Shown: positions 1-64,000 of the stretch, in pieces
How the letters are laid out: every line of letters starts with the position of its first letter
How positions within the stretch are numbered: position 1 is the first letter of the stretch
Assembly (NCBI GenBank): GCA_903939515.1
Contig: CAJAHH010000123.1
Location: forward strand, 29,106-93,105
Reading direction: 5' to 3'
Source: an uncultured Verrucomicrobiota bacterium
GTDB lineage: Bacteria; Verrucomicrobiota; Verrucomicrobiia; Limisphaerales; UBA9464
DNA: 64,000 nt
Program-made: the position numbers and the translations under genes
Notes under the pieces: generated by a model
What the model saw: only the letters and a program-made list of their open reading frames with translations
Told to the model about the DNA's origin: nothing
Database searches by the model: none

Positions 1-1311
1 GGAGGCTTGCTGGGTGCGGGCTTCGGCGACTTGTTGCGACTCGAGGCAGCCACAGCCTCGGCCGCCAAGTCGGCGATGAACAAAGCTGCTGCGCCGGGTG
101 CGGCTTCTGGCCAAAAGCCGGTCAACTGCATCCTTATCTGGCTCGATGGAGGCCCCTCCCATTACGAGAGTTTTGATCCCAAACCCGGGGCCCCCTCGGA
201 CATTCGCGGGATTTTTCAGGACATTGCCACGTCGGTGCCGGGGATCCGCTTCAGCGAGGCGGTGCCCGAGTTGGCCAAGGTGGCCGACAAAGCCACGGTG
301 ATCCGATCAGTCTGCCACAAAGACCCCAATCACGGCGGCGGCAACCATTACTTGATGACCGGTTCCCCGACGCCGGTGCCCGTGGCTTGCGGAGCCTATG
401 TGACTTTTCATCCTTCGTTCGGGTCGGTGGTTTCCTGGCAGCGCGGGCAGCGGCACGGCTTGCCACCCTACGTGTCCATTCCCTCGGTGACCCGCAGCGG
501 CGGACCCAATTTTCTTGGTGGCAAGCACTCGGCCTTCGTGATCGATGGCCAGCCCAACTCGGCCGACTTCAAGGTGCGCGACGTAGTGCTGCCGTCGGAG
601 ATAAGCGAGGGGCGGGCGACCAGTCGGCGTGAATTGCGCGGAGCGCTCGACTCGATGGCCCGCTATGCCGATCGCCTGGCCGACGATCCGGCAGTCACCT
701 TCGATCAGTACCTCCAGCAAAGCGTCAATTTGGTGCTCTCGAGTCCGGCTCAGGCGGCATTTGATTTGTCGCGTGAGGACAAGAAGGTGCGCGACGAATA
801 CGGCCGGAATGATTTTGGCCAGCGGCTCCTCATGGCTCGCCGATTGGTAGAGGTCGGGGTGTCTTGGGTCACCGTCAATTCCGGCGGATGGGATCACCAC
901 ACCAAACTCTTTGAAGCGTACAAGGGCGATTCGGTTCGCAACATGGACCGCGGGGTGGCCGCGCTCATCCGAGATCTCGACCAGCGGGGACTTCTGGATT
1001 CGACGCTGGTGGTATTGCTAGGTGAGTTCGGCCGCACCCCCAAGGTGAACAAGGATGCCGGGCGTGACCATTGGCCCCATGCGATGTCCATTCTCATGGC
1101 TGGCGGCGGTTGCCCCCGGGGCGCGGTGATCGGTGCCACCGATGCCAAGGGCTATGCCGCCTCGGAGGCCGTGTATCGGCCCGAAGACTTTGCCGCCTCC
1201 CTTTATTGGAAGATGGGGATTGATCCCAACCAGGTGCTCCACACTAACACCGGCCGGCCGGTGCAGTTGGTGAACAATGGGCGCCGCATCCGCGAGATCT
1301 TCACCACGTGA
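1..1311 (+). CDS. DUF1501 domain-containing protein (sulfatase/alkaline-phosphatase-like); 5' end probably outside the window
   Basis: ORF 7..1311 is open to the window edge. Motifs NCILIWLDGGPSHYESFDPKP, SGGWDHH and GEFGRTPKVNKDAGRDHWP are shared with the three other DUF1501 paralogs here. Confidence 0.85.
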   Translation, partial: GGLLGAGFGDLLRLEAATASAAKSAMNKAAAPGAASGQKPVNCILIWLDGGPSHYESFDPKPGAPSDIRGIFQDIATSVPGIRFSEAVPELAKVADKATVIRSVCHKDPNHGGGNHYLMTGSPTPVPVACGAYVTFHPSFGSVVSWQRGQRHGLPPYVSIPSVTRSGGPNFLGGKHSAFVIDGQPNSADFKVRDVVLPSEISEGRATSRRELRGALDSMARYADRLADDPAVTFDQYLQQSVNLVLSSPAQAAFDLSREDKKVRDEYGRNDFGQRLLMARRLVEVGVSWVTVNSGGWDHHTKLFEAYKGDSVRNMDRGVAALIRDLDQRGLLDSTLVVLLGEFGRTPKVNKDAGRDHWPHAMSILMAGGGCPRGAVIGATDAKGYAASEAVYRPEDFAASLYWKMGIDPNQVLHTNTGRPVQLVNNGRRIREIFTT

Positions 1312-1322
1312 GGTTTTCTGGT

Positions 1323-3017
1323 ATGAGCAGGAGTCGATCCTGGGTGCCGTGGTTGGTGGCATTTCTGATGGCCTTCGGCGGGCTTCGGGCCGCAGTCCCG
1401 GTCTTGGATCAGGTCTTTCCCGCGGCGATCCAGATCGGGACCACTCAGTTGGTCACTTTGGTGGGTAAATTCGATCCCTGGCCCACCCGGCTCGATTTGG
1501 ACATTCCCGGGGTGTCCTGGGAACCCACCACCAACAACGGTGTCATCCGTGTCCGTGTCGCTCCGGAGGCTTCAGTCGGTCCTCGGGTGATTCGGGCCTT
1601 TTCACCGGAAGGAGTGAGTGAGCCCCGCTTCATCATCCTTTCGCAGCGGCCACAACAGGCCGAGGTGGAGCCCAACGATGCGGTGCCCGCGGCCCAGGCA
1701 TTGACTCGCTTCCCGGCTGAGGTAACTGGGCGTCTCGAGAAGAACGGTGACGTGGACAGCTATGCGGTGAACCTCCGCGCCGGTCAGACCCTCGTGGCTC
1801 GGTTGGAAGCCTACACCCTCCAGTCGCCGCTAGATCCGGTGCTGCGGTTGTTGGATTCCCGCGGCGTGCAGGTGGCTTGGAATCATGATGAGGTGCGCTC
1901 ACTGGACCCGCTCTTGGCTTGGCGGGTTGAAACCAGCGGAACCTATGTGCTCCAAGTGTTCGGGTTTGCCTATCCCGCCGATTCGGATCTGCGCTTCAGC
2001 GGGAGTCCCAAAGGGGGTTACCGTTTTCATGTCACCACCGATCCTGTGGCCCGGCATGCGTGGCCACTGGGTGTTAGTCGCACGATGGATACCCGGGTAA
2101 GCTGGGGTGATTGGGGGGCCTCCTCCGTCTCGACCGAAGCAATTGAGGTGCCCGCTTCGGTCGTTGCGCCGGGCGTCGTCTCTCACTCCCTTCGGATCCC
2201 TGGTCGCGCGGTGCCCTTGGAGTTGCCGGTGGGCGAAGGAAAGGAGTGGGTTGAAATCGAACCCAATGACTTGGCGGCCACGGCGCAGGCATTGGGAGTA
2301 CCCTCGGCCGTTTCCGGCGACCTCGATCGTCCGGGGGACGAAGATCGCTACCGGCTTTCGTGTCAAAAGGGAGAACTGCTTCGGTTGGAAGTTCAGGCCG
2401 CGAGCCTCGGATTTCCCCTCGATGCCTGGCTCCGGATTGAAGACGCCTCCGGCAAGGAGTTGGTCCGCAACGATGACGCCGGAGGGGCTGATCCGGTGCT
2501 CGACTGGACCTCGCCCGAGACCGCCGAGTACCGCGTGGTGGTGGGCAATTTGCTGCAGCGGGGTGGTCAAGATCAGCGCTACCGACTCTCACTCCAACGT
2601 CCGAAGCCCGTGTGGAGCGCTTCGATGGCCGAGTCGGCCTGGTCACTGGAGCCCGGAAAAACAAACGAATCAAAAGTGACGCTCACCCGCCGATACGGTG
2701 CGGACATGAAGTTGACCGTCTCGGTGCGCGGGCTGCCGGCGGGGGTGCGTGTCGATCCCGTGGAGGTCGCAGAAAAGGCGGACGCAGCGACCCTGCGTTG
2801 GATCGCTGCAACCAATGCCGCTCCGTTTTCAGGCCCCGTTTCCATCGATGTCTCGAGCTCGAGCCCAGCCGCCGTTCAGGAAGCACGGTTTTCTCTAATT
2901 AGTGCCGGGGAGAACAACGGTGTTCCCCAGGGCTTTCGGCGTTTGGTGGTTGAGTCGATCTCGCGTCCGTGGTTGACGGTCCTTCGAACCCCGTCCGCGC
3001 CAGCTGAAAAGAAGTGA
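1323..3017 (+). CDS. Secreted protein with two pre-peptidase C-terminal (PPC)-like domains
   Basis: Signal-peptide-like N-terminus MSRSRSWVPWLVAFLMAFGGLRA from ATG 1323 (track start is GTG 1308). Two EPND...A..L...GDxDxY blocks: EVEPNDAVPAAQAL..GDVDSYAV and EIEPNDLAATAQAL..GDEDRYRL. Confidence 0.65.
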   Translation: MSRSRSWVPWLVAFLMAFGGLRAAVPVLDQVFPAAIQIGTTQLVTLVGKFDPWPTRLDLDIPGVSWEPTTNNGVIRVRVAPEASVGPRVIRAFSPEGVSEPRFIILSQRPQQAEVEPNDAVPAAQALTRFPAEVTGRLEKNGDVDSYAVNLRAGQTLVARLEAYTLQSPLDPVLRLLDSRGVQVAWNHDEVRSLDPLLAWRVETSGTYVLQVFGFAYPADSDLRFSGSPKGGYRFHVTTDPVARHAWPLGVSRTMDTRVSWGDWGASSVSTEAIEVPASVVAPGVVSHSLRIPGRAVPLELPVGEGKEWVEIEPNDLAATAQALGVPSAVSGDLDRPGDEDRYRLSCQKGELLRLEVQAASLGFPLDAWLRIEDASGKELVRNDDAGGADPVLDWTSPETAEYRVVVGNLLQRGGQDQRYRLSLQRPKPVWSASMAESAWSLEPGKTNESKVTLTRRYGADMKLTVSVRGLPAGVRVDPVEVAEKADAATLRWIAATNAAPFSGPVSIDVSSSSPAAVQEARFSLISAGENNGVPQGFRRLVVESISRPWLTVLRTPSAPAEKK

Positions 3018-3303
3018 GCCGGAACGCGTTGCTTGGATGGGTTGGGCTGGCGGAACTGCCTCTGGCCAGTGATGGGCCCTTGGCTCGCGAGGAGCCTCGG
3101 GAAAGTCCTGATACTCCAGAGTCTTTTGGTTGGACGCCCAATACTCGTCCGCAAAAAGAATCGGACGTGCTGGGTGTTTTTCTCCCCGATGGGATGGTTT
3201 CGGCTAAAGATTTTCCTTTCGGGGAGTAAGGCCAAAACTTCCTTGACGGCGTTTGAGTCTTTGGCTTGCGACTGCGCTGCCATTGGTGATATAAAGCTCA
3301 CCT

Positions 3304-4059
3304 ATGGCAGCCATCGGCCGGTTCCAAAAGGGTGAGGATATCTTCCACGCCAAGGTCGTCGACGGGGAGATTTTCAAGCTTCAGGGTGATGTCTTTGGCT
3401 CTCCATCCTTCGAGAAAAAACCGACTCCGCTCAAGGGTGTCAAGACGTTGACCCCGGTCCAACCGTCTAAGATTATCGCGGTCGGTTTGAATTATGCCGA
3501 TCATGCTCGGGAGGCCGGGATGACGTTGCCCAAGGAACCACTCTTCTGGCTGAAGGCTCCGACCTCGCTCATCCCCGACGGCGCCAAGATCGAGATTCCC
3601 TTTGCCAACCATCGCAACGATTTCGAGGCCGAGCTCGCCGTAGTCATCGGGCGCAAGATGCGCAATGTCACTCCGGCCGCGGCTGCTCGTTACATCTTTG
3701 GTTACACGGCTGCCCAAGACATCACCGATCGGACGATCCAAGCCAGCGAGAGCCAGTTTGCGCGGTCGAAGTCCTTCGACACGTTCACGCCGCTGGGGCC
3801 TTACATCGAGACCAAGATCGATCCGCATGACCTGAGCATCCAGCTCTTCCAGAACGGTCAGTTGCGCCAGAACGGCAACACCAGCCAGATGATCTTCAAC
3901 TGCTTCCATCTGGTGAGCTTCATTTCTACCAACATGACCCTCCTTCCGGGTGACGTGATCCTCACGGGGACACCCAGCGGAGTGGGAACCATTGAGTCCG
4001 GCGACCGTCTCGAGGTCCGGATTCAGGGAATGGCTCCGCTGGTCAACACGGTAAAGTGA
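3304..4059 (+). CDS. Fumarylacetoacetate hydrolase (FAH) family protein
   Basis: Motifs GLNYADHAREAG, FEAELAVVIGRK and GDVILTGTPSGVG over 251 aa. Confidence 0.85.
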   Translation: MAAIGRFQKGEDIFHAKVVDGEIFKLQGDVFGSPSFEKKPTPLKGVKTLTPVQPSKIIAVGLNYADHAREAGMTLPKEPLFWLKAPTSLIPDGAKIEIPFANHRNDFEAELAVVIGRKMRNVTPAAAARYIFGYTAAQDITDRTIQASESQFARSKSFDTFTPLGPYIETKIDPHDLSIQLFQNGQLRQNGNTSQMIFNCFHLVSFISTNMTLLPGDVILTGTPSGVGTIESGDRLEVRIQGMAPLVNTVK

Positions 4060-4196
4060 TCTTCGCAAACTGAGCGCCCCATGCACAGGCCTCCTGGACG
4101 GGGGTGCTCAATGACTCTATCGGCCCCTCGGAATGAACCTTGGGGCCTCTTTCTTTCCCACTGGCCTCCCGACCCCACACCCCCACAGACTTTCCC

Positions 4197-5942
4197 ATGC
4201 TTTGGTCTCAAACGTTCATTCCGACCCTCAAGGAAACCCCCGCGGATGCAGAAATCGTATCCCATCAACTCTTGCTGCGTGCAGGGTTGGTTCGAAAGCT
4301 GACGGGTGGTTTGTACACGTTCCTGCCGCTGGGCCTGAAGGTGTTGCGCAAGATCGAGCAAATCATTCGCGAGGAGATGAACCGGGCCGGAGGTATCGAG
4401 GTGCTCATGCCGGCCTTGCAACCCATCGACATTTGGCAGCAGTCGGGGCGCTATGAGACGGCCTCCGGGGTGTTGTTCAAGGTGCGGGATTCGGCCCGCA
4501 AGGAGTGGGTCCTCGGGCCCACTCACGAAGAGGTCATCACCTCGCTCGCAGCCAACGAGCTGAACTCCTACCGGCAGCTCCCGAAGAATTTCTACCAAAT
4601 TCAGACCAAGTTCCGGGATGAGATCCGCCCGCGCTTTGGTTTGATGCGCGCTAAGGAGTTCTTGATGAAGGACGCCTATTCCTTCGACGCCACCGATGCT
4701 GGGGCGATGACGAGCTACCACAAGATGTACGACGCCTACACCCGTATCTTTGCCCGGTGCGGGTTGCAGGCCTTCCCCGTCGAAGCCGATACCGGGGTCA
4801 TTGGCGGCAATTATTCCCACGAGTTCATGGTGCCGGCCGAGACCGGTGAGAATGACGTGGTCTATTGTGAGTCCGGCAAGTATGCGGCCAACATCGAGAA
4901 GGCCGTCAGCCGTGGGCCCGCTGAAGCGACGCCTTCAGAATCCACCGGAACGGCGCCCGAGAAGTTCGCCACCCCGGGCGTGGTCACCATTGATGCCCTC
5001 TCGGCTTCCCCTTACGGAGTGTCGGCCCGGCACCAGGTCAAGACCCTAGTGTTCGTTGCCGATTCGAAGCCCATTCTGGTGCTCATCCGGGGAGACGACT
5101 CGCTCAATGAGGCCAAGCTCATGGCCAAGACGGGTGCGGTCCAAGTTCGTCAGGCGACTGCCGACGAGATCGTGGAGTTGCTCGGTGCCCGCCCGGGTTC
5201 TCTGGGCGCGGTCAGTGCCACCCTCAAGACGCCGGCGGTGCCCGTTTATGCCGACGAAGCCCTGCGCGGGGCCCGGGGCATGACCACAGGGGCCAATGAA
5301 GACGGTTTCCATCTGCGCCATGTCGAGGTGGACCGCGATCTGAAGGTCACGGCCTGGTACGATCTGCGCACCGTCAAGGTGGGCGAGCTGTGCGTAGAGA
5401 CCGCTCAACCCCTGAAGATCCGCCGGGCGATCGAAGTGGGGCACGTCTTCAAACTGGGGACCAAATATTCGGAGAAGCTCAATGCCACCTTCTTGGCTGA
5501 GGATGGTTCCCGCCATCCGGCGGTGATGGGTTGCTACGGCATTGGCGTGACCCGGACGCTTCAGGCCGTCATCGAGCAGTGCAATGACAAGGACGGCATC
5601 CGTTGGCCCGTGAGCGTAGCGCCCTTCACGGTGTGCATCACGCCGCTGGCGGTGGCGCCCGAGAGTCAGCCGATGACACTGGCCCGTGAATTGGCCGCCA
5701 CTCTGGAAGCCGCAGGCATTGAGGCCATTCTGGATGACCGCGATGAGCGTCCGGGCGTGAAGTTCAAGGACAGCGAATTGGTGGGATTCCCGCTGCGGGT
5801 GAATCTGGGGGAGAAATCGCTGGCTAAGGGCGAGATCGAGCTCAAGCCGCGCGGAGGCACGATGCGCATGGTTCCCATCGCCGATGCCGCCGCCGAGGTG
5901 ATCGCCTGGGTTCGCGCCGAATCAGCCCGTCTGCAAGGCTGA
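4197..5942 (+). CDS. proS: Proline--tRNA ligase (bacterial type with editing insertion)
   Basis: N-terminus MLWSQTFIPTLKETPADAEIVSHQLLLRAG from ATG 4197. Class II motifs FRDEIRPRFGLMRAKEFLMKDAYSF and GCYGIGVTR. The track ORF starts upstream at 4140. Confidence 0.95.
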   Translation: MLWSQTFIPTLKETPADAEIVSHQLLLRAGLVRKLTGGLYTFLPLGLKVLRKIEQIIREEMNRAGGIEVLMPALQPIDIWQQSGRYETASGVLFKVRDSARKEWVLGPTHEEVITSLAANELNSYRQLPKNFYQIQTKFRDEIRPRFGLMRAKEFLMKDAYSFDATDAGAMTSYHKMYDAYTRIFARCGLQAFPVEADTGVIGGNYSHEFMVPAETGENDVVYCESGKYAANIEKAVSRGPAEATPSESTGTAPEKFATPGVVTIDALSASPYGVSARHQVKTLVFVADSKPILVLIRGDDSLNEAKLMAKTGAVQVRQATADEIVELLGARPGSLGAVSATLKTPAVPVYADEALRGARGMTTGANEDGFHLRHVEVDRDLKVTAWYDLRTVKVGELCVETAQPLKIRRAIEVGHVFKLGTKYSEKLNATFLAEDGSRHPAVMGCYGIGVTRTLQAVIEQCNDKDGIRWPVSVAPFTVCITPLAVAPESQPMTLARELAATLEAAGIEAILDDRDERPGVKFKDSELVGFPLRVNLGEKSLAKGEIELKPRGGTMRMVPIADAAAEVIAWVRAESARLQG

Positions 5943-5969
5943 GAGCCGTTTGCTAAAAAGGGGGCCCGG

Positions 5970-6452
5970 TCAGCAACTGGTCGGGACCTCTTGCAGCACC
6001 TCCACACAGTGGGGGATGGCCTGCACCACGAAGCCGAGGCATTCGACCGCACCGCGGGGCTTGCCCGGCAGGCAAATGACCAGAGTGTGATCGACGACTG
6101 CGGCCAGGTTGCGAGAAAGGATCGCGTTGGGTGTGATCTTCAGGCTCTCCATGCGCATTTGTTCGCCGAAGCCGGGGAGTTCACGGATGGCAATTTCGCG
6201 GACCGCCTCTGGGGTGACATCGCGCAGCGCGACCCCGGTGCCCCCGGTCGTTAGCACCAGCGCACACCCTTTGCTGATGAGCGAACGAATCGCCCGCTGG
6301 ATGTCCTGGATCTCGTCGGGTACCAGGACACTCTCGAGGACAGTCCATCCGTAGCCCACCGAAGCTTCCTGAAGGGCGGGGCCACCCAGATCGTCGTAAA
6401 GTCCCTTCGAGGCCCGATCGGAAACGGTGATAATGCCCACGTTGAGTTGCAT
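5970..6452 (-). CDS. mog: Molybdenum cofactor biosynthesis protein, MogA/MoaB family
   Basis: MQLNVGIITVSDRASKG... and LVLTTGGTGVALRDVTPEA. An internal Met at 6452 is the preferred start; the track ORF runs to 6518. Confidence 0.8.
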   Translation of the reverse strand: MQLNVGIITVSDRASKGLYDDLGGPALQEASVGYGWTVLESVLVPDEIQDIQRAIRSLISKGCALVLTTGGTGVALRDVTPEAVREIAIRELPGFGEQMRMESLKITPNAILSRNLAAVVDHTLVICLPGKPRGAVECLGFVVQAIPHCVEVLQEVPTSC

Positions 6453-6514
6453 GGGGAGATGAAAGCCGGATCGGGCCAACATCGCAGCACCAGAATCTTG
6501 GAGGGCGTGGACCG

Positions 6515-7129
6515 TCAAATCCGCTTGGAGGCCGGTCCGAGTGGGTTACGGAGTTCTTGCACCATCACGAGTGCCAATGCCAGGGCATCGGCGGCATCGG
6601 GGTCGGGGATCTCGATCAGGCCGAGTTGCCGTTGGACCATTTTGGCGACGGCGATTTTCTGCGCCGCTCCATAGCCCACCATCGCCAGTTTCACTTTCCT
6701 CGGGGAGATCTCATGGATTTCGATTCCCGTTCGTGCCACAGCGGCGAGTGCGGCCCCACGAGCTTCTCCCATGATGAGAGCTGTCTGGAGATTTTGGGCG
6801 AAGAAAAGGCCTTCGCAGGCGCAGAGGGCCGGCGGATGGCGTTGGACCACTTCCGTCAGGATGCGACCGATTTCGCCCAAGCAACGCGAGCGCTCCCAAG
6901 ATTTCGGGCAATGAATGGTCCCGGCCTCCACAAAGGTGGGGCCTTGGGCTCCGATCCGGATCACGCCCCAGCCTGTCCCTCGCAAGGACGGATCAATGCC
7001 CAGTACTCGGGAGCCTTCCGGGAGGTGCAGACCGGATTCGGGCAGCACAGGGGATCCACCGGAGGCGGTCGGCGTCCGCCCGGACAGGCGGGCTTCCATG
7101 GCGGCGAATTGTTTGGGGCTGACACCCAT
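6515..7129 (-). CDS. ruvC: Crossover junction endodeoxyribonuclease RuvC
   Basis: VLGIDPSLRGTGWGVI, EGLFFAQNLQTALIMGEARG and DAADALALAL. The N-terminal extension makes the start uncertain. Confidence 0.85.
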   Translation of the reverse strand: MGVSPKQFAAMEARLSGRTPTASGGSPVLPESGLHLPEGSRVLGIDPSLRGTGWGVIRIGAQGPTFVEAGTIHCPKSWERSRCLGEIGRILTEVVQRHPPALCACEGLFFAQNLQTALIMGEARGAALAAVARTGIEIHEISPRKVKLAMVGYGAAQKIAVAKMVQRQLGLIEIPDPDAADALALALVMVQELRNPLGPASKRI

Positions 7130-7133
7130 GGGA

Positions 7134-7502
7134 TTAGTGTGTTTTGGAACGTCTGCGGGTGGTGAGTTTCGGTGGTGTGGTAGTGCTCTCGCCCAGCCAG
7201 TTCAGATACTTTTCCGAACCTGCCACAATGGGTAGCACGAGGAACTGAGGGGTGTCGTAGGGGTGGTTGGCGATCACCAAAGCTTCGAGTTTGGGCAATA
7301 ATCGGGAGCGAGTCTTGAACACCACCCTCCATTCCTTTCCGGACTCCACAACTCCCTGCCAGCGGTAAACGGACTCCACCGGTCCGGAGATCTGAGCGCA
7401 GGCGGCAAGCCCCGACTCCACGGACAGTCGGCTCAATTTCACCGCCAAAGGTCGGCGGGGCACGGTCACCCAGGCGGTAACGAAGGATCGGGCGGTCTTC
7501 AT
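7134..7502 (-). CDS. cutA: Divalent-cation tolerance protein CutA
   Basis: ACAQISGPVESVYRWQGVVESGKEW...HPYDTPQFLVLP over 122 aa. Confidence 0.85.
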   Translation of the reverse strand: MKTARSFVTAWVTVPRRPLAVKLSRLSVESGLAACAQISGPVESVYRWQGVVESGKEWRVVFKTRSRLLPKLEALVIANHPYDTPQFLVLPIVAGSEKYLNWLGESTTTPPKLTTRRRSKTH

Positions 7503-7552
7503 GCTGTCATAGATGAACAGTGTCTCCGCGGCAACCCGGGTTCAAAGAGGTA

Positions 7553-7580
7553 TTGATTTTTTCAAAGATGATTATACACT
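7553..7580 (+). promoter_or_regulatory. Candidate sigma70-type promoter (TTGATT-N16-TACACT) for the DUF2892/thioredoxin pair
   Basis: Lies in an AT-rich divergent gap between cutA(-) and 7620(+). Hexamers were read directly. The promoter consensus for this phylum is not well known to me. Confidence 0.2.
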
Positions 7581-7619
7581 CATAAACAGAAAAACAACCC
7601 ACAGACAATCCGACCCAAC

Positions 7620-7841
7620 ATGACGACTGAGAAAATAATTCGTGTACTCGCCGGATCGATGGTCCTGATTAGTGTTTGCCTTACCCACTTCATCAGCCAT
7701 TGGTGGTTGTTGATGACCTGCTTTGTGGGGATCAATCTTATCCAGTCCGCCCTCACCGGATTTTGTCCGGCAGGGATCATTCTCAAAAAGCTGGGCATCG
7801 GTTCGGGCAATTGCTGCTCACCATCGGATCAGCCGCGTTAA
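7620..7841 (+). CDS. DUF2892 (YgaP-like) small membrane protein
   Basis: 73 aa with two hydrophobic helices and a cysteine-rich tail: RVLAGSMVLISVCL...INLIQSALTGFCPAGIILKKLGI..GNCC. Confidence 0.7.
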   Translation: MTTEKIIRVLAGSMVLISVCLTHFISHWWLLMTCFVGINLIQSALTGFCPAGIILKKLGIGSGNCCSPSDQPR

Positions 7842-7844
7842 ATC

Positions 7845-8306
7845 ATGACTCACCTGACAGCAGACAGCCGGGGTTTGATTCTCTCTTGTCCGTCCTGTTC
7901 TCAGGCCAATCGGCAGGTCTATCGCCAGTGGGATGCGGCGATCCGCTGTGGTCGTTGCAAAGAGGAGTTGGTGAGGCCACCCGCCGTGATTGAGGTCCGT
8001 GACCCGCTGAGTTTCCGAGCTTTGGTGGCTGAGGTGTCCGGCCCCGTCTTTGTGGATTTTTGGGCACCTTGGTGCGGACCGTGTCGGAGTGTGGCCCCAG
8101 AAATTGAACGACTGGCCGGCCTGATGGAGCGCGAGGCACTGATTATCAAGGTGAACACGGAGGAGGTGCCGGAGGTCGCCTCGGAGCATCGTATTGAGAG
8201 CATTCCGACCTTCGTGGTCTTTCATCGCGGGATCGAGATGACCCGAACCTCTGGCTCCATGTCGGCCACTCGGTTGAAGTCGTTCATTCAGCAAGCAATT
8301 CGTTGA
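7845..8306 (+). CDS. trxC: Thioredoxin with N-terminal zinc-finger (TrxC/Trx2-like)
   Basis: N-terminal CPSC...CGRC pair, then FVDFWAPWCGPCR active site. It starts 3 nt after the DUF2892 stop. Confidence 0.8.
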   Translation: MTHLTADSRGLILSCPSCSQANRQVYRQWDAAIRCGRCKEELVRPPAVIEVRDPLSFRALVAEVSGPVFVDFWAPWCGPCRSVAPEIERLAGLMEREALIIKVNTEEVPEVASEHRIESIPTFVVFHRGIEMTRTSGSMSATRLKSFIQQAIR

Positions 8307-8339
8307 GGGTTTGATCCAATCCGAAATGGGGTCTTTCTA

Positions 8340-9371
8340 ATGGCAAGAAAAAATTCAATGAAATGGGTCTTTCTGGGGCTCCTCTCTGTAATGGTTGGCT
8401 GCAGTCCCGACCCGAAGCCACGAGCACCCTCAGTGGCATGGCCAGCAGCCCGGGTCCGGGTGGCGACGGTGGAAATTCATGGTCTCACCGCCACCGAAGA
8501 GGTGGTAGGCACCGTGAGAACCCGACTCCATGCGACCGTGGAGGCAAAGGTGGTCGGTCGGATCGAATCGCTCACGGTGGCGCCGGGTCAGACGGTGCGT
8601 CAGGGACAAGTTCTAGCCACGTTGGATGCTCGCGAGACTCAGGCCCGTCTCGATTCTACCAAGGCGGTCTTGGATCAGGCAGCGCGGGACCTGGAACGGA
8701 TGGCCAGGCTGCTCAAGGACGGTGCTGCGACCCCCTCCGAGTTAGAGGCCGTCCAGTCGCGTCATCGCGTGGCGGTGGCTTTGATGTCCGAAATGGAGAC
8801 ATTGCTGGGCCACACTCGGGTGGTGGCTCCCTTTGATGGGGTAATCACCCGCAAGGCGGTGGATGTCGGGGATTTGGCCACTCCAGGGAGGCCTTTGGTG
8901 GAAATTGAGGATCCGACACAGTTGCGGTTTGAGGCGGATGTTCCGGAATCCCTGATCGACCAGATTTCATCCGGTGCCCGGTTGCCCGTGCGCATCGCCT
9001 CCCGAACGGATTCGATCGAAGGCGTGGTTGTGGAAATGGCTCCGGTGGCCGAGGCGATTAGCCGAACCCATCGGGTGACCTTGGACTTGCCGGTTTTGCC
9101 AGGACTGCGGGCCGGTCAGTTCGGCCGGGTAGCGGTGCTGACAGGACAAACTACCGTGCCGCATGTTCCGTCCGTCGCAGTTTTTCAGAGGGGGCAGTTG
9201 GAATACGTGGTCGTAGCTTTTGAGGGCAGGGCGCAGTTGAGACTTGTCCGCACTGGAAAACGTCTAGCGTCGGATGTGGAGGTGATTTCTGGGCTGGAAA
9301 TCGGAGAGAAGGTGGTCGCTATGGATCCGGATCGGGTGCGTGAGGGTCAGCCGCTGGAGGTGATCCCGTGA
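8340..9371 (+). CDS. Efflux RND transporter periplasmic adaptor subunit (lipoprotein)
   Basis: Lipobox LSVMVGC, a coiled-coil stretch [30 protein letters not shown], and a beta-barrel-like C-terminus. Overlaps the downstream permease by 4 nt. Confidence 0.85.
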
Positions 9372-12300
9372 GTCAAAGGCCCTCCAATGACTCTTCAGTC
9401 CATGGGTTGGCGGGCAGGATTGCTCACGCCTTCATCGACTCCAAGCTCACCCCGCTGATTGTGTTCGCCTCGGTGCTGCTTGGGGCCTTCGCGGTTTTGA
9501 TGCTGCCGCGCGAAGAGGAGCCACAAATCCAGGTACCGATGATGGATGTGATGGTCGTCATGCCCGGGTCATCGGCGCGGGAGGTCGAGGAGCGGGCCAC
9601 ACGCCCTATGGAAAAACTGCTCTGGGAGGTGCCTGGAGTGGAGTACCTCTATTCACAATCCAGAGAAGGCGAAGCACTGACAATTGTCCGCTTCAAGGTG
9701 GGCTCTGATCCAGATGCTAGCTTGGTGAAGGTTTCTGAAAAACTTCGGGCCAATCGGGACCGGATGCCGCATGGAGTGGATTTCCCTCTGATCAAGCCTC
9801 GGTCCATCGACGATGTCCCCATTCTGGCGCTGACTTTTCATAGTGGGCGATACGACCACCTGACCCTGCGACGATTGGTCTCGCAGGTAGACGACGCGGT
9901 GAAGCAAGTGCCTTGGGTGGCGGAGACCACCGTCATTGGGGGGGCGCGGCGGGAGTTGCGGGTGCTCTTGGACCCGGCACGCCTGGCCTCCCGCGGACTC
10001 AGCCCCGTGGGAATTATTCCCATGATGCAGCAGGCCAACCGCCAGTTCCGCAGCGGTGAGTTGACCTCGATGAATCAATCGATAGTCATCGAAACCGGCG
10101 CGTTTCTTCAGACCGCTGAGGATGTTCGCAACGTGGTGGTGGGCACAGTGGGTGGTCGGCCGATTTATCTGCGAGAGGTGGCTGAGGTGGTGGATGGCCC
10201 AGAGGAGCCTTCCAATTATGTGTTTTTTGGCGCTGGGCCCGCATCGACGAATGCCCCTTCAACCCGAGAAGAACCCGCCGTCACTTTGGCCATCGGCAAG
10301 CGTCCGGGGGCCAACGCGGTTTCAGTGGCCGAGAATGTTCTGCAGAAGGTTGAGTCGCTGAAAGGAATTGTCATACCGGCGGACGTGACGGTCTCGGTCA
10401 CTCGTCATTACGGTGAGACGGCTGCTGAGAAATCCAATGAGCTCTTGCTTCACATGGGCATCGCGGTGGTCAGCGTGTCCTTGCTGATTTGGCTGACCTT
10501 GGGATGGCGTGAGTCTGGGATCGTGGCTGTAGCCATTCCGGCGACCTTGGCCCTGACGTTGTTGGTCTTCTATTTGTATGGGTTCACGCTGAATCGGATC
10601 ACGCTCTTCGCCTTGATCTTCAGCATCGGTATCCTCGTCGATGATGCCATCGTGGTGGTGGAGAACATCGTTCGGCACTTCCACCTCACCCAGAATAGAA
10701 ACCGCTCGTGGAATACCATCGCCGTCGAGGCGGTCAGCGAGGTGGGAAATCCCACGATCCTGGCGACGTTCGCGGTGATCGCCGCCGTGCTGCCCATGGC
10801 CTTCGTGGGCGGCCTGATGGGGCCCTACATGCGCCCGATCCCCGTTGGGGCTAGCGCCGCCATGTTCTGGTCGCTGCTCATCGCTTTTATCGTCACGCCT
10901 TGGGCTAGCATCCGGATGTTGCGTTGGTTCGGAGGCGAAGCCCGCCTCGCCACCGTGCATGCGGGTGGAGATTCGAGCTCATCAGGCGGCTCCGAAGACG
11001 CATTGACCCGACTTTACCGCAAAGTGATGGATCCGTTGCTTCATCACCCGCTCTGGCAATGGACGTTCCTGGGCATCATCACGGCACTCCTTCTGGGGGC
11101 CATGTCCACAGTCGTGGCGGGTTGGGTGACCATGAAGATGTTGCCCTTCGATAATAAATCGGAGTTCCAGATCATTCTTAATATGCCTGAGGGCAGTTCG
11201 CTGGAGCGCACGGCCCAGGCGGCCCGTGAGATGGCTGCAGCTGTGCGAGATGAGCCCGAGGTGACCGATTACCAGATCTACGTGGGGTTGGCTTCACCGT
11301 TCAATTTTAACGGGTTGGTGCGTCATTATTTTTTGCGGCGGGGACCCGCGGTCGCCGACATCCAGGTCAACTTGGTAGGCAAGCATTCCCGAAAGGCCCA
11401 GAGCCATGACATCGCCAAGCGGATTCGACCTGCGGTGGCCCTGGTGGCTCAGCGGTTCGGGGCCCGAGTGGCCATCGCTGAGGTGCCGCCGGGTCCTCCG
11501 GTTCTCCAGACGCTGGTCGCTGAGATTTATGGACCTGACGATGCGGCCCGAGCGGTGCTGGCGGAGCAGGTAAGGTCCATCTTCCAGTCGACACCGGGCG
11601 TCGTCGATGTGGATTGGTACGAGGAGGCTGATCAACCCAAAACCCGCTTCGTCATCGACAAAGAAAAAGCCGCGCTCGTTGGCATCAGTGCCGAGACCAT
11701 TTCCAAGACCCTGCACATCGCGGTGGGTGGTGAGTCGGTGGATTTGTTGCACGTGCCGCGGGAGAAGGAGGACGTCAACCTAGTCCTCCAGTTACCGCGC
11801 TCGGCCCGGGTTCGGCCGGAGGAGTTATTGGCCCTGCGGGTCCGCAGTGGCGATGCCAATGCCCTGCCCGAGCCGGGCGGGACACAGGTGGGTCCATCCC
11901 TGGTGCCCCTTCGGGAGTTGGTCCGCATCGAGAAGGGGTTTGTCGAAAAGAGTCGGCATCGCAAGAATCTGGTGCCCGTAAATTATGTGATCGGTGATGT
12001 GGCCGGAGTCATCGAGAGCCCCGTGTACGCCATTGCAGCGATGAACAAGAAACTGGAGGCGCTGCCGGGGAAGCCCCGCATTCACAATGCCTCGATGCCC
12101 ATCTCGGATGCGGATCCCGCCATCAAATGGGATGGCGAGTGGCACATCACGCTGGAGGTATTCCGGGATCTGGGTATCGCCTTCGCTGCGGTGCTGGTGC
12201 TTATTTACGTGCTCATGGTGGGGTGGTTTCGGTCGTTCCTGACCCCGTTGTTGGTGATGCTGGCCATCCCGTTTTCTCTAGTCGGAATATTACCGGCCCA

Positions 12301-12667
12301 TGGGGCCATGGGGGCGTTTTTCACTGCCACTTCCATGATTGGGTTCATGGCGGGGGCGGGGATCGTCGTCCGCAATTCGATCATCCTGGTGGATTTCATC
12401 GAGCAAGGCCTGCGTGACGGGATGCCGTTAGATCAGGCAGTGATCGAGGCGGGCGCGGTCCGGTTTCGGCCTATGGTGCTGACAGCGGCTGCGGTGATCG
12501 TTGGTGCGGCGGTGATCCTGGCCGATCCGATCTTCCAGGGGTTGGCCATCTCCTTAATGGCCGGCGAGGTTGCTTCATTGCTCATCAGCCGTATGGCGGT
12601 GCCGGTACTTTACTTCATGGCGCATCGCCGATCGAAGTCTGAGATGAGTCGGTCAAAGCCGCTTTGA
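9368..12667 (+). CDS. Efflux RND transporter permease (AcrB/CzcA superfamily)
   Basis: 1099 aa. Two blocks of transmembrane helices flank large periplasmic loops. Motif [20 protein letters not shown]. Confidence 0.9.
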
Positions 12668-12786
12668 CGGGCCTGCAGGAGCGGTGGGGAGGCGAGGGCG
12701 GCGATGTCGACTAAAGGCATCCCCGGTAACCTCCAAGGGCTTCGGCCCAAGCCTCAGTCGCGGCCGAGCTGAGTTCCCAGACTTGA

Positions 12787-15648
12787 ATGGGTGCGAGAAC
12801 ACTACTCCAGATTCTTGACTCACTGGGGCCTCGGCCAGAACGTCGTCTCATGCCACGCCCAAATCCCCAGTCCGGAGGAAAAACTCTGAAAGGGGGGAGA
12901 GTGCGTTTTCATCTGGGCACTGCCGGGTGGGATCGATGGCTTCGGTGCGCTCAGAAGCTCATCATCATTGGATGCCTCGCGGCCAGTTTCAAGGGGTCGG
13001 CTGCCGAGGTTCCAGTGGGCGGGACCGAAGTATGGTGGGCCTTCCGGCCTGTGGCCTCACCGCCGGTTCCTCAGGGGGCTAGCCCAAAGAACCTCGGGCC
13101 TGAGAATCCAATCGATGCGTTCGTTCGCCGAAGTCTCTCAGCCAAGTCGCTGAGTTTGAGTCCGCAGGCCAGCCCACGGGAACTACTGCGCCGCCTCCAC
13201 ATCGACCTGGTTGGATTACCTCCCACGCCCGAGGAGACGGCCGCCTTTGAGCGTGACGTTTCTCCGGAGGCCTGGGCTCGACGGGTCGATGCATTGCTAG
13301 CAAGTCCTCGCTATGGGGAGCGGTGGGGGCGTCATTGGTTGGATGTTGTTCGATTTGCTCAGAGCAATGGCTATGAGCGGGATGGTGAAAAACGGGAGGC
13401 CTGGCGCTACCGCGATTACGTCATCCGGGCCTTCAATCAGGACAAGCCCTACGACCGCTTCATTCGAGAACAAATCGCCGGTGATGAATGGGCACCGAGT
13501 CTGGTGACTGCAACCGGTGGAGCGGGAGACGCCTGGAAAGACGCGGTGGTCGCCACCGGATTTTTGCGACTGGGTGTCCATGACGACGAGCCGGATGACA
13601 AACTCCAGGCCGAGTTCGACGAACTGGATGACATTGTTGGGACCACTGGAGCCGCGTTCCTTGGGATGACCGTCGCGTGTGCCCGATGCCACGACCACAA
13701 ATTTGACCCCATTCCCCAGCGCGATTACTACGCGATGCTGGCCATCTTCCGCCCGCTTCATGTCGGAGTGAGCGGGGGACCTGGCCTCGAATCGCCGTTG
13801 TTCGCCCCATTGGCCGCCCCGGCTCAAATTGCCGATTGGAAGGCCTCCCAAGAACGTCAGCGCCGCGACTTGGAGACCCAACGAGCGGCTTCGACCGACG
13901 AGGCGACCCGCAAGGTTCTCAGCCGACGCCTCGAGGCGCTCTCGAAGACCGAACCGCCCTTCGAATGGGCTCTGGCGGCCCGTGAACAGGCCGGACCGGC
14001 GACGCCCGTGCAAGTGCTCGCCCGCGGTAATCCCCGGTCTCCGGGAGCGGAGGTGTCGCCTGGATTTTTGAGGGCGGCGGGTGGAGGGGATGCTCCGGTC
14101 GGGAAGGCGGGATTGCCTACGGCCAACCGCCGTCAGGCCTTGGCTGACTGGATCGCCAGCCCCGCCAACCCGCTGACGGCCCGGGTTCTGGTGAACCGGA
14201 TTTGGCATCACCACTTCGGTCGGGGATTGGTCCGAACCACGACAGACTTTGGGCGCGTGGGCAGCCTTCCGACGCACCCAGAGCTCTTAGACTGGTTAGC
14301 GGTCGAGTTCGTCCGTCAGGGATGGTCTCTCAAGGCGCTTCACCGCCTCATCCTGACCTCGGCCACCTGGATGCAATCGTCGCGGATTCCGAATCCGGCG
14401 GCGTTCGAGGCCGATCCGGCCAATGAACTGCTTTGGCGCCAGAACTTACGACGCCTCGACGCCGAGGCCCTCCGAGACACGCTACTTTCGGTCTCTGGCT
14501 CGTTGAATTTAGAGACGGGTGGGCGAGGGTTTTTCCCGGCGCTCAGTGGCGAGGTGTTGGCGGGCGGATCACGGCCGGGCACCGACTGGCAAGTGTCCGG
14601 CCCGGGTGAGCGGGCCCGACGCAGTGTCTACGCGTACATCCGGCGCACCTCCATGGTGCCTATGTTTGAGGCTTTTGATTACAGCAACGCCACCTCGCCA
14701 TTGTCCGAACGCCCCACTACCACGGTCGCTCCGCAGGCCCTGATGCTCTTGAATGACGCCTTTGTTCAGGAGCAGGCGGGCGCGCTGGCCCATCGGGTGC
14801 GGAGGGCTGGCGGACCGGGCGCGAGCGATGGGTTACTCTTGCAGCAGGCCTGGACTCGAGTCACAGGCCGAACGCCCCAGCCCGAGGAGGTAGCCCAGAT
14901 GTCTGAATTCCTGTCCCGTCAGACGACGGTGTGGGAGGGGCTGCGCCACCGCTTGTCATTCCGGCCCGATGTGCCCGACACCTTGTCCGTGCCTTATTTC
15001 AACGCGCTTCCGGCCGAGCGCTTCCTGGTACCGCCCAGTCCTGGGTGGGAATCTTACAAGGGTCGCTGGCCCCGCGAGTACGAGGGCAACAAGGCTCTGG
15101 AGCCCGGGCGGGGGGCTTTCGCGCTTTGGCGCGGCACCACGATGAGCGACGGAGAACTGACCGTGGACCTTGTGCCTCAGGTGGGTTGTTCGCAGGTGAG
15201 CCTCCTCATGCGTTGTTCAGTTCTACCCGGCGAGTCTGACGAGAGTGGGTTGGAATTGGTCTTTGAGCCACGGGAGGGCCGCCTGGTTGTGCGCCAACTG
15301 ACCGCCACCTCGGCAGTCCCGATCGCCTCCTGCGGCGGTGTTTTCCTTCGGGGCGATCGATTGCCTGTCCGCATCCGCCTTGAAGGGGATCGTTTGGCAG
15401 TTTTTCTGGGCGACGAACCCGCACCGAAATTGCAGGCCATGGCCCGATCGGGAGGGCCGGCTTCCGGGCGTCTGGGCGTCCGTGCTTGGGGATCGGGTGT
15501 CAGCCTCGACCAATTCCGTTGGACGCCTTTGGGCGGTGTGACCCAGCCCCTCTGGCCTGAACTCCCCCACGATTGGGCCCGTCACCGGGCTTTTGAGAGC
15601 GCCTGTCTCCTCCTGCTTAACCTCAACGAAGTGGCCTATGTCGACTAA
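12787..15648 (+). CDS. DUF1549/DUF1553 (PSCyt2/PSD1) protein with C-terminal LamG/concanavalin-like extension
   Basis: [57 protein letters not shown] and NPLTARVLVNRIWHHHFGRGLV. The C-terminal ~200 aa are beta-rich. The start is uncertain (alternative ATG at 12850). Confidence 0.9.
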   Translation: MGARTLLQILDSLGPRPERRLMPRPNPQSGGKTLKGGRVRFHLGTAGWDRWLRCAQKLIIIGCLAASFKGSAAEVPVGGTEVWWAFRPVASPPVPQGASPKNLGPENPIDAFVRRSLSAKSLSLSPQASPRELLRRLHIDLVGLPPTPEETAAFERDVSPEAWARRVDALLASPRYGERWGRHWLDVVRFAQSNGYERDGEKREAWRYRDYVIRAFNQDKPYDRFIREQIAGDEWAPSLVTATGGAGDAWKDAVVATGFLRLGVHDDEPDDKLQAEFDELDDIVGTTGAAFLGMTVACARCHDHKFDPIPQRDYYAMLAIFRPLHVGVSGGPGLESPLFAPLAAPAQIADWKASQERQRRDLETQRAASTDEATRKVLSRRLEALSKTEPPFEWALAAREQAGPATPVQVLARGNPRSPGAEVSPGFLRAAGGGDAPVGKAGLPTANRRQALADWIASPANPLTARVLVNRIWHHHFGRGLVRTTTDFGRVGSLPTHPELLDWLAVEFVRQGWSLKALHRLILTSATWMQSSRIPNPAAFEADPANELLWRQNLRRLDAEALRDTLLSVSGSLNLETGGRGFFPALSGEVLAGGSRPGTDWQVSGPGERARRSVYAYIRRTSMVPMFEAFDYSNATSPLSERPTTTVAPQALMLLNDAFVQEQAGALAHRVRRAGGPGASDGLLLQQAWTRVTGRTPQPEEVAQMSEFLSRQTTVWEGLRHRLSFRPDVPDTLSVPYFNALPAERFLVPPSPGWESYKGRWPREYEGNKALEPGRGAFALWRGTTMSDGELTVDLVPQVGCSQVSLLMRCSVLPGESDESGLELVFEPREGRLVVRQLTATSAVPIASCGGVFLRGDRLPVRIRLEGDRLAVFLGDEPAPKLQAMARSGGPASGRLGVRAWGSGVSLDQFRWTPLGGVTQPLWPELPHDWARHRAFESACLLLLNLNEVAYVD

Positions 15649-17125
15649 CTCCCGCCCTCAGAACCAGCCCGTTTGCTCAGGTTCGCGCCGCGATTTTTTG
15701 GCTCAGTTCGGTGCAGGCTTCACCAGCTTGGCTCTCTCCGGAATGCTCGAGGCCGACGGGTTCTTTGCGCGCCCCGACGTGGCAGCCAGCGTGTCGTCAG
15801 ATCCGATGCGCGTGAAACCGCCCCATCTTCCGACGAAGGCCAAGGCCTGCATTTTTCTCTTCATGTACGGAGGTCCCTCGCAAATGGACCTCTTCGACTA
15901 CAAGCCGGAATTGAACCGTCGCCACGGTCAGACTGCGTCGCTCGAACAGCGCCGCCGCGACGTGAAGCCTGGAACCTTGCTCGGTTCCAAGCGGACGTTC
16001 CGTCAGTGCGGTCAGTCGGGTTTGTGGTGCAGCGATGTGCTGCCGCATCTCTCGGCGCACATGGACAAGTTGGCTGTCATCAAGTCGCTCTACGCCGACT
16101 CCTTCGCCCACGGCTCGGCCATGATCCAGATGAACAGCGGGCGGGTGTTGCAAGGGTGGCCGTCGATGGGTTCCTGGATGTCCTATGGTCTGGGCTCAGC
16201 CAACGCCAACTTGCCGGGCTACGTGGTGATGCTCGATCCGCGCGGCGGACCCATTAGTGGTTCGGCCAATTGGTCCAGCGGATTCATGCCTGCCGCTTAC
16301 CAGGGGACCGTGTTCCGGGCTTCGGGAAATCCCATCCTGAACTTGGATCCGGCGGACGGCTCACCGACCGAGGTTCAGCGTGACACCATCTCCACCCTCA
16401 ACGCTCTTAATGCCGGGCACTTGGCCTCGCGTCCCGGGTTCAGTGAACTGCAGGCCCGAATCGCGAGCTACGAACTGGCCTTTAAACTCCAGCGCAGCGC
16501 CCCGGATGCCCTCGACTTGTCTCAGGAATCGGCCGCCACTTTGGAGAACTACGGCGTAAACCAGTCGCGCCCCGACGATCACCCGCTAGCCCTCGGGCCC
16601 GCGCCCTTCGGTCGTCAATGCCTTATCGCCCGGCGACTGGTCGAGCGGGGTGTTCGCTTTATTCAGATTTACCACGGCGGCGGACATCAGCAGCAGAACT
16701 GGGATGCCCACAACGGCGTGGAGGAAAACCTCCGCATCCATGGGCCGGAAATCGACCGCCCGATCGCTGCCCTCTTGGCCGATCTCGAGCAACGGGGGCT
16801 CCTCGATTCGACGTTGATCGTTTGGGGCGGCGAGTTTGGCCGGCAGGCTGTCTCGCAGGGCGGCAACGGCGGCCGCGACCACAATCCCAAAGGTTTCACG
16901 TACTGGATGGCCGGCGGGGGCGTCCGTGGCGGTACCAGCTATGGCGAGACCGACGAACTGGGCCACGAGGCCGCCGTGGATCGTCATCACATCCGCGACT
17001 TGCACGCCACCATCTTGCACCTCATGGGGCTGGATCCCCAGCGGCTCACGTATTTTTACGGCGGTCTCGACCAGAAACTCACCGGCGTGGTGGAGCCTGA
17101 GGTCATCCGGCGTATCTTGGCCTAG
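15638..17125 (+). CDS. DUF1501 domain-containing protein, TAT signal
   Basis: MSTNSRPQNQPVCSGSRRDFLAQFGAGF twin-arginine leader. ACIFLFMYGGPSQMDLFDYKP, GGEFGRQ and GGRDHNPKGFTYWMAGGG. ATG 15638 overlaps the upstream stop (15646-48) by 11 nt. Confidence 0.9.
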   Translation: MSTNSRPQNQPVCSGSRRDFLAQFGAGFTSLALSGMLEADGFFARPDVAASVSSDPMRVKPPHLPTKAKACIFLFMYGGPSQMDLFDYKPELNRRHGQTASLEQRRRDVKPGTLLGSKRTFRQCGQSGLWCSDVLPHLSAHMDKLAVIKSLYADSFAHGSAMIQMNSGRVLQGWPSMGSWMSYGLGSANANLPGYVVMLDPRGGPISGSANWSSGFMPAAYQGTVFRASGNPILNLDPADGSPTEVQRDTISTLNALNAGHLASRPGFSELQARIASYELAFKLQRSAPDALDLSQESAATLENYGVNQSRPDDHPLALGPAPFGRQCLIARRLVERGVRFIQIYHGGGHQQQNWDAHNGVEENLRIHGPEIDRPIAALLADLEQRGLLDSTLIVWGGEFGRQAVSQGGNGGRDHNPKGFTYWMAGGGVRGGTSYGETDELGHEAAVDRHHIRDLHATILHLMGLDPQRLTYFYGGLDQKLTGVVEPEVIRRILA

Positions 17126-17185
17126 CTGAGTTTGGACCGGTCTGGTTTCGCTCAGAACGGGTCAGAACGGGTAGGATCGCCGGTT

Positions 17186-17226
17186 AAAAAACAAAAAACC
17201 CTCGGAAACGTAATGTTTCCGAGGGT
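17186..17226. terminator. Bidirectional intrinsic terminator hairpin
   Basis: CCCTCGGAAAC-GTAA-TGTTTCCGAGGG stem-loop. An A-run lies on the left (a T-run on the minus strand, TTTTTTGTTTTTT) and TTTTA on the right. It sits between the convergent DUF1501(+) gene and the tRNAs(-). Confidence 0.6.
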
Positions 17227-17232
17227 TTTAAA

Positions 17233-17307
17233 TGGCGACCCCACGGGGAATCGAACCCCGGTTACTGCCGTGAAAGGGCGGTGTCCTAACCGCTAGACGA
17301 TGGGGTC
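17233..17307 (-). tRNA. tRNA-Glu (anticodon UUC)
   Basis: Reverse complement GACCCCATCGTCTAGCGGTTAGGACACCGCCCTTTCACGGCAGTAACCGGGGTTCGATTCCCCGTGGGGTCGCCA. It folds as a cloverleaf with anticodon loop CTTTCAC and an encoded CCA. Confidence 0.9.
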
Positions 17308-17390
17308 TAAAAGAGCGGCGTGTCTTTCGCAGACTATCGCCATAATTGTCACGCTATAAATTCGTGCTTTAAATTTACGCCATAAATAAC

Positions 17391-17465
17391 TGGTGGGTCG
17401 GCAGGGATTTGAACCCTGGACCAACGGCTTAAAAGGCCGCTGCTCTACCGCTGAGCTACCGACCC
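17391..17465 (-). tRNA. tRNA-Lys (anticodon UUU)
   Basis: Reverse complement GGGTCGGTAGCTCAGCGGTAGAGCAGCGGCCTTTTAAGCCGTTGGTCCAGGGTTCAAATCCCTGCCGACCCACCA. Acceptor stem GGGTCGG/CCGACCC, anticodon loop CTTTTAA, encoded CCA. Confidence 0.9.
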
Positions 17466-17720
17466 GCCATAAAGCGGATGCGCAAGGTATCGGGCTCAGT
17501 GTCGGCGGCAAGGAGTCTTTTCAGAAGACTTTGTAATAATGCGTGGGCAGCGGCAGTCGGAGGGTCTCTTTCGAGGGTTCGGGTGGGGTTTCTCGAAGGG
17601 GTCTTCGGCATCATGCCGTGAGCGATGCATAGTTCGTGATAAAATTTATCCGAGTTTCTGGGAGGCAAGCTTGACGCAGAGGGCTGAATTTCGGACCAAG
17701 AGTGTCGTCACTTCCCAGTC

Positions 17721-19022
17721 ATGAATTCACCACTCGAGAACCGCCGGGACTTTCTCAAGTCCAGTTCAACCGCCGCAGCCCTGTCATTTGCCGCGCCGGC
17801 CCTGCTGATGCGAGATCGCGCCTTTGCCGCCAACTCCGACACCCTTCGCATCGGCCTTGTGGGCTGCGGCGGGCGTGGCACCGGTGCCGCCGGCAATGCG
17901 CTGGAGGCCGACAAGAACTTGGTCCTCGTGGCCATGGGCGATGCCTTTGAGGATCAGATGAAGCAGAGCCACTCCAGCCTGGACAAGCAGTTCCCCGGCC
18001 GCGTGCAGGTGGAGCCCTCCAAGCGCTTCGTCGGTCTCGACGCCTACCAGAAGGTGATCGACGCCGGTGTGGACGTGGTGTTGCTGGCCTCGCCTCCGGG
18101 ATTCCGTCCCGCCCACTTGCGTTATGCGGTCGAGAAGAAGAAGCACATCTTCTGCGAGAAGCCGATGGCCACTGACAGCGCCGGCATCCGTCACGTGATG
18201 GAGTCGGTCCGCATGTCCAAGGAAGCCAAGCTCAACTTGGTGGCGGGCTACTGCTGGCGCTATTCCTTCCCGCAGCAGGAGTTCTTCAAGCGCATCAACG
18301 AAGGCGAGATCGGTGAGGTCTTGGCCATGTACGGCACCTACCTGACCGGCCCCGTGAAGCCGATGCAGTCTCCCGCGCAGCGCAAAGACGGCGTGGGCGA
18401 TCTCGAGTGGCAGATGCGCAACTGGATGAACTTCACCTGGCTAGCCGGCGACGGCTACGTCGAGCAGTGCATCCACACCGTAGACAAGATGATGTGGGCC
18501 TTCGGTGACAAGCCGCCGGCCAAGGTCGTCGCCAACGGCGGACGCGTGCACCCGAACTACGAGGGCAACATTTTCGATCACATGACGGCCACCTACGAGT
18601 GGGCCAATGGTGCTCGGGGTGTCATCGCTCAGCGTCAGATCGCCAACTGCTACAGCGACAACAGCGACTACTTGCTCGGCGGCAAAGGCAAGGGATGGAA
18701 CGGATGGTCCAACTCCTATTTCAAGAATGCCGATGGTTCCAACGGTTGGCGTTATCGCGGTGAGAAGCCCGACATGTACGTGGTGGAGCACCAGCACCTC
18801 TACAAGGCCATCCGCAACGGTGAGCTGCACAATGACGGTGACCGTATGGTGAACAGCACGCTGGCTGGCATCATGGGACGCTTGGCCGCCTACACCGGTC
18901 AGGAAGTGACCTGGGAGCAGGCCCTGAACTCTCAGATCAAGCTCGTTCCGGACAACTTGTCCTGGGACATGAAGCTGCCGATCGAGCCGTTGCCGGTTCC
19001 GGGCAAGACCAAATTGTCCTGA
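17721..19022 (+). CDS. Gfo/Idh/MocA family oxidoreductase with TAT signal
   Basis: RRDFLKSSSTAAALSFAAPALL leader and Rossmann motif LRIGLVGCGGRGTGAA over 433 aa. Confidence 0.85.
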   Translation: MNSPLENRRDFLKSSSTAAALSFAAPALLMRDRAFAANSDTLRIGLVGCGGRGTGAAGNALEADKNLVLVAMGDAFEDQMKQSHSSLDKQFPGRVQVEPSKRFVGLDAYQKVIDAGVDVVLLASPPGFRPAHLRYAVEKKKHIFCEKPMATDSAGIRHVMESVRMSKEAKLNLVAGYCWRYSFPQQEFFKRINEGEIGEVLAMYGTYLTGPVKPMQSPAQRKDGVGDLEWQMRNWMNFTWLAGDGYVEQCIHTVDKMMWAFGDKPPAKVVANGGRVHPNYEGNIFDHMTATYEWANGARGVIAQRQIANCYSDNSDYLLGGKGKGWNGWSNSYFKNADGSNGWRYRGEKPDMYVVEHQHLYKAIRNGELHNDGDRMVNSTLAGIMGRLAAYTGQEVTWEQALNSQIKLVPDNLSWDMKLPIEPLPVPGKTKLS

Positions 19023-19036
19023 GACCGCATTGAGGC

Positions 19037-19070
19037 GACCGGCTGGGTGGATATTGAAGCCCAGCCGGTC
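19037..19070 (+). terminator. Stem-loop downstream of the oxidoreductase gene (no U-tract)
   Basis: GACCGGCTGGG-12 nt loop-CCCAGCCGGTC, an 11-bp perfect stem 15 nt after the stop. No T-run follows, so its function is uncertain. Confidence 0.3.
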
Positions 19071-19209
19071 CCTGCTTCGGTGAGTTTCCGCTTCGGCGAC
19101 CTCGTGCCGAAGTCGGCATCTCGGTCTGATAATCCTTTTCGTTCTGATAGTCTATTTGCCGCGTCTTCGTTCTACCCGTTCCCTGTTCCTTCAGAACCCG
19201 CACCCTGCC

Positions 19210-20091
19210 ATGAATCGCCGTGATTTTCTCCACACCGCTGCCCTCCTAGGAGCTTCGTTGCCCGCCTTCGCGCAGACCCAGACCGCTCCTAAGCGCAAGA
19301 TTCTCAAGGGGATCATGTGGGGCACCGTTGGGGTTCCTGGTTCGGTGATGCAGAAAATGGAGGCGGTCAAGGCGGCGGGCTTTGACGGGGTGGAGCCGAT
19401 GGGCGGCATGGACAATGCCGAGATGAACGCCGCCCTGAAGGCCACCGGTCTCAAGGCCGGTTCCGTGTGTTGCCATACGCACTGGGCCAAGCCGCTGTCC
19501 GACCCGAATCCGGCCGTTCGCGAGGTCGGGGTCGAGGGCCTTAAGCTGTCGCTGCGCGATGCCAAGGCCTACGGCGCTCCGGCGGTGCTGCTGGTGCCCG
19601 CCGTCGTCAATGCGTCCATTAGTTATGCCGACGCGTACACCCGCTCCCAAGCCGAGATTCGCAAGGTGGTGCCGCTGGCCGAGGAGTTGGGTGTGAAGAT
19701 TGCCATCGAAAACGTCTGGAACAATTTTCTCCTGAGCCCCCTCGAGGCCGCCCGCTATATCGATGAATTCAAGAGCCCCATGGTGGGCTGGCACCTCGAT
19801 GTCGGTAACCTCATCCACTACGGATGGCCCGAACAGTGGGTTCGCATCTTGGGCAAGCGCATCGCGACGCTGCACATCAAGGAGTACAGCCGGACTAAGT
19901 CTGACAAGCAGGGCAAGTGGGCGGGCTTCGATGCCGAATTTCTCAAGGGCGACAACAACTGGCCCGCGGTCATGAAGGCCATCGACGAGATCGGTTATCA
20001 TGGGTGGGGCATCGCCGAACAGGGAGGCGCTGGCTCTCCGGAGGGGCTCAAGAAGCTCTCCACCGAGATGGATCAGATCTTCGCTTCCTGA
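19210..20091 (+). CDS. Sugar phosphate isomerase/epimerase (xylose-isomerase-like TIM barrel) with TAT signal
   Basis: MNRRDFLHTAALLGASLPAFA from ATG 19210. Motifs IAIENVWNNFL, HLDVGNL and HIKEY. Confidence 0.8.
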   Translation: MNRRDFLHTAALLGASLPAFAQTQTAPKRKILKGIMWGTVGVPGSVMQKMEAVKAAGFDGVEPMGGMDNAEMNAALKATGLKAGSVCCHTHWAKPLSDPNPAVREVGVEGLKLSLRDAKAYGAPAVLLVPAVVNASISYADAYTRSQAEIRKVVPLAEELGVKIAIENVWNNFLLSPLEAARYIDEFKSPMVGWHLDVGNLIHYGWPEQWVRILGKRIATLHIKEYSRTKSDKQGKWAGFDAEFLKGDNNWPAVMKAIDEIGYHGWGIAEQGGAGSPEGLKKLSTEMDQIFAS

Positions 20092-20416
20092 AGTCGGAGG
20101 CCGGAACGGCTTTTGACCGCTACAGCGCCCCGCGGACTCGGCAATGGGCGCAAGGTTTGATCTCGGGGCAGGGGTGCTGATTGTCGGAAAGGATTGTGGA
20201 AGCTGAGCGGTGGCTTCGGCTGCGGCTCAAGGATGAATCTTTGGATGCTTTCGAACCCTTTGACGCATTTGGGACTTTCAGCGGAGTCGTGATGCTCGAC
20301 CGCCGACAAATCCCGTTTCGAAGGCTCGGGACCACGAGTAGAGGAATTGAACAACCCTGAACAACCCTCACAGACGTCGGACAGATTTTCGGATTTCATC
20401 ACTTCACTTCATCGCC

Positions 20417-23400
20417 ATGCCCAGCTTGCCTGTTCTCGCTCTCACCGCGGTTTTCCTGACGGCGCTTCCCCTGGTGGCCGAAGTGCCCCGGCATCCGAAG
20501 TTCGGTTTTCCGGTATATACCAACGCGCCGTCGGGACGGCAGTTGGCGGGCCAGCACAAGCCGGCCGACAACCCGGCCTACAGCCCCGAAGAAGCCCGCA
20601 AGCGCTTCACGCTGTTGCCGGGCTTTGAAGCGCGGCTCTTCGCCTCGGAGCCCGAAGTGGTGAATCCCGTAGCGATGACCTGGGACGATCGGGGGCGCCT
20701 TTGGGTGGTGGAACTTTACGAGTATCCGCTGGGCACCAAGCCGGGAGAGAAGGGGCGCGACCGCATCAAGGTGCTTGAAGACACCGACGGCGACGGCCGA
20801 GCCGATTCGGTCAAGGTGTTTGCCGACGGGTTCACCTTGGCTACGGGCATTCTAGTGGCCAATGGCGGCGTGTATTTGGGGGCTGCTCCCAATTTGTATT
20901 TCCTCGAAGACACCGACGGGGATCTCGTCGCCGACAAGCAAACTATCGTCCAGACCGGCTTTGGTCTCGAAGACCGGCACGAGCTCCTCAATGGCTTTAC
21001 TTGGGGACCCGACGGACAGATGTACATGACCCACGGGGTGTTCACCCGGACCCAGGCCGTGGATCCGGCCCAGCCTGGAGAACCCGTGTTGCTAACAGCG
21101 GGGGTGGCCCGCTTCCAGCCCAAGACCCGGCGCATGGAGATCTTCGCCGAGGGCACATCCAATCCGTGGGGGGTCGACTTCGACGCCCGGGGCAACGCCT
21201 TCGTCAGCGCCTGCGTCATCGATCATTTCTTTCACCTCGCTCCGGGAGGTCTCTACCAGCGCCAGGCAGGGCAGCCGCCCTATCCCTACGCCTACGACCT
21301 GCTCCCCAGTATCGTCGACCACAAGCACTCCATGGCGGCGTACGCCGGTGTGAATATTTATCAGGGCGATCAGTATCCGGCGGAGTTCCGCGGCATGGCC
21401 CTCCAGGGAAACATCCATGACAATGCCATTCATCGCGATCGATTGACCCCTCGGGGCAGCACGTTCCTTGCCTCGGCTGATGGTGATTTTTTGCGGGCCA
21501 ACGACGGGTGGTTCATGCCGGTAAGCATGCAAACTGGCCCCGACGGCGCGGTGTGGGTGATGGACTGGTACGACAAGTACCCCTGCTATCAGAATGCGGG
21601 AGCCGACCCGGAAGGCGTGGATCGTGAGCGTGGACGCATCTGGCGTATTGTTTGGGCCGGAGACCAGCCCGGTCGACCCGTGCCGTCGCGGCCTGCTGGG
21701 CTCGCCTTGTCCGAGCGGAGCACCGTTGAACTGGTTCAGACCTTGGGTCATTCCAACGTCTGGCACCGTCGCATGGCCCAGCGAATTCTTTCTGAACGCC
21801 CGGATATTGCTTCTCAGAAATCCGTACTCTTCACCCGCCTGAAGTCTTCGGGCTCCGAAGACGCCCGCTTGGCCGCCCTCTGGACCTTGTTCAGCGCAGG
21901 CTTGGCCGATGATGCCGTTCTCGACGAGGCGGCCGATACGTCCGTGCCGTCGCTGCGCATGTGGGCGGCGCGTTTCAGCGGTGAGAACAACCGCATCACC
22001 GAGCGAGTCCACAAGCGTCTCGAATTGTTGGCCACCGATGAAAATCCGACCGTGCTCGCCGCAGTGGCTACGGCCTTGCGTCAGTTTTCCGGCGGCTCGT
22101 TGACGGTCAATACGGCCCCGACCCACGACATCGCTGTTCTGGGCCCGGCGGTGACGTCGGTGGCCGAGAAACTTCTCGGGACCGCCAAGGCTTCCACGGA
22201 TCGCGACTTGCCCTTTTTGTTGTGGATGGCCCTCGAGCCCAACTTGCTCTACGACCCCAACATCACGGCCGCCTGGTTCCAGGAGAAGGGAGAACGCTAC
22301 CTGCCCATGTCCGGCAAACTGGCCTACAAGATGGTCCGCCGTTTCTGCGACGCCCGGAAGGATTGGCTCGTGGACAAGACGCTAGAGATCGTTCAGGCCC
22401 TCGACTCGGCCTCGCCGCTGATCCCATACCTGCTGGATGGCCTGATCGATGGTCAGCGGGGCAAGGCTTTGGCTCCCACCAAACCCACGGAGGCGCTGCT
22501 CCAGAAACTCTTCTCCAGCTCGAATCTTGCCACTGTGGGCAAGGCCCGGCAGCTGGGCGCCTTGTGGGGGGATGTCGGCGCACTGCGGGCGCAGTTGGCA
22601 CGTGTGGGTGACACAGCCCTCCCAGAGACCGAACGACTGGAAGCGATCCAAGGGCTCCGCAATCAGCGCGGCGAAGAGGGGCGGCGGGCGCTGCTGGCCT
22701 TGGCGGGATCTGATGCTTCCGATGCGCTCCGCGTGGCCGCCATCCGCGTGTTGGCCGAGACGGGTAATGACGAAACCGCTCGCCAGTTGCTTGCTCACTG
22801 GAAGGCCATGACCCCGGCGGTGCGCACGGCTGCCGCCCAGTTCTCCACCACTCGGGGCGCCTGGAAGCGGGCCCTCTACAACGCCCTCGACCGGGGCGAG
22901 ATCGCCAAGGCCGACATTCCGGCCACGACAGTGCGTTCGTTGTTGGGTTCGCAGAATCCGGATGAACGGGAGAAGGCCGGTCGCCTGTTCGGGCGGTTTC
23001 AGGCCTCGGGCCCGGAGATCCTTCAGCGTATCGCCGCCAAGCGGAAGGTGGTGATTGATGGCCCGGTGGACCTCAAGGCGGGGCAGGAAATTGCGCGCAA
23101 GACATGCCTGCTCTGTCACCAGTTGCACGGAGAAGGCGCTGCGGTGGGGCCTGATTTGACGGGCGTCGGTCGTAGTTCGCTCGATGCGCTCCTGCACAAT
23201 GTCATCAACCCCAACGAAATCATCGGTCAGGGTTACGAGAATGTCGAAGTCGAGACCGTCGACGGTCAGACCCACAGCGGGCGGATGGTCGAGAATACGG
23301 CCAACCGGGTGAAACTGCTCATGGCTGGTTCGAATGAAGTGGTGATCGATCGATCCAACGTGAAGGCGTTGCGCGTGACCCCCAATTCGGCGATGCCCGA

Positions 23401-24016
23401 AGGGCTAGACCAGATGCCCGACGCCGATTTCCGCAATCTCATTTGGTTCATTCTCGCGCCGCCTCAAGATGGCAAGCCTCTGACGCCGCAGCGCCGCAAG
23501 GAACTCATTGGTGAAACCTCCGCGGTGCTCCCCGATGCCAACAACAAGGGCCCGGCCGCGGCCACTGATGGTGAGTCCATTGCGCTCTGGGCCCCGGGTT
23601 GGCAGGTCGATTGTCCGGAGTTTGAAGGCGCGCCCGCCAAGTACCCCGAAGCGGTGGGTCGGCGCAATGTGCTCATGACCCATCCCATCGACGCCCGGCG
23701 ACCGGCGGCCTTGGTCCGCGCCATCAACTTGCCGCGGGAAGGTAAGACAGCCCTGAAGTTCGCGGTCGCCGCCCATGACCAAGGTGATTGGGAGCTTCGG
23801 GTAGTCATTGACGGTGAAGTGATTCACCGACAACCGGTCACTCACGAGGCCCCCCGCTGGAAGGATGTCTCCCTCGATCTCACCCGCTACGCCGGCCGCC
23901 GCGTGGTCATTCGCCTCGAGAACGCCGCCACCGACTGGTCCTGGGAATTCGGCTACTGGGCCGACCTGCGCCTCGAGACTGGCGAGACCCTTCAGGCACG
24001 CGCCGAAGGACGGTGA
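20417..24016 (+). CDS. PVC-type heme-binding protein: membrane-bound-dehydrogenase-like domain, HEAT-like repeats, cytochrome c CxxCH, C-terminal beta domain
   Basis: Signal peptide. EPEVVNPVAMTWDDRGRLWVVE, DTDGDGRAD, a helical repeat region, CLLCHQLHGEG heme motif and MPEGL. 1199 aa. Confidence 0.85.
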   Translation: MPSLPVLALTAVFLTALPLVAEVPRHPKFGFPVYTNAPSGRQLAGQHKPADNPAYSPEEARKRFTLLPGFEARLFASEPEVVNPVAMTWDDRGRLWVVELYEYPLGTKPGEKGRDRIKVLEDTDGDGRADSVKVFADGFTLATGILVANGGVYLGAAPNLYFLEDTDGDLVADKQTIVQTGFGLEDRHELLNGFTWGPDGQMYMTHGVFTRTQAVDPAQPGEPVLLTAGVARFQPKTRRMEIFAEGTSNPWGVDFDARGNAFVSACVIDHFFHLAPGGLYQRQAGQPPYPYAYDLLPSIVDHKHSMAAYAGVNIYQGDQYPAEFRGMALQGNIHDNAIHRDRLTPRGSTFLASADGDFLRANDGWFMPVSMQTGPDGAVWVMDWYDKYPCYQNAGADPEGVDRERGRIWRIVWAGDQPGRPVPSRPAGLALSERSTVELVQTLGHSNVWHRRMAQRILSERPDIASQKSVLFTRLKSSGSEDARLAALWTLFSAGLADDAVLDEAADTSVPSLRMWAARFSGENNRITERVHKRLELLATDENPTVLAAVATALRQFSGGSLTVNTAPTHDIAVLGPAVTSVAEKLLGTAKASTDRDLPFLLWMALEPNLLYDPNITAAWFQEKGERYLPMSGKLAYKMVRRFCDARKDWLVDKTLEIVQALDSASPLIPYLLDGLIDGQRGKALAPTKPTEALLQKLFSSSNLATVGKARQLGALWGDVGALRAQLARVGDTALPETERLEAIQGLRNQRGEEGRRALLALAGSDASDALRVAAIRVLAETGNDETARQLLAHWKAMTPAVRTAAAQFSTTRGAWKRALYNALDRGEIAKADIPATTVRSLLGSQNPDEREKAGRLFGRFQASGPEILQRIAAKRKVVIDGPVDLKAGQEIARKTCLLCHQLHGEGAAVGPDLTGVGRSSLDALLHNVINPNEIIGQGYENVEVETVDGQTHSGRMVENTANRVKLLMAGSNEVVIDRSNVKALRVTPNSAMPEGLDQMPDADFRNLIWFILAPPQDGKPLTPQRRKELIGETSAVLPDANNKGPAAATDGESIALWAPGWQVDCPEFEGAPAKYPEAVGRRNVLMTHPIDARRPAALVRAINLPREGKTALKFAVAAHDQGDWELRVVIDGEVIHRQPVTHEAPRWKDVSLDLTRYAGRRVVIRLENAATDWSWEFGYWADLRLETGETLQARAEGR

Positions 24017-24112
24017 CGGGTGCGTTTTCGGGGTTATTGAACCGATAGTTCGTCCGTTGTTGGGCCCCGCACAGGCTGAGCAACGCAACTTGGCTCTCGC
24101 CGCAGGCGTGCG

Positions 24113-25096
24113 TCAGTGACCGGGCTGAGATCCGCCCGTTGCGAAGGCATCCCAACCGCCTCCGAATTGTGCGAGGAAGTGTAAGGGATAGGCCCGGTGC
24201 AAGACATACACGGGCAGGAGGATAACCACGTGGACAAACGGCACTAGTAGCAGGCAACAGGCACCGCAGGTGAGGACCGCGAACAAGACGACCGCGAGCA
24301 CGGTGACGATGGCTAGCGGGATTTGAACCAGCAGGTACAGCAGGAAGGACGTCGGGAAGCGGATCATCTGAGCCCCCAGCACCCCCCAGGCTTTCCGGCA
24401 CCCGCACCGGTGCGTGAATTGGATCGGTACCACGAATTCCGTGGTCAGCCAGCCCACCAGTAAAAGGAAGAGGGTCCCCAGACCCATCGGTGTCAGCAGT
24501 ATGAGGAGTTCGATGTCGAACAGCGTCATGTATCGTAAGCCTCCCAGAAGCATCATTCCTGCAAAAGCGAGCATGAGCAGCGCTTGCAGCAGGCCGAGCA
24601 CCAGCCGGAACCGGAACAGGCTGTTGGCTTCGCGCGCGAATTCGTGCCAGGGGCTTGAGAGGCCGGTTTCGTTTCGAGTCACTCCAGCCACGAAGACGAG
24701 ATCGCCGCGGCTATTGAGCCAGATGAGCGCCACCCAGACCGTCAGTGCCAGCACGCCCAGAAAAGCCAGCAACGGTACCATCCAGATCCAATGATCACGA
24801 ACGGTCGAGAGGACCTGCTCGAACCACTCGACCAGATCACTCGCGAATCTCGATGAGACGTCCCAGCGGATGGGGCCGAGCTTGGATTCGGTTCGGCTGG
24901 CCTGAGTCTGGAGGCCCGTGATCCCGAAATGGGTCAACTGGCTCAGCCAGGCCATGAGTCCGAGCAGCAACCACCGCGAAAGTAGGAAGGAGCTGAAGAG
25001 AATTCGACGTGTGGTGGCGAAGGCGGATTCCAGCGGCCAAATCGGGTCAATCCAGCGAACCGCGGGAGGAAGGGGAGCGGGATCAGCTGGTTTCAT
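24113..25096 (-). CDS. Hypothetical polytopic membrane protein
   Basis: 327 aa with about 6 long hydrophobic segments and coding-like composition. No motif I recognise. Confidence 0.6.
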   Translation of the reverse strand: MKPADPAPLPPAVRWIDPIWPLESAFATTRRILFSSFLLSRWLLLGLMAWLSQLTHFGITGLQTQASRTESKLGPIRWDVSSRFASDLVEWFEQVLSTVRDHWIWMVPLLAFLGVLALTVWVALIWLNSRGDLVFVAGVTRNETGLSSPWHEFAREANSLFRFRLVLGLLQALLMLAFAGMMLLGGLRYMTLFDIELLILLTPMGLGTLFLLLVGWLTTEFVVPIQFTHRCGCRKAWGVLGAQMIRFPTSFLLYLLVQIPLAIVTVLAVVLFAVLTCGACCLLLVPFVHVVILLPVYVLHRAYPLHFLAQFGGGWDAFATGGSQPGH

Positions 25097-25231
25097 GAAA
25101 GGATATCAACGGAGGTTGGCCACATCAGCCTCCCGGGAAGAGCTGTTGGCAACGATTGAATTGATGATTTGAATCATTGATCGAAGTATTTCCAGTCTCC
25201 GGTCAGACGATCCTCCGGTCAGACGTTTCGA

Positions 25232-26245
25232 TCAGCCTTCATTTCGCAGCGCCGTCGCCATGTCGCGGGCGAAGTAGCTGAGGATCCAGTCGGCGCCGGC
25301 GCGCTTAATGGCCAAGAGGCTTTCATTGCGAGTGGCCACAAGGTCGAGCCATCCAGCGCGGGCTGCGGCGTGAATTTGAGCGTATTCGCCGCTCACCTGA
25401 TACGCAGCCAAGGGCAACCGTGTTTGCCGCCGCAATTCGGCGAGGATGTCGAGGTAGGGACCCGCCGGCTTGACCATTAGCGCGTCGGCCCCTTCCTGCT
25501 CGTCGAGCAGGGCATCTTTCAGGGCCTCCCGTGGATTCGCTGGATTGAGTTGGTAGGTGCGCTTGTCGAGCGATCGGGTGCCGGCCGCCTGGGCACTGCC
25601 GACGGCTTCGCGGAAGGGACCGTAGTAGGCCGAGGCGAACTTGGCGCTGTAGGCCAGGATGCCGGTGTTTCCGTGCCCTGCCGAATCGAGCGCGTGGCGG
25701 ATGGCTCGCACTCGGCCGTCCATCATGTCGCTGGGGGCCACGAAGTCGGTGCCTGCCGCCGCGTGCAAGGCGGCCATTTCTCCCAGCACGGTGACAGTGG
25801 CGTCGTTGTCCACATCGTGGCCATCGGCGGTTAACAGGCCGTCATGTCCGTGGCTGGTGTACGGATCGAGGGCGATGTCGGTGAAGAGCACCAACTCGGG
25901 CACTGCCGCCTTGATCGCACGCACGGCGCGCAGCACCAGGCACTCGGGGTTCAGTGCCTCGCGGCCGTCCGGAGTCTTGAGTTCGCTGGGTGTGACCGGA
26001 AAGAGCGCGATGCCGCGAATGCCTAGTTCGAAGAGTTCTCGCGCCTCGCGGACCAGGTCGTCGAGGTTGAGCCGGAAGACCCCAGGCATCGACCCCACGG
26101 CCGTCGGCGCCCCACAACCTTCTTGGACAAACAGCGGCGCGATGAAGTCCGAGGGATGAAGCCGGACCTCCTGCACCATCTCGCGGATGGCCGCACCGCG
26201 TCGCAACCGTCGGGCCCGAAGGGCTGGAAACCCCGCTGAACTCAT
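25232..26245 (-). CDS. hemB: Porphobilinogen synthase (delta-aminolevulinic acid dehydratase)
   Basis: RLRRGAAIREMVQEVRLHPSDFIAPLFVQEG, DIALDPYTSHGHDG, ALMVKPAGPYLDI and QVSGEYA. Confidence 0.95.
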   Translation of the reverse strand: MSSAGFPALRARRLRRGAAIREMVQEVRLHPSDFIAPLFVQEGCGAPTAVGSMPGVFRLNLDDLVREARELFELGIRGIALFPVTPSELKTPDGREALNPECLVLRAVRAIKAAVPELVLFTDIALDPYTSHGHDGLLTADGHDVDNDATVTVLGEMAALHAAAGTDFVAPSDMMDGRVRAIRHALDSAGHGNTGILAYSAKFASAYYGPFREAVGSAQAAGTRSLDKRTYQLNPANPREALKDALLDEQEGADALMVKPAGPYLDILAELRRQTRLPLAAYQVSGEYAQIHAAARAGWLDLVATRNESLLAIKRAGADWILSYFARDMATALRNEG

Positions 26246-26314
26246 GCCGCTAGCGTGGCCGATTGTCGCGCGGGATACAAACCGAGTTCCCGACGGTCGA
26301 AGTGAAGCTGATGC

Positions 26315-26488
26315 GTTCGGGGAACGGTTTCCGAATTGGGCTCAGTGAATAGCCTACGGGCAAATCGTGACACGCACACGGTTAAGATCGTTCGGGAGCT
26401 TCGAGACCGACCTGCCGCCACCCCGCCTCCGGGCTGTGTTCCTTCTGTGCGGTGGAATACCAGTGGATGCCCTGCCGCAGTGCGGTGA
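26315..26488 (+). pseudogene. Frameshifted remnant paralogous to the fragment at 30091-30342
   Basis: No start codon; an in-frame stop lies at 26309-11. GTVSELG..THTVKIVRE matches GTISELG..THTVKIVQE at 30.1 kb, with nucleotide blocks GGAACG[G/A]TTTCCGAATTGGGC and CACACGGT[T/C]AAGAT[C/T]GTTC[G/A]GGAG. Similarity continues in another frame after about 26400. Confidence 0.35.
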
Positions 26489-26826
26489 TGAATCCCTCGC
26501 GGCGAACCAGGTTGATTGAATGGGTTTGGTCTTAAGCACCTGCTTGGCCAGACGCGCCGCATCTCCCCGAGTCCAACGGGCGGACGGGGTCCGTTTGCAG
26601 GCCACCAACCGTCGATTGCTCCCTCAATACGTTGAGGTTGAGAGGGAGGTTGTGCGTTGGGTGGGCCAAGACGAGCGCGACCCATGCGCCGAGTCATTTC
26701 CTTGCCGCAGACTGTGTTGCCGGACATCCAGTGAAGGTTTCGTCCGGAGATGACTCCATTGGAGACCGATCCGGCGTCAACTCCGGTCATCTTGCTGTTC
26801 CTTCGAGATTGTGATGAAGATCGGTT

Positions 26827-26870
26827 GGTTATAGCGAATGAAGCGGTTATAGCGTTTGATGGTTGATATT
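26827..26870 (+). promoter_or_regulatory. Direct repeats GGTTATAGCG-N8-GGTTATAGCG-N6-GGTTGATATT upstream of the antitoxin gene (candidate TA operator/promoter)
   Basis: Repeats read at 26827-36, 26845-54 and 26861-70, about 30 bp upstream of ATG 26899. TA operons are commonly autoregulated through such repeats. Confidence 0.35.
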
Positions 26871-26898
26871 CGACCCCGGTTACCGAACATTCGGTGCC

Positions 26899-27351
26899 AT
26901 GCTGACAACGCGAATACATCGTCTGGATCCGTCCCTCATTCCGGAGGAACAGCTCGTCGAGGTGGCCAAGGCCTTCGCGAAGTCGGATGACGTTGTTCTG
27001 ATCGACTCGCAGGGCAAACAAACCCACATCCCCGAAGCCTTGTTCGCCCATTTTGCCAGGATTGTCCGGATCATGTCAGAGCGGAGGGCCATCGTCATGC
27101 TGCCGGAGGATGAGGCCTTCACCACCCAGGCGGCGGCGAACTATCTCGGCATGTCCCGGCAGTTCTTCGTGAACCTGCTGGAGAAGGGCGAAATCTCGCA
27201 TCATCGCGTGGGCACGCACCGGCGTGTCACCTTTCGGGACCTGCTGGAGTACGAACGGAATCGGGACCGGACGCGACGTGAGGCCATGGACCAGCTGACC
27301 GATGAAGTCATCCAGGCCGGGAAGTATTTCCCTGTCACTGATCCGGCATAG
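26899..27351 (+). CDS. Excisionase-family helix-turn-helix DNA-binding protein (putative antitoxin)
   Basis: TTQAAANYLGMSRQFFVNLLEKGEISHHRVGTHRRVTFRDLLEY HTH. It lies 11 nt upstream of a PIN gene. The start is 26899 or 26863. Confidence 0.75.
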   Translation: MLTTRIHRLDPSLIPEEQLVEVAKAFAKSDDVVLIDSQGKQTHIPEALFAHFARIVRIMSERRAIVMLPEDEAFTTQAAANYLGMSRQFFVNLLEKGEISHHRVGTHRRVTFRDLLEYERNRDRTRREAMDQLTDEVIQAGKYFPVTDPA

Positions 27352-27362
27352 GCGCAGGCGCG

Positions 27363-27917
27363 ATGAGAGCTGATTTCAAGGTCGTGCTGGATGCGTGCGT
27401 CCTCGCCAACTACGGCGTGGCGAATCTGCTGTTGCTCCTGGCGGAGAAGCCACGCCTGTATCTTCCGGTTTGGAGCGACGAGATCCTCGCTGAAACCCGC
27501 CGGACCCAGATCGACAAACTGGGCTGGGAAGGGCGATTGGCCGAGCGTTTTGAAAGCCAATTGCGCAGCCAGTTTCCCGAATCGATGGTGACTGGATATG
27601 AACACCGGGTGGTTGACTGCGGCAATGACCCCAAAGACCGCCACGTGCTGGCCTGTGCCATTCACTGCCGGGCGGAATTGGTGCTGACGTTTAACCTGAG
27701 GGATTTCAAGGAAGAGGCCCTGGCTCCATGGCGGATCCAGGCCGTGCACCCGCAGGACTACCTGCTGACCCTGTTTGAGCTGGAGCCCTTACTGGTGATG
27801 CACCAACTCGGCGCAATCTCTCAAAAACGAGGTATGCTGGTGGAAGACCACCTGATTGACTTGGGTCGATTCTTACCCTCATTCGCATCGCGGCTCCTGG
27901 ACGAACTCGAATCGTAA
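27363..27917 (+). CDS. PIN domain protein (putative VapC-like toxin)
   Basis: FKVVLDACVLANYGVANLLL (first acidic residue) and DPKDRHVLACAIHCRAELVLTFNLRDF over 184 aa. Confidence 0.75.
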   Translation: MRADFKVVLDACVLANYGVANLLLLLAEKPRLYLPVWSDEILAETRRTQIDKLGWEGRLAERFESQLRSQFPESMVTGYEHRVVDCGNDPKDRHVLACAIHCRAELVLTFNLRDFKEEALAPWRIQAVHPQDYLLTLFELEPLLVMHQLGAISQKRGMLVEDHLIDLGRFLPSFASRLLDELES

Positions 27918-28004
27918 TGCAGATCGGCGTTCGCGCTGCCATCGCTGCCAGGCTGGTGTGCGTGACAATCGATTTTTTATCCAGAGAAGCAGCGGTGCTC
28001 GTTC

Positions 28005-29216
28005 TCAATACTCCGAACGAGCCGAAGCCTCTCCACTGGGAAGTACGCGAACCCGAAGACTCCGGCCGGAAGTTTCCATGTGGATGCCATTTACCCGGGC
28101 CCCGACCGAATGGGCTAGGCCGTCGGTGAAACGCAGATGAATCTCAGTTGCATCGCTAGGATCGTGCACCAACACGCACGGAAGCAGCCCATTGATTTCA
28201 CGGCGCCGATGGGGTTCCTGAATGAGGATTTGCACGTTGGAGTTAGTGCTTCCCGTGAATTCGATCGAGAAAGCAGAGGCGGATAACCGGGACAGCTCGT
28301 CCCAGGTCAACCCCAATGATCGGAGGTCGCTGTCTTGCACCTCGAACTCGAACTGACGGCGATCAAACGTCTCGGGCAAGGGATGGAATTCCATGGTTTG
28401 GAACACCCACCATCCGGAGTTCGTTAGGTAGTCGTTGCTCATCCATTCCATTCGTCGAATCCACCCCGTTGCTGCGTCGTGCCACAACCGGGTCGACCAG
28501 TCTGGGGTATGTTCTCCCAATTGAAGTCCGGGATCCCGCCGTTCGCCCACCCAACAGCCCTCCAGACCGACCTGAGGCTCTGGCTCGCTAGAGGCTGCGG
28601 TTTGGGATGACGGAATGAATTGGCTACGCAGAGAGTTCAACGCAGGAGCCACAACAGTATCCAGGCGAGGCTGCGCCGAATTCAGTCGGAATCGGCGCTC
28701 ACCGGTTTGGCTGTTCTCGTAAAGTTCCCAGTTCCGCTGATTCCAAGTTCTCTCGGACCCTCGGATGGTCAGCCACTGGGCAAGGCCCTGATCTGAAATC
28801 TTGTAATGGATATCGGTTCGAACCAGGGGATTCGCCGGGTGCACCGAGGTGCTGAAGTTGGGCCAGGCATTGATGTTCTGCGATGGATCGCGCAGCACCA
28901 TTTGGGGAGAACCTGAACGTTCGTGCTGAATGACATGCAGGCTGCGGACGCTTCGAATGAGATCGCCGGCCCCGGCAAAGGAACGTGCTCCGCCAAAAGG
29001 CTGGAACAACAGCAGTAGAACGAAACACAGGGCACCTGCGAGACCTGTCAGCGGCCAGCGCAAGGTGGGCCATGCGAAAGACAGGCGGCGGTGCGTCCGT
29101 GGTGGCGGGATCTGGATCTGGCGTAGATCCCGTTTCAAATCGGCCAAGAGATCGGCGGGTGGCACCGGAACCGGAGTCGAGGTCAGGCGGCCGGCGATTT
29201 GGGAGTCCGAGAGCAT
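28005..29216 (-). CDS. Putative anti-sigma factor: single-pass membrane protein with large extracytoplasmic domain
   Basis: Starts 13 nt after the ECF sigma stop. A ~50-aa cytoplasmic segment is followed by one TM helix (WPLTGLAGALCFVLLLLF) and a ~330-aa Trp-rich C-terminal domain. No zf-HC2 motif, so the call is positional. Confidence 0.5.
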   Translation of the reverse strand: MLSDSQIAGRLTSTPVPVPPADLLADLKRDLRQIQIPPPRTHRRLSFAWPTLRWPLTGLAGALCFVLLLLFQPFGGARSFAGAGDLIRSVRSLHVIQHERSGSPQMVLRDPSQNINAWPNFSTSVHPANPLVRTDIHYKISDQGLAQWLTIRGSERTWNQRNWELYENSQTGERRFRLNSAQPRLDTVVAPALNSLRSQFIPSSQTAASSEPEPQVGLEGCWVGERRDPGLQLGEHTPDWSTRLWHDAATGWIRRMEWMSNDYLTNSGWWVFQTMEFHPLPETFDRRQFEFEVQDSDLRSLGLTWDELSRLSASAFSIEFTGSTNSNVQILIQEPHRRREINGLLPCVLVHDPSDATEIHLRFTDGLAHSVGARVNGIHMETSGRSLRVRVLPSGEASARSEY

Positions 29217-29228
29217 AGTTAGAGTGGT

Positions 29229-29810
29229 TTAGAATGAATGATTTAAGGAAGGGTTGGGCGGGGATGACATGCGACGGCGTAGTCGTTGGAGGGCGGAGTT
29301 CAACCGAACCTTCAAGGTGCTGAGCGGCATGGAGAGCACATCAGCGGCCTGGGTCTGGGTGAGTTGCTGACCGAAATGGAGGTGGATGATCTGCCGTTCC
29401 TCTTCTGGAAGTCTGGAGACTTCATTCCAAAGGTGCTGTTGCTCCTCAGCCTCGGCGACCGCTTCGAGGGGCGACGGGAGCAGACAAGGCTGGACCTGCC
29501 ACCCGGATTCTCCAATCGGTTCCATGGCAGTCCGGCCACGCAGCCAGTCTATCCAGGTGCAATAGGCGATCCTATGAATCCAGGTCCCCACGCTGGACGA
29601 CTCCCCATACTTCGGGAGCGATTTCCAGACTCGCTGAAAGGTGTCCTGCGTCAGATCTGCAGCATCCGCGTCGGAGGTGACCTGTCGACGGTGGTAGGCG
29701 AAGACCCGAGCATAGTGGGCCTCCAATAGGCTCTCGGCCGCCGACTTATCCCCCTGAACGGCCTGCCGGCACCATTCCCGGTCTCGTTGATTCGGACCCA
29801 TATCAGCCAT
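29229..29810 (-). CDS. RNA polymerase sigma-70 factor, ECF subfamily
   Basis: Region 2 DLTQDTFQRVWKSLPKY..WIHRIAYCTWIDWLR. Region 4 LPEEERQIIHLHFGQQLTQTQAADVLSMPLSTLKVRLNSALQRLR. Confidence 0.9.
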   Translation of the reverse strand: MADMGPNQRDREWCRQAVQGDKSAAESLLEAHYARVFAYHRRQVTSDADAADLTQDTFQRVWKSLPKYGESSSVGTWIHRIAYCTWIDWLRGRTAMEPIGESGWQVQPCLLPSPLEAVAEAEEQQHLWNEVSRLPEEERQIIHLHFGQQLTQTQAADVLSMPLSTLKVRLNSALQRLRRRMSSPPNPSLNHSF

Positions 29811-30090
29811 GTTTCCTGATTAGTCGAAAGTCCGGTTTCGAGTAGCCAGAAAATCTCGCGGAGGCGCTTTTAAACCGGAATTCATCCCCATCAGAAGTCT
29901 GAAGCTTCGGGCTTGGTATTCCGGGTTCTGGGAACAGTTCCATGGAGCCAGACCTCACTCCCGATGGAATGGTGGGCAAATCAGGAACCTAGAGGCGCTT
30001 TGTCATTGGGGTTTCCAGTTTTTTAGTCGTTGCCGAATCCAGCATTCGGATCTGTCACTGCTGATGGAGCGCCATCCAAAACGGAGAAGG

Positions 30091-30342
30091 GGTCCGGGAA
30101 CGATTTCCGAATTGGGCCGGTGGAAACTTCCCGGCAATTTTGGAACGCACACGGTCAAGATTGTTCAGGAGAACAACACCAACCTGCCGGGCGCGACGGG
30201 CTCGGTGAATCCGACCGGTGCCAGCCACGGCACGTTGGTGTATTCCGCGTTGCCAGCACCGGTCACTCTGGAGACCAACAAGGCCTACTATCTGGTCAGT
30301 TCGGAAACCGCTGGTGGCGACCGGTGGCATGGCTGCACCTAG
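30091..30342 (+). pseudogene. C-terminal gene fragment (beta-rich domain), paralog of the 26315-26488 remnant
   Basis: GTISELGRWKLPGNFGTHTVKIVQENNTNLPGATGSVNPTGASHGTLVYSALPAPVTLETNKAYYLVSSETAGGDRW, stop at 30342. The upstream in-frame sequence is not protein-like. ATG 30064 would give only 92 aa. Confidence 0.35.
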
Positions 30343-30458
30343 ACCGTTACGGCCAGCGGCGGCCTGGGCGTGATATCGACTGCGTAGATCGGTTCAGGCG
30401 GCCCGCGCAAACCGCTAGGGGGGAGGCCGTTTCAGCTACTGCTCGCCGCATTACGGCC

Positions 30459-31328
30459 TCAATTCAATCGCTGGGTGGTCTTGCTCCAGAGCCACTCGAC
30501 GTCGCGGTTGTTGGCCTGGTTCGGGGGGCTGAAGCCGGTGCGTTTGACGGGTTGAACCGTCCGCTTGTCGAGCCAGCGCTTGATTTCGGAGTGGCCGTCG
30601 GCGAAAGCGAAACCGCAGGCTCCGTTGTGGTAGCTGGCCGGCAGGTCAGGCATGACCGCCTGCGCGAGATTCGGGGCTGGCTTCATGTCGGTGCAGAAGA
30701 ACCCGTCGTTGATGCTGTCGGGATGCTCATCAACAAAGACCCAGGTGTCGGAGGGCTGCACGAAGTCGGAGTCCTTCAGGAACATGCGCCAGGGAGGGCT
30801 GTTGCCGAACCACGTGGGTTGTCCGTCGTGCATGCCGACCCACGAGTTGATCGAGTTGCTGCGGAGGCGGGGTTTGCCGTTGGCACCCAGCGTCAAGAAG
30901 GTGTCGGCGGGGCACTTGTAAATTTTCTGGGTGCCGCCCGTGTAGCGCCAGATCGAGCCCTTGGCCAAGGTGTTGGTGACGTCCCAGTTGTCGCGGTTGG
31001 CGGTGTTCCAATCGAGATTGCCGTAGGCCCAGGAGTTGAAGTTGGGGTTGCTCGAGTAGGCCGGCGGGATCTTCCCGTTTTGGTCATCCACGTAGAGCTT
31101 CCACGACATCATTAACTGCTTGGTGTTGTTGAGGCACAGGATGCCGTTGCCCTTGGCTTTGGCCTTGGCCAGCGCCGGCAGAAGCATGCCCGCCAAGATG
31201 GCGATGATGGCGATGACCACCAGTAGTTCGATGAGCGTGAAGCCATCCTGAGCGCGTCGCTGCGGCTGTGGTGCGGAGAGAGAGAGGCGGATGGGAACCT
31301 CGGACGAGGGCTGGGCTTTCGGTGTCAT
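30459..31328 (-). CDS. Prepilin-type N-terminal cleavage/methylation domain protein with H-X9-DG motif
   Basis: [29 protein letters not shown], and a C-terminal HNGACGFAFADGHSEIKRW (H, 9 residues, DG). Confidence 0.85.
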   Translation of the reverse strand: MTPKAQPSSEVPIRLSLSAPQPQRRAQDGFTLIELLVVIAIIAILAGMLLPALAKAKAKGNGILCLNNTKQLMMSWKLYVDDQNGKIPPAYSSNPNFNSWAYGNLDWNTANRDNWDVTNTLAKGSIWRYTGGTQKIYKCPADTFLTLGANGKPRLRSNSINSWVGMHDGQPTWFGNSPPWRMFLKDSDFVQPSDTWVFVDEHPDSINDGFFCTDMKPAPNLAQAVMPDLPASYHNGACGFAFADGHSEIKRWLDKRTVQPVKRTGFSPPNQANNRDVEWLWSKTTQRLN

Positions 31329-31558
31329 GGCGTCTGATCTCCGATCAAAATCCCGAAAGCAGCTGTCGGGGGATAACGAGAACTACCCGGGATTGATCCT
31401 GAAAATGGCGACGAGTTCTTGGTTTGGTCAAGGCCTTTTCATCGCACCGTCTGAGTGCTTTTGTCCTCGGATTGGAGGCCTGCTCTACCGCAGAAGCAAA
31501 TGATTGGGGTGGGGGATTGGTTTGGACAGGAGTAACTCAGGATCGGAGGCTGGTTCTC

Positions 31559-33049
31559 ATGCCCCCGAAACATGTTCCGCAAGCCCTCGTTCATCGAGCG
31601 TTCCTGGAGGCTCCCTCTCAGGCTTTCGTGACAGTATTGGTGACGGCCTTGGCTGGAGGAATGGGTTGGGGAATCCGCGGGCAGTATGGCCATGAGACCG
31701 GGGCGATGATGGCCGGTCTGCTGGTCGCGCTGGTTCTCGCATTGCGTTTGGCACCTCACCTGCCGCCGTTGGCATCCGCACGGGCAGTGGCTCTGGCGAC
31801 CGTGGCCATGGGTTTCGGCGGAACAGAGACCTACGGCCAGACCATCGGGCTGACTCAAGACGCTCCTCTGATCGGCAACGCGGCGGCGCTTGGCTGGGGT
31901 ATGTTGGGACTGGCCATCAAAGGGGGAATCTGGATCGGGTTCTTCGGATTATTTTTGGGAATGGGTCTGGGCGGAATCCGATATCGGGTTCGGGAGATGC
32001 TGTTTTTGCTGCTGGCCCTCATTGCCGTTCAGCGGGTTGGAGTGGGGTGGATCAATGAGCCCTTTGATCCAGCCCATCGGATCCTACCGCGAATCTATTT
32101 CTCCGATGACTGGCGGTGGGAGCCGGATTCGGTTCTCAAACCGCGTCGTGAGGTTTGGGGAGGTCTGCTCCTAGCCCTTGCAGTCGCCGGGGCCTGGTGC
32201 GGTGTGTGCCGGCGGGATGTTCTGGCCGTGCGCATGATGCTTTGGGGGTTCTTCGGCGGGGCCCTGGGTTTTCCTCTGGGACAATCGTTGCAGGCGGCGC
32301 ACGCGTGGCATCCGGAGGGGTTTCAGGGCGGCCACTGGACTCGGTTGGCGCCCCACATGAACTGGTGGAATTGGATGGAGACTACCTTTGGTTGCACCAT
32401 GGCCGCGGTTGTTGCCGTGGGCTTGAATCGGAACCGCAAGCTCATCGCCCACACCGTCGATCCAGAGAAGGGGTGGACACTGCCGGTTGAATTCGCGGTT
32501 TTGACCCTCCATCTGGGACTCCTCGTGGCTTCGGAGTGGGGACCATTTCCACGCATCCAGGCGATTTACGATCCCGGTTTGCACCTGGGCCTGATTCCTC
32601 TGATGGCCGTGGTCGTGGGGCGTCGGTGGCCGGCGTGGCTCATCACCGTGGTGACCGTGGTGCCGATCGCGGGGAAGACTTTTTTAATCCGGGGCATCGA
32701 GAACCCCGTGGCGATCGGATGGGCGGGTACCGTCGGGACTCTCTGGATCTTGGGTGTCCTGTTGCTGGGATTGCCATTGGTTTGGGCGAGTCTCTCCGCG
32801 GCTTGGTGGATCGCAGATCAGGATCGGGAACCGGACAGTGGCCGGTCGCTGCGTCGAACCTTGCTCGGCTCGGCTTGGGTCTACTTCGCCTTGAACTTCG
32901 TTTTTTTTGACTTTCCATGGCCGTGGCAACCTTGGACGGCAAGAACTCCCAACGCGCTCTTCTTTATGCTGGCCTTGTTCGCGCTTACAGCAGTGGCGCT
33001 CGCCAGTCCCCCGGCGCGACCCGGGAGGCTTCGGGTGTCTTCTCAGTAA
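31559..33049 (+). CDS. Hypothetical polytopic membrane protein (10 or more predicted helices)
   Basis: Gly/Trp-rich hydrophobic repeats: [20 protein letters not shown] and [12 protein letters not shown]. Start uncertain (track 31424; ATG 31559 preferred). The 3' end overlaps the convergent pilin-like gene by 7 nt. Confidence 0.6.
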
Positions 33050-33879
33050 AAACTCGTCCAGTTGCCGTAGTGTCGCCAGACGATGGCGCTGGCTCGGGCG
33101 AGGTCGGCGTGACCGTCGGCAAAGGCGCGGCTAATGGAGGCGGCCCGGCCGCCCTGGATTTGGAAACCGGAGTCGGCCTTCATCGTCGGATGCCCGCCCC
33201 AAGCCTTTTGAAGATTGGTCTCGAAGCCGTCTTTGTAGAGCGTGTCGGTGATGATGGGGCTGGTGGATGCGCCGGCGTCTTCCAGTCGCGTGGGCCATCC
33301 TTCGACCATCGAATTGGTGTTCACCCGCGTGGTGGAGGGCATGACTTTGTACCCCGGTTGTCCGGAACGAGGCACCCACCAACTGTGCTGCATGATGGCG
33401 AAGCCAAAGGTCCAGCGCTGGTTGTAGTAATATTTCAGATCGTCGTTGCTCGCGAGGGTTCGCTTGCGTTGCTGCTGGAGCCACTGTTGCGCCTCGGTTA
33501 ATTCGGCGGTTCGGACCGGGCAGAAGAACATTGGCACGGTGAGTCCGTATTTTTGGACTGCCGGGATCATCGCATCAGCCACGTCCCAAGGGTTGTTGCC
33601 AACGTCGCCCAGCATGGGCAATCGACCGCGGGCGTCATCCGAGGCGTACAGGTTGGAGGCGATGGCCCATTGCCGGAAATGCGACAGGCAATTGATCTCC
33701 TTGGCCTTGAGTTTTGCTTTGGCGAGTGCCGGCAAGAGCATGCCCGCCAAGATGGCGATGATGGCGATGACCACCAGCAGTTCGATCAGGGTGAAGGCGG
33801 AACGGGACGAGGCGAGGGAACACGGAAAGACCTGATCACGATGCGAATCTCCTGAGGCTAAAGGGAGACGGGAATTCAT
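33043..33879 (-). CDS. Prepilin-type N-terminal cleavage/methylation domain protein (ADG-motif variant)
   Basis: [29 protein letters not shown] and a C-terminal [13 protein letters not shown]. Confidence 0.85.
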
Positions 33880-33930
33880 AACCTAATAAAGTAGGGTTCA
33901 GATTGTCGCTGGCCATTCCCAAATTCATTA

Positions 33931-34305
33931 ATGAAGACTGGCCGGGTTGTGAATGGCTGGATGTACGCGCTGAGTCTGATAGGATTTCTAATCCTGCCCC
34001 CGGTTTTGTTGGGGCTCCGCTGGTTTCAGCCTGCCCGCTTTCCGTGGCGCAGGGTGCTCTTGCTGAATACCCTGGTGGGTTGGGCGCTGTTCAATGGTTT
34101 GGTGCACTTTCGGGCGGCGCGGTGGGCTGAATCGTTGCGCGAGAATTCCTCGCCGCCATCCATAGAGTTTGGCCAAGCGTGGATGGATAGGCAGCCCCAG
34201 CGGATGGCCCTCTACCTGGGTTGGGTCAACGCGCTGGCCTGTTCTTGTCCGTGGCTGATGGCCTACGGATCCTGGCAGTTGCACCGAAAGCGTCCGACAG
34301 CCTAA
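33931..34305 (+). CDS. Hypothetical small membrane protein
   Basis: 124 aa with 3-4 hydrophobic segments (WMYALSLIGFLILPPVLLGL, VLLLNTLVGWALFNGLV). No recognisable family. Confidence 0.45.
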   Translation: MKTGRVVNGWMYALSLIGFLILPPVLLGLRWFQPARFPWRRVLLLNTLVGWALFNGLVHFRAARWAESLRENSSPPSIEFGQAWMDRQPQRMALYLGWVNALACSCPWLMAYGSWQLHRKRPTA

Positions 34306-34339
34306 TTCGACCCTGGGCCAAGAACTGCCTCGTTACGGC

Positions 34340-37300
34340 TTAGTCGAGCAGTTCGCGAATCTCGTCCCAGCTGAGGGTTTCGGCGAAGGCCTCTTCACCG
34401 GTGAGTGTGGAGGCGATGATCTCCCGCTTGCGTTGCTGCAGGCTGACAATCTTCTCCTCGACCGTGCCGCGGGTGATGAGCTTGTAGCTGCTCACCACGC
34501 GAGATTGACCGAAGCGATGAGCTCGGTCGGTGGCTTGGTCTTCGACGGCCGGATTCCACCACGGATCGAAGTGCACCACGGTGTCGGCTTGCGTGAGGTT
34601 GAGGCCCACGCCGCCCGCCTTGAGCGAAATAAGGAACACCGGAGGGCCTGACGGTGACTGGAATTTCGCGACTTCGCCGGCGCGGTCTTGGGTCGAACCA
34701 TCCAAGTAGCAGAACTCGACCTCGCGCCGCTTCAGCTCTTCCTTCAGCAAACCGAGCATTCGCGTGAACTGGCTGAACACGAGGAGCCGGTGCCCACCGT
34801 CGAGGCTCTGGTCGAGCAGTTCACCGAAAAGTTGTAGTTTGCCCGAATCGTCGGATGCGGACTCAGTATCGGGGGCCGCATTGTTGTCCTTGTCGGCATC
34901 CAAAAGTCGAAGGTCGCAGCAAATCTGCCGCAGGCGCAGCAGCGCCGTGAGGATCACCATCCGGCTCTTAGCCAGTCCGTTGGCCTCGACGGCCGTGTCG
35001 ACCTGCTTGCGGGTCGCGGCCAAGACCTGCGCATACACCTTGGACTGGGCCGGTGTGAGATCGCAGTAGGAGACGTGCTCAAGCTTGGCGGGCAGTTCTT
35101 GTAGCACGTCTTTTTTGAGGCGGCGCAGCAGGAACGGCCGGATGCGCTTGCCGAGTCGGGCTATCGCGCCCTTGTCCCGCTCCTTGGAGATGGGGATTTC
35201 GTAACGGTCTTGGAAATCATCGGAGCTGCCCAGGTAGCCGGGCATGAGGAAGTCGAAGAGGCTCCAGAGATCGAGGACTGAGTTCTCCAGCGGGGTGCCC
35301 GTCAGCACCAGTCGGTGGTCCGCCGGGATGGCCTTCACGGCCTTGGCGTTTTGCGTACTGCGGTTCTTGATGTGTTGCGCTTCGTCGAGCACCGCCGTGT
35401 CGAAGGCGTGATCCCGGTGTTGCTCGATATCGCGCCGAAGCAGCGCGTAGCTGGTGATGACCAAATCGTGAGTGGGGATTTGCGCAAAGAGCTTGTGGCG
35501 TTGTGGCCCGGACAGCACGAGCACCCGGAGCTTGGGAGCAAAGCGCGCGGCCTCAGCGGCCCAGTTGGTGACCAGCGAGGTGGGGCAGACAATCAGGGTG
35601 GGGCGAAGGGGTTGGGCGCCCGCCGCTGCATTGAGTGAGGCGCAATGGGCCAAGACTTGAATGGTTTTACCCAGACCCATTTCGTCGGCCAGAATGCCCC
35701 CGAAGCCGTGGTCGCGCAGGAACCGTAGCCAGGCGACGCCCTGTTTTTGGTACGGGCGCAAGACCGACTCCAGCGCACCCAGCGGTGGGCACTGTTGCAT
35801 CGCCATTCCGGTTTGCTGGGCGACGCGTTCTCGCCAAGCCGCGGGTGCTTGGACCGCGTGACCTTGTTCTCGCAGTGAGGCGTCCAGAAATCCTGCCTGC
35901 GCCGTCCCCATTCGGTACCGTCCGTCTCGTTGGTCGGGCGAACAATCGAGCAGCACCTCTTGCAATTCCTCCACCGCACCGGTGTCGATGAGGATGGTTT
36001 TTCCGGAGCGGGATTTGCCCTGCCCCCCGCCGAGCACCAATCGTTGAATGTCGGCGGCGCTGAAACGCTCGCCGTCTTCGGCCACGTAAGAGACTTCAAG
36101 GTCGAACCAGCGTTCTCCCGCGGGCGTGATTTGAAACCGGGGCTCCACGCGCACCAAGTTCTTGCGGGTACTCGTCTCGAGGCGCTCCTCCAGCGACACC
36201 TCCCACTCGCGTTCCAACCTTGGATGAAGGCGCGAGAAGTAGGTCAGCACGCGTTCTTGTCCGTTGAGCTGCCAGCGGCCCTGCGAATCGGGGCCCGAGA
36301 ATCCGGCCTGCCGCAGGCGCATGAAGGCCGTGTGTTCGGCGGACAAGTCCCGGGCCGTGTAGCGTCGCGCGTTGGCGGGGTCAGGCATCCAGGCGGCCTC
36401 CTCGCGCGCGGTGACGCCGACGGTCATGATGCGCGCGCCGTAGCGGCATTGCAGCAGGGCCGTCAGCATGGCCAGTCCACCGGTCAACTGGAGCAGGAAC
36501 TTCGGAGGGGCTGGTTCGAGCACGAAGTCTTCGGGGCTGAAATCGGCCTCAAGGCCCGGCGTTCCGGAAAGCTTGGGCCAGTCTTGGGAGAGAAAGCGGG
36601 GAACGTCCGATCGAGGTACCCGTTGGGGCGACTGCAGCACGCCTCGCAGGGCTGGAGACAAGCCCAGGGGCTGGAGCGTATTGGCGGTTAGTAGCCAGGT
36701 TTCATCGGGGCTGCTCACCAGTGCCGCTCCTTTGACTGGAGTCTTTAGGCTCAGGCTAATCTCGCCGGACACTTCGAGGTGTGCACTCAGGGGCAAGGGC
36801 GCAGGCACCCGTGAGACCGTCAACTCGGTCTTGCGTCCGAGGGTGAGTTGGGCGTGACCGGACAAAGAATGCAGCAGCGGCACGAGGGCAGATCCGCTGA
36901 GCTGGATCATGCCCGGAGTATCCCCGCCGGCAGCCAATTCGGCCGCGTCGAGCAGGCGCGTGTCGGCCTCCGACAATCGGAAGGGCCCGGACTGGATGAG
37001 CGCATTGAGCGGGGCGCGGCTGTTGGCGGTGACTCCCTCAAACATCACCATCACGCGATCCCGGATCATCGCTTCGGCCAGGTTGGGCGGGAAGACGACC
37101 TGGATTTCCAGCGGTTTGCCGGTCTCGGATCGACGCAGGCGGACGGGGTCTTTGTTGGAAAGCGGGGTCTTGGATCCGGGTCCGGAGGATCGACCGGCGT
37201 TGGACGGACTTCCTGAAGCGGTCCCGGAGGACGAGCCGGAACCGCTAGCAGCCGCGGCTGGCACGGCTCCAGCCGGCTTCAAGTGGTGCAGGCCGACGGC

Positions 37301-37555
37301 GATCGAATGGGCGCACAACGTTCCCCATTCCCGCGATTGCCGGCACGAGCAGATGTTCTCGATGTCCAGCTCGTGCCGGATGACTAGCCCAGCCCGCAGC
37401 GAGTTGGCATCAGACATGACCACCCCTTTCAGCAGGGGCGGTGTCCAATTCGAGGACAGCACCTTGCCCGTGGCGAGCAAAGCCCGGGCGTGTTTCATCA
37501 CTTCCCAGCCCGCGGCCTTGGCGAAGAATGCTTCGGTCAGTTGCAAGGTGGACAC
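34340..37555 (-). CDS. SWIM zinc-finger / SNF2-family helicase
   Basis: SWIM CSCRQSREWGTLCAHSIAV. Helicase motifs ILADEMGLGKT, DEAQHIKN, LVFSQF, SLKAGGVGLNLTQADTVVHFDPWWNP and QATDRAHRFGQ. Confidence 0.9.
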   Translation of the reverse strand: MSTLQLTEAFFAKAAGWEVMKHARALLATGKVLSSNWTPPLLKGVVMSDANSLRAGLVIRHELDIENICSCRQSREWGTLCAHSIAVGLHHLKPAGAVPAAAASGSGSSSGTASGSPSNAGRSSGPGSKTPLSNKDPVRLRRSETGKPLEIQVVFPPNLAEAMIRDRVMVMFEGVTANSRAPLNALIQSGPFRLSEADTRLLDAAELAAGGDTPGMIQLSGSALVPLLHSLSGHAQLTLGRKTELTVSRVPAPLPLSAHLEVSGEISLSLKTPVKGAALVSSPDETWLLTANTLQPLGLSPALRGVLQSPQRVPRSDVPRFLSQDWPKLSGTPGLEADFSPEDFVLEPAPPKFLLQLTGGLAMLTALLQCRYGARIMTVGVTAREEAAWMPDPANARRYTARDLSAEHTAFMRLRQAGFSGPDSQGRWQLNGQERVLTYFSRLHPRLEREWEVSLEERLETSTRKNLVRVEPRFQITPAGERWFDLEVSYVAEDGERFSAADIQRLVLGGGQGKSRSGKTILIDTGAVEELQEVLLDCSPDQRDGRYRMGTAQAGFLDASLREQGHAVQAPAAWRERVAQQTGMAMQQCPPLGALESVLRPYQKQGVAWLRFLRDHGFGGILADEMGLGKTIQVLAHCASLNAAAGAQPLRPTLIVCPTSLVTNWAAEAARFAPKLRVLVLSGPQRHKLFAQIPTHDLVITSYALLRRDIEQHRDHAFDTAVLDEAQHIKNRSTQNAKAVKAIPADHRLVLTGTPLENSVLDLWSLFDFLMPGYLGSSDDFQDRYEIPISKERDKGAIARLGKRIRPFLLRRLKKDVLQELPAKLEHVSYCDLTPAQSKVYAQVLAATRKQVDTAVEANGLAKSRMVILTALLRLRQICCDLRLLDADKDNNAAPDTESASDDSGKLQLFGELLDQSLDGGHRLLVFSQFTRMLGLLKEELKRREVEFCYLDGSTQDRAGEVAKFQSPSGPPVFLISLKAGGVGLNLTQADTVVHFDPWWNPAVEDQATDRAHRFGQSRVVSSYKLITRGTVEEKIVSLQQRKREIIASTLTGEEAFAETLSWDEIRELLD

Positions 37556-37579
37556 GAGGCTAAGAAAACGGATTCAAGT

Positions 37580-38482
37580 TCAGAACCCGAGACGAATCAG
37601 CCCTTCCAGGGTCCCGTTCCCGGCGGTCGTGCTGGCGATCCAACCGCCTTCCGCCCGGACCTGCAGTTGCACGGCAGCCAGTGCATTGGAGGGCGAAATT
37701 AAATGATGGGCATGTTCGCGGCGCAGCATGGGCAGGTCGTTGAGATGATCGCCGGCAGCCACCCGTGCCTCGGGTCCGATGCCCAGGATGCGGCCCAGTT
37801 CGGACAGGGCGGTGCCCTTGCTGTAGCCCCGGTGGCTCAGGCGTATGTAGATGTCGTTGCGCACGGCGACCAGGTCGGGGTGACCTTCACAGAAGATGTC
37901 CAACTCGGCGTGAATTTCATCCATTTGCTGGTTGGACTGAGCGATGGCGCACAGGGGTGAAAAGGCGTCACTGTAAAAGGTGGCTCCGTGGCGTGCCGAA
38001 AGGGATTGGATTTGCTGTTCCATTTCCGTCGCCACCGACTGGAACAAGCGAGCGTGGTCTTCGGTGCAGCGGCTGTTCCACGGCTCCACCGGCAAGAATC
38101 GGTCGTGCTTGCGCTCAAAAATTTCGCGCTCAACGAGTATCAGGTAATCGGGCTGCACTGAAACCCGGGCTCGGCCCAGGGTTTCCATCAGGCTGGCCAT
38201 GTCGCGCCCCGTGTTGATGACCCAGTGACCGCCGCGGGCTTGGAAAGCGGCGATGCGTTCCTGCAATGCGTGCGGGATTTTTGGATCACCGAAATCGTCG
38301 TGGATGGTGCCGTCGAAGTCGGTCGACAGCATCCGGAGGGAGGCACCAAGGCTCATGCGTGGGTTAAGACTGGAGTTGCCAATGCCATCGGGCAAGGGCT
38401 GGTCCACACAATGGCGGGGAAGGAGGGGACCCAGATCTCGAAGCGCTCGCCTCGGGTTTTGGTCCATCGTCAGGCACTGCAT
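37580..38482 (-). CDS. HAD-superfamily hydrolase (IIB/Cof or sucrose-phosphatase-like)
   Basis: LSTDFDGT (DxDGT), VINTGR and AGDHLNDLPML (GDxxND). The start is probably an internal Met, since the N-terminal ~50 aa are low complexity. Confidence 0.75.
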   Translation of the reverse strand: MQCLTMDQNPRRALRDLGPLLPRHCVDQPLPDGIGNSSLNPRMSLGASLRMLSTDFDGTIHDDFGDPKIPHALQERIAAFQARGGHWVINTGRDMASLMETLGRARVSVQPDYLILVEREIFERKHDRFLPVEPWNSRCTEDHARLFQSVATEMEQQIQSLSARHGATFYSDAFSPLCAIAQSNQQMDEIHAELDIFCEGHPDLVAVRNDIYIRLSHRGYSKGTALSELGRILGIGPEARVAAGDHLNDLPMLRREHAHHLISPSNALAAVQLQVRAEGGWIASTTAGNGTLEGLIRLGF

Positions 38483-38597
38483 CGAAAGGACAACGGGAAG
38501 AGAGTTGCCAGGAAGGAACCAAGCCGGAGGTCGAAGTTTCGGGGTCCGCTGTTGTGATCAACCCTCAGGAAGGTTACCAGTGAGTGCGCTCTAATTT

Positions 38598-39062
38598 ATG
38601 TCCAGCCACCAGGATCAGTTTGACGATGCTATGTTCGACTACTCGACCGGCGAGTACGCGGTCGCCATTTCGAAATTGCAGGCAATCCTTGCAGAGGATC
38701 CCGACCACTTTGATGCGCGCCTGGGTTTGGCCATGAGTCATTACCGCTTGGGCGATTACCCGACGGCCATTGCCGAAGGGCATCGTGCCGAGAAGCTCAA
38801 GCCCAACGAGCAGTTGGTGCATACCAATTTGTCGCTCTTCTACATGAAGTCGGGCGACAAGCAGACGGCCGAGAAGCACGGATTGCAGGCTCGTATTGCA
38901 TCATGGAAAGGCAACATGGCCGCTCCGGGAACTGAACCTGCCCCGGAAGAAGACGCCGACCTCCGCATGGCTCAACCTAAGGCCCAAGCCTTCAAGCTGC
39001 CCGAGAAGTTCCCCGACATGCCCTGGAAGAAAAACACCCGCCCGGGCGGTGACCAGCACTGA
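38598..39062 (+). CDS. Tetratricopeptide repeat protein
   Basis: TPR-like helices: YAVAISKLQAILAEDPDHFDARLGLAMSHYRLGDYPTAIAEGHRAEKLKPN. The C-terminal tail looks disordered. Confidence 0.7.
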   Translation: MSSHQDQFDDAMFDYSTGEYAVAISKLQAILAEDPDHFDARLGLAMSHYRLGDYPTAIAEGHRAEKLKPNEQLVHTNLSLFYMKSGDKQTAEKHGLQARIASWKGNMAAPGTEPAPEEDADLRMAQPKAQAFKLPEKFPDMPWKKNTRPGGDQH

Positions 39063-39144
39063 ACCAGTCCGAGCCGAGGGGGCGGGTTGACAATACCAAG
39101 GGTGAGGTTCTTGCTGAGGTTATTCCCCGAAGCTCAACTATCCC

Positions 39145-39942
39145 ATGCCTGTGATACGTCCAAACCTCCCGTGTCGGAATGCGTTCACGTTGATCGAGTT
39201 ATTGGTCGTGATCGCGATCATCGCTATTTTAGCGGGCATGCTCCTGCCGGCTCTGGCCAAGGCCAAGTATCGGGGCAGCCGGATCGTCTGTGTGAACAAC
39301 ATCCGCAGCCAGTATCTCCCGCAAATCCTCTACGCCGACGACAACCGCGGGAAGTTTCAGCAGCATGACGACGGGAGCCCGGACTACCACCGCACCAGCG
39401 GTCGAAAAGACAGCATCGTCGATTCGTTGAAGGGCAAGTACTTGCAGGAGACCCGAGTCCTGATCTGCCCCGTCACGGCCAAGACCTTTGGCAAGCTGTG
39501 GCTCAACTACGCGAGCATGACCAACTTCGCCGACGCCTCCACCAAGGACTACGGCGGGTGGGATACCTCTGCGTCGATGGTGTATACGCCCTACATGTGG
39601 TTCGCGAACTTCCCGGGTATGAAGTTTCAGTCGATCAGCGGTAGCAAGGATCCCGCGGCGGCCGATATCGAGCCGGCCTGGCCCACGAAGTCTGATGAAT
39701 GTGATTCCTCGAGGGCCTTCATTACCCACCGTGTGAGCGATTCTCCGGGTTCCGTCACCTGGGATGTCGGTCACCTCGGCCGCTTCAACGCCCCCAAGGT
39801 GAGTCGGCTCTTCCTGGAGTTTTCGCTGACCCCGGATCAGCCGGTCGGTCAGGCCGATGGTAGCGTGATCGTTCGACCGAAGACGCAAATCAAGGGCCGT
39901 GCGGTCGGGGGTCCGGGCGGCAATACGGTTTTCTGGTACTAG
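39145..39942 (+). CDS. Prepilin-type N-terminal cleavage/methylation domain protein (ADGSV variant)
   Basis: [30 protein letters not shown] and a C-terminal GQADGSVIV. Confidence 0.8.
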
Positions 39943-40053
39943 GCCGATGGTTTAGCCTCGCAAAGAAGGGTGACGCATCCATCGGGCGTCCAGAGGGCGT
40001 CCCCGTCTGGGTCCTTGGCGGCGGTCAGGCATCGCGCCATATTCCCGCCTCTC

Positions 40054-41346
40054 ATGCGCATTACCCGACTTGAAGTTCGCGATATTCGCTTTCCGACGTC
40101 TAAAGGCTTGGACGGTTCGGATGCGATGAATCCGGATCCGGATTATTCCTCGGCCTACGTGATCTTGCATACGGACACCGAATGGAAGGGCTACGGGTCT
40201 ACCTTTACTATCGGCCGGGGCAACGACGTGGTTTGCGCTGCGGTCATGGCCCATGAACACCTCGTGGTGGGTCTCACGCTGGAGGAGTTTCGGGCGGCTC
40301 CGGGCGCGGTGTGGCGGCGCTTGAATGGCGACTCGCAGCTGCGATGGATCGGGCCCGACAAGGGCGCCATTCACTTGGCGCTAGCCGCCATCGTCAATGC
40401 TCTGTGGGACTTGTATGCTCGCCATGCGGGAATGCCGGTTTGGAAGCTGGTGAGCGGGTTCACGCCCGAACAGTTCGTGGCCTGCGTGGATTTCCGCTAC
40501 CTGACCGATGCCCTGACGCCGGCCGAGGCTCTTGACTTGCTGCGCCGCGCCGAACCAGGCAAGGCCGAGCGCATCGCCCGGCTCGAGCGCGAGGGTTACC
40601 CCGCTTACACCACCAGCGCCGGATGGCTGGGTTATCCGGACGACAAAATTCGCCGCCTGTGCCGCGAGGCGGTGGCTGAGGGGTGGAACCACATTAAGGT
40701 GAAGGTGGGTCGCGACCTGCCGGACGACATTCGCCGCCTCGGCATCATCCGCGAGGAAATCGGCTGGGATCGTAAACTGATGGTCGATGCCAACCAGGTC
40801 TGGGACGTGCCGCAGGCCATCGAGTGGATGCAGTCGCTGGCTCCGTTCAAGCCGTGGTGGATCGAGGAGCCGACGTCGCCCGACGACGTCCTCGGCCATG
40901 CCACCATTGCGCGGGCCATGGAGCCGCTGGGCATTGGCGTGGCCACGGGCGAGCACGGCATGAACCGGATTCTCTTCAAGCAGTTGTTGCAGGCCCGGGC
41001 TATCTCGTTCTGCCAAATCGACTCCTGCCGTTTGGGGGGCGTGAACGAGAACCTCGCGGTGCTGCTCTTGGCGGCGAAGTTCTGTGTGCCGGTGTGCCCG
41101 CACGCCGGTGGGGTTGGGTTGTGCGAGTTCGTTCAGCACATGAGCATGATCGATTTCACTTCGGTCAGTGGCAGCTGGGACGGACGGGTGTGCGAGTTTG
41201 TCGATCACTTGCACGAGCACTTCACTGATCCCTGCCGCATCCGCTCTGGTCGCTACCTGGCCCCAGAGAAAGCGGGCTACAGCACCGAGATGCACGCCGA
41301 GACTCTCGCTCGATATGAGTTTCCCAGCGGCACCGAGTGGCGGTGA
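40054..41346 (+). CDS. fucD: L-fuconate dehydratase-like enolase-superfamily enzyme
   Basis: MRITRLEVRDIRFPTSKGLDGSDAMNPDPDYSSAYVIL, KVKVG, MVDANQVW and WIEEPTSPDD. ATG 40054 is preferred over the track start at 39970. Confidence 0.8.
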   Translation: MRITRLEVRDIRFPTSKGLDGSDAMNPDPDYSSAYVILHTDTEWKGYGSTFTIGRGNDVVCAAVMAHEHLVVGLTLEEFRAAPGAVWRRLNGDSQLRWIGPDKGAIHLALAAIVNALWDLYARHAGMPVWKLVSGFTPEQFVACVDFRYLTDALTPAEALDLLRRAEPGKAERIARLEREGYPAYTTSAGWLGYPDDKIRRLCREAVAEGWNHIKVKVGRDLPDDIRRLGIIREEIGWDRKLMVDANQVWDVPQAIEWMQSLAPFKPWWIEEPTSPDDVLGHATIARAMEPLGIGVATGEHGMNRILFKQLLQARAISFCQIDSCRLGGVNENLAVLLLAAKFCVPVCPHAGGVGLCEFVQHMSMIDFTSVSGSWDGRVCEFVDHLHEHFTDPCRIRSGRYLAPEKAGYSTEMHAETLARYEFPSGTEWR

Positions 41347-41392
41347 CGTCGGGGTAGGGCGGGGGGCTGTGTAACACGAGTTTTCGAACAGT

Positions 41393-41451
41393 CCAAACTA
41401 CGATGAATCGTAAAATGGTGTTTACCAAACTACGATTCATCGTAAATTGGT
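41393..41451 (+). promoter_or_regulatory. Two 27-bp direct repeats with palindromic cores, abutting the ATPase start codon
   Basis: CCAAACTACGATGAATCGTAAAATGGT (41393-41419) and CCAAACTACGATTCATCGTAAATTGGT (41425-41451). 24/27 positions are identical with a 32-bp period. The cores are ACGAT-N2-ATCGT. A possible TTTACC-N16-TAAATT promoter lies inside. Confidence 0.4.
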
Positions 41452-41455
41452 TTCA

Positions 41456-42664
41456 ATGAACGATCGTCGCCGAATCTATGATTCCATCCTGGAGACCCAT
41501 CTGGAGACCCATCGGCAGATGGCCTTCGTCAGCGGTCCCCGGCAGGTGGGCAAGACCACGGTTTGTCGGCATGGGGCAGAGTCCTATTTCAACTGGGACG
41601 CGGCCGACGACCGGCGTCTGATCCAGAAGGGAGCGACGGCCGTGGCAGCAGCCATCGGAGCCGACAAAGCTCGCGCCGGTCGACCCAAGGTAGTCTTCGA
41701 TGAGATCCACAAAGACCGCCGTTGGAAGGCCTTCCTCAAGGGGTTCTTCGATGTTCATGCCGATCGGAAGAAACTCGGAGTGGTGGTCACCGGCAGCGCC
41801 CGGCTCAATGTCTATCGCCGGGGAGGGGACAGCCTCATGGGGCGATACTTCCTCTATCGAATGCATCCCTTCAGCGTGGCCGAATGCCTGCGCACCGACA
41901 CGCCCACCGAGGTGCTTTCGCCGCCTGCGAGGATCAGCGATGACGACTGGAACGCCCTGCTGCGTCATGGCGGGTTCCCGGAACCTTTTCTGACGCGGTC
42001 GCCGGCCTTCACCCGCAAATGGGCGCGACTTCGACTCGACCAGCTCACGGGCGAGGATCTTCGCGACCTCGGCGCCTTCCGCGATTTGGCTGGTTTGGAT
42101 CAGTTGGCACGCATCCTCTCGGAGCGATCCTCTGTTCAACTCAACTTCTCCGAGTTGGCTCGCGACCTTCAGGTTACCGCCGAGACCTCGAACCGGTGGA
42201 TCGCCGCTCTGGAACAATTGCATCTGGGGTTCACGCTGAGGCCCTGGTCCACGGACATCGCCAACTCCCTGCGAAAGGAACCCCGGTGGTTTCTGCGCGA
42301 TTGGTCGGGCGTTGAAGATGTAGGTCGCCGCGCCGAGACCTTCGTGGGCTGCCACCTGCTCAAAGCGGTCGAGGCGTGGACTGACCTTGGGTTGGGCACG
42401 TTCGAGTTGGCTTATCTTCGCACCAAACAGGGGCAGGAGGTCGACTTCGTGGTCGTGCGCGACCGGAAGCCTTGGTGTCTCGTCGAGGTCAAGAATGGCG
42501 CCACCGAACTTTCGCCCTCCCTAGCCTTCTTCCAGCAACGGACCGGGGCTCCCTACGCCTTCCAGGTGGAATTGGACGCGCCGTATGTGCCCGTCGATTG
42601 CTTCAAACACCATGGGCTTCCGTTGCGCGTGCCGGCCCGCACCTTTCTTAGTCAGTGGGTTTGA
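41456..42664 (+). CDS. AAA-family ATPase with C-terminal PD-(D/E)xK-like motif (AAA_14/DUF4143-type architecture)
   Basis: Walker A SGPRQVGKTT and Walker B VVFDEIH. The C-terminus carries EVDFVVVRDRKPWCLVEVK. The track start is TTG 41447. Confidence 0.8.
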   Translation: MNDRRRIYDSILETHLETHRQMAFVSGPRQVGKTTVCRHGAESYFNWDAADDRRLIQKGATAVAAAIGADKARAGRPKVVFDEIHKDRRWKAFLKGFFDVHADRKKLGVVVTGSARLNVYRRGGDSLMGRYFLYRMHPFSVAECLRTDTPTEVLSPPARISDDDWNALLRHGGFPEPFLTRSPAFTRKWARLRLDQLTGEDLRDLGAFRDLAGLDQLARILSERSSVQLNFSELARDLQVTAETSNRWIAALEQLHLGFTLRPWSTDIANSLRKEPRWFLRDWSGVEDVGRRAETFVGCHLLKAVEAWTDLGLGTFELAYLRTKQGQEVDFVVVRDRKPWCLVEVKNGATELSPSLAFFQQRTGAPYAFQVELDAPYVPVDCFKHHGLPLRVPARTFLSQWV

Positions 42665-42828
42665 ATTGAAGACTCGGAGAGGTCTTTTGGTAGTTGGGGT
42701 AGCGTTCGAGAGAGTAGTGAGAAATCTGGGAACAAGCGCGAACAGACTGTGGGAACAGGCGCTCTTGCACCCGGCCGCGAGCATTCCCTAGTGTCTGCGT
42801 CTTTCCGGGCGTGGCCCGGCTCATCACC

Positions 42829-44067
42829 ATGGCTTCACTCAACGACAATTATCTCAAGCTCAAGGCGGGTTATCTGTTTCCGGAAATCGGACGGCGGGTG
42901 AAGGCGTTCAATGACGCCAATCCGGCAGCGGCCGCCCGGTTGATTCGGTGCGGCATCGGCGACGTGACCGAGCCGTTGCCTGCAGCCGTGGTTGCCGCCC
43001 TGCACAAGGCGGTGGATGAGATGGCCGTGCGGAGCACCTTCAAGGGCTATGGCCCCGAGCAGGGCTACGAGTGGCTGCGGGCGGCCATTGCCGAGAATGA
43101 TTTCCGGGCCCACGGCCTCGACGTGGCCGACGATGAGATCTTTGTGAGCGACGGTTCGAAGTGCGATTGCGGGGCGATCCTCGACATCATGGGGGCTTCC
43201 AATCGTCTGGCCATCACCGATCCAGTGTACCCCGTTTATGTGGATACCAACGTCATGGCGGGCCACACGGGCGAGGCCGATGCCACGGGTGCCTACGCAG
43301 GGATTACTTACCTGCCATGCACGGCCCAGAACGGGTTCATCCCGGAGCCGCCCAAGGAGCACGTGGACGTCATTTACTTGTGCTCGCCGAACAACCCCAC
43401 CGGGGCCACGGCCTCGCGGGCTCAGCTCGAGGCCTGGGTGAAGTACGCGCTGGCCAACCGATCGATCATTTTGTTCGACGCGGCCTATGAGGCCTACATT
43501 AGCGATCCGACAATCCCGCATTCTATTTACGAGATCCCGGGGGCCCGTGAGTGTGCCATCGAGTTTCGTAGTTTCTCAAAAAATGGCGGTTTCACTGGGG
43601 TCCGGTGCGCGTTCACGGTGGTGCCCAAGACGCTCCTGGCCTCCACGGCCTCGGGCGAGTTGAAGCCCTTGCACCCGTTGTGGTCCCGGCGCATGACCAC
43701 CAAGTTCAACGGTGTGTCGTACTTGGTGCAGCGGGCGGCCGAAGCCCTGTATTCGCCGGAAGGCAAGGCCCAGGTGGCCGCCTTGGTCGAACATTACATG
43801 GGCAACGCCAAGATCCTCGTGGCGGGAGCCAAGGCAGCCGGTCATCGCGTGTTCGGTGGCGTGAATGCTCCGTACATCTGGGTGGATGCACCTAAGGGGC
43901 ACACCAGCTGGCAGGCGTTCGACCGAATCCTCAATGAGTCCAATGTGGTGATCACCCCGGGGAGCGGCTTCGGCAGTAATGGCGAAGGGTGGTTCCGTGT
44001 GAGCGGGTTCAATAGTCGAGCCAACGCTGAAGAGGTTTCCCGTCGCTTGCAGGCGTTGAACTGGTAG
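42829..44067 (+). CDS. dapL: LL-diaminopimelate aminotransferase
   Basis: [29 protein letters not shown] and the PLP-lysine block [15 protein letters not shown]. Confidence 0.9.
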
Positions 44068-44172
44068 CGCGGGCCTTTGCGGAGTGCTCGTTGGTGCTCG
44101 CTCGGCGCGGTCCGTGCGAGACGCAAAGTTGGACGTTGGAGGTTGGGGAAATGTGGCTTAATTTCACGCCAC

Positions 44173-46335
44173 ATGACACGCCTCCTGTTGCTCCTATTGG
44201 CGTTAGCCCTGCCTCTAGCAGCGGCCCCCTCGAGCAAAGATCCCGCCCGATGGATCGCCGCGGTTTCGCCCGGTTTGATGCAGGTGGAGTTCACCCTGCA
44301 GTTTGACCGGGGCGACGCCCCGCATGGGATTCTCGATCAGGATCCCCGTTCCACTGGCCCTCGGGCCAATAGCTTGGCCGACTTGGTCGCTGACGAGCGC
44401 CCTCTGGAAACCACCGGTTTCCTGGTGGGCCCTACGACCGTGGTGGCGATGGATCCCTGTGTGCATCCGCGATTCATCAAGACCATCGTGGTCCGGCAGG
44501 GGGCGCACCGATCCACCGCCCGCATCACGGCCTATGGCGTGGATCAATGGGCCTTTGTTCTAACCCTGGATCAGCCGATCGCTGGAACCAAGCCCATCGA
44601 ATTTCCAGCCAAGGGCACCGAGGCTCCGGCCGCCTTGGTTAGCTATTACCGCCAAGACGGACAAATGGTCCGCGTGGCGCTGCCGTGGGGTGGCCAATAC
44701 CTCGAGACCGAGTCCGGCAAGGCACTTCGGGTCTTGGAGCATCAGGGAGTGGCACTGAGCGCCCAGGGGCGGCCGTTGGGACTTGTGATGAACCATCGGC
44801 TCGATGCCGACAACCGGTGGCGGGGCAATCCCATGGCCTGGAAAATGATCGACGCCACCGCCTTTGCCTCCCAATTGAAGGAGCTAGAGAGCTTGACCGC
44901 TCAGGCGTTGGTGCGCGTCCGCCTGAGTTTCCGCAGTCCTAAGGTGACCCCGGGTCAGAACCCGATGCGTGCGCGCACTCGTGGCGACGAGGAATCGGAC
45001 GAATCGGCCACCGAACGCAACGAGTTGGGCGTACTCTTGCCCGGAGGGCGCGTGGCGGTATTGGCGGCGCTCAAGAGTGGGTTGACCGCTCGATTGGAGC
45101 GCGCCTCCATCCAGAGGGAGGGCAAGCCGCCCGTCACCGCCAAGTTTATCGCCTCTCTCCGAGATTTTGGGGTCCTGGTGATGGAACCTGAGCAACCTCT
45201 GGGCGATGCGATGCGGATCGATGCGACGCATCCGGCCGACCGCATGGGGCAACTCATGCTGCGGGCTGAGGTGGATTTACGGGGCGAAACGCGCTCGTCC
45301 TATTTTCATGAGTCCCGGATCGCCGGTGTCCGGGTAGGGGCCCGAATGGAGGCCTATCCTGAGCTGCCCGACCCGGAGGTGAAGGACACCTTTCTCTTCA
45401 CGATGGATCGCGCTCTCCACGCCCTGCCGGTCACCCGTCGGGAACTATTGGGCGGTATTCGCGATCCCTTCGCCGGTCGCCGTCAGTTGACGACTGCGCG
45501 CCAATTGGCGGACGCCGTTCGTCGCCTGCCTGAGACGGCCGATCCGGCCAACGTGCCGGTGTCGGAGGCCGACGAGAACCGATTGGCCTGGCTCGGGGTC
45601 GAACTTCAGCCGCTGACCCGTGAACTGGCCCGCGCCAACCAGGTGTCCGACCAGACGCGCGACGGCCAGACTGGCGGGCTAATCACCTACATCCATCCCG
45701 ACTCGCCCGCGGCCAAGGCGGGCATCAAAGCGGGCATGGTGATGCTGCGCTTGCGAGCCGCATCGCAGCCGGTGCCCATTGAAATCCAACTTGAGGAAGA
45801 CTTCGCGCGCGCGCAGGGCTTTCCGTGGGAACGCTTGGATGAGATTCGTGATCAATTCTTCGAGCGGATTTTTACGCCGTGGCCGCCGGTCGAAACACCG
45901 TTAACCCGGGCCCTGACCGATCTGGGCTTCGGAACCCGTTTCACGGCCGACTTTGTCGAGGAAGGCAAATTGCTCACCCAAGAGTTCGAGGTGGTTCCGG
46001 GGCCGACGCATTATGAGTCGGCGGCACGGTTTAAGTCCGAGAGTCTAGGAATCACGGTGCGCAACCTCACCTACGACGTGCTCCGCTACATCCAGCGCAA
46101 GGCCGACGAGCCCGGGGTGGTGGTCTCGCGGATCGAGCCCGGCGGGCGGGCCAGCGTCGCAGGTGTGAAGCCTTACGAGTTGATCACCCACATTCAGGAC
46201 CAGCCGGTGTCCACGGTCGCTGACTTTGAACGCCTGGTGGCGGCCGAAAAGGGAGATCTGAAGCTGACCCTCAAGCGCATGGCCAAGGGGCGCATTGCGA
46301 CAATTCGTGCGGTGTCCTCGGAGACCAAAGAATAG
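44173..46335 (+). CDS. Secreted protein with two C-terminal PDZ domains (HtrA-like layout, catalytic triad not evident)
   Basis: Signal peptide MTRLLLLLLALALPLAAAPS from ATG 44173. PDZ-like GGLITYIHPDSPAAKAGIKAGMVML and GVVVSRIEPGGRASVAGVKPYELITHI. Confidence 0.7.
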   Translation: MTRLLLLLLALALPLAAAPSSKDPARWIAAVSPGLMQVEFTLQFDRGDAPHGILDQDPRSTGPRANSLADLVADERPLETTGFLVGPTTVVAMDPCVHPRFIKTIVVRQGAHRSTARITAYGVDQWAFVLTLDQPIAGTKPIEFPAKGTEAPAALVSYYRQDGQMVRVALPWGGQYLETESGKALRVLEHQGVALSAQGRPLGLVMNHRLDADNRWRGNPMAWKMIDATAFASQLKELESLTAQALVRVRLSFRSPKVTPGQNPMRARTRGDEESDESATERNELGVLLPGGRVAVLAALKSGLTARLERASIQREGKPPVTAKFIASLRDFGVLVMEPEQPLGDAMRIDATHPADRMGQLMLRAEVDLRGETRSSYFHESRIAGVRVGARMEAYPELPDPEVKDTFLFTMDRALHALPVTRRELLGGIRDPFAGRRQLTTARQLADAVRRLPETADPANVPVSEADENRLAWLGVELQPLTRELARANQVSDQTRDGQTGGLITYIHPDSPAAKAGIKAGMVMLRLRAASQPVPIEIQLEEDFARAQGFPWERLDEIRDQFFERIFTPWPPVETPLTRALTDLGFGTRFTADFVEEGKLLTQEFEVVPGPTHYESAARFKSESLGITVRNLTYDVLRYIQRKADEPGVVVSRIEPGGRASVAGVKPYELITHIQDQPVSTVADFERLVAAEKGDLKLTLKRMAKGRIATIRAVSSETKE

Positions 46336-46342
46336 GAAACTT

Positions 46343-48862
46343 ATGAATCCATCGAAGGCATCCAGAACCCCGGTGGGTGAAGCGGGAAGAAAACTCCTAA
46401 AATGGCTCGGCATCGCTTCGTTGTGGTCGCTGGCACTGGGCGCGGCCGAAGCTCCGCCGGCAGACCCACACTGGGCCTTCCTGCCGGTGGTCCGACCGGC
46501 TATTCCTTCCACCAAAATCTCGGCCGGTGCGGCCAATCCGGTGGATACCTTCATTCAAGCCCGTCTCTCCGAGAGTGGGTTGACGCCTTCGGTCGAGGCC
46601 GATCGTGCGACGCTCATTCGGCGGTTGTACCTGGTGATGTTGGGGGTGCCGCCGACTCCGGACGAGTTGTCTGCGTTTGTGGCGGACGTGCAGCCCCGAG
46701 CTTGGGAGCGATTGTTGGATCGAGTGCTCGAGGATCCCCGCTATGGAGAACGCTGGGGACGCCATTGGCTCGATGTCATCCGGTTCGCCGAGAGCAATGG
46801 TTTTGAGACCAATCGAGAGCGGCTGAGCGCCTGGCGGTTCCGGGACTACGTGATCGAGGCCTTCAACACCGACAAGCCCTATGACCAGTTCATCCGCGAG
46901 CAAATTGCCGGAGATGCCCTAGGCATGGACGTGGCGACCGGGTTCCTAGTTGGTGGTCCGGTGGATATCGTTAAGAGCCCAGACATCACTCTGACGACTC
47001 AGCAACGGGCCGATGAAATCGATGACATGCTGGGCACCACAGGCACCTCCTTCATGGGGCTTACCTTGGGTTGTGCTCGCTGCCACACGCACAAGTTCGA
47101 TCCCATTACCCACACCGAGTACTACTCGATGGCGGCCATTTTCTCGGGCGTCCAACACGGCGAACGAACGCTGCCATTGCCGCCCGAACGGGCACAAGCG
47201 GTCGCCCGCATCGAAGGGCGGATCCAAGACCTGCAAAAGCGACTCGAAGTCTTCATTCCGCGGGCGACACCGGCATCCCCGACGGCCCCGGCAGACCGGC
47301 GACCGGCGGTGGTCGCTCGGCAGAATGAGGATCGGTTCACCGTCACTGACGCGCGGCGTGTGCGTTTTACCATTCTTGCGACGACGGGCGGCGAACCGTG
47401 CATCGACGAACTCGAAGTCTGGTCAGGCGATCACAACGTGGCCCTGGCCTCAGCAGGAACCAAAGCCACGGCCTCAGGGAGTTTGGCTGGGTATGAAATC
47501 CATAAGTTGGAGCATTTGAACGATGGACGCCCCGGCAACACGCGTTCGTGGATTTCCAGCGAGGCGGGCAAGGGTTGGGTTCAATTAGAATTCCCCAAAG
47601 CCGAGCGCATTGGTCGCGTGGTCTGGGGGCGTGATCGGGAAGGGAACTTCAAGGATCGCCTGACCACCCAGTACCGCATCGAAGTGGCGACCGAACCCGG
47701 AGGCTGGAAGACCGTGGCGACCTCCGATGATCGGGTGCCTTTCGCCGGAGAATCCACCCAGCCCTCGGGGCCGGTGTACCGCTTCGAAGGCCTCGCCGAA
47801 TCCGAGGCGTCTCAAGGGAGACGCTGGCTGGCGGAACTGGAATTGGCTCGCAAGGAGCGCGAGGCCCTTTCGAAGGCGCCGTCCATTTACTCCGGAACTT
47901 TTTCTCAACCCGGAGCGACCCATCGTTTGCACCGCGGGGATCCGCTGCTGAAACGGGAAACCGTGTCGCCGGGAACATTGGCATTGTTCAAACCGCTGGT
48001 GTTGTCCACCAACGCTCCCGAGCGCGAGCGTCGGCTTGCCTTGGCAGACTGGATCGCCCGTCCAGACAATCCCCTGACGGCCCGTGTGATCGTTAATCGC
48101 GTCTGGCAGCATCAGTTCGGAGTGGGGTTGGTTAACACTCCCAACGATTTCGGCCGGAATGGTTCCAAGCCCACGCATCCGGAATTGTTGGATTGGCTGG
48201 CGAGCGACTTAATCGAGCACGGTTGGAGCCTCAAGCACCTTCAACGGCGCATTCTCTCCTCAGCCACCTGGCAGCAATCCGGCCTGCCCCGAAAAGAGGC
48301 CCTTGCCGTGGATGCGGGCAGCCGGTTGTTGTGGCGCTTTCCTCCGCGGCGCATCGAGGCTGAGGGGATCCGTGACAGCATTTTGGCTGTCAGTGGCAAT
48401 CTAGACCGCGCCCGTGGAGGCCCCAGTTTCTACCTGCATGTGGTGGATCGGGAGAATGTCTATCACTACCATCCTAAGGAGGCGTTCGGGCCTGCCGACA
48501 CGCGCCGCATGGTGTACGCCTTCAAGGTGCGCATGGAGCAAGATGGCATTTTTGGAGCATTCGACTGTCCGGACGGCAGTTTGGTGGTGCCCAAACGCAG
48601 CGTCTCCACCACACCCTTGCAGGCACTGAACCTTTTCAATAGTCGATTTATCCTCGACCAGTCCCAGACCTTTGCTGATCGGCTTCGGCATGAGGCGGGC
48701 GAGCAACCGGAGTCTCAGGTCCGGGCGGCGTGGCAATTGGCCTTCAACCGAACTCCGCAGCGCGCCGAGGCGGAGGAAGCGATGGCCTTCGTTCGTTCCG
48801 AGGGATTGCCGGCGTTCTGCCGCGGGGTCCTCAATGCCAACGAGTTTCTCTTCATTCCATGA
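46343..48862 (+). CDS. DUF1549/DUF1553 (PSCyt/PSD1) protein with internal discoidin (F5/8 type C)-like domain
   Basis: [57 protein letters not shown] and [22 protein letters not shown]. The insert [25 protein letters not shown]...GWVQLEF...YRIEVA lies at about 47330-47740. Confidence 0.9.
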
Positions 48863-50364
48863 GTGCACCGATCCCTCCTGCCTTCCAAAGTCCGTTGCTC
48901 AATCGGCGGCGTTTCCTCGGCGACACCGGCCTCGGCCTCGGTTCCATTGCCTTGACCCATCTCTTGGGGCGCCAGGGGTTGCTCGCTCAGAACGCAGACC
49001 GTCGGGAGCCGCTTCGGCCTCTAATTGAACCCGGCCGGCCTTACGGAGCGCGCCAGTCCCATTTCACCCCGCGCGCCAAAAACGTGCTGGTGATCTTTTG
49101 CAGCGGAGCCTGCAGCCAGCTGGATACCTTCGACTACAAGCCAGAGTTGATACGTCGGCACGGTCAGCCCATGCCAGGCACCGAGAAGCTCATCACCTTC
49201 CAGGGTGAGCAGGGTGCGCTGAACAAGAGCCCGTGGGAGTTTCGTGCGCGCGGTCAGAGCGGCAAAATGACCTCCGATCTACTGCCGCACCTGGGCGATT
49301 TAGTTGATGAGATGTGCTTCATCCACTCGATGCAGGGGAAGACCAATACGCACGGCCCTGGCGAGAACTACATGTCCACCGGCAATGCGCTCGATGGCTT
49401 TCCCAGCATGGGCGCTTGGATGACGTATGCGCTGGGCAGCGACGATCAGAGCCTGCCCGCCTATGTGGCCATTCCTGATCCGCGCGGAAAGCCCCAGAAC
49501 AGCGTGAACAATTGGGCTCCTGGATTCTTGCCAGCGGCCTTTCAGGGCACAGAGTTCAATGCCACGAACCCGATCCGCAATCTGGCACGACCCGGCGGTG
49601 TAGCGGCTTCCAGCGACAGCGCCACGCGGAGTTTCCTCCAACGCCTGAATGAACGCCACGCCGAGCGATTTCCGGGCGACACCGAGCTGGCCGCGCGGAT
49701 CGCTAGCTACGAATTGGCTGCCCGCATGCAGCTCACCGTCCCGGAGGTTGCTAACTTATCCAGCGAGCCCGAACACATCCTGCGCCTTTACGGAGCAGAT
49801 GAAGGCGGCACCAAGATCAAGGACACGCGGGCGGCCTACGCACGCAACTGCATCCTCGCCCGCCGGCTCGTCGAAAAAGGGGTGCGATTCGTGCAGCTCT
49901 TCAATGGTGCCTACCAAACCGGCGGCGAAGGCGTGAGCAACTGGGATGGCCACAAGGACATTGCCAGTCAGTACGGCATGCACGGGCCGGTCCTCGACAA
50001 GCCGACGGCCGGCTTGCTCATCGACTTGCGTCAGCGCGGCCTGTTGGAAGACACACTGGTGGTCTGGTGCACCGAATTTGGTCGCATGCCGACGTTCCAA
50101 AAGGGTTCTCAGGGACGCGACCACAACCCTGCCGGGTTTACCTGCTGGATGGCTGGAGCCGGTGTCAAAAAAGGCTTTAGCCACGGGGCCACCGATGAGT
50201 TCGGATACAAATCCATCGAGAACGTGGTCACTGTGCACGACTTCCACGCCACCATCTTGCACCTGCTCGGACTCGACCACCAGCGCCTCACTTACTACCA
50301 CAACGGCCTCGAGCGTCGTTTGACGGACGTTCACGGCGAGGTGGTTCAGGCCGTGTTGGCTTGA
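48859..50364 (+). CDS. DUF1501 domain-containing protein, TAT signal
   Basis: [54 protein letters not shown] and [19 protein letters not shown]. An ATGA overlap with the upstream stop at 48859-48862. Confidence 0.9.
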
Positions 50365-50427
50365 GCGATTGGGAACAGGGGCTCTTGCACCCGGCTTTAG
50401 AAGCGCGAGCAAAGCCTTGTGGCCCTC

Positions 50428-51864
50428 TCAGGCCAGCAGCAGGGCGCGGCAGGCCTTCTCGAGCTTCTTAAGCTGGGCCGCTGACTTGGCCTCGATATAG
50501 CAGCGGATGAGGGGCTCGGTGCCGCTGGCGCGGAAGGCAACCCACTCGCGGTTTGGTAGTAAGAATTTGAAGCCGTCGGTGGTGATGAATTGCTCCACCT
50601 TGGACGTGCCGACCTGGTCGAGACCTGCGGCCAGTCGCTGGAGCAGGGCCTCTTTTTTGTCGGGCGGGATAGCCACATTGATGCGGGTGGTGTGGAACTC
50701 GCCGGTCTTTTTCTCCAGATCGGCCAGGATCTTCATCAGGGGCTTCTTTTCGGTGGCCACCAACTCAGCCATGAGCAGGCAGGCCAGGATTCCGTCCTTC
50801 TCGGGCACGTGACCTTTCACGCTGAGACCCCCGGACTCTTCGCCACCCACGATGATGGGTTCCGATTCCATCAGGGCTCCGATGAATTTGAAGCCCACCG
50901 GGGTCTCGTGAACGGGCACTCCCAACAGCTCGGCCACCGCATCGACCTGATGGCTGGTGGGAACCGTGCGCACCACCGCACCGGTCCAGCCGCGGTTCTT
51001 CTTCAGGTGATACAAGGCCAGGGCCAGCACTTGGTTCGGGGTGATCCAAGTGCCGTCGCGATCCACGATGCCGAAGCGGTCGGCGTCACCGTCGAGGCCT
51101 AAGCCCAGCGTCGCCTTGCCCGCCAGAATCGCCTCGCGGGCCGGTGCCATACCCTCGGCATTGGGTTCCGGATGATGTCCGCCGAAGCTGGGATTCAACG
51201 TGTCGTGGAACCGTAGGACCTTGGCCCCACCGTCTTCTTCGAGCAGCGTGTCGAGATAACCACGACCGGTGCCGTACATGAGTTCGACGGCGATCTTGAG
51301 CTTGGCCTTCTTGATGACCGCGAAGTTGATGTGTTTGCGGAGCTGCTTGAGGTAGGCCGGGGTCGGGTCGACCTCCTTGCAGCGAAACGAGCCGACCAAT
51401 CCGGCCTGGAAGGTCCAGCCCGATTCCTGACGGTGGCGGATGTGGCCTTCGATGCGGCCGGTGACTTCGGGCGGAGCGGCCGCTCCGTTGGACCCGCTGA
51501 ATTTGAGGCCCTGGTATTCGGCCGGGTTGTGGCTGGCGGTCATGTTGATACCGCCCAAGGCCTTGCGCACTCGAATCGCGTGGGCGATGACCGGGGTCGG
51601 AGCGTCGCGCTGGCAGAGCAAGGGAATCAGCCCGTTGGCGGCCAGCACCTCAGCCACGGCCAGGGAAAATTCGCGGCCCAGGAAACGGGTATCGTGACCG
51701 ATGATGACTTCCCGTTTTCGCGAAGAGCCGGCGTCTCCAGCCGATTTAATTTCCTCGAGCAAGTAGTCGGCAATGCCTTGCGCGGCGAACCGCACGTTCT
51801 CGAAGGTAAAGTCCCGGGCGATGAGCCCACGCCAACCGGAGGTGCCGAACTTGATCGAAGTCAC
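50428..51864 (-). CDS. Phosphoglucomutase/phosphomannomutase family (alpha-D-phosphohexomutase)
   Basis: FGTSGWRG, the active-site loop TASHNPAEYQGLKF, GLDGDADR and GGEESGG. Confidence 0.9.
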   Translation of the reverse strand: MTSIKFGTSGWRGLIARDFTFENVRFAAQGIADYLLEEIKSAGDAGSSRKREVIIGHDTRFLGREFSLAVAEVLAANGLIPLLCQRDAPTPVIAHAIRVRKALGGINMTASHNPAEYQGLKFSGSNGAAAPPEVTGRIEGHIRHRQESGWTFQAGLVGSFRCKEVDPTPAYLKQLRKHINFAVIKKAKLKIAVELMYGTGRGYLDTLLEEDGGAKVLRFHDTLNPSFGGHHPEPNAEGMAPAREAILAGKATLGLGLDGDADRFGIVDRDGTWITPNQVLALALYHLKKNRGWTGAVVRTVPTSHQVDAVAELLGVPVHETPVGFKFIGALMESEPIIVGGEESGGLSVKGHVPEKDGILACLLMAELVATEKKPLMKILADLEKKTGEFHTTRINVAIPPDKKEALLQRLAAGLDQVGTSKVEQFITTDGFKFLLPNREWVAFRASGTEPLIRCYIEAKSAAQLKKLEKACRALLLA

Positions 51865-52043
51865 CGGGGAGTTGTCGACCGCCAGCCCGAAGATTTCAAG
51901 CCGGCCGAGGCCTTTTCTTGAACTCGGCCTGCTTGTGAGGAGGGGTCATGGGGCCGTCTCCGGAGGGTCGGAGAAGCAGTGGAATCAGAGCCCTTCCATC
52001 CCAAGGAGTTGGCGGGTAAACATTTCGATTAGAGAGATATTCG

Positions 52044-52550
52044 ATGAACCTTCTTAAAACCCCGCTGCACCGTACTCTCAGACTTTTCTCGAAGAGGGGT
52101 TCTTCCCGAGGGTTTGCCGTCGTTCGTCATCTCTATCTGGTGATGGGGTTGTCCATGATCGGTTTGGCCGCAGTCACAATTTTCTTCTATGTGAAGACAC
52201 TGCTTGCCTCTGGAGCTTCGGTAGACCTGACCTTTCGTGCGGTTCCCATCGTTGTCGCTTTGGTGGTTTTTCTGTTGGGTATCGCTTTTGTCCGCTCGGC
52301 CCTGTCGCTCTTTCGGTTAGAGGGTTGGGAACAGGCGCTGGAGCCCGTAAGCTGGCCGGACTCGGATTCTGATTCGGGGGCAAATGCCCAAACCGCTGCC
52401 TCGGAACGGGTCAACAACGAGAAGCCTGCCCGGGAGGCCTATCAATGCACGGCTTGTGGAGCGCGAATTCAGGATGCATCCGAGGTTTCGCCTAAGGGCG
52501 ATACCCGATGCGCCTATTGCAACGTCTGGTTCAATATCCACCAGCAGTAA
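52044..52550 (+). CDS. Hypothetical membrane protein with C-terminal zinc-ribbon
   Basis: Two TM helices, then CTACGARI...(15 aa)...CAYCNVWF (CxxC...CxxC). Confidence 0.5.
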   Translation: MNLLKTPLHRTLRLFSKRGSSRGFAVVRHLYLVMGLSMIGLAAVTIFFYVKTLLASGASVDLTFRAVPIVVALVVFLLGIAFVRSALSLFRLEGWEQALEPVSWPDSDSDSGANAQTAASERVNNEKPAREAYQCTACGARIQDASEVSPKGDTRCAYCNVWFNIHQQ

Positions 52551-52603
52551 GGGGTGGATAATTTCACCGTGATGGAGCCTGTCGCAGAAAGACGATATCC
52601 TGT

Positions 52604-54259
52604 TTAAATCAAGTCGGGCTCGCCGGTCACGCGGACCTTGTCCTGAGACTGGATTCCGCCGGCTTTGAGACTTTGTTTCAGGTCGGCGTAGCCGGGGATG
52701 ATGCGGTTGAGTTGCTCTTGGCTGGCCCCGAGATGATCGCGGACGACCTTGCCCATCACCGAGCGGAAATCGGTGGCCCGTTGCAAGTAGCGGCCGGTGC
52801 TCTGGAACATCGAGCCAGTCATTCCGGTTTGCCAGGCCACCGGATCCGAAGGGCCGCAGTTGAAGACACCGCTGTGAGTCACCTTGCCGGTGGCGTCGGT
52901 GCGCAACCCCTTGATGCCGCCGCCGGCGACATACATCACGCTGGCCTCGGCGTGGTCGGTGCCGTTGTCCGAATTCTCAATGGTGGTGCGACCGAATTCC
53001 GACAAGGTCACAATGACCAGGTCATCCCAGCGGCACTGGTCGGCATACTGGCGGAAATACTGCCGGAGCGCGTAAATCGACCAACCGACCCGCTGCAACA
53101 AGTTCGCGTGGGCGCCGGTGGCTCCGCCTTGATTGCTGTGGGTATCCCAACCGTCGATTTGAGTGCCGGCCACCAAAGCGTCAGTTTTGTTGAGGACCAG
53201 TGCGGCCGACTTGAGTTGGTTGAAGTAGCCGTAGGCGGAGGTGGGGACCACGTAGCCCGGATTGGTTGCACCGGAAGGTCCGGCACCATTCTTCGCGTTG
53301 GTGGTCGGGAACAGCGAATAAGGTTTGTTGCCGTCCGAGTTTTGGTTGTCGACGAAGGTGTTGCCGGCCTCGCTGAAATCGATGCCAGCGAAGATTTCCA
53401 GCGTGCGTCGCATGTTCTCATATTGCTGCTGGAGCAGATCTCGGTTGGCTTTGTCGGGGAAGGTGGCTCCCGTGGCTGCCTGGAGTGCGCGGGCGGTCTT
53501 GAGATTGCCGTCGGCTGTATTGGGTACCCCGAGCAAATCGTAGCGGGTCGGGTCTGAAAGATTGGTCATCGCCGCGCGCGATCCCCGCAGGAGGAGTGGC
53601 AGCGAGTTCTGGAAGGAAACCCCAGTCAGCGAGTTCTTTCCCGGACGCCCTGATTCAACCATGGCTCGGTAGAGCAGGCCGTCTTTGACCATGTTGGTCC
53701 GGGGGGCACCGGTTTCCCAGTAAGATTGAGAATCGAAGTGGGAACGCGATTGTTGCGGATAGGCCACCCGGTGAATGAGTGCCAATTCGCCGGCATTGTA
53801 GACCGGGGTCAGGAATTTGAGAGCGGGATGCAGTCCGGCAAATCCATTGCCCAGCGGGAGCGAGTAGGGGTAGGCGAAGGTGGCTCCGTTAGTGCCCGCT
53901 TCCGGAAACAACGCTTTACCCTGCACATTCCAGCTTTGCGCGGGATCGACTGGGATGGCGATGTTGTCGCGGATTTTGGGGCCGTAGGCGTCGTCGCCGT
54001 GGGGGATGACGTTGTTGAGCCCGTCATTGGCCCCGCGCAGAAAGATGAAGAGCAGTTTCTTGACGCGACCATTGGTGCCGGGCTGTCCGAGCCCGCCTTC
54101 TGCGAGCGCCTTTTGGACGAAGAGTGGAACGTCGGTCAGCGAGCTCAGGGCGGCCGTAGCTGCCAGGCCGGTGGCGGTGCTGAAGAAGTTTCGGCGGGTG
54201 AGGATTTGGGGCGTGTTCATGGCGCGAGAGTTGGAGCGATTTTCAGTGCCGGACCTCAT
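52604..54259 (-). CDS. DUF1501 domain-containing protein, TAT signal (DUF1800-partnered subtype)
   Basis: TRRNFFSTATGLAATAAL, LLFIFLRGANDGLN, GWDTHSNQ and SEFGRT..GTDHAEA. AGGAA lies 3 nt before ATG 54259. Overlaps the DUF1800 stop by 4 nt. Confidence 0.85.
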   Translation of the reverse strand: MRSGTENRSNSRAMNTPQILTRRNFFSTATGLAATAALSSLTDVPLFVQKALAEGGLGQPGTNGRVKKLLFIFLRGANDGLNNVIPHGDDAYGPKIRDNIAIPVDPAQSWNVQGKALFPEAGTNGATFAYPYSLPLGNGFAGLHPALKFLTPVYNAGELALIHRVAYPQQSRSHFDSQSYWETGAPRTNMVKDGLLYRAMVESGRPGKNSLTGVSFQNSLPLLLRGSRAAMTNLSDPTRYDLLGVPNTADGNLKTARALQAATGATFPDKANRDLLQQQYENMRRTLEIFAGIDFSEAGNTFVDNQNSDGNKPYSLFPTTNAKNGAGPSGATNPGYVVPTSAYGYFNQLKSAALVLNKTDALVAGTQIDGWDTHSNQGGATGAHANLLQRVGWSIYALRQYFRQYADQCRWDDLVIVTLSEFGRTTIENSDNGTDHAEASVMYVAGGGIKGLRTDATGKVTHSGVFNCGPSDPVAWQTGMTGSMFQSTGRYLQRATDFRSVMGKVVRDHLGASQEQLNRIIPGYADLKQSLKAGGIQSQDKVRVTGEPDLI

Positions 54260-56865
54260 TGTTCCTGAAAACGGGGTGAACTCAGCAGTAGGGCGGCGAG
54301 GCCACGCACACGGGTGTCGTAGTCCTTGGTTCCGGGAACCAAGTTCGCGAACTCGGAGGGCGTGGTGCCGTTGTCGGTGGTGTTGAGAAACTGGATGCTC
54401 AGGGCCCGGTATTGGCTGAGGTTGGCGGATCCTTCTGAGGGAAATAGCAACCGGAGCAGGTAATCGGTGACCGCTTCGGCAGAACGGTTGGCTCCGTTGG
54501 TCAAGCGGAGCGCCAGCAGTGCTGAGGGATCGACCCGGCTTGAGCCCAGAGAATCGGGCGAGCTGCGGACGCCAGTGCCCGTCGCCAGGCCGGCGCCAGC
54601 CAGAGCCAACGACTGCACATAGCGCAAGCGCTCGCTGAGGGTGCCGGCACTAATCCAACCACCGGCGTCCTCCGCGTATCCGTCGGGTTCGGCCCGGTCG
54701 AAGAGGCGCATCCGGCCCGCCCGGTCGAGCAATCCACCGGAGGCCACGAGGCTGGGCGCGTCGGCGCTCGCAGTGAGAGATCCATCGGGTTTGGAGGCGC
54801 GGAAGGCTCTCAACGTGGAAGCAGCAAACTCCAAAGGAGTCTTCACCTTGGCGGCTGCCGTGTTGGGGTTGCGGAAGAGATCGCTCTTGAGGAGGACCCT
54901 CAGGACCTCACGCATCTGACCTTTGGGGCCCCCGTTTGTGGGGTTCTCCCAGGCCAGCATGCAGTCGTGGACCAGCGACTCTTCGGGCGAGGTCTCGGCA
55001 TCGGTAAAGTCGTAGCCATGGTGGAAATTGTCGTGCACCAGCAGGCGGCAAAGCTTCACCGAGAGGTATTCTTGGGCGAAGGGTTGATCGGCCATGTGCC
55101 GCACGATTTGGTAACCGTCTTGGATGCCGTTTGTGGTGGAACCGTTGCTGAGCTTCAGTCCGTACGGCCGCCCTGCCCACGGGGGACCAAACCGAGCAGG
55201 AACAGTTTTGGGCGAGTTGGTAAGGATGTTTCCTTTGGCATCCCGTTCGTAGAAGACCCACTTGATCCGGGGATCATGGCGATCGGTCCGGTAGCGGAAG
55301 GACCAAAGTCCCAACAGGTTTGTCACGCTGTTGCGCTCTGTGGCGTTGGTGAGCCCAGAGGTGATCATCGTGGTGGTCCGGGTTGCGAAGGGGTTCGCTG
55401 CCTGATTGGTGGCGAGGAGTTCGACCGTCCATCCGGTCCAAGCCCGGGAAATTTGTTCGATGTCGCCTTGCTCGTAGCCGTTGTCCACGCCGAAGGCGAA
55501 AAGTTCACACAATTCGCGCGCGTAATTTTCGTTGGCGATGCGGTTGGTCTTGGTGGTGCTGTCGTAGTCACCCCGGGACAGGACGGTGTCGAGGTAGATG
55601 ATCATGGCCGGACTTTCGACACTGATCTTCAGCAGGTCGTGGAAGGTGCATTGCGGATTCAGGAAGGCCCGCCGCCAGCGGAGGTTTTCTTTGAATTCCT
55701 GCCGGGTAGATTCGGGGCCCGACCAGGCATTGGGCAATCCGGCCCGGTCATCGAAGTAGGTGAAGCCTTTGGAGTATTCGGTGACAAAGTGGTTCTCCAG
55801 GAATTGCTGAAAAACCTCGGCCAATTGGCGTTGAGATTGAACTGCGTGGTGGACGTGCCAGGCGCGCAAGTCACCGATGGAGGCCGAACCCTCTTGGAGT
55901 CGGGCATAGTAGGGGATGGGCGATTCGGCGTCTCCCTGTAGCGGGACGGTCGCAACAATGCCGCTGCCGCTGAGCCGCACCGTCAGCTGTCGAGTCGAAG
56001 GCTGGGCTAGGTACCAGAAGCTCAGCGTGTAGGGCATCGAAGCGTTGAGTGTCGTGGGAATAGTCTGCACCACCGCGTCGGTCCCGGTGCTTCCAGCGGC
56101 ATTCAGAACGAGATGGAAGGAAGCATTACCTCCATGCACGTAGTCGGTGGTGCGGGCCGAATTGAGGGTGTTGGTGGTCGTGGTCCAGTTGGCGGTCGCC
56201 AGCGGTTGCTCGAAGTCGCCGTTAATAAGCAGATTGGCAGTGGTGCCGTTGTCGGTGGTGCCAGCGACCAGGCGGAAGTCGTCGAGGTAGGCGTCACCAG
56301 CACCGTTCAAGTACACGTAGAGTTTGGAGGAAGAGCCCGTGCCCGTGATAGTGACTTTCCTCCAAACCGGGTCGGTTTCGGTGGATTCGTCCAGGTTCTC
56401 TGAAATTTTCTCCGGCGCCAACTGCTCCTCGATGTAGGCGTCGGTGCCAAGGGTGGCGAGCCGATCCAGAGCGTCTGGGGTCGGACCGTAGGCGATGCGG
56501 TTGAGCAGGGTGCTGGCGCGGACTGTCTCGGCGGCCAGCGGTAAGGCTTCTAGGCGGTAGAAGCCGGAATCACCGGTTGCGGCCGCCTCGGCGGTCCACA
56601 CGGTGCCCAATTGTTTTCCAGCGAGGGGGCTGCCCGGCATCCCGAGCGTGGCGCTGGCGCGGACTTGGTATTCTGAGACTGAGGGGAGTAAGCGAAACTC
56701 GAGGGACGGACGCCCGTTGGTCCAATTCAGCGAGAGGATGTCGGGTGTCTCGGCAACCATCCGGACCCACCCCAATGCCATCCCGAGTATACACCCGATA
56801 TAAAACAGTTTCATGGTATCCAAAGCGGAGAGTAACGAGTCGAGAGCTAGCAGGTACAGGGCCAA
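54256..56865 (-). CDS. DUF1800 domain-containing protein with N-terminal carbohydrate-binding-like (CBM4/9-type) insert
   Basis: LLNRIAYGPTPDALD, NENYARELCELFAFG and LINGDFEQPLATANWTTTTN. An alternative start at ATG 56814 gives a signal-like MKLFYIGCILGMALG. Confidence 0.8.
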   Translation of the reverse strand: MALYLLALDSLLSALDTMKLFYIGCILGMALGWVRMVAETPDILSLNWTNGRPSLEFRLLPSVSEYQVRASATLGMPGSPLAGKQLGTVWTAEAAATGDSGFYRLEALPLAAETVRASTLLNRIAYGPTPDALDRLATLGTDAYIEEQLAPEKISENLDESTETDPVWRKVTITGTGSSSKLYVYLNGAGDAYLDDFRLVAGTTDNGTTANLLINGDFEQPLATANWTTTTNTLNSARTTDYVHGGNASFHLVLNAAGSTGTDAVVQTIPTTLNASMPYTLSFWYLAQPSTRQLTVRLSGSGIVATVPLQGDAESPIPYYARLQEGSASIGDLRAWHVHHAVQSQRQLAEVFQQFLENHFVTEYSKGFTYFDDRAGLPNAWSGPESTRQEFKENLRWRRAFLNPQCTFHDLLKISVESPAMIIYLDTVLSRGDYDSTTKTNRIANENYARELCELFAFGVDNGYEQGDIEQISRAWTGWTVELLATNQAANPFATRTTTMITSGLTNATERNSVTNLLGLWSFRYRTDRHDPRIKWVFYERDAKGNILTNSPKTVPARFGPPWAGRPYGLKLSNGSTTNGIQDGYQIVRHMADQPFAQEYLSVKLCRLLVHDNFHHGYDFTDAETSPEESLVHDCMLAWENPTNGGPKGQMREVLRVLLKSDLFRNPNTAAAKVKTPLEFAASTLRAFRASKPDGSLTASADAPSLVASGGLLDRAGRMRLFDRAEPDGYAEDAGGWISAGTLSERLRYVQSLALAGAGLATGTGVRSSPDSLGSSRVDPSALLALRLTNGANRSAEAVTDYLLRLLFPSEGSANLSQYRALSIQFLNTTDNGTTPSEFANLVPGTKDYDTRVRGLAALLLSSPRFQEQ

Positions 56866-56913
56866 CAGTTCCAGACCAAAACACGGGGTCCAAAAGGCAC
56901 GGATAAGGCGGGA

Positions 56914-59900
56914 TCAAGGGCTGGCATAGCTGGGAGCGGTCCACTGCCGATACCGGCCGGACCCGTTGGTTACGGTACCTAGCCCTCGAAGCCGGAAGAT
57001 TTTGCCGCTGGCACTGGATTCCAGGCGGAGTCGCGTGGTCTCCGGTGGGAGTTCTTGGACTTGTGTCCACAGGGCGGAGTCGTTGGCGGGGCCCGAATCG
57101 ATGCGGTATCCGCCGGGGGCCTCGGGCGAGGCGTTCCAGGTGAGTTCGGTGACGCCGGCTTGGTTTTTGGCTTTGAACGCCGATGGGGCCTGGAGGGGGT
57201 GTTCTAGCAAGCAGGGGTCCCCCAGCAAGTAGGTGAGTCGAGCATTCACCGAGCCGTTACGTTCGGCCGAATCGGTGAGCAGGGCGTGGACCGGTGCCCC
57301 GGCGTGCACACGGTCGGTGATCCAAGGCGCGAAGGCGTAAGCCGTGCCGGCCAGCAGCACCGAGTTCTCGGAGGCGAGGCAGGTTCGCAAGAAGTCTTCG
57401 CCATAGCCGCTGTACCACTGGCCGAGAAAGGAGCCGAAGGCGAAGAGGAAGGCGACCCGTGGGATATCTCCCGGCCGTTTCCAGGCGACATTCTTGGCGA
57501 AGTGACTGTGTCCGGGCTTGGCCGCCCCGGTCATACCCAAGACCCCGAAATGCGAGTAGTCGGTCTGGAAGCCCCAGCGAATGTTCGGTCCATCCTGGAA
57601 GAGGTCGGTATTCCAAGCCGCCGCCGTCAGAAGTTCTAATTGGCCCAAGCGTGGCGCGATGTGCACCAGATTCCGATCTACTAGAGCGCCCAAGACATTC
57701 GCGTATCCAATCGCCGAGTCTTGGAAAGGGAGCAGGCCGCGTCGATAACGTCCGACCTTGTCAAAGTATCGGTCCAGTAGGGCAACCTCGACTTCGAGGG
57801 CACTTTTTGGGTTTCCCTTAAGATCAGCAAATCGGCTGTCGAAGTGGGAGAGTCGAGCAAAGTCGATGCGCCCCAGCGGTACCTCGATGCGCCCGGCGCT
57901 GCCGTCGGGCTCTCGGGGGAGTTCGTTCTGGTCCCAGCGGCCATCGCCCGCCTCGTTGCCCAGGATGCAGTAGGCGCATTGGCTGCGCGGGCAATCCGGG
58001 CAGCCGGTCTTGAAGGATTGGGTGTCGGTCCAGGTTCCGGTGAGGTCGCCGTAGAAGAGGTCGGCCGGCCAGGCTCCCAGGTGGATGCCCGCCGGATCTT
58101 GGCAATTCACATGGCCATCTTCAGCGGCCCAACCGCTTTGGGGAATGGTGGGGTGCCCGATGAGCACCGCGACCTGGGTGCGCCCCGGATGGGCCTCGTA
58201 CTCGCGGCGGATGAGGGCCTTGATGGCTAGGAGATTGGCCTTGTTCCGCGGGAGCGCCTCAGCGTCGTAGCGTCGGCAGTCGAAGTCTTGCGGGTCGGCG
58301 TCCACGTGGCGCGGCACGCGGTGCTGGACGACTTCCCAGCCGTCGGCGATGAGGTCAGCCCGGTAGCGGGCCAAACTTCCGGTGAGGCGTTCAGCGAGGG
58401 TGTCATCTACGAGTAACAGGGCCCGGCCCCGGTCTGCTGGGGGTGGGGTGTCATGAGCCACGCAGAGTTCGAGTGGCGGCCGGCTGTTGCGTAAGACTCG
58501 GTAACCGTAGGTCTGCCCGGATCGTACGGTCGTGTCAGTAAAGACCGAGGTGCGGGCGTCGCGATCGATGATTTCCCAAGCAGTGGGATTGGGCCCCCAG
58601 GACTTCCGTGCGATGGGATAGAAGCCACCCTGATCGCCGTCGCCTTCCCAGTCGCGTTGGAAGGTGAGTCGGATGCCCGAGGCAAGAGACTCCCCGGAAA
58701 TTCGGTCGGTGTCGTCGGCCTCGAGCGGGCGATGATGGCTCCGGACGATGCCTTCCGGTGGGCCGGGGTGACCCAGGCTCCCGGGCAGCAGGTGGTTGCG
58801 CAGGAGGACCCGGTCTAGTCGGCCAAGCGCGGGGGATTGACCGTCGAGGGCGTTGCCCAGGCTGAAGGTGTTGAGCTCATTACGAGGGCTGGGCGGACGT
58901 GAGTGGGACTCCCGAGGGAGCTGCTCGAAGGTGTCGGCGGTGAAGGAGAGTTGGAAGGTCCAGTTGGTCCGTCCCGTGAAGGGGCGGGACTGAGTGGCCG
59001 ACCGGGGCAGCGGCGACCAGAGGGTTTGTTGGAAGTTCTCGGAGATCCGAGTGAGTGCCAGTCGGCGGCCCGAGGCATCGATGCTCACACGCAATCCCGG
59101 GGTCTCCAACAGGACGCAGTCGGCACCGGGAGCGTCGTTGGTCGCGCCATGGAACCAGTCGGGCGAGTAGTCGAGGGCGATCGATCCGTGGAGTGGCTGA
59201 AGATTGGTGCGGGTGACTCCGTCGCGGTTCCAGATCAGCGGGTAGAGCAGTACCTGCCCAGAACGGTGAAACCCCGCCGCGCTTCGGTCGAAGGAGGGTT
59301 CGCGCGAGGCCGAGGATCCGGGCAGGGGCATCGCGCCGTCCCCGGACTCGAAACGGTCGGTATCGAATCCGAAGGAAGCGAGAACGCGGGGCTGGGCGCT
59401 GAAGCGGTTTTCCGGATCGGTCCCGTCGAGTAATTCGTCCAAGTCGCTGCGCCCGTCCCCGTCCCGATCACCGCGGCCGGGGACTGGGCGTTTTTTTGGA
59501 GCGGCCGTCGATTGCGGCACCTCTGTTTCGCGCCTCAGCGAGCCCGACCCGATCCAGCGGAATCCTCGGGCTGGAGTTTCGTGAAGCACCGTCGCCGTCG
59601 CCACCGTCACCACAGCATTGCTGACGGTTGTTCCCTCAACCCAGTAGTCGATGGGCCAGTGGTGGAACCCCAGTTTGATAGGGTTGAGGCCCCCGGCTTC
59701 CGGCAGTGCTTGGTCCCGGATGGCACGGGGTGTCAGGTAGAGAGTTTGGGTGACGAGGGGTGGCAACAGTTCTGGGGGCAAGACGGTCATCGCTGGAAGA
59801 GCCACGGCCAATTCGGGGTCCAGCAGGCCGTGGCCGAACCCAGGGCGGATCCGACGGCTGCCCGGGGGCAGGTAGAGCGAGCCCGCGGCCTCAACAAAGG

Positions 59901-60768
59901 CATCGGTGATCGAGATCGGAATGACGGCATTGGGGTTACCCTCGGTCGAGGCATGGGTGTAGCCTTGCACATCGGCCACTTCCCCAATCACGCAGCGCAG
60001 CAATTCGAGGGTGGAATCCGCCGGTTTGCGGTTGAGGACCTCGGCGCGGGCGATGGTGAGTTGCTGGCCATTGACCCGGCTCGATCTGAGGTCGCTGAAG
60101 GGTGCCTTGACCCGATGGAAGAGGCCGTTGCGCAGCGACAGGGTGCTGGTGGTGGATTCGATGCCGACCTCGCAATGCTGCACCTGGAAATGCCACAGCG
60201 CGGCGGTCGTTCCGGTCCAACGCAGGGCCACCCGGGCGTGGGAGATACGGAAATCATTCCAGCGAGACTGCCCTGACTCGAGGCGTGCGCCATTGACCGA
60301 CAAGGCGACGTCCGCGTAGGGGCCTGAGGAAGGTTTACCTGTCGAGCCCGGCACGAGTTCTCCCACCGAATCGTCGTCGGAGGCCGTGAATACGATGGGT
60401 GCCTCGGGTGTGGCTTGCCAGGAAACCCGGGCGTCTTTCCCCAACTCCAATCCCGCCGAACGCCCCGGCTGGAACTTCAGCACGCAGCCAGCCTCAAAGC
60501 GCACGGAGCCTTCCAAGCGGACCGGTCCCGCGACTAGGTAGGTGACTCCAGCCCGGAAGGTGCGGTCCTTGCCTGGAACAACCTCGACGGGTGCCGACAA
60601 AATCGGCAGCCAGCCAGCCAACAGGCACAGTAGCGTGGGCCAACGAAGCCAAGTCGCTAGACCAGGATGATAATGACTCACCCTTGCTATTCCCGGACCG
60701 TTTTGGATGGGCCTGCGGTCTGTCATCAGTGGCAACGCTGAGCTTCGTCGAAGCTGCGGCCAAGGCAA
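56914..60768 (-). CDS. Large secreted multidomain protein (beta-helix-like N-terminus, Ca-binding DxDxD motif, LamG-like, FN3-like, C25/gingipain-like region)
   Basis: 1284 aa with a signal/TM segment WPTLLCLLAGWLPILSA. DRDGDGRSDLDELLDGTDPEN. A GSIALDYSPDWF LamG-like edge. ALLLVDDTLAERL..YRADLIADGWEV..QVAVLIGHPTIPQSGW. A C-terminal FN3-like GVTELTWNASPEAPGGYRI. An alternative start lies at 60726. Confidence 0.75.
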   Translation of the reverse strand: MPWPQLRRSSALPLMTDRRPIQNGPGIARVSHYHPGLATWLRWPTLLCLLAGWLPILSAPVEVVPGKDRTFRAGVTYLVAGPVRLEGSVRFEAGCVLKFQPGRSAGLELGKDARVSWQATPEAPIVFTASDDDSVGELVPGSTGKPSSGPYADVALSVNGARLESGQSRWNDFRISHARVALRWTGTTAALWHFQVQHCEVGIESTTSTLSLRNGLFHRVKAPFSDLRSSRVNGQQLTIARAEVLNRKPADSTLELLRCVIGEVADVQGYTHASTEGNPNAVIPISITDAFVEAAGSLYLPPGSRRIRPGFGHGLLDPELAVALPAMTVLPPELLPPLVTQTLYLTPRAIRDQALPEAGGLNPIKLGFHHWPIDYWVEGTTVSNAVVTVATATVLHETPARGFRWIGSGSLRRETEVPQSTAAPKKRPVPGRGDRDGDGRSDLDELLDGTDPENRFSAQPRVLASFGFDTDRFESGDGAMPLPGSSASREPSFDRSAAGFHRSGQVLLYPLIWNRDGVTRTNLQPLHGSIALDYSPDWFHGATNDAPGADCVLLETPGLRVSIDASGRRLALTRISENFQQTLWSPLPRSATQSRPFTGRTNWTFQLSFTADTFEQLPRESHSRPPSPRNELNTFSLGNALDGQSPALGRLDRVLLRNHLLPGSLGHPGPPEGIVRSHHRPLEADDTDRISGESLASGIRLTFQRDWEGDGDQGGFYPIARKSWGPNPTAWEIIDRDARTSVFTDTTVRSGQTYGYRVLRNSRPPLELCVAHDTPPPADRGRALLLVDDTLAERLTGSLARYRADLIADGWEVVQHRVPRHVDADPQDFDCRRYDAEALPRNKANLLAIKALIRREYEAHPGRTQVAVLIGHPTIPQSGWAAEDGHVNCQDPAGIHLGAWPADLFYGDLTGTWTDTQSFKTGCPDCPRSQCAYCILGNEAGDGRWDQNELPREPDGSAGRIEVPLGRIDFARLSHFDSRFADLKGNPKSALEVEVALLDRYFDKVGRYRRGLLPFQDSAIGYANVLGALVDRNLVHIAPRLGQLELLTAAAWNTDLFQDGPNIRWGFQTDYSHFGVLGMTGAAKPGHSHFAKNVAWKRPGDIPRVAFLFAFGSFLGQWYSGYGEDFLRTCLASENSVLLAGTAYAFAPWITDRVHAGAPVHALLTDSAERNGSVNARLTYLLGDPCLLEHPLQAPSAFKAKNQAGVTELTWNASPEAPGGYRIDSGPANDSALWTQVQELPPETTRLRLESSASGKIFRLRGLGTVTNGSGRYRQWTAPSYASP

Positions 60769-60833
60769 ACCGTCCTAGGCTCCGGTTCGAGCCATCTTGT
60801 GGTCGGTGGATGTTTGGGCTGCATTCCCGGGGT

Positions 60834-61035
60834 TGGCTCCGCGGGACCGCGCCTTGCCTGCAAGGCACCGCTTCACCGGTAAGCCCCCCTGTAGGCCGGG
60901 TCTCCTGACCCGGCGTCTGGAGCTCGCAGGAAGGCGCGGAAGGATGGGGTTTTAGCGCCCCGCGCTAGGGGATTTTGTTTTTGCCTTCAATGCTCGCTCC
61001 GGTGCGGTCCCGCTGCTGCCGCTGTGTGGGACCGC
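60834..61035 (+). repeat. Copy 1 of a ~200-bp hairpin-rich intergenic repeat
   Basis: Shares long identical blocks with copy 2: GGCTCCGCGGGACCGCGCCTTGCCTGCAAGGCACCGCTTCACCGGT, CTGTAGGCCGGGTCTCCTGACCCGGCGTCTGGAGCTCGCAGGAAGGCG and TTCAATGCTCGCTCCGG. Confidence 0.85.
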
Positions 61036-61155
61036 TGGCTATGTGCGGGGTGGTCGAGGATGGATTGGGGAATCTTTGGTTTATTATTCGTCGAGGGTTT
61101 TGTGTTCGGGTGAGGTTTGCGTTGGGGACGCTCGGGTGGGCTACCGGTTATGGGC

Positions 61156-61353
61156 TGGCTCCGCGGGACCGCGCCTTGCCTGCAAGGCACCGCTTCACCG
61201 GTGAGCCCCCTGTAGGCCGGGTCTCCTGACCCGGCGTCTGGAGCTCGCAGGAAGGCGGCAAGGGAGGATGGGGTTTTCGCGCGGTGCGCCAGGTTTTTTG
61301 GTGTTTGCATTCAATGCTCGCTCCGGCGCGGTCCCGCTGCCGCTGGAGGGACC
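61156..61353 (+). repeat. Copy 2 of a ~200-bp hairpin-rich intergenic repeat
   Basis: Same blocks, same orientation, about 322 bp downstream of copy 1. A 1-nt indel (CCCCCC vs CCCCC) and divergent linkers break any common reading frame. Confidence 0.85.
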
Positions 61354-61570
61354 GTTGGGTGTGAATGAATTCCATCGCCGGAGGCGATTGTGAAAAGGGC
61401 TTTCGAGCCTCAATCCTCTCGCCCCGCTTTTCATTCGCTCGGTTATCACCCCCATGAAGCCCCACCGCTGCGGCCTAGGCTCGACTTTGCGAGAAGGGGT
61501 TGGTAATTCCTCGGGCCACGACCGCCCCGAAGTACGCCGTTGAGCACGGGGTGGAGTATGCAGGCTGACA

Positions 61571-62509
61571 ATGAAAACACTTTCTATCTTCCTATTGTCC
61601 GGCGTTCTGGCCGGTTCAGTGCTGGGGCAGAACAACGCCGTCAAGGTGCCTTCAGCCCCCGCTTCAGGCGCTTCCACCAACGCACCGGCTGCCGATCCCG
61701 GGGCCGGCAAGTTTAAGACCGATCTCGAGAAGCACAGCTACGCCATGGGTGTGCTCTTGGCTGGAGACATCAAGCGCCAGTTGTCGCGCGGCAGCTACGA
61801 GCACGATGCCGAGATTGTCATCAAGGCGTTCTCAGAGGCGCTCCGAGGCAAGCCGACGGTGATCACGGACGGTGAGGCCAATATCATCTTGCGGAACTAC
61901 AGCACCGAGATTCGCAAAAAATCTGAGGAAAAGCGCAAGGAAGACGGTGAGAAGGCCAAGGTGGTGGGTGAGGCATTCCTGACGGCCAACAAGGCCAAGG
62001 AAGGCGTCAAGGTTACGGCCAGTGGTTTGCAGTACAAGGTGCTCAAGGCGGCTGAGGGCGCTAAGGCCAAGGGCGATGATGTCGTTGAGGTGCATTACCG
62101 CGGAACGCTGGTCGATGGGACCGAGTTCGACAGTTCCTACACTCGCGGACAGCCAGCCAGCTTTGGTCTGAGCCGGGTGATCAAGGGATGGACCGAAGGC
62201 TTGCAACTCATGACGGTGGGTTCGAAGTACCAGTTTGTGATTCCTTCGGATCTGGCTTACGGACAGAACGGTTCTCCGCCGAAGATCCCGCCCCATTCCA
62301 CCCTCATCTTCGAGGTGGACTTGCTGAACGTGAAGCCGCAAGTCGCGCCGCCGCTGCCCAGCAGCGTTACCAGCGACATCATCAAGGTTCCGAGCGCCGA
62401 TGAGTTGAAAAAGGGTGCCCAGATCGAGGTGATCAAGTCTACCGATGCCGAGCGCCTCCAGAAGGAAGCCGCTGAGCAAAAGAAGAAGGCCGACGTTCCC
62501 AAGAAATAA
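61571..62509 (+). CDS. FKBP-type peptidyl-prolyl cis-trans isomerase (Mip/FkpA-like, secreted)
   Basis: Signal peptide MKTLSIFLLSGVLAGSVLG. VHYRGTLVDGTEFDSSY, GWTEGLQLM and LIFEVDLLNV. Confidence 0.9.
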   Translation: MKTLSIFLLSGVLAGSVLGQNNAVKVPSAPASGASTNAPAADPGAGKFKTDLEKHSYAMGVLLAGDIKRQLSRGSYEHDAEIVIKAFSEALRGKPTVITDGEANIILRNYSTEIRKKSEEKRKEDGEKAKVVGEAFLTANKAKEGVKVTASGLQYKVLKAAEGAKAKGDDVVEVHYRGTLVDGTEFDSSYTRGQPASFGLSRVIKGWTEGLQLMTVGSKYQFVIPSDLAYGQNGSPPKIPPHSTLIFEVDLLNVKPQVAPPLPSSVTSDIIKVPSADELKKGAQIEVIKSTDAERLQKEAAEQKKKADVPKK

Positions 62510-62533
62510 CCGGCTCTTAGGATCTTTTCGAGC

Positions 62534-62564
62534 GCTGCGCCGCCGTGTTTCACGGCGGCGCAGC
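62534..62564 (+). terminator. Stem-loop after the FKBP gene
   Basis: GCTGCGCCGCCGT-GTTTC-ACGGCGGCGCAGC, a 13-bp perfect stem 25 nt after the stop. The T-tract is weak (CATTTA). Confidence 0.45.
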
Positions 62565-62671
62565 CATTTACCGGACAGCCCCACTCTCGGAAGGTCGGCT
62601 TTCGGCAATCCGCCGCTTGCATGTCCCAAGGACTGGGGTACCTGTTGTTTAAGAGAATAGTACGTCTGCGT

Positions 62672-63949
62672 ATGAAAACGGTCGAAAACTACGATTCGGT
62701 GATCATTGGAGCGGGTCCCGCCGGTTGCTCCACAGCCACGGCACTGGCCATGCACGGTCGGAGAGTCTTGCTGGTCGAACGGGAAAAGTTTCCCCGGTAT
62801 CATATTGGCGAGTCGATGATCCCCTTCACCTATCCGCCGTTGGAGCGGATCGGGATGATCCCCAAGCTTCGTCAGTCGAGCTTCATGAAGAAGTATTCCG
62901 TGCAGTTCGTTTCTCCTTCGGGCCGTGCTTCGCAACCCTTCTATTTCTTCAACCGGTATGATCGTGAAACCGTGGCGCAGTCGTGGCAGGTCCTGCGCAG
63001 CGAGTTCGACCAGCTGATGCTCGACAATGCTCGAGAGCACGGCGTGACGGTTTGGGAAGAGTCGGAGGTCACCGAACTGCTGCAAGACGGCGTGGGCACC
63101 TACACGGGTGTCCGGGTAAAGTCCCGCGAGCATGGAGAGGTGGAGGTTCACGCCCCGGTCACTGTGGACGCAACGGGGCGCGAGGCCATCGCTGCCACCC
63201 GCAACGCTTGGAGGCGCGGTGATCCCAAGCTCAACAAGGTGGCCGTGTGGACCTACTACGAGGGTGCCAAGCGGGATACCGGCATCGACGAGGGAGGCAC
63301 CACGGTGGCTTTCATCCCAGACAAGGGCTGGTTCTGGTACATCCCTCAGCACAACAACCGGGTGAGCGTGGGCGTGGTGGCCGACGGCAAGTACCTGACC
63401 CGTGAAGGACTCAAAGACCCTGAGGCCATTTTTCAGCGAGAAATCGGGCAAAACAAATGGATCCAAGACCATTTGTCCACGGGTCGAGTGTGCGATCAGT
63501 ACTGGCTCACGGCCGAGTACACCTTCCGCTCCGAATACTGTGCCGACCGCGGATTGGTGCTGGTGGGCGATGCCGTGGGTTTCTTAGATCCGGTGTTCTC
63601 CAGTGGCATGATGATTGCCCTGAAGACCGGGGTTGCCGCCGCAGACGCCATTCATGCTGCGTTGCAGGCTGGCGACGTCTCTCCGGAGCGTTTTGCCGAA
63701 TATGGTCAGGTCACCCGGCAGAGTATCGAGAACATGCGCAAGTTGGTGTATGCCTTCTACGATCCGAACGTCAGCTTCAAGACCATCACCGACCAATTTC
63801 CGGAACTGACCAATGACCTCACGGACTGCCTGTCGGGGGATGTGAACAAGGACTTCACCCGGATGTTCGAGGTGTTTTCCCGCTTCACTTCGGTTCCCGA
63901 CGAGTTGCCGTATGGTGCCCCGAGGCTTGCGGCCGCAACCGCTGCCTGA
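62672..63949 (+). CDS. FAD-dependent oxidoreductase (geranylgeranyl-reductase / flavin-halogenase-like)
   Basis: YDSVIIGAGPAGCSTATALAMHGRRVLLVEREKFPRYHIGES dinucleotide-binding motif, and later LVGDAVGFLDPVFSSG. ATG 62672 is preferred over the track start at 62621. Confidence 0.85.
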   Translation: MKTVENYDSVIIGAGPAGCSTATALAMHGRRVLLVEREKFPRYHIGESMIPFTYPPLERIGMIPKLRQSSFMKKYSVQFVSPSGRASQPFYFFNRYDRETVAQSWQVLRSEFDQLMLDNAREHGVTVWEESEVTELLQDGVGTYTGVRVKSREHGEVEVHAPVTVDATGREAIAATRNAWRRGDPKLNKVAVWTYYEGAKRDTGIDEGGTTVAFIPDKGWFWYIPQHNNRVSVGVVADGKYLTREGLKDPEAIFQREIGQNKWIQDHLSTGRVCDQYWLTAEYTFRSEYCADRGLVLVGDAVGFLDPVFSSGMMIALKTGVAAADAIHAALQAGDVSPERFAEYGQVTRQSIENMRKLVYAFYDPNVSFKTITDQFPELTNDLTDCLSGDVNKDFTRMFEVFSRFTSVPDELPYGAPRLAAATAA

Positions 63950-64000
63950 AAAAATCCACCAACGGGTCTTCGACGTCGGCCGAGGGTAGATCTTGGGGCA

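Follow-up and report, generated by a model that had tools for sequence, protein, structure and literature searches.

Paired elements upstream of an FKBP gene most likely belong to a hairpin-forming intergenic DNA repeat widespread among freshwater Verrucomicrobia, with orientation tied to GC skew

Organization of the Locus

The stretch of DNA analysed here as a whole (the window, 64 kb) belongs, according to comparison of its FKBP protein, with an uncultured freshwater lineage of Verrucomicrobiota. An 800-bp gap in it separates the 1270/1284-aa gene of the minus strand (56914-60768) from the FKBP gene of the plus strand (61571-62509), the product of the latter being a periplasmic FKBP_N/FKBP_C isomerase. 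The gap holds two direct copies of about 210 bp each, at about 60830-61040 and 61152-61362, offset by 321-324 bp in the alignment, with identity of 97% over the 5' 59 nt, 100% over the following 52 nt and 82% over the 3' 87 nt. For each of three probes taken from the element (17-40 nt), exactly two matches were counted in the 64 kb of the window, where 0-0.03 are expected, and no further copies of the element were found elsewhere in it. Alignment and probe counts thus bear out the earlier note on this DNA, which described two direct copies of ~200 bp at an offset of ~322 bp; also present, as it had stated, are the hairpins GCCTTG-CCTG-CAAGGC, GCCGGGTC-TCCT-GACCCGGC and GCGGTCCC-loop-GGGACCG, the TTCAATGCTCGCTCCGG block and the 1-nt indel in a C-run. 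The features of the region, all given for the plus strand, are as follows.

60774-60782 and 61474-61482, +, 9-bp direct repeat CCTAGGCTC bounding a 691-bp insert, as read from the sequence
60783..61473, +, clade-specific insert between the 1270/1284-aa gene and FKBP, with both repeat copies, the 111-nt spacer and flanks
60835..61024, +, copy 1 unit (type A): GGCTCC, 5' arm, insert, core, apical hairpin, 3' block, 3' arm and tail
60841..60853, +, copy 1 5' arm GCGGGACCGCGCC (helix P1), pairing with 61001-61013 by 12 Watson-Crick pairs and one G-T
60851-60866, +, copy 1 hairpin GCCTTG-CCTG-CAAGGC, starting 3 nt inside the 5' arm and completed by the insert
60854..60922, +, copy 1 insert with the UCACCGGUAA segment, GTAG REP and GTCTGGAG; basic family units are without it
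60891..60914, +, copy 1 GTAG-type REP, GTAG followed by GCCGGGTC-TCCT-GACCCGGC
60930..60988, +, copy 1 inner helix P2, GAAGGC (60930-60935) with GCCTTC (60983-60988), enclosing P3 and the T-run
60950-60970, +, copy 1 apical hairpin P3, TTTTAGCGC-CCC-GCGCTAGGG, the terminator-like site of the scan
60973-60982, +, copy 1 T-run, inside P2
60989..61013, +, copy 1 conserved 3' block AATGCTCGCTCC and 3' arm GGTGCGGTCCCGC
61028..61035, +, copy 1 GGGACCGC, forming a local hairpin with the 3' arm
61040..61150, +, 111-nt spacer, duplicated along with the unit
61157..61347, +, copy 2 unit, arms at 61163-61175 and 61325-61337, nhmmer match to the family profile at 61241-61343
61212-61235, +, copy 2 REP
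61251-61256 and 61307-61312, +, copy 2 P2, with one mismatch
61274-61293 and 61294-61299, +, copy 2 P3 and T-run, respectively
61348..61354, +, copy 2 GGGACCG, read as the truncated arm of a next unit

Each unit is an imperfect palindrome made of 13-bp inverted arms (GCGGGACCGCGCC / GGYGCGGTCCCGC), the inner helix GAAGGC/GCCTTC and an apical GC hairpin. The arms of the window copies form a perfect or near-perfect inverted repeat, GCGGGACCGCGCC ... GG(T/C)GCGGTCCCGC, with its halves 147-149 nt apart. This long-range 13-bp repeat had been missed by the earlier note and turned out to be the helix that defines the family described below.

The FKBP Locus in Related Genomes

Among contigs encoding an identical FKBP protein, two copies are present in L002 and L003 and one in L001, where the gap amounts to 522 bp versus 844 bp with two copies. 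The locus is also carried by the lake samples JGI 3300020151 and ENA BUCK21. Species-level metagenome-assembled genomes (MAGs) with flanking genes 91-97% identical carry either one copy (L024, L029 and L038) or two (L027 and L034). In L034, the two sequence variants occupy swapped positions relative to the window, which points to recombination between the copies. In L034 and L027, which have two copies, the 111-nt spacer shows 97-99% identity; by eye, the spacer between units of the icd-locus tandem in L056 also looks similar.

In sister species, whose FKBP is 79-87% identical, synteny is preserved and the element is missing, so that the segment 60783-61473 is to be regarded as a clade-specific insert; accordingly, the distance from CCAAGGCAA to GGCTCGACTT is ~40 nt in sister species versus ~700 nt in the window. 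One species without the element at the FKBP site (L010) has three units one intergenic region away, at a place where the window has a 48-nt gap. A clear target-site duplication is not apparent when filled L010 is compared with the empty site of the window, a comparison that carries little information.

Neither L027 nor the first copy of L034 has the terminal hairpin with its GGGACCG partner, and the array in L010 ends in partial units. On these grounds GGGACCG, or GGGACCGC, found after each copy is best read as the truncated 5' arm of the next unit. As for the FKBP-locus orthologues as a whole, their 5' halves are nearly invariant and the flanking coding DNA is 91-97% identical, which makes them too similar to be usable for covariation analysis.

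A Dispersed Family of Intergenic Repeats

When the second hairpin together with GGAGC served as a query against species-representative genomes, matches of three kinds were returned, namely orthologous loci, a paralogous icd / rpoZ-smpB copy in the same MAGs (L022 and L028), and arrays composed of 92-nt units in other Verrucomicrobia or of bare hairpins in Acidobacteria. The scan of metagenomes with the 3' module yielded 64 loci with 82 exact pattern matches in all, and 63 of these loci contain family units; L084 was rejected as a family locus, being a chance match in coding sequence. Viral contigs scanned with the family pattern gave no match.

The family unit, ~125-135 bp in length, reads GGCTCC-[GCGGGAYCGGTCC]-TGCG-CTCGCAG-[GAAGGC]-...-[CTTTCGCGC-TNT-GCGCGAGGG]-...-[GCCTTC]-AATGCTCGCTCC-[GGNCCGRTCCCGC]-TGCCGCTGGGT and reaches ~6 nt and 11 nt outside its arms. 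An nhmmer profile detected 159 units in the fetched loci, pooled over related metagenomic genomes; copy 1 matches this profile (positions 23-124) at 60920-61019. Units abut head-to-tail in arrays that comprise up to 6 of them and have a period of 134-137 bp; one such array lies at 6920-7717 of L073, and a contig may carry several. The window has its two units only. About 45 distinct contexts were discerned, all of them intergenic, and no array falls inside a predicted gene according to rough gene calls (a GC3 heuristic, which also underlies the orientation statistics given below). The variable period and the 1-nt indel that parts the two window copies uphold the previous claim that the element is non-coding.

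Window copies differ from basic units by ~80 nt of extra sequence. Where basic units read ...GGTCC-TGCG-CTCGCAGGAAGGC, the window copies carry between the 5' arm and CTCGCAGGAAGGC an insert consisting of the first hairpin, a UCACCGGUGA palindrome and a GTAG REP.

The search against Rfam, which the earlier note had recommended, found no match for 60300-62000 at E<=10 and only two tRNAs in the whole window at gathering score; the arrays of basic units in L073, L091, L044 and L077 also gave no match at E<=1. The earlier remark that the element is not recognisable as a known RNA family is thereby sustained as far as Rfam is concerned. Between the two options originally put forward, small RNA genes or a structured repeat element, the latter gains support from at least about 45 intergenic contexts, tandem arrays and 13-bp inverted arms. 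The note had named dispersed copies with terminal inverted repeats or target-site duplications as signs of a MITE or REP element rather than of small RNAs; many dispersed copies and inverted arms are indeed there, whereas no clear target-site duplication is apparent. Thus, the window copies most likely belong to a hairpin-forming intergenic DNA repeat that is widespread in freshwater Verrucomicrobia. We could not find an earlier description in the literature of this family, which resides in an abundant, uncultured lineage of freshwater Verrucomicrobia.

Secondary Structure and Covariation

An alignment of 102 distinct full-length units (A3) was used to assess a rod composed of P1, P2 with a 3-bp extension, and P3. 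Standard pairs are formed in 94.5% of the cells of the rod, as compared with 27-54% in slid-register controls, and 13 pairs are changed on both sides, accounting for 169 such cells, with 0/500 shuffles performing as well. The arms pair over 12-13 of 13 positions in the window, and P1, which covaries across the 102 units, is 91.8% paired in them. Compensation in P2 proceeds nearly without intermediates (AU65/GC35 and GC71/AU31), and P3 is nearly invariant and therefore uninformative with respect to covariation. Two blocks, CTCGCAGG and AATGCTCGCTCC, are conserved and unpaired. The rod structure is thus backed by covariation, which is equally expected of RNA and of hairpins in single-stranded DNA.

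Folding of individual sequences is less decisive. P1 closes on either strand in both window copies folded singly. The enclosing helix between 5' GCTCC and GGAGC, suggested previously, does not appear in the minimum-energy fold of copy 1, in which GGAGC pairs with the 3' GCTCC (60996-61000); copy 2 folds otherwise. The GCTCC/GGAGC pairing is invariant in orthologues and for this reason lies beyond the covariation test. Single-sequence folding z-scores are weak (-1.5 to -3.2) and do not settle the strand. Mismatches in P1 (50 C.A versus 26 G.T) favour folding of the minus strand, and the plus strand is favoured by two T.G pairs that are invariant in P3; with RNAalifold the minus strand comes out ahead (-36.9 versus -22.3), with the mean single-sequence energy the plus one (-59.3 versus -53.9). 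Wobble asymmetry and energies hence point both ways, and the evidence on the folding strand is contradictory.

Orientation Relative to Genes and GC Skew

Relative to flanking genes, the unit was found in divergent (7), convergent (6), co-directional same-strand (4) and co-directional opposite-strand (3) arrangements, so its orientation is random with respect to the neighbours. It is tied, however, to GC skew. The G-rich strand of the unit coincides with that of the flanking DNA in 51 of 52 loci (at least 5 kb, units masked), where the mean skew of the flanking DNA is +0.078, and 17 of 18 regions remain concordant after merging of loci with any shared unique sequence (p = 1.4e-4). The same concordance is obtained for the skew at third codon positions (GC3) corrected for gene orientation. 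All arrays on one contig lie on the same strand, and in the window the skew of the plus strand is positive in 16/16 bins of 4 kb. No such polarity is seen for the 92-nt type-B REP arrays, 2 of which are concordant and 5 discordant.

The leading strand is generally G-rich. By this general rule, the plus strand of the unit would correspond to the lagging-strand template, the direction of replication being inferred here from GC skew in genomes of uncultured hosts.

The GTAG REP Module and the Search for an Enzyme

The sequence GTAGGCCGGGTCTCCTGACCCGGC, located at 60891-60914 and 61212-61235, fits the form of GTAG REPs in having GTAG, an 8-bp GC stem and a 4-nt loop. REPs of this class are defined by a terminal GTAG followed by a GC-rich stem-loop of 6-13 bp, 20-40 bp overall, and have been reported in Verrucomicrobia and the PVC superphylum, including Opitutus terrae (PMC3733652). 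The core shared by the matches of the genome scan, TGTAG plus GCCGGGTC-NNNN-GACCCGGC, belongs to this module. No REP copies beyond the two were detected in the 64-kb window with up to 3 mismatches allowed, while the same motif occurs 3-9 times per 8-kb locus in some other Verrucomicrobia MAGs and in arrays in Acidobacteria MAGs as well. The REP is a passenger inside a larger unit of ~190 bp.

In L020 and L037, RAYT-like ORFs with the HUH motif are embedded in REP arrays of the same class (phmmer E = 1.9e-6 and 4.3e-5, respectively); with Pfam Y1_Tnp they score E = 0.0068 at best, short of the family cut-off. Both of these ORFs have REPs inserted within them. A Pfam scan of ten ORFs beside type-B REP arrays revealed no transposase, and the search with E. 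coli RayT found no RAYT-like ORF in the window or in window-clade loci. The same holds for rod units in general, since no transposase-like ORF was detected beside any of them in ~0.6 Mb of fetched loci (phmmer, query E. coli RayT, L103).

Terminator-Like Hairpins

The paired elements had been proposed as small RNA genes with terminator-like ends. A hairpin and a T-run are indeed present in both copies, whereas the terminator scan flags copy 1 alone (60950-60970 plus tail) and shows no enrichment, with 1 site found versus 1.6 expected by chance in the region; copy 2, reading GCGC-GGT-GCGC and then TTTTTTGGTGTTTG, remained unflagged. The view of a terminator stem that changes in sequence and keeps its shape proved overstated, because both copies share an identical central GCGC/GCGC and in copy 2 a C-C opposition replaces an A-T pair. 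The form of intrinsic terminators, a GC-rich hairpin with a T-run directly behind it, applies to the window copies only. The T-run is not conserved across the family, as most units read GGGGTGGGTTTGATCG, GGGGAGGGTTTGTTCG and similar; it is degraded in orthologue L024 (GGTGGGTGGGTGTTTG), and, besides the subfamily of the window, a few others have it, with 5-7 T in some (L056, L090 and L091). Conserved instead are the parts downstream of it, namely AATGCTCGCTCC and the 3' arm, which pairs with the 5' end. No sigma-70-like promoter was found in the window region by a scan that does not extend to the promoter types of this phylum. The proposal of paired small RNA genes with terminators retains the structured, non-coding character of the element, and is weakened by the unconserved T-run, conservation downstream of it, abutting units and orientation following GC skew and not genes. 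A locus-specific pair of regulatory RNAs is most likely a false lead.

Possible Origin and Function

In our estimate, the probability is about 0.7 that each copy is a lineage-specific intergenic DNA repeat, duplicated in tandem, with spread or maintenance coupled to replication through hairpins in single-stranded DNA. The course of events may be pictured as follows. In the window, the basic unit gained the ~80-nt insert with its GTAG-type REP hairpin between the 5' arm and the core, after which a 322-bp segment comprising unit and spacer was probably duplicated in tandem. Recombination between copies may then have shifted their number, leaving strains and species with one or two, some of them with variants swapped. 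Spread or maintenance is probably coupled to replication, most plausibly through hairpins that one strand forms while single-stranded at the fork, in the manner of the substrates of IS200/IS605 and REP/RAYT systems, and slippage or unequal exchange would build the arrays. Partial units at array ends and the want of a clear target-site duplication fit slippage or recombination better than discrete transposition. A transcript of either strand is predicted to form a stable rod, and P3 with the T-run in the window copies could act as plus-strand terminators ahead of FKBP, if so as a side effect only.

Readings that place the function in RNA have to account for the same observations. The family might consist of multi-copy small RNAs, with two plus-strand genes in the window, each transcribed independently and ending at the GC hairpin and T-run; multi-copy arrays that are co-transcribed are exemplified by CcsR/cuckoo RNAs and PrrF1/2. 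Both window copies do have the hairpin with its T-run, copy 1 passes the terminator scan, some subfamilies (L056, L090 and L091) have 5-7 T, the structure is backed by covariation, and the element is non-coding, judging by the 1-nt indel and a period not fixed at a multiple of 3. We nevertheless consider this reading improbable, as the scan offers no sigma-70-like promoter and abutting units leave no room for promoters, most units are without the T-run and have the closing helix and conserved sequence continuing beyond its place, units stand in either orientation to transcription of neighbouring genes, and their orientation tracks GC skew, which is unexpected for small RNA genes; besides, Rfam provides no match and the same locus in sister species is without the element. 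Far less credible still is a cis-regulatory leader of FKBP working as tandem attenuators with alternative arm-A:arm-B and arm-B:GGGACCG pairings. It would be in line with the strand shared with FKBP, with the position of the element ending ~220 nt upstream of the FKBP start, with the presence of mutually exclusive helices and with a type A' copy at a similar distance upstream of rpoZ. Yet FKBP orthologues of sister species do without the element, the unit adjoins unrelated genes in all orientations, and L027 and the first copy of L034 lack the downstream GGGACCG partner.

Among readings at the level of DNA, a polar signal selected by the host would consist of hairpin arrays recognised by a protein or the replisome and working in one fork orientation, comparable to a single-strand initiation or restart signal on the lagging-strand template or to an orienting element of the KOPS/Chi kind. 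It is favoured by the near-absolute agreement of orientation with GC skew, by strong conservation of the unpaired blocks among species and subfamilies alongside covarying arms, and by the failure of the E. coli RayT query to find an associated transposase; that conservation also counts against the repeat reading, since a host function would explain it just as well. On the other hand, presence and copy number differ among close relatives at one site, as is typical of dispensable repeats, the distribution is patchy with 2 units in the 64 kb here, a candidate binding protein was not identified, and known orienting motifs are short (8 bp) versus rods of 130 bp. We therefore regard a host-selected signal as unlikely, if somewhat less so than small RNA genes. 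A broader formulation, to which we assign a low probability, though a higher one than to the host signal by itself, sees in the rod unit a new class of replication-polar structured repeat that acts, or spreads, as a hairpin on the template of the lagging strand while this is single-stranded; it would serve either as the substrate of an unrecognised HUH-type enzyme or as a host priming or restart signal kept in arrays, and would switch orientation at the origin and terminus. The tandemly duplicated intergenic repeat outlined above remains our preferred explanation.

Comparison With Known Repeat Systems

Closest to the family among known systems are REP clusters/BIMEs, NIME, Correia and ERIC elements and derivatives of IS200/IS605, which match it in kind, none of them in sequence. 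With GTAG REPs and BIMEs, the window segments share GTAG and the GC stem-loop, of a sequence class that flanks the RAYT-like ORFs of L020 and L037; the family unit with its arms, P2 and P3 differs from GTAG REPs in having no GTAG and in measuring 125-135 bp versus 20-40 bp, and from type-B REP arrays in its GC-skew polarity. ERIC elements are imperfect palindromes of ~127 bp, and the family unit resembles ERIC/IRU in both size and shape. MIRU/VNTR loci are dispersed and intergenic with a variable number of tandem units, MIRUs being oriented with operons and partly translated; the loci of the family are similarly dispersed and intergenic, with 1-6 tandem units and copy-number polymorphism among strains, but its units, unlike MIRUs, are palindromic and follow GC skew. 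To our knowledge, none of the NIME, Correia or ERIC families has been described as having strong replication-strand polarity.

Neisserial intergenic mosaic elements (NIME, dRS3-RS arrays) and Correia elements form intergenic arrays of units of ~50-150 bp with short inverted repeats, in strain-variable number (PMC1797815). The family likewise forms intergenic arrays of units bounded by inverted repeats and variable among strains. In contrast to NIME, its arms (GCGGGAYCGNNCC / GGNNCGRTCCCGC) show no similarity to the dRS3 consensus ATTCCCN8GGGAAT, so that architecture alone is analogous, and in contrast to NIME, Correia and ERIC, the inter-arm unit itself is conserved and pairs into a rod, with a strictly head-to-tail arrangement. 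For IS200/IS605, insertion orientation is tied to the lagging-strand template and transposition is single-stranded (PMC5027513). The hairpin-forming ends of the family and its orientation bias, linked to replication insofar as direction is inferred from skew, are reminiscent of these elements; however, the E. coli RayT query found no Y1 transposase beside rod units, abutting tandem arrays are atypical of IS200/IS605, and their target tetranucleotide and end asymmetry are not seen in the family. Terminal inverted repeats (the 13-bp arms) and many dispersed copies, counted over pooled genomes, are features of MITEs. The CCTAGGCTC direct repeat flanks the whole 691-bp insert and not each unit, and an autonomous partner with the same ends was not found in the fetched loci with the E. 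coli RayT query. What sets the family apart is that its units abut in head-to-tail arrays, have a conserved paired core and show strong polarity, all in combination.

Several other identities were rejected: integron attC/VCR sites by the absence of RYYYAAC/GTTRRRY cores and of cassettes, CRISPR by the absence of unique spacers, RNA repeats of type III toxin-antitoxin systems by the wrong period, 6S RNA by the lack of an Rfam hit and by multiple copies, and coding repeats by the period of 134-137 nt and the 1-nt indel between the window copies.

The family joins a rod supported by covariation, modular inserts exemplified by the GTAG REP within a larger palindrome, and an orientation very strongly linked to strand composition. 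If the polarity reflects replication, these repeats would serve as natural indicators of how replichores are oriented in fragmented MAGs and as a candidate system for studying single-stranded-DNA-based propagation of repeats outside Proteobacteria. Many contigs terminate inside units, and since units break assemblies, the family matters in practice when metagenomes are assembled and binned.

REP Arrays and RAYT-like ORFs

Tandem arrays of a 92-nt unit occur in other Verrucomicrobia MAGs (loci L020, L026, L031, and L035-L037), each unit comprising, in order, the hairpin GCCGCGTG-AGGG-CACGCGGC, CCTACA..TGTAGG, the GTAG REP, and GTCTGGAGCC-ATGCCTTCAA. Since GGAGC and GCCTTCAA are common to this unit and to the element of the window, their presence in both may be taken as a hint that REP arrays and the rod family (intergenic imperfect palindromes of about 125-135 bp) have common ancestry. 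Comparison with E. coli RayT by phmmer revealed RAYT-like ORFs in two of the array loci:

L020:559-1323, (-), RAYT-like ORF, E = 1.9e-6
L037:1722-3098, (+), RAYT-like ORF, E = 4.3e-5

Both ORFs contain the HUH motif MPDHLHLIAH, are surrounded by arrays of the GTAG REP of the same class as in the window, and have REP copies inserted in frame, the translation of which gives repeated "..ARSGDRAYMG..GDVGRVPSRGG.." segments.

Repeats Accompanying Rod Units

Two further repeats were found with rod units, namely, a segment of about 60 nt ("GGGGTCGGTCCCTCATATTTACACAAAAGGGGACACTCC...") and the reiterated "GGGGACAGGCTGC", located either between units (L046, L054, L060, L077, L094, L096, and L099) or in the flanks (L044, L045, L047, L086, and L095). 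The reiterated GGGGACAGGCTGC beside rod units agrees with the GGGGWSAS motif described for inverted repeats flanking the genes of TIRYT tyrosine transposases (PMC3733652).

Insert Edges and the FKBP Upstream Region

Two short sequences mark the vicinity of the clade-specific insert and of the downstream FKBP gene in the window:

60774-60782 and 61474-61482, 9-bp direct repeat CCTAGGCTC bracketing the whole 691-bp insert
61480-61487, CTCGACTT, lying some 90 nt ahead of the start codon of FKBP

The original insertion may have left the CCTAGGCTC pair as a target-site duplication, or the match may be due to chance. CTCGACTT, a candidate promoter or operator for FKBP, is kept in all relatives examined (L004, L010, L012, L015, and L018), be the repeat present or absent. 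In L012, a more distant relative with 71% identical FKBP, the following genes lie upstream of FKBP, suggesting an integrated element at a tRNA adjoining this gene:

L012:4317-5830, integrase-like gene, SocA_Panacea-domain gene, and apparent tRNA gene (the latter near 5740-5815, minus strand)

One record, L034 (CAMDDW010000052.1), is called an Akkermansia muciniphila MAG in its title. Its identity to the present freshwater Verrucomicrobia locus is ~94% over FKBP and neighbors, so that this label or the binning is probably wrong.

Composition of the Window

GC skew of the + strand is positive in 16 of 16 4-kb bins (1-64000), whatever the gene orientation; therefore, the whole window lies inside one replichore. 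Third-position skew of its genes combines a coding-strand effect of about -0.12 with a strand effect of about +0.13. At gathering score, Rfam identifies nothing in the window except tRNA genes:

17236-17465, (-), two tRNA genes
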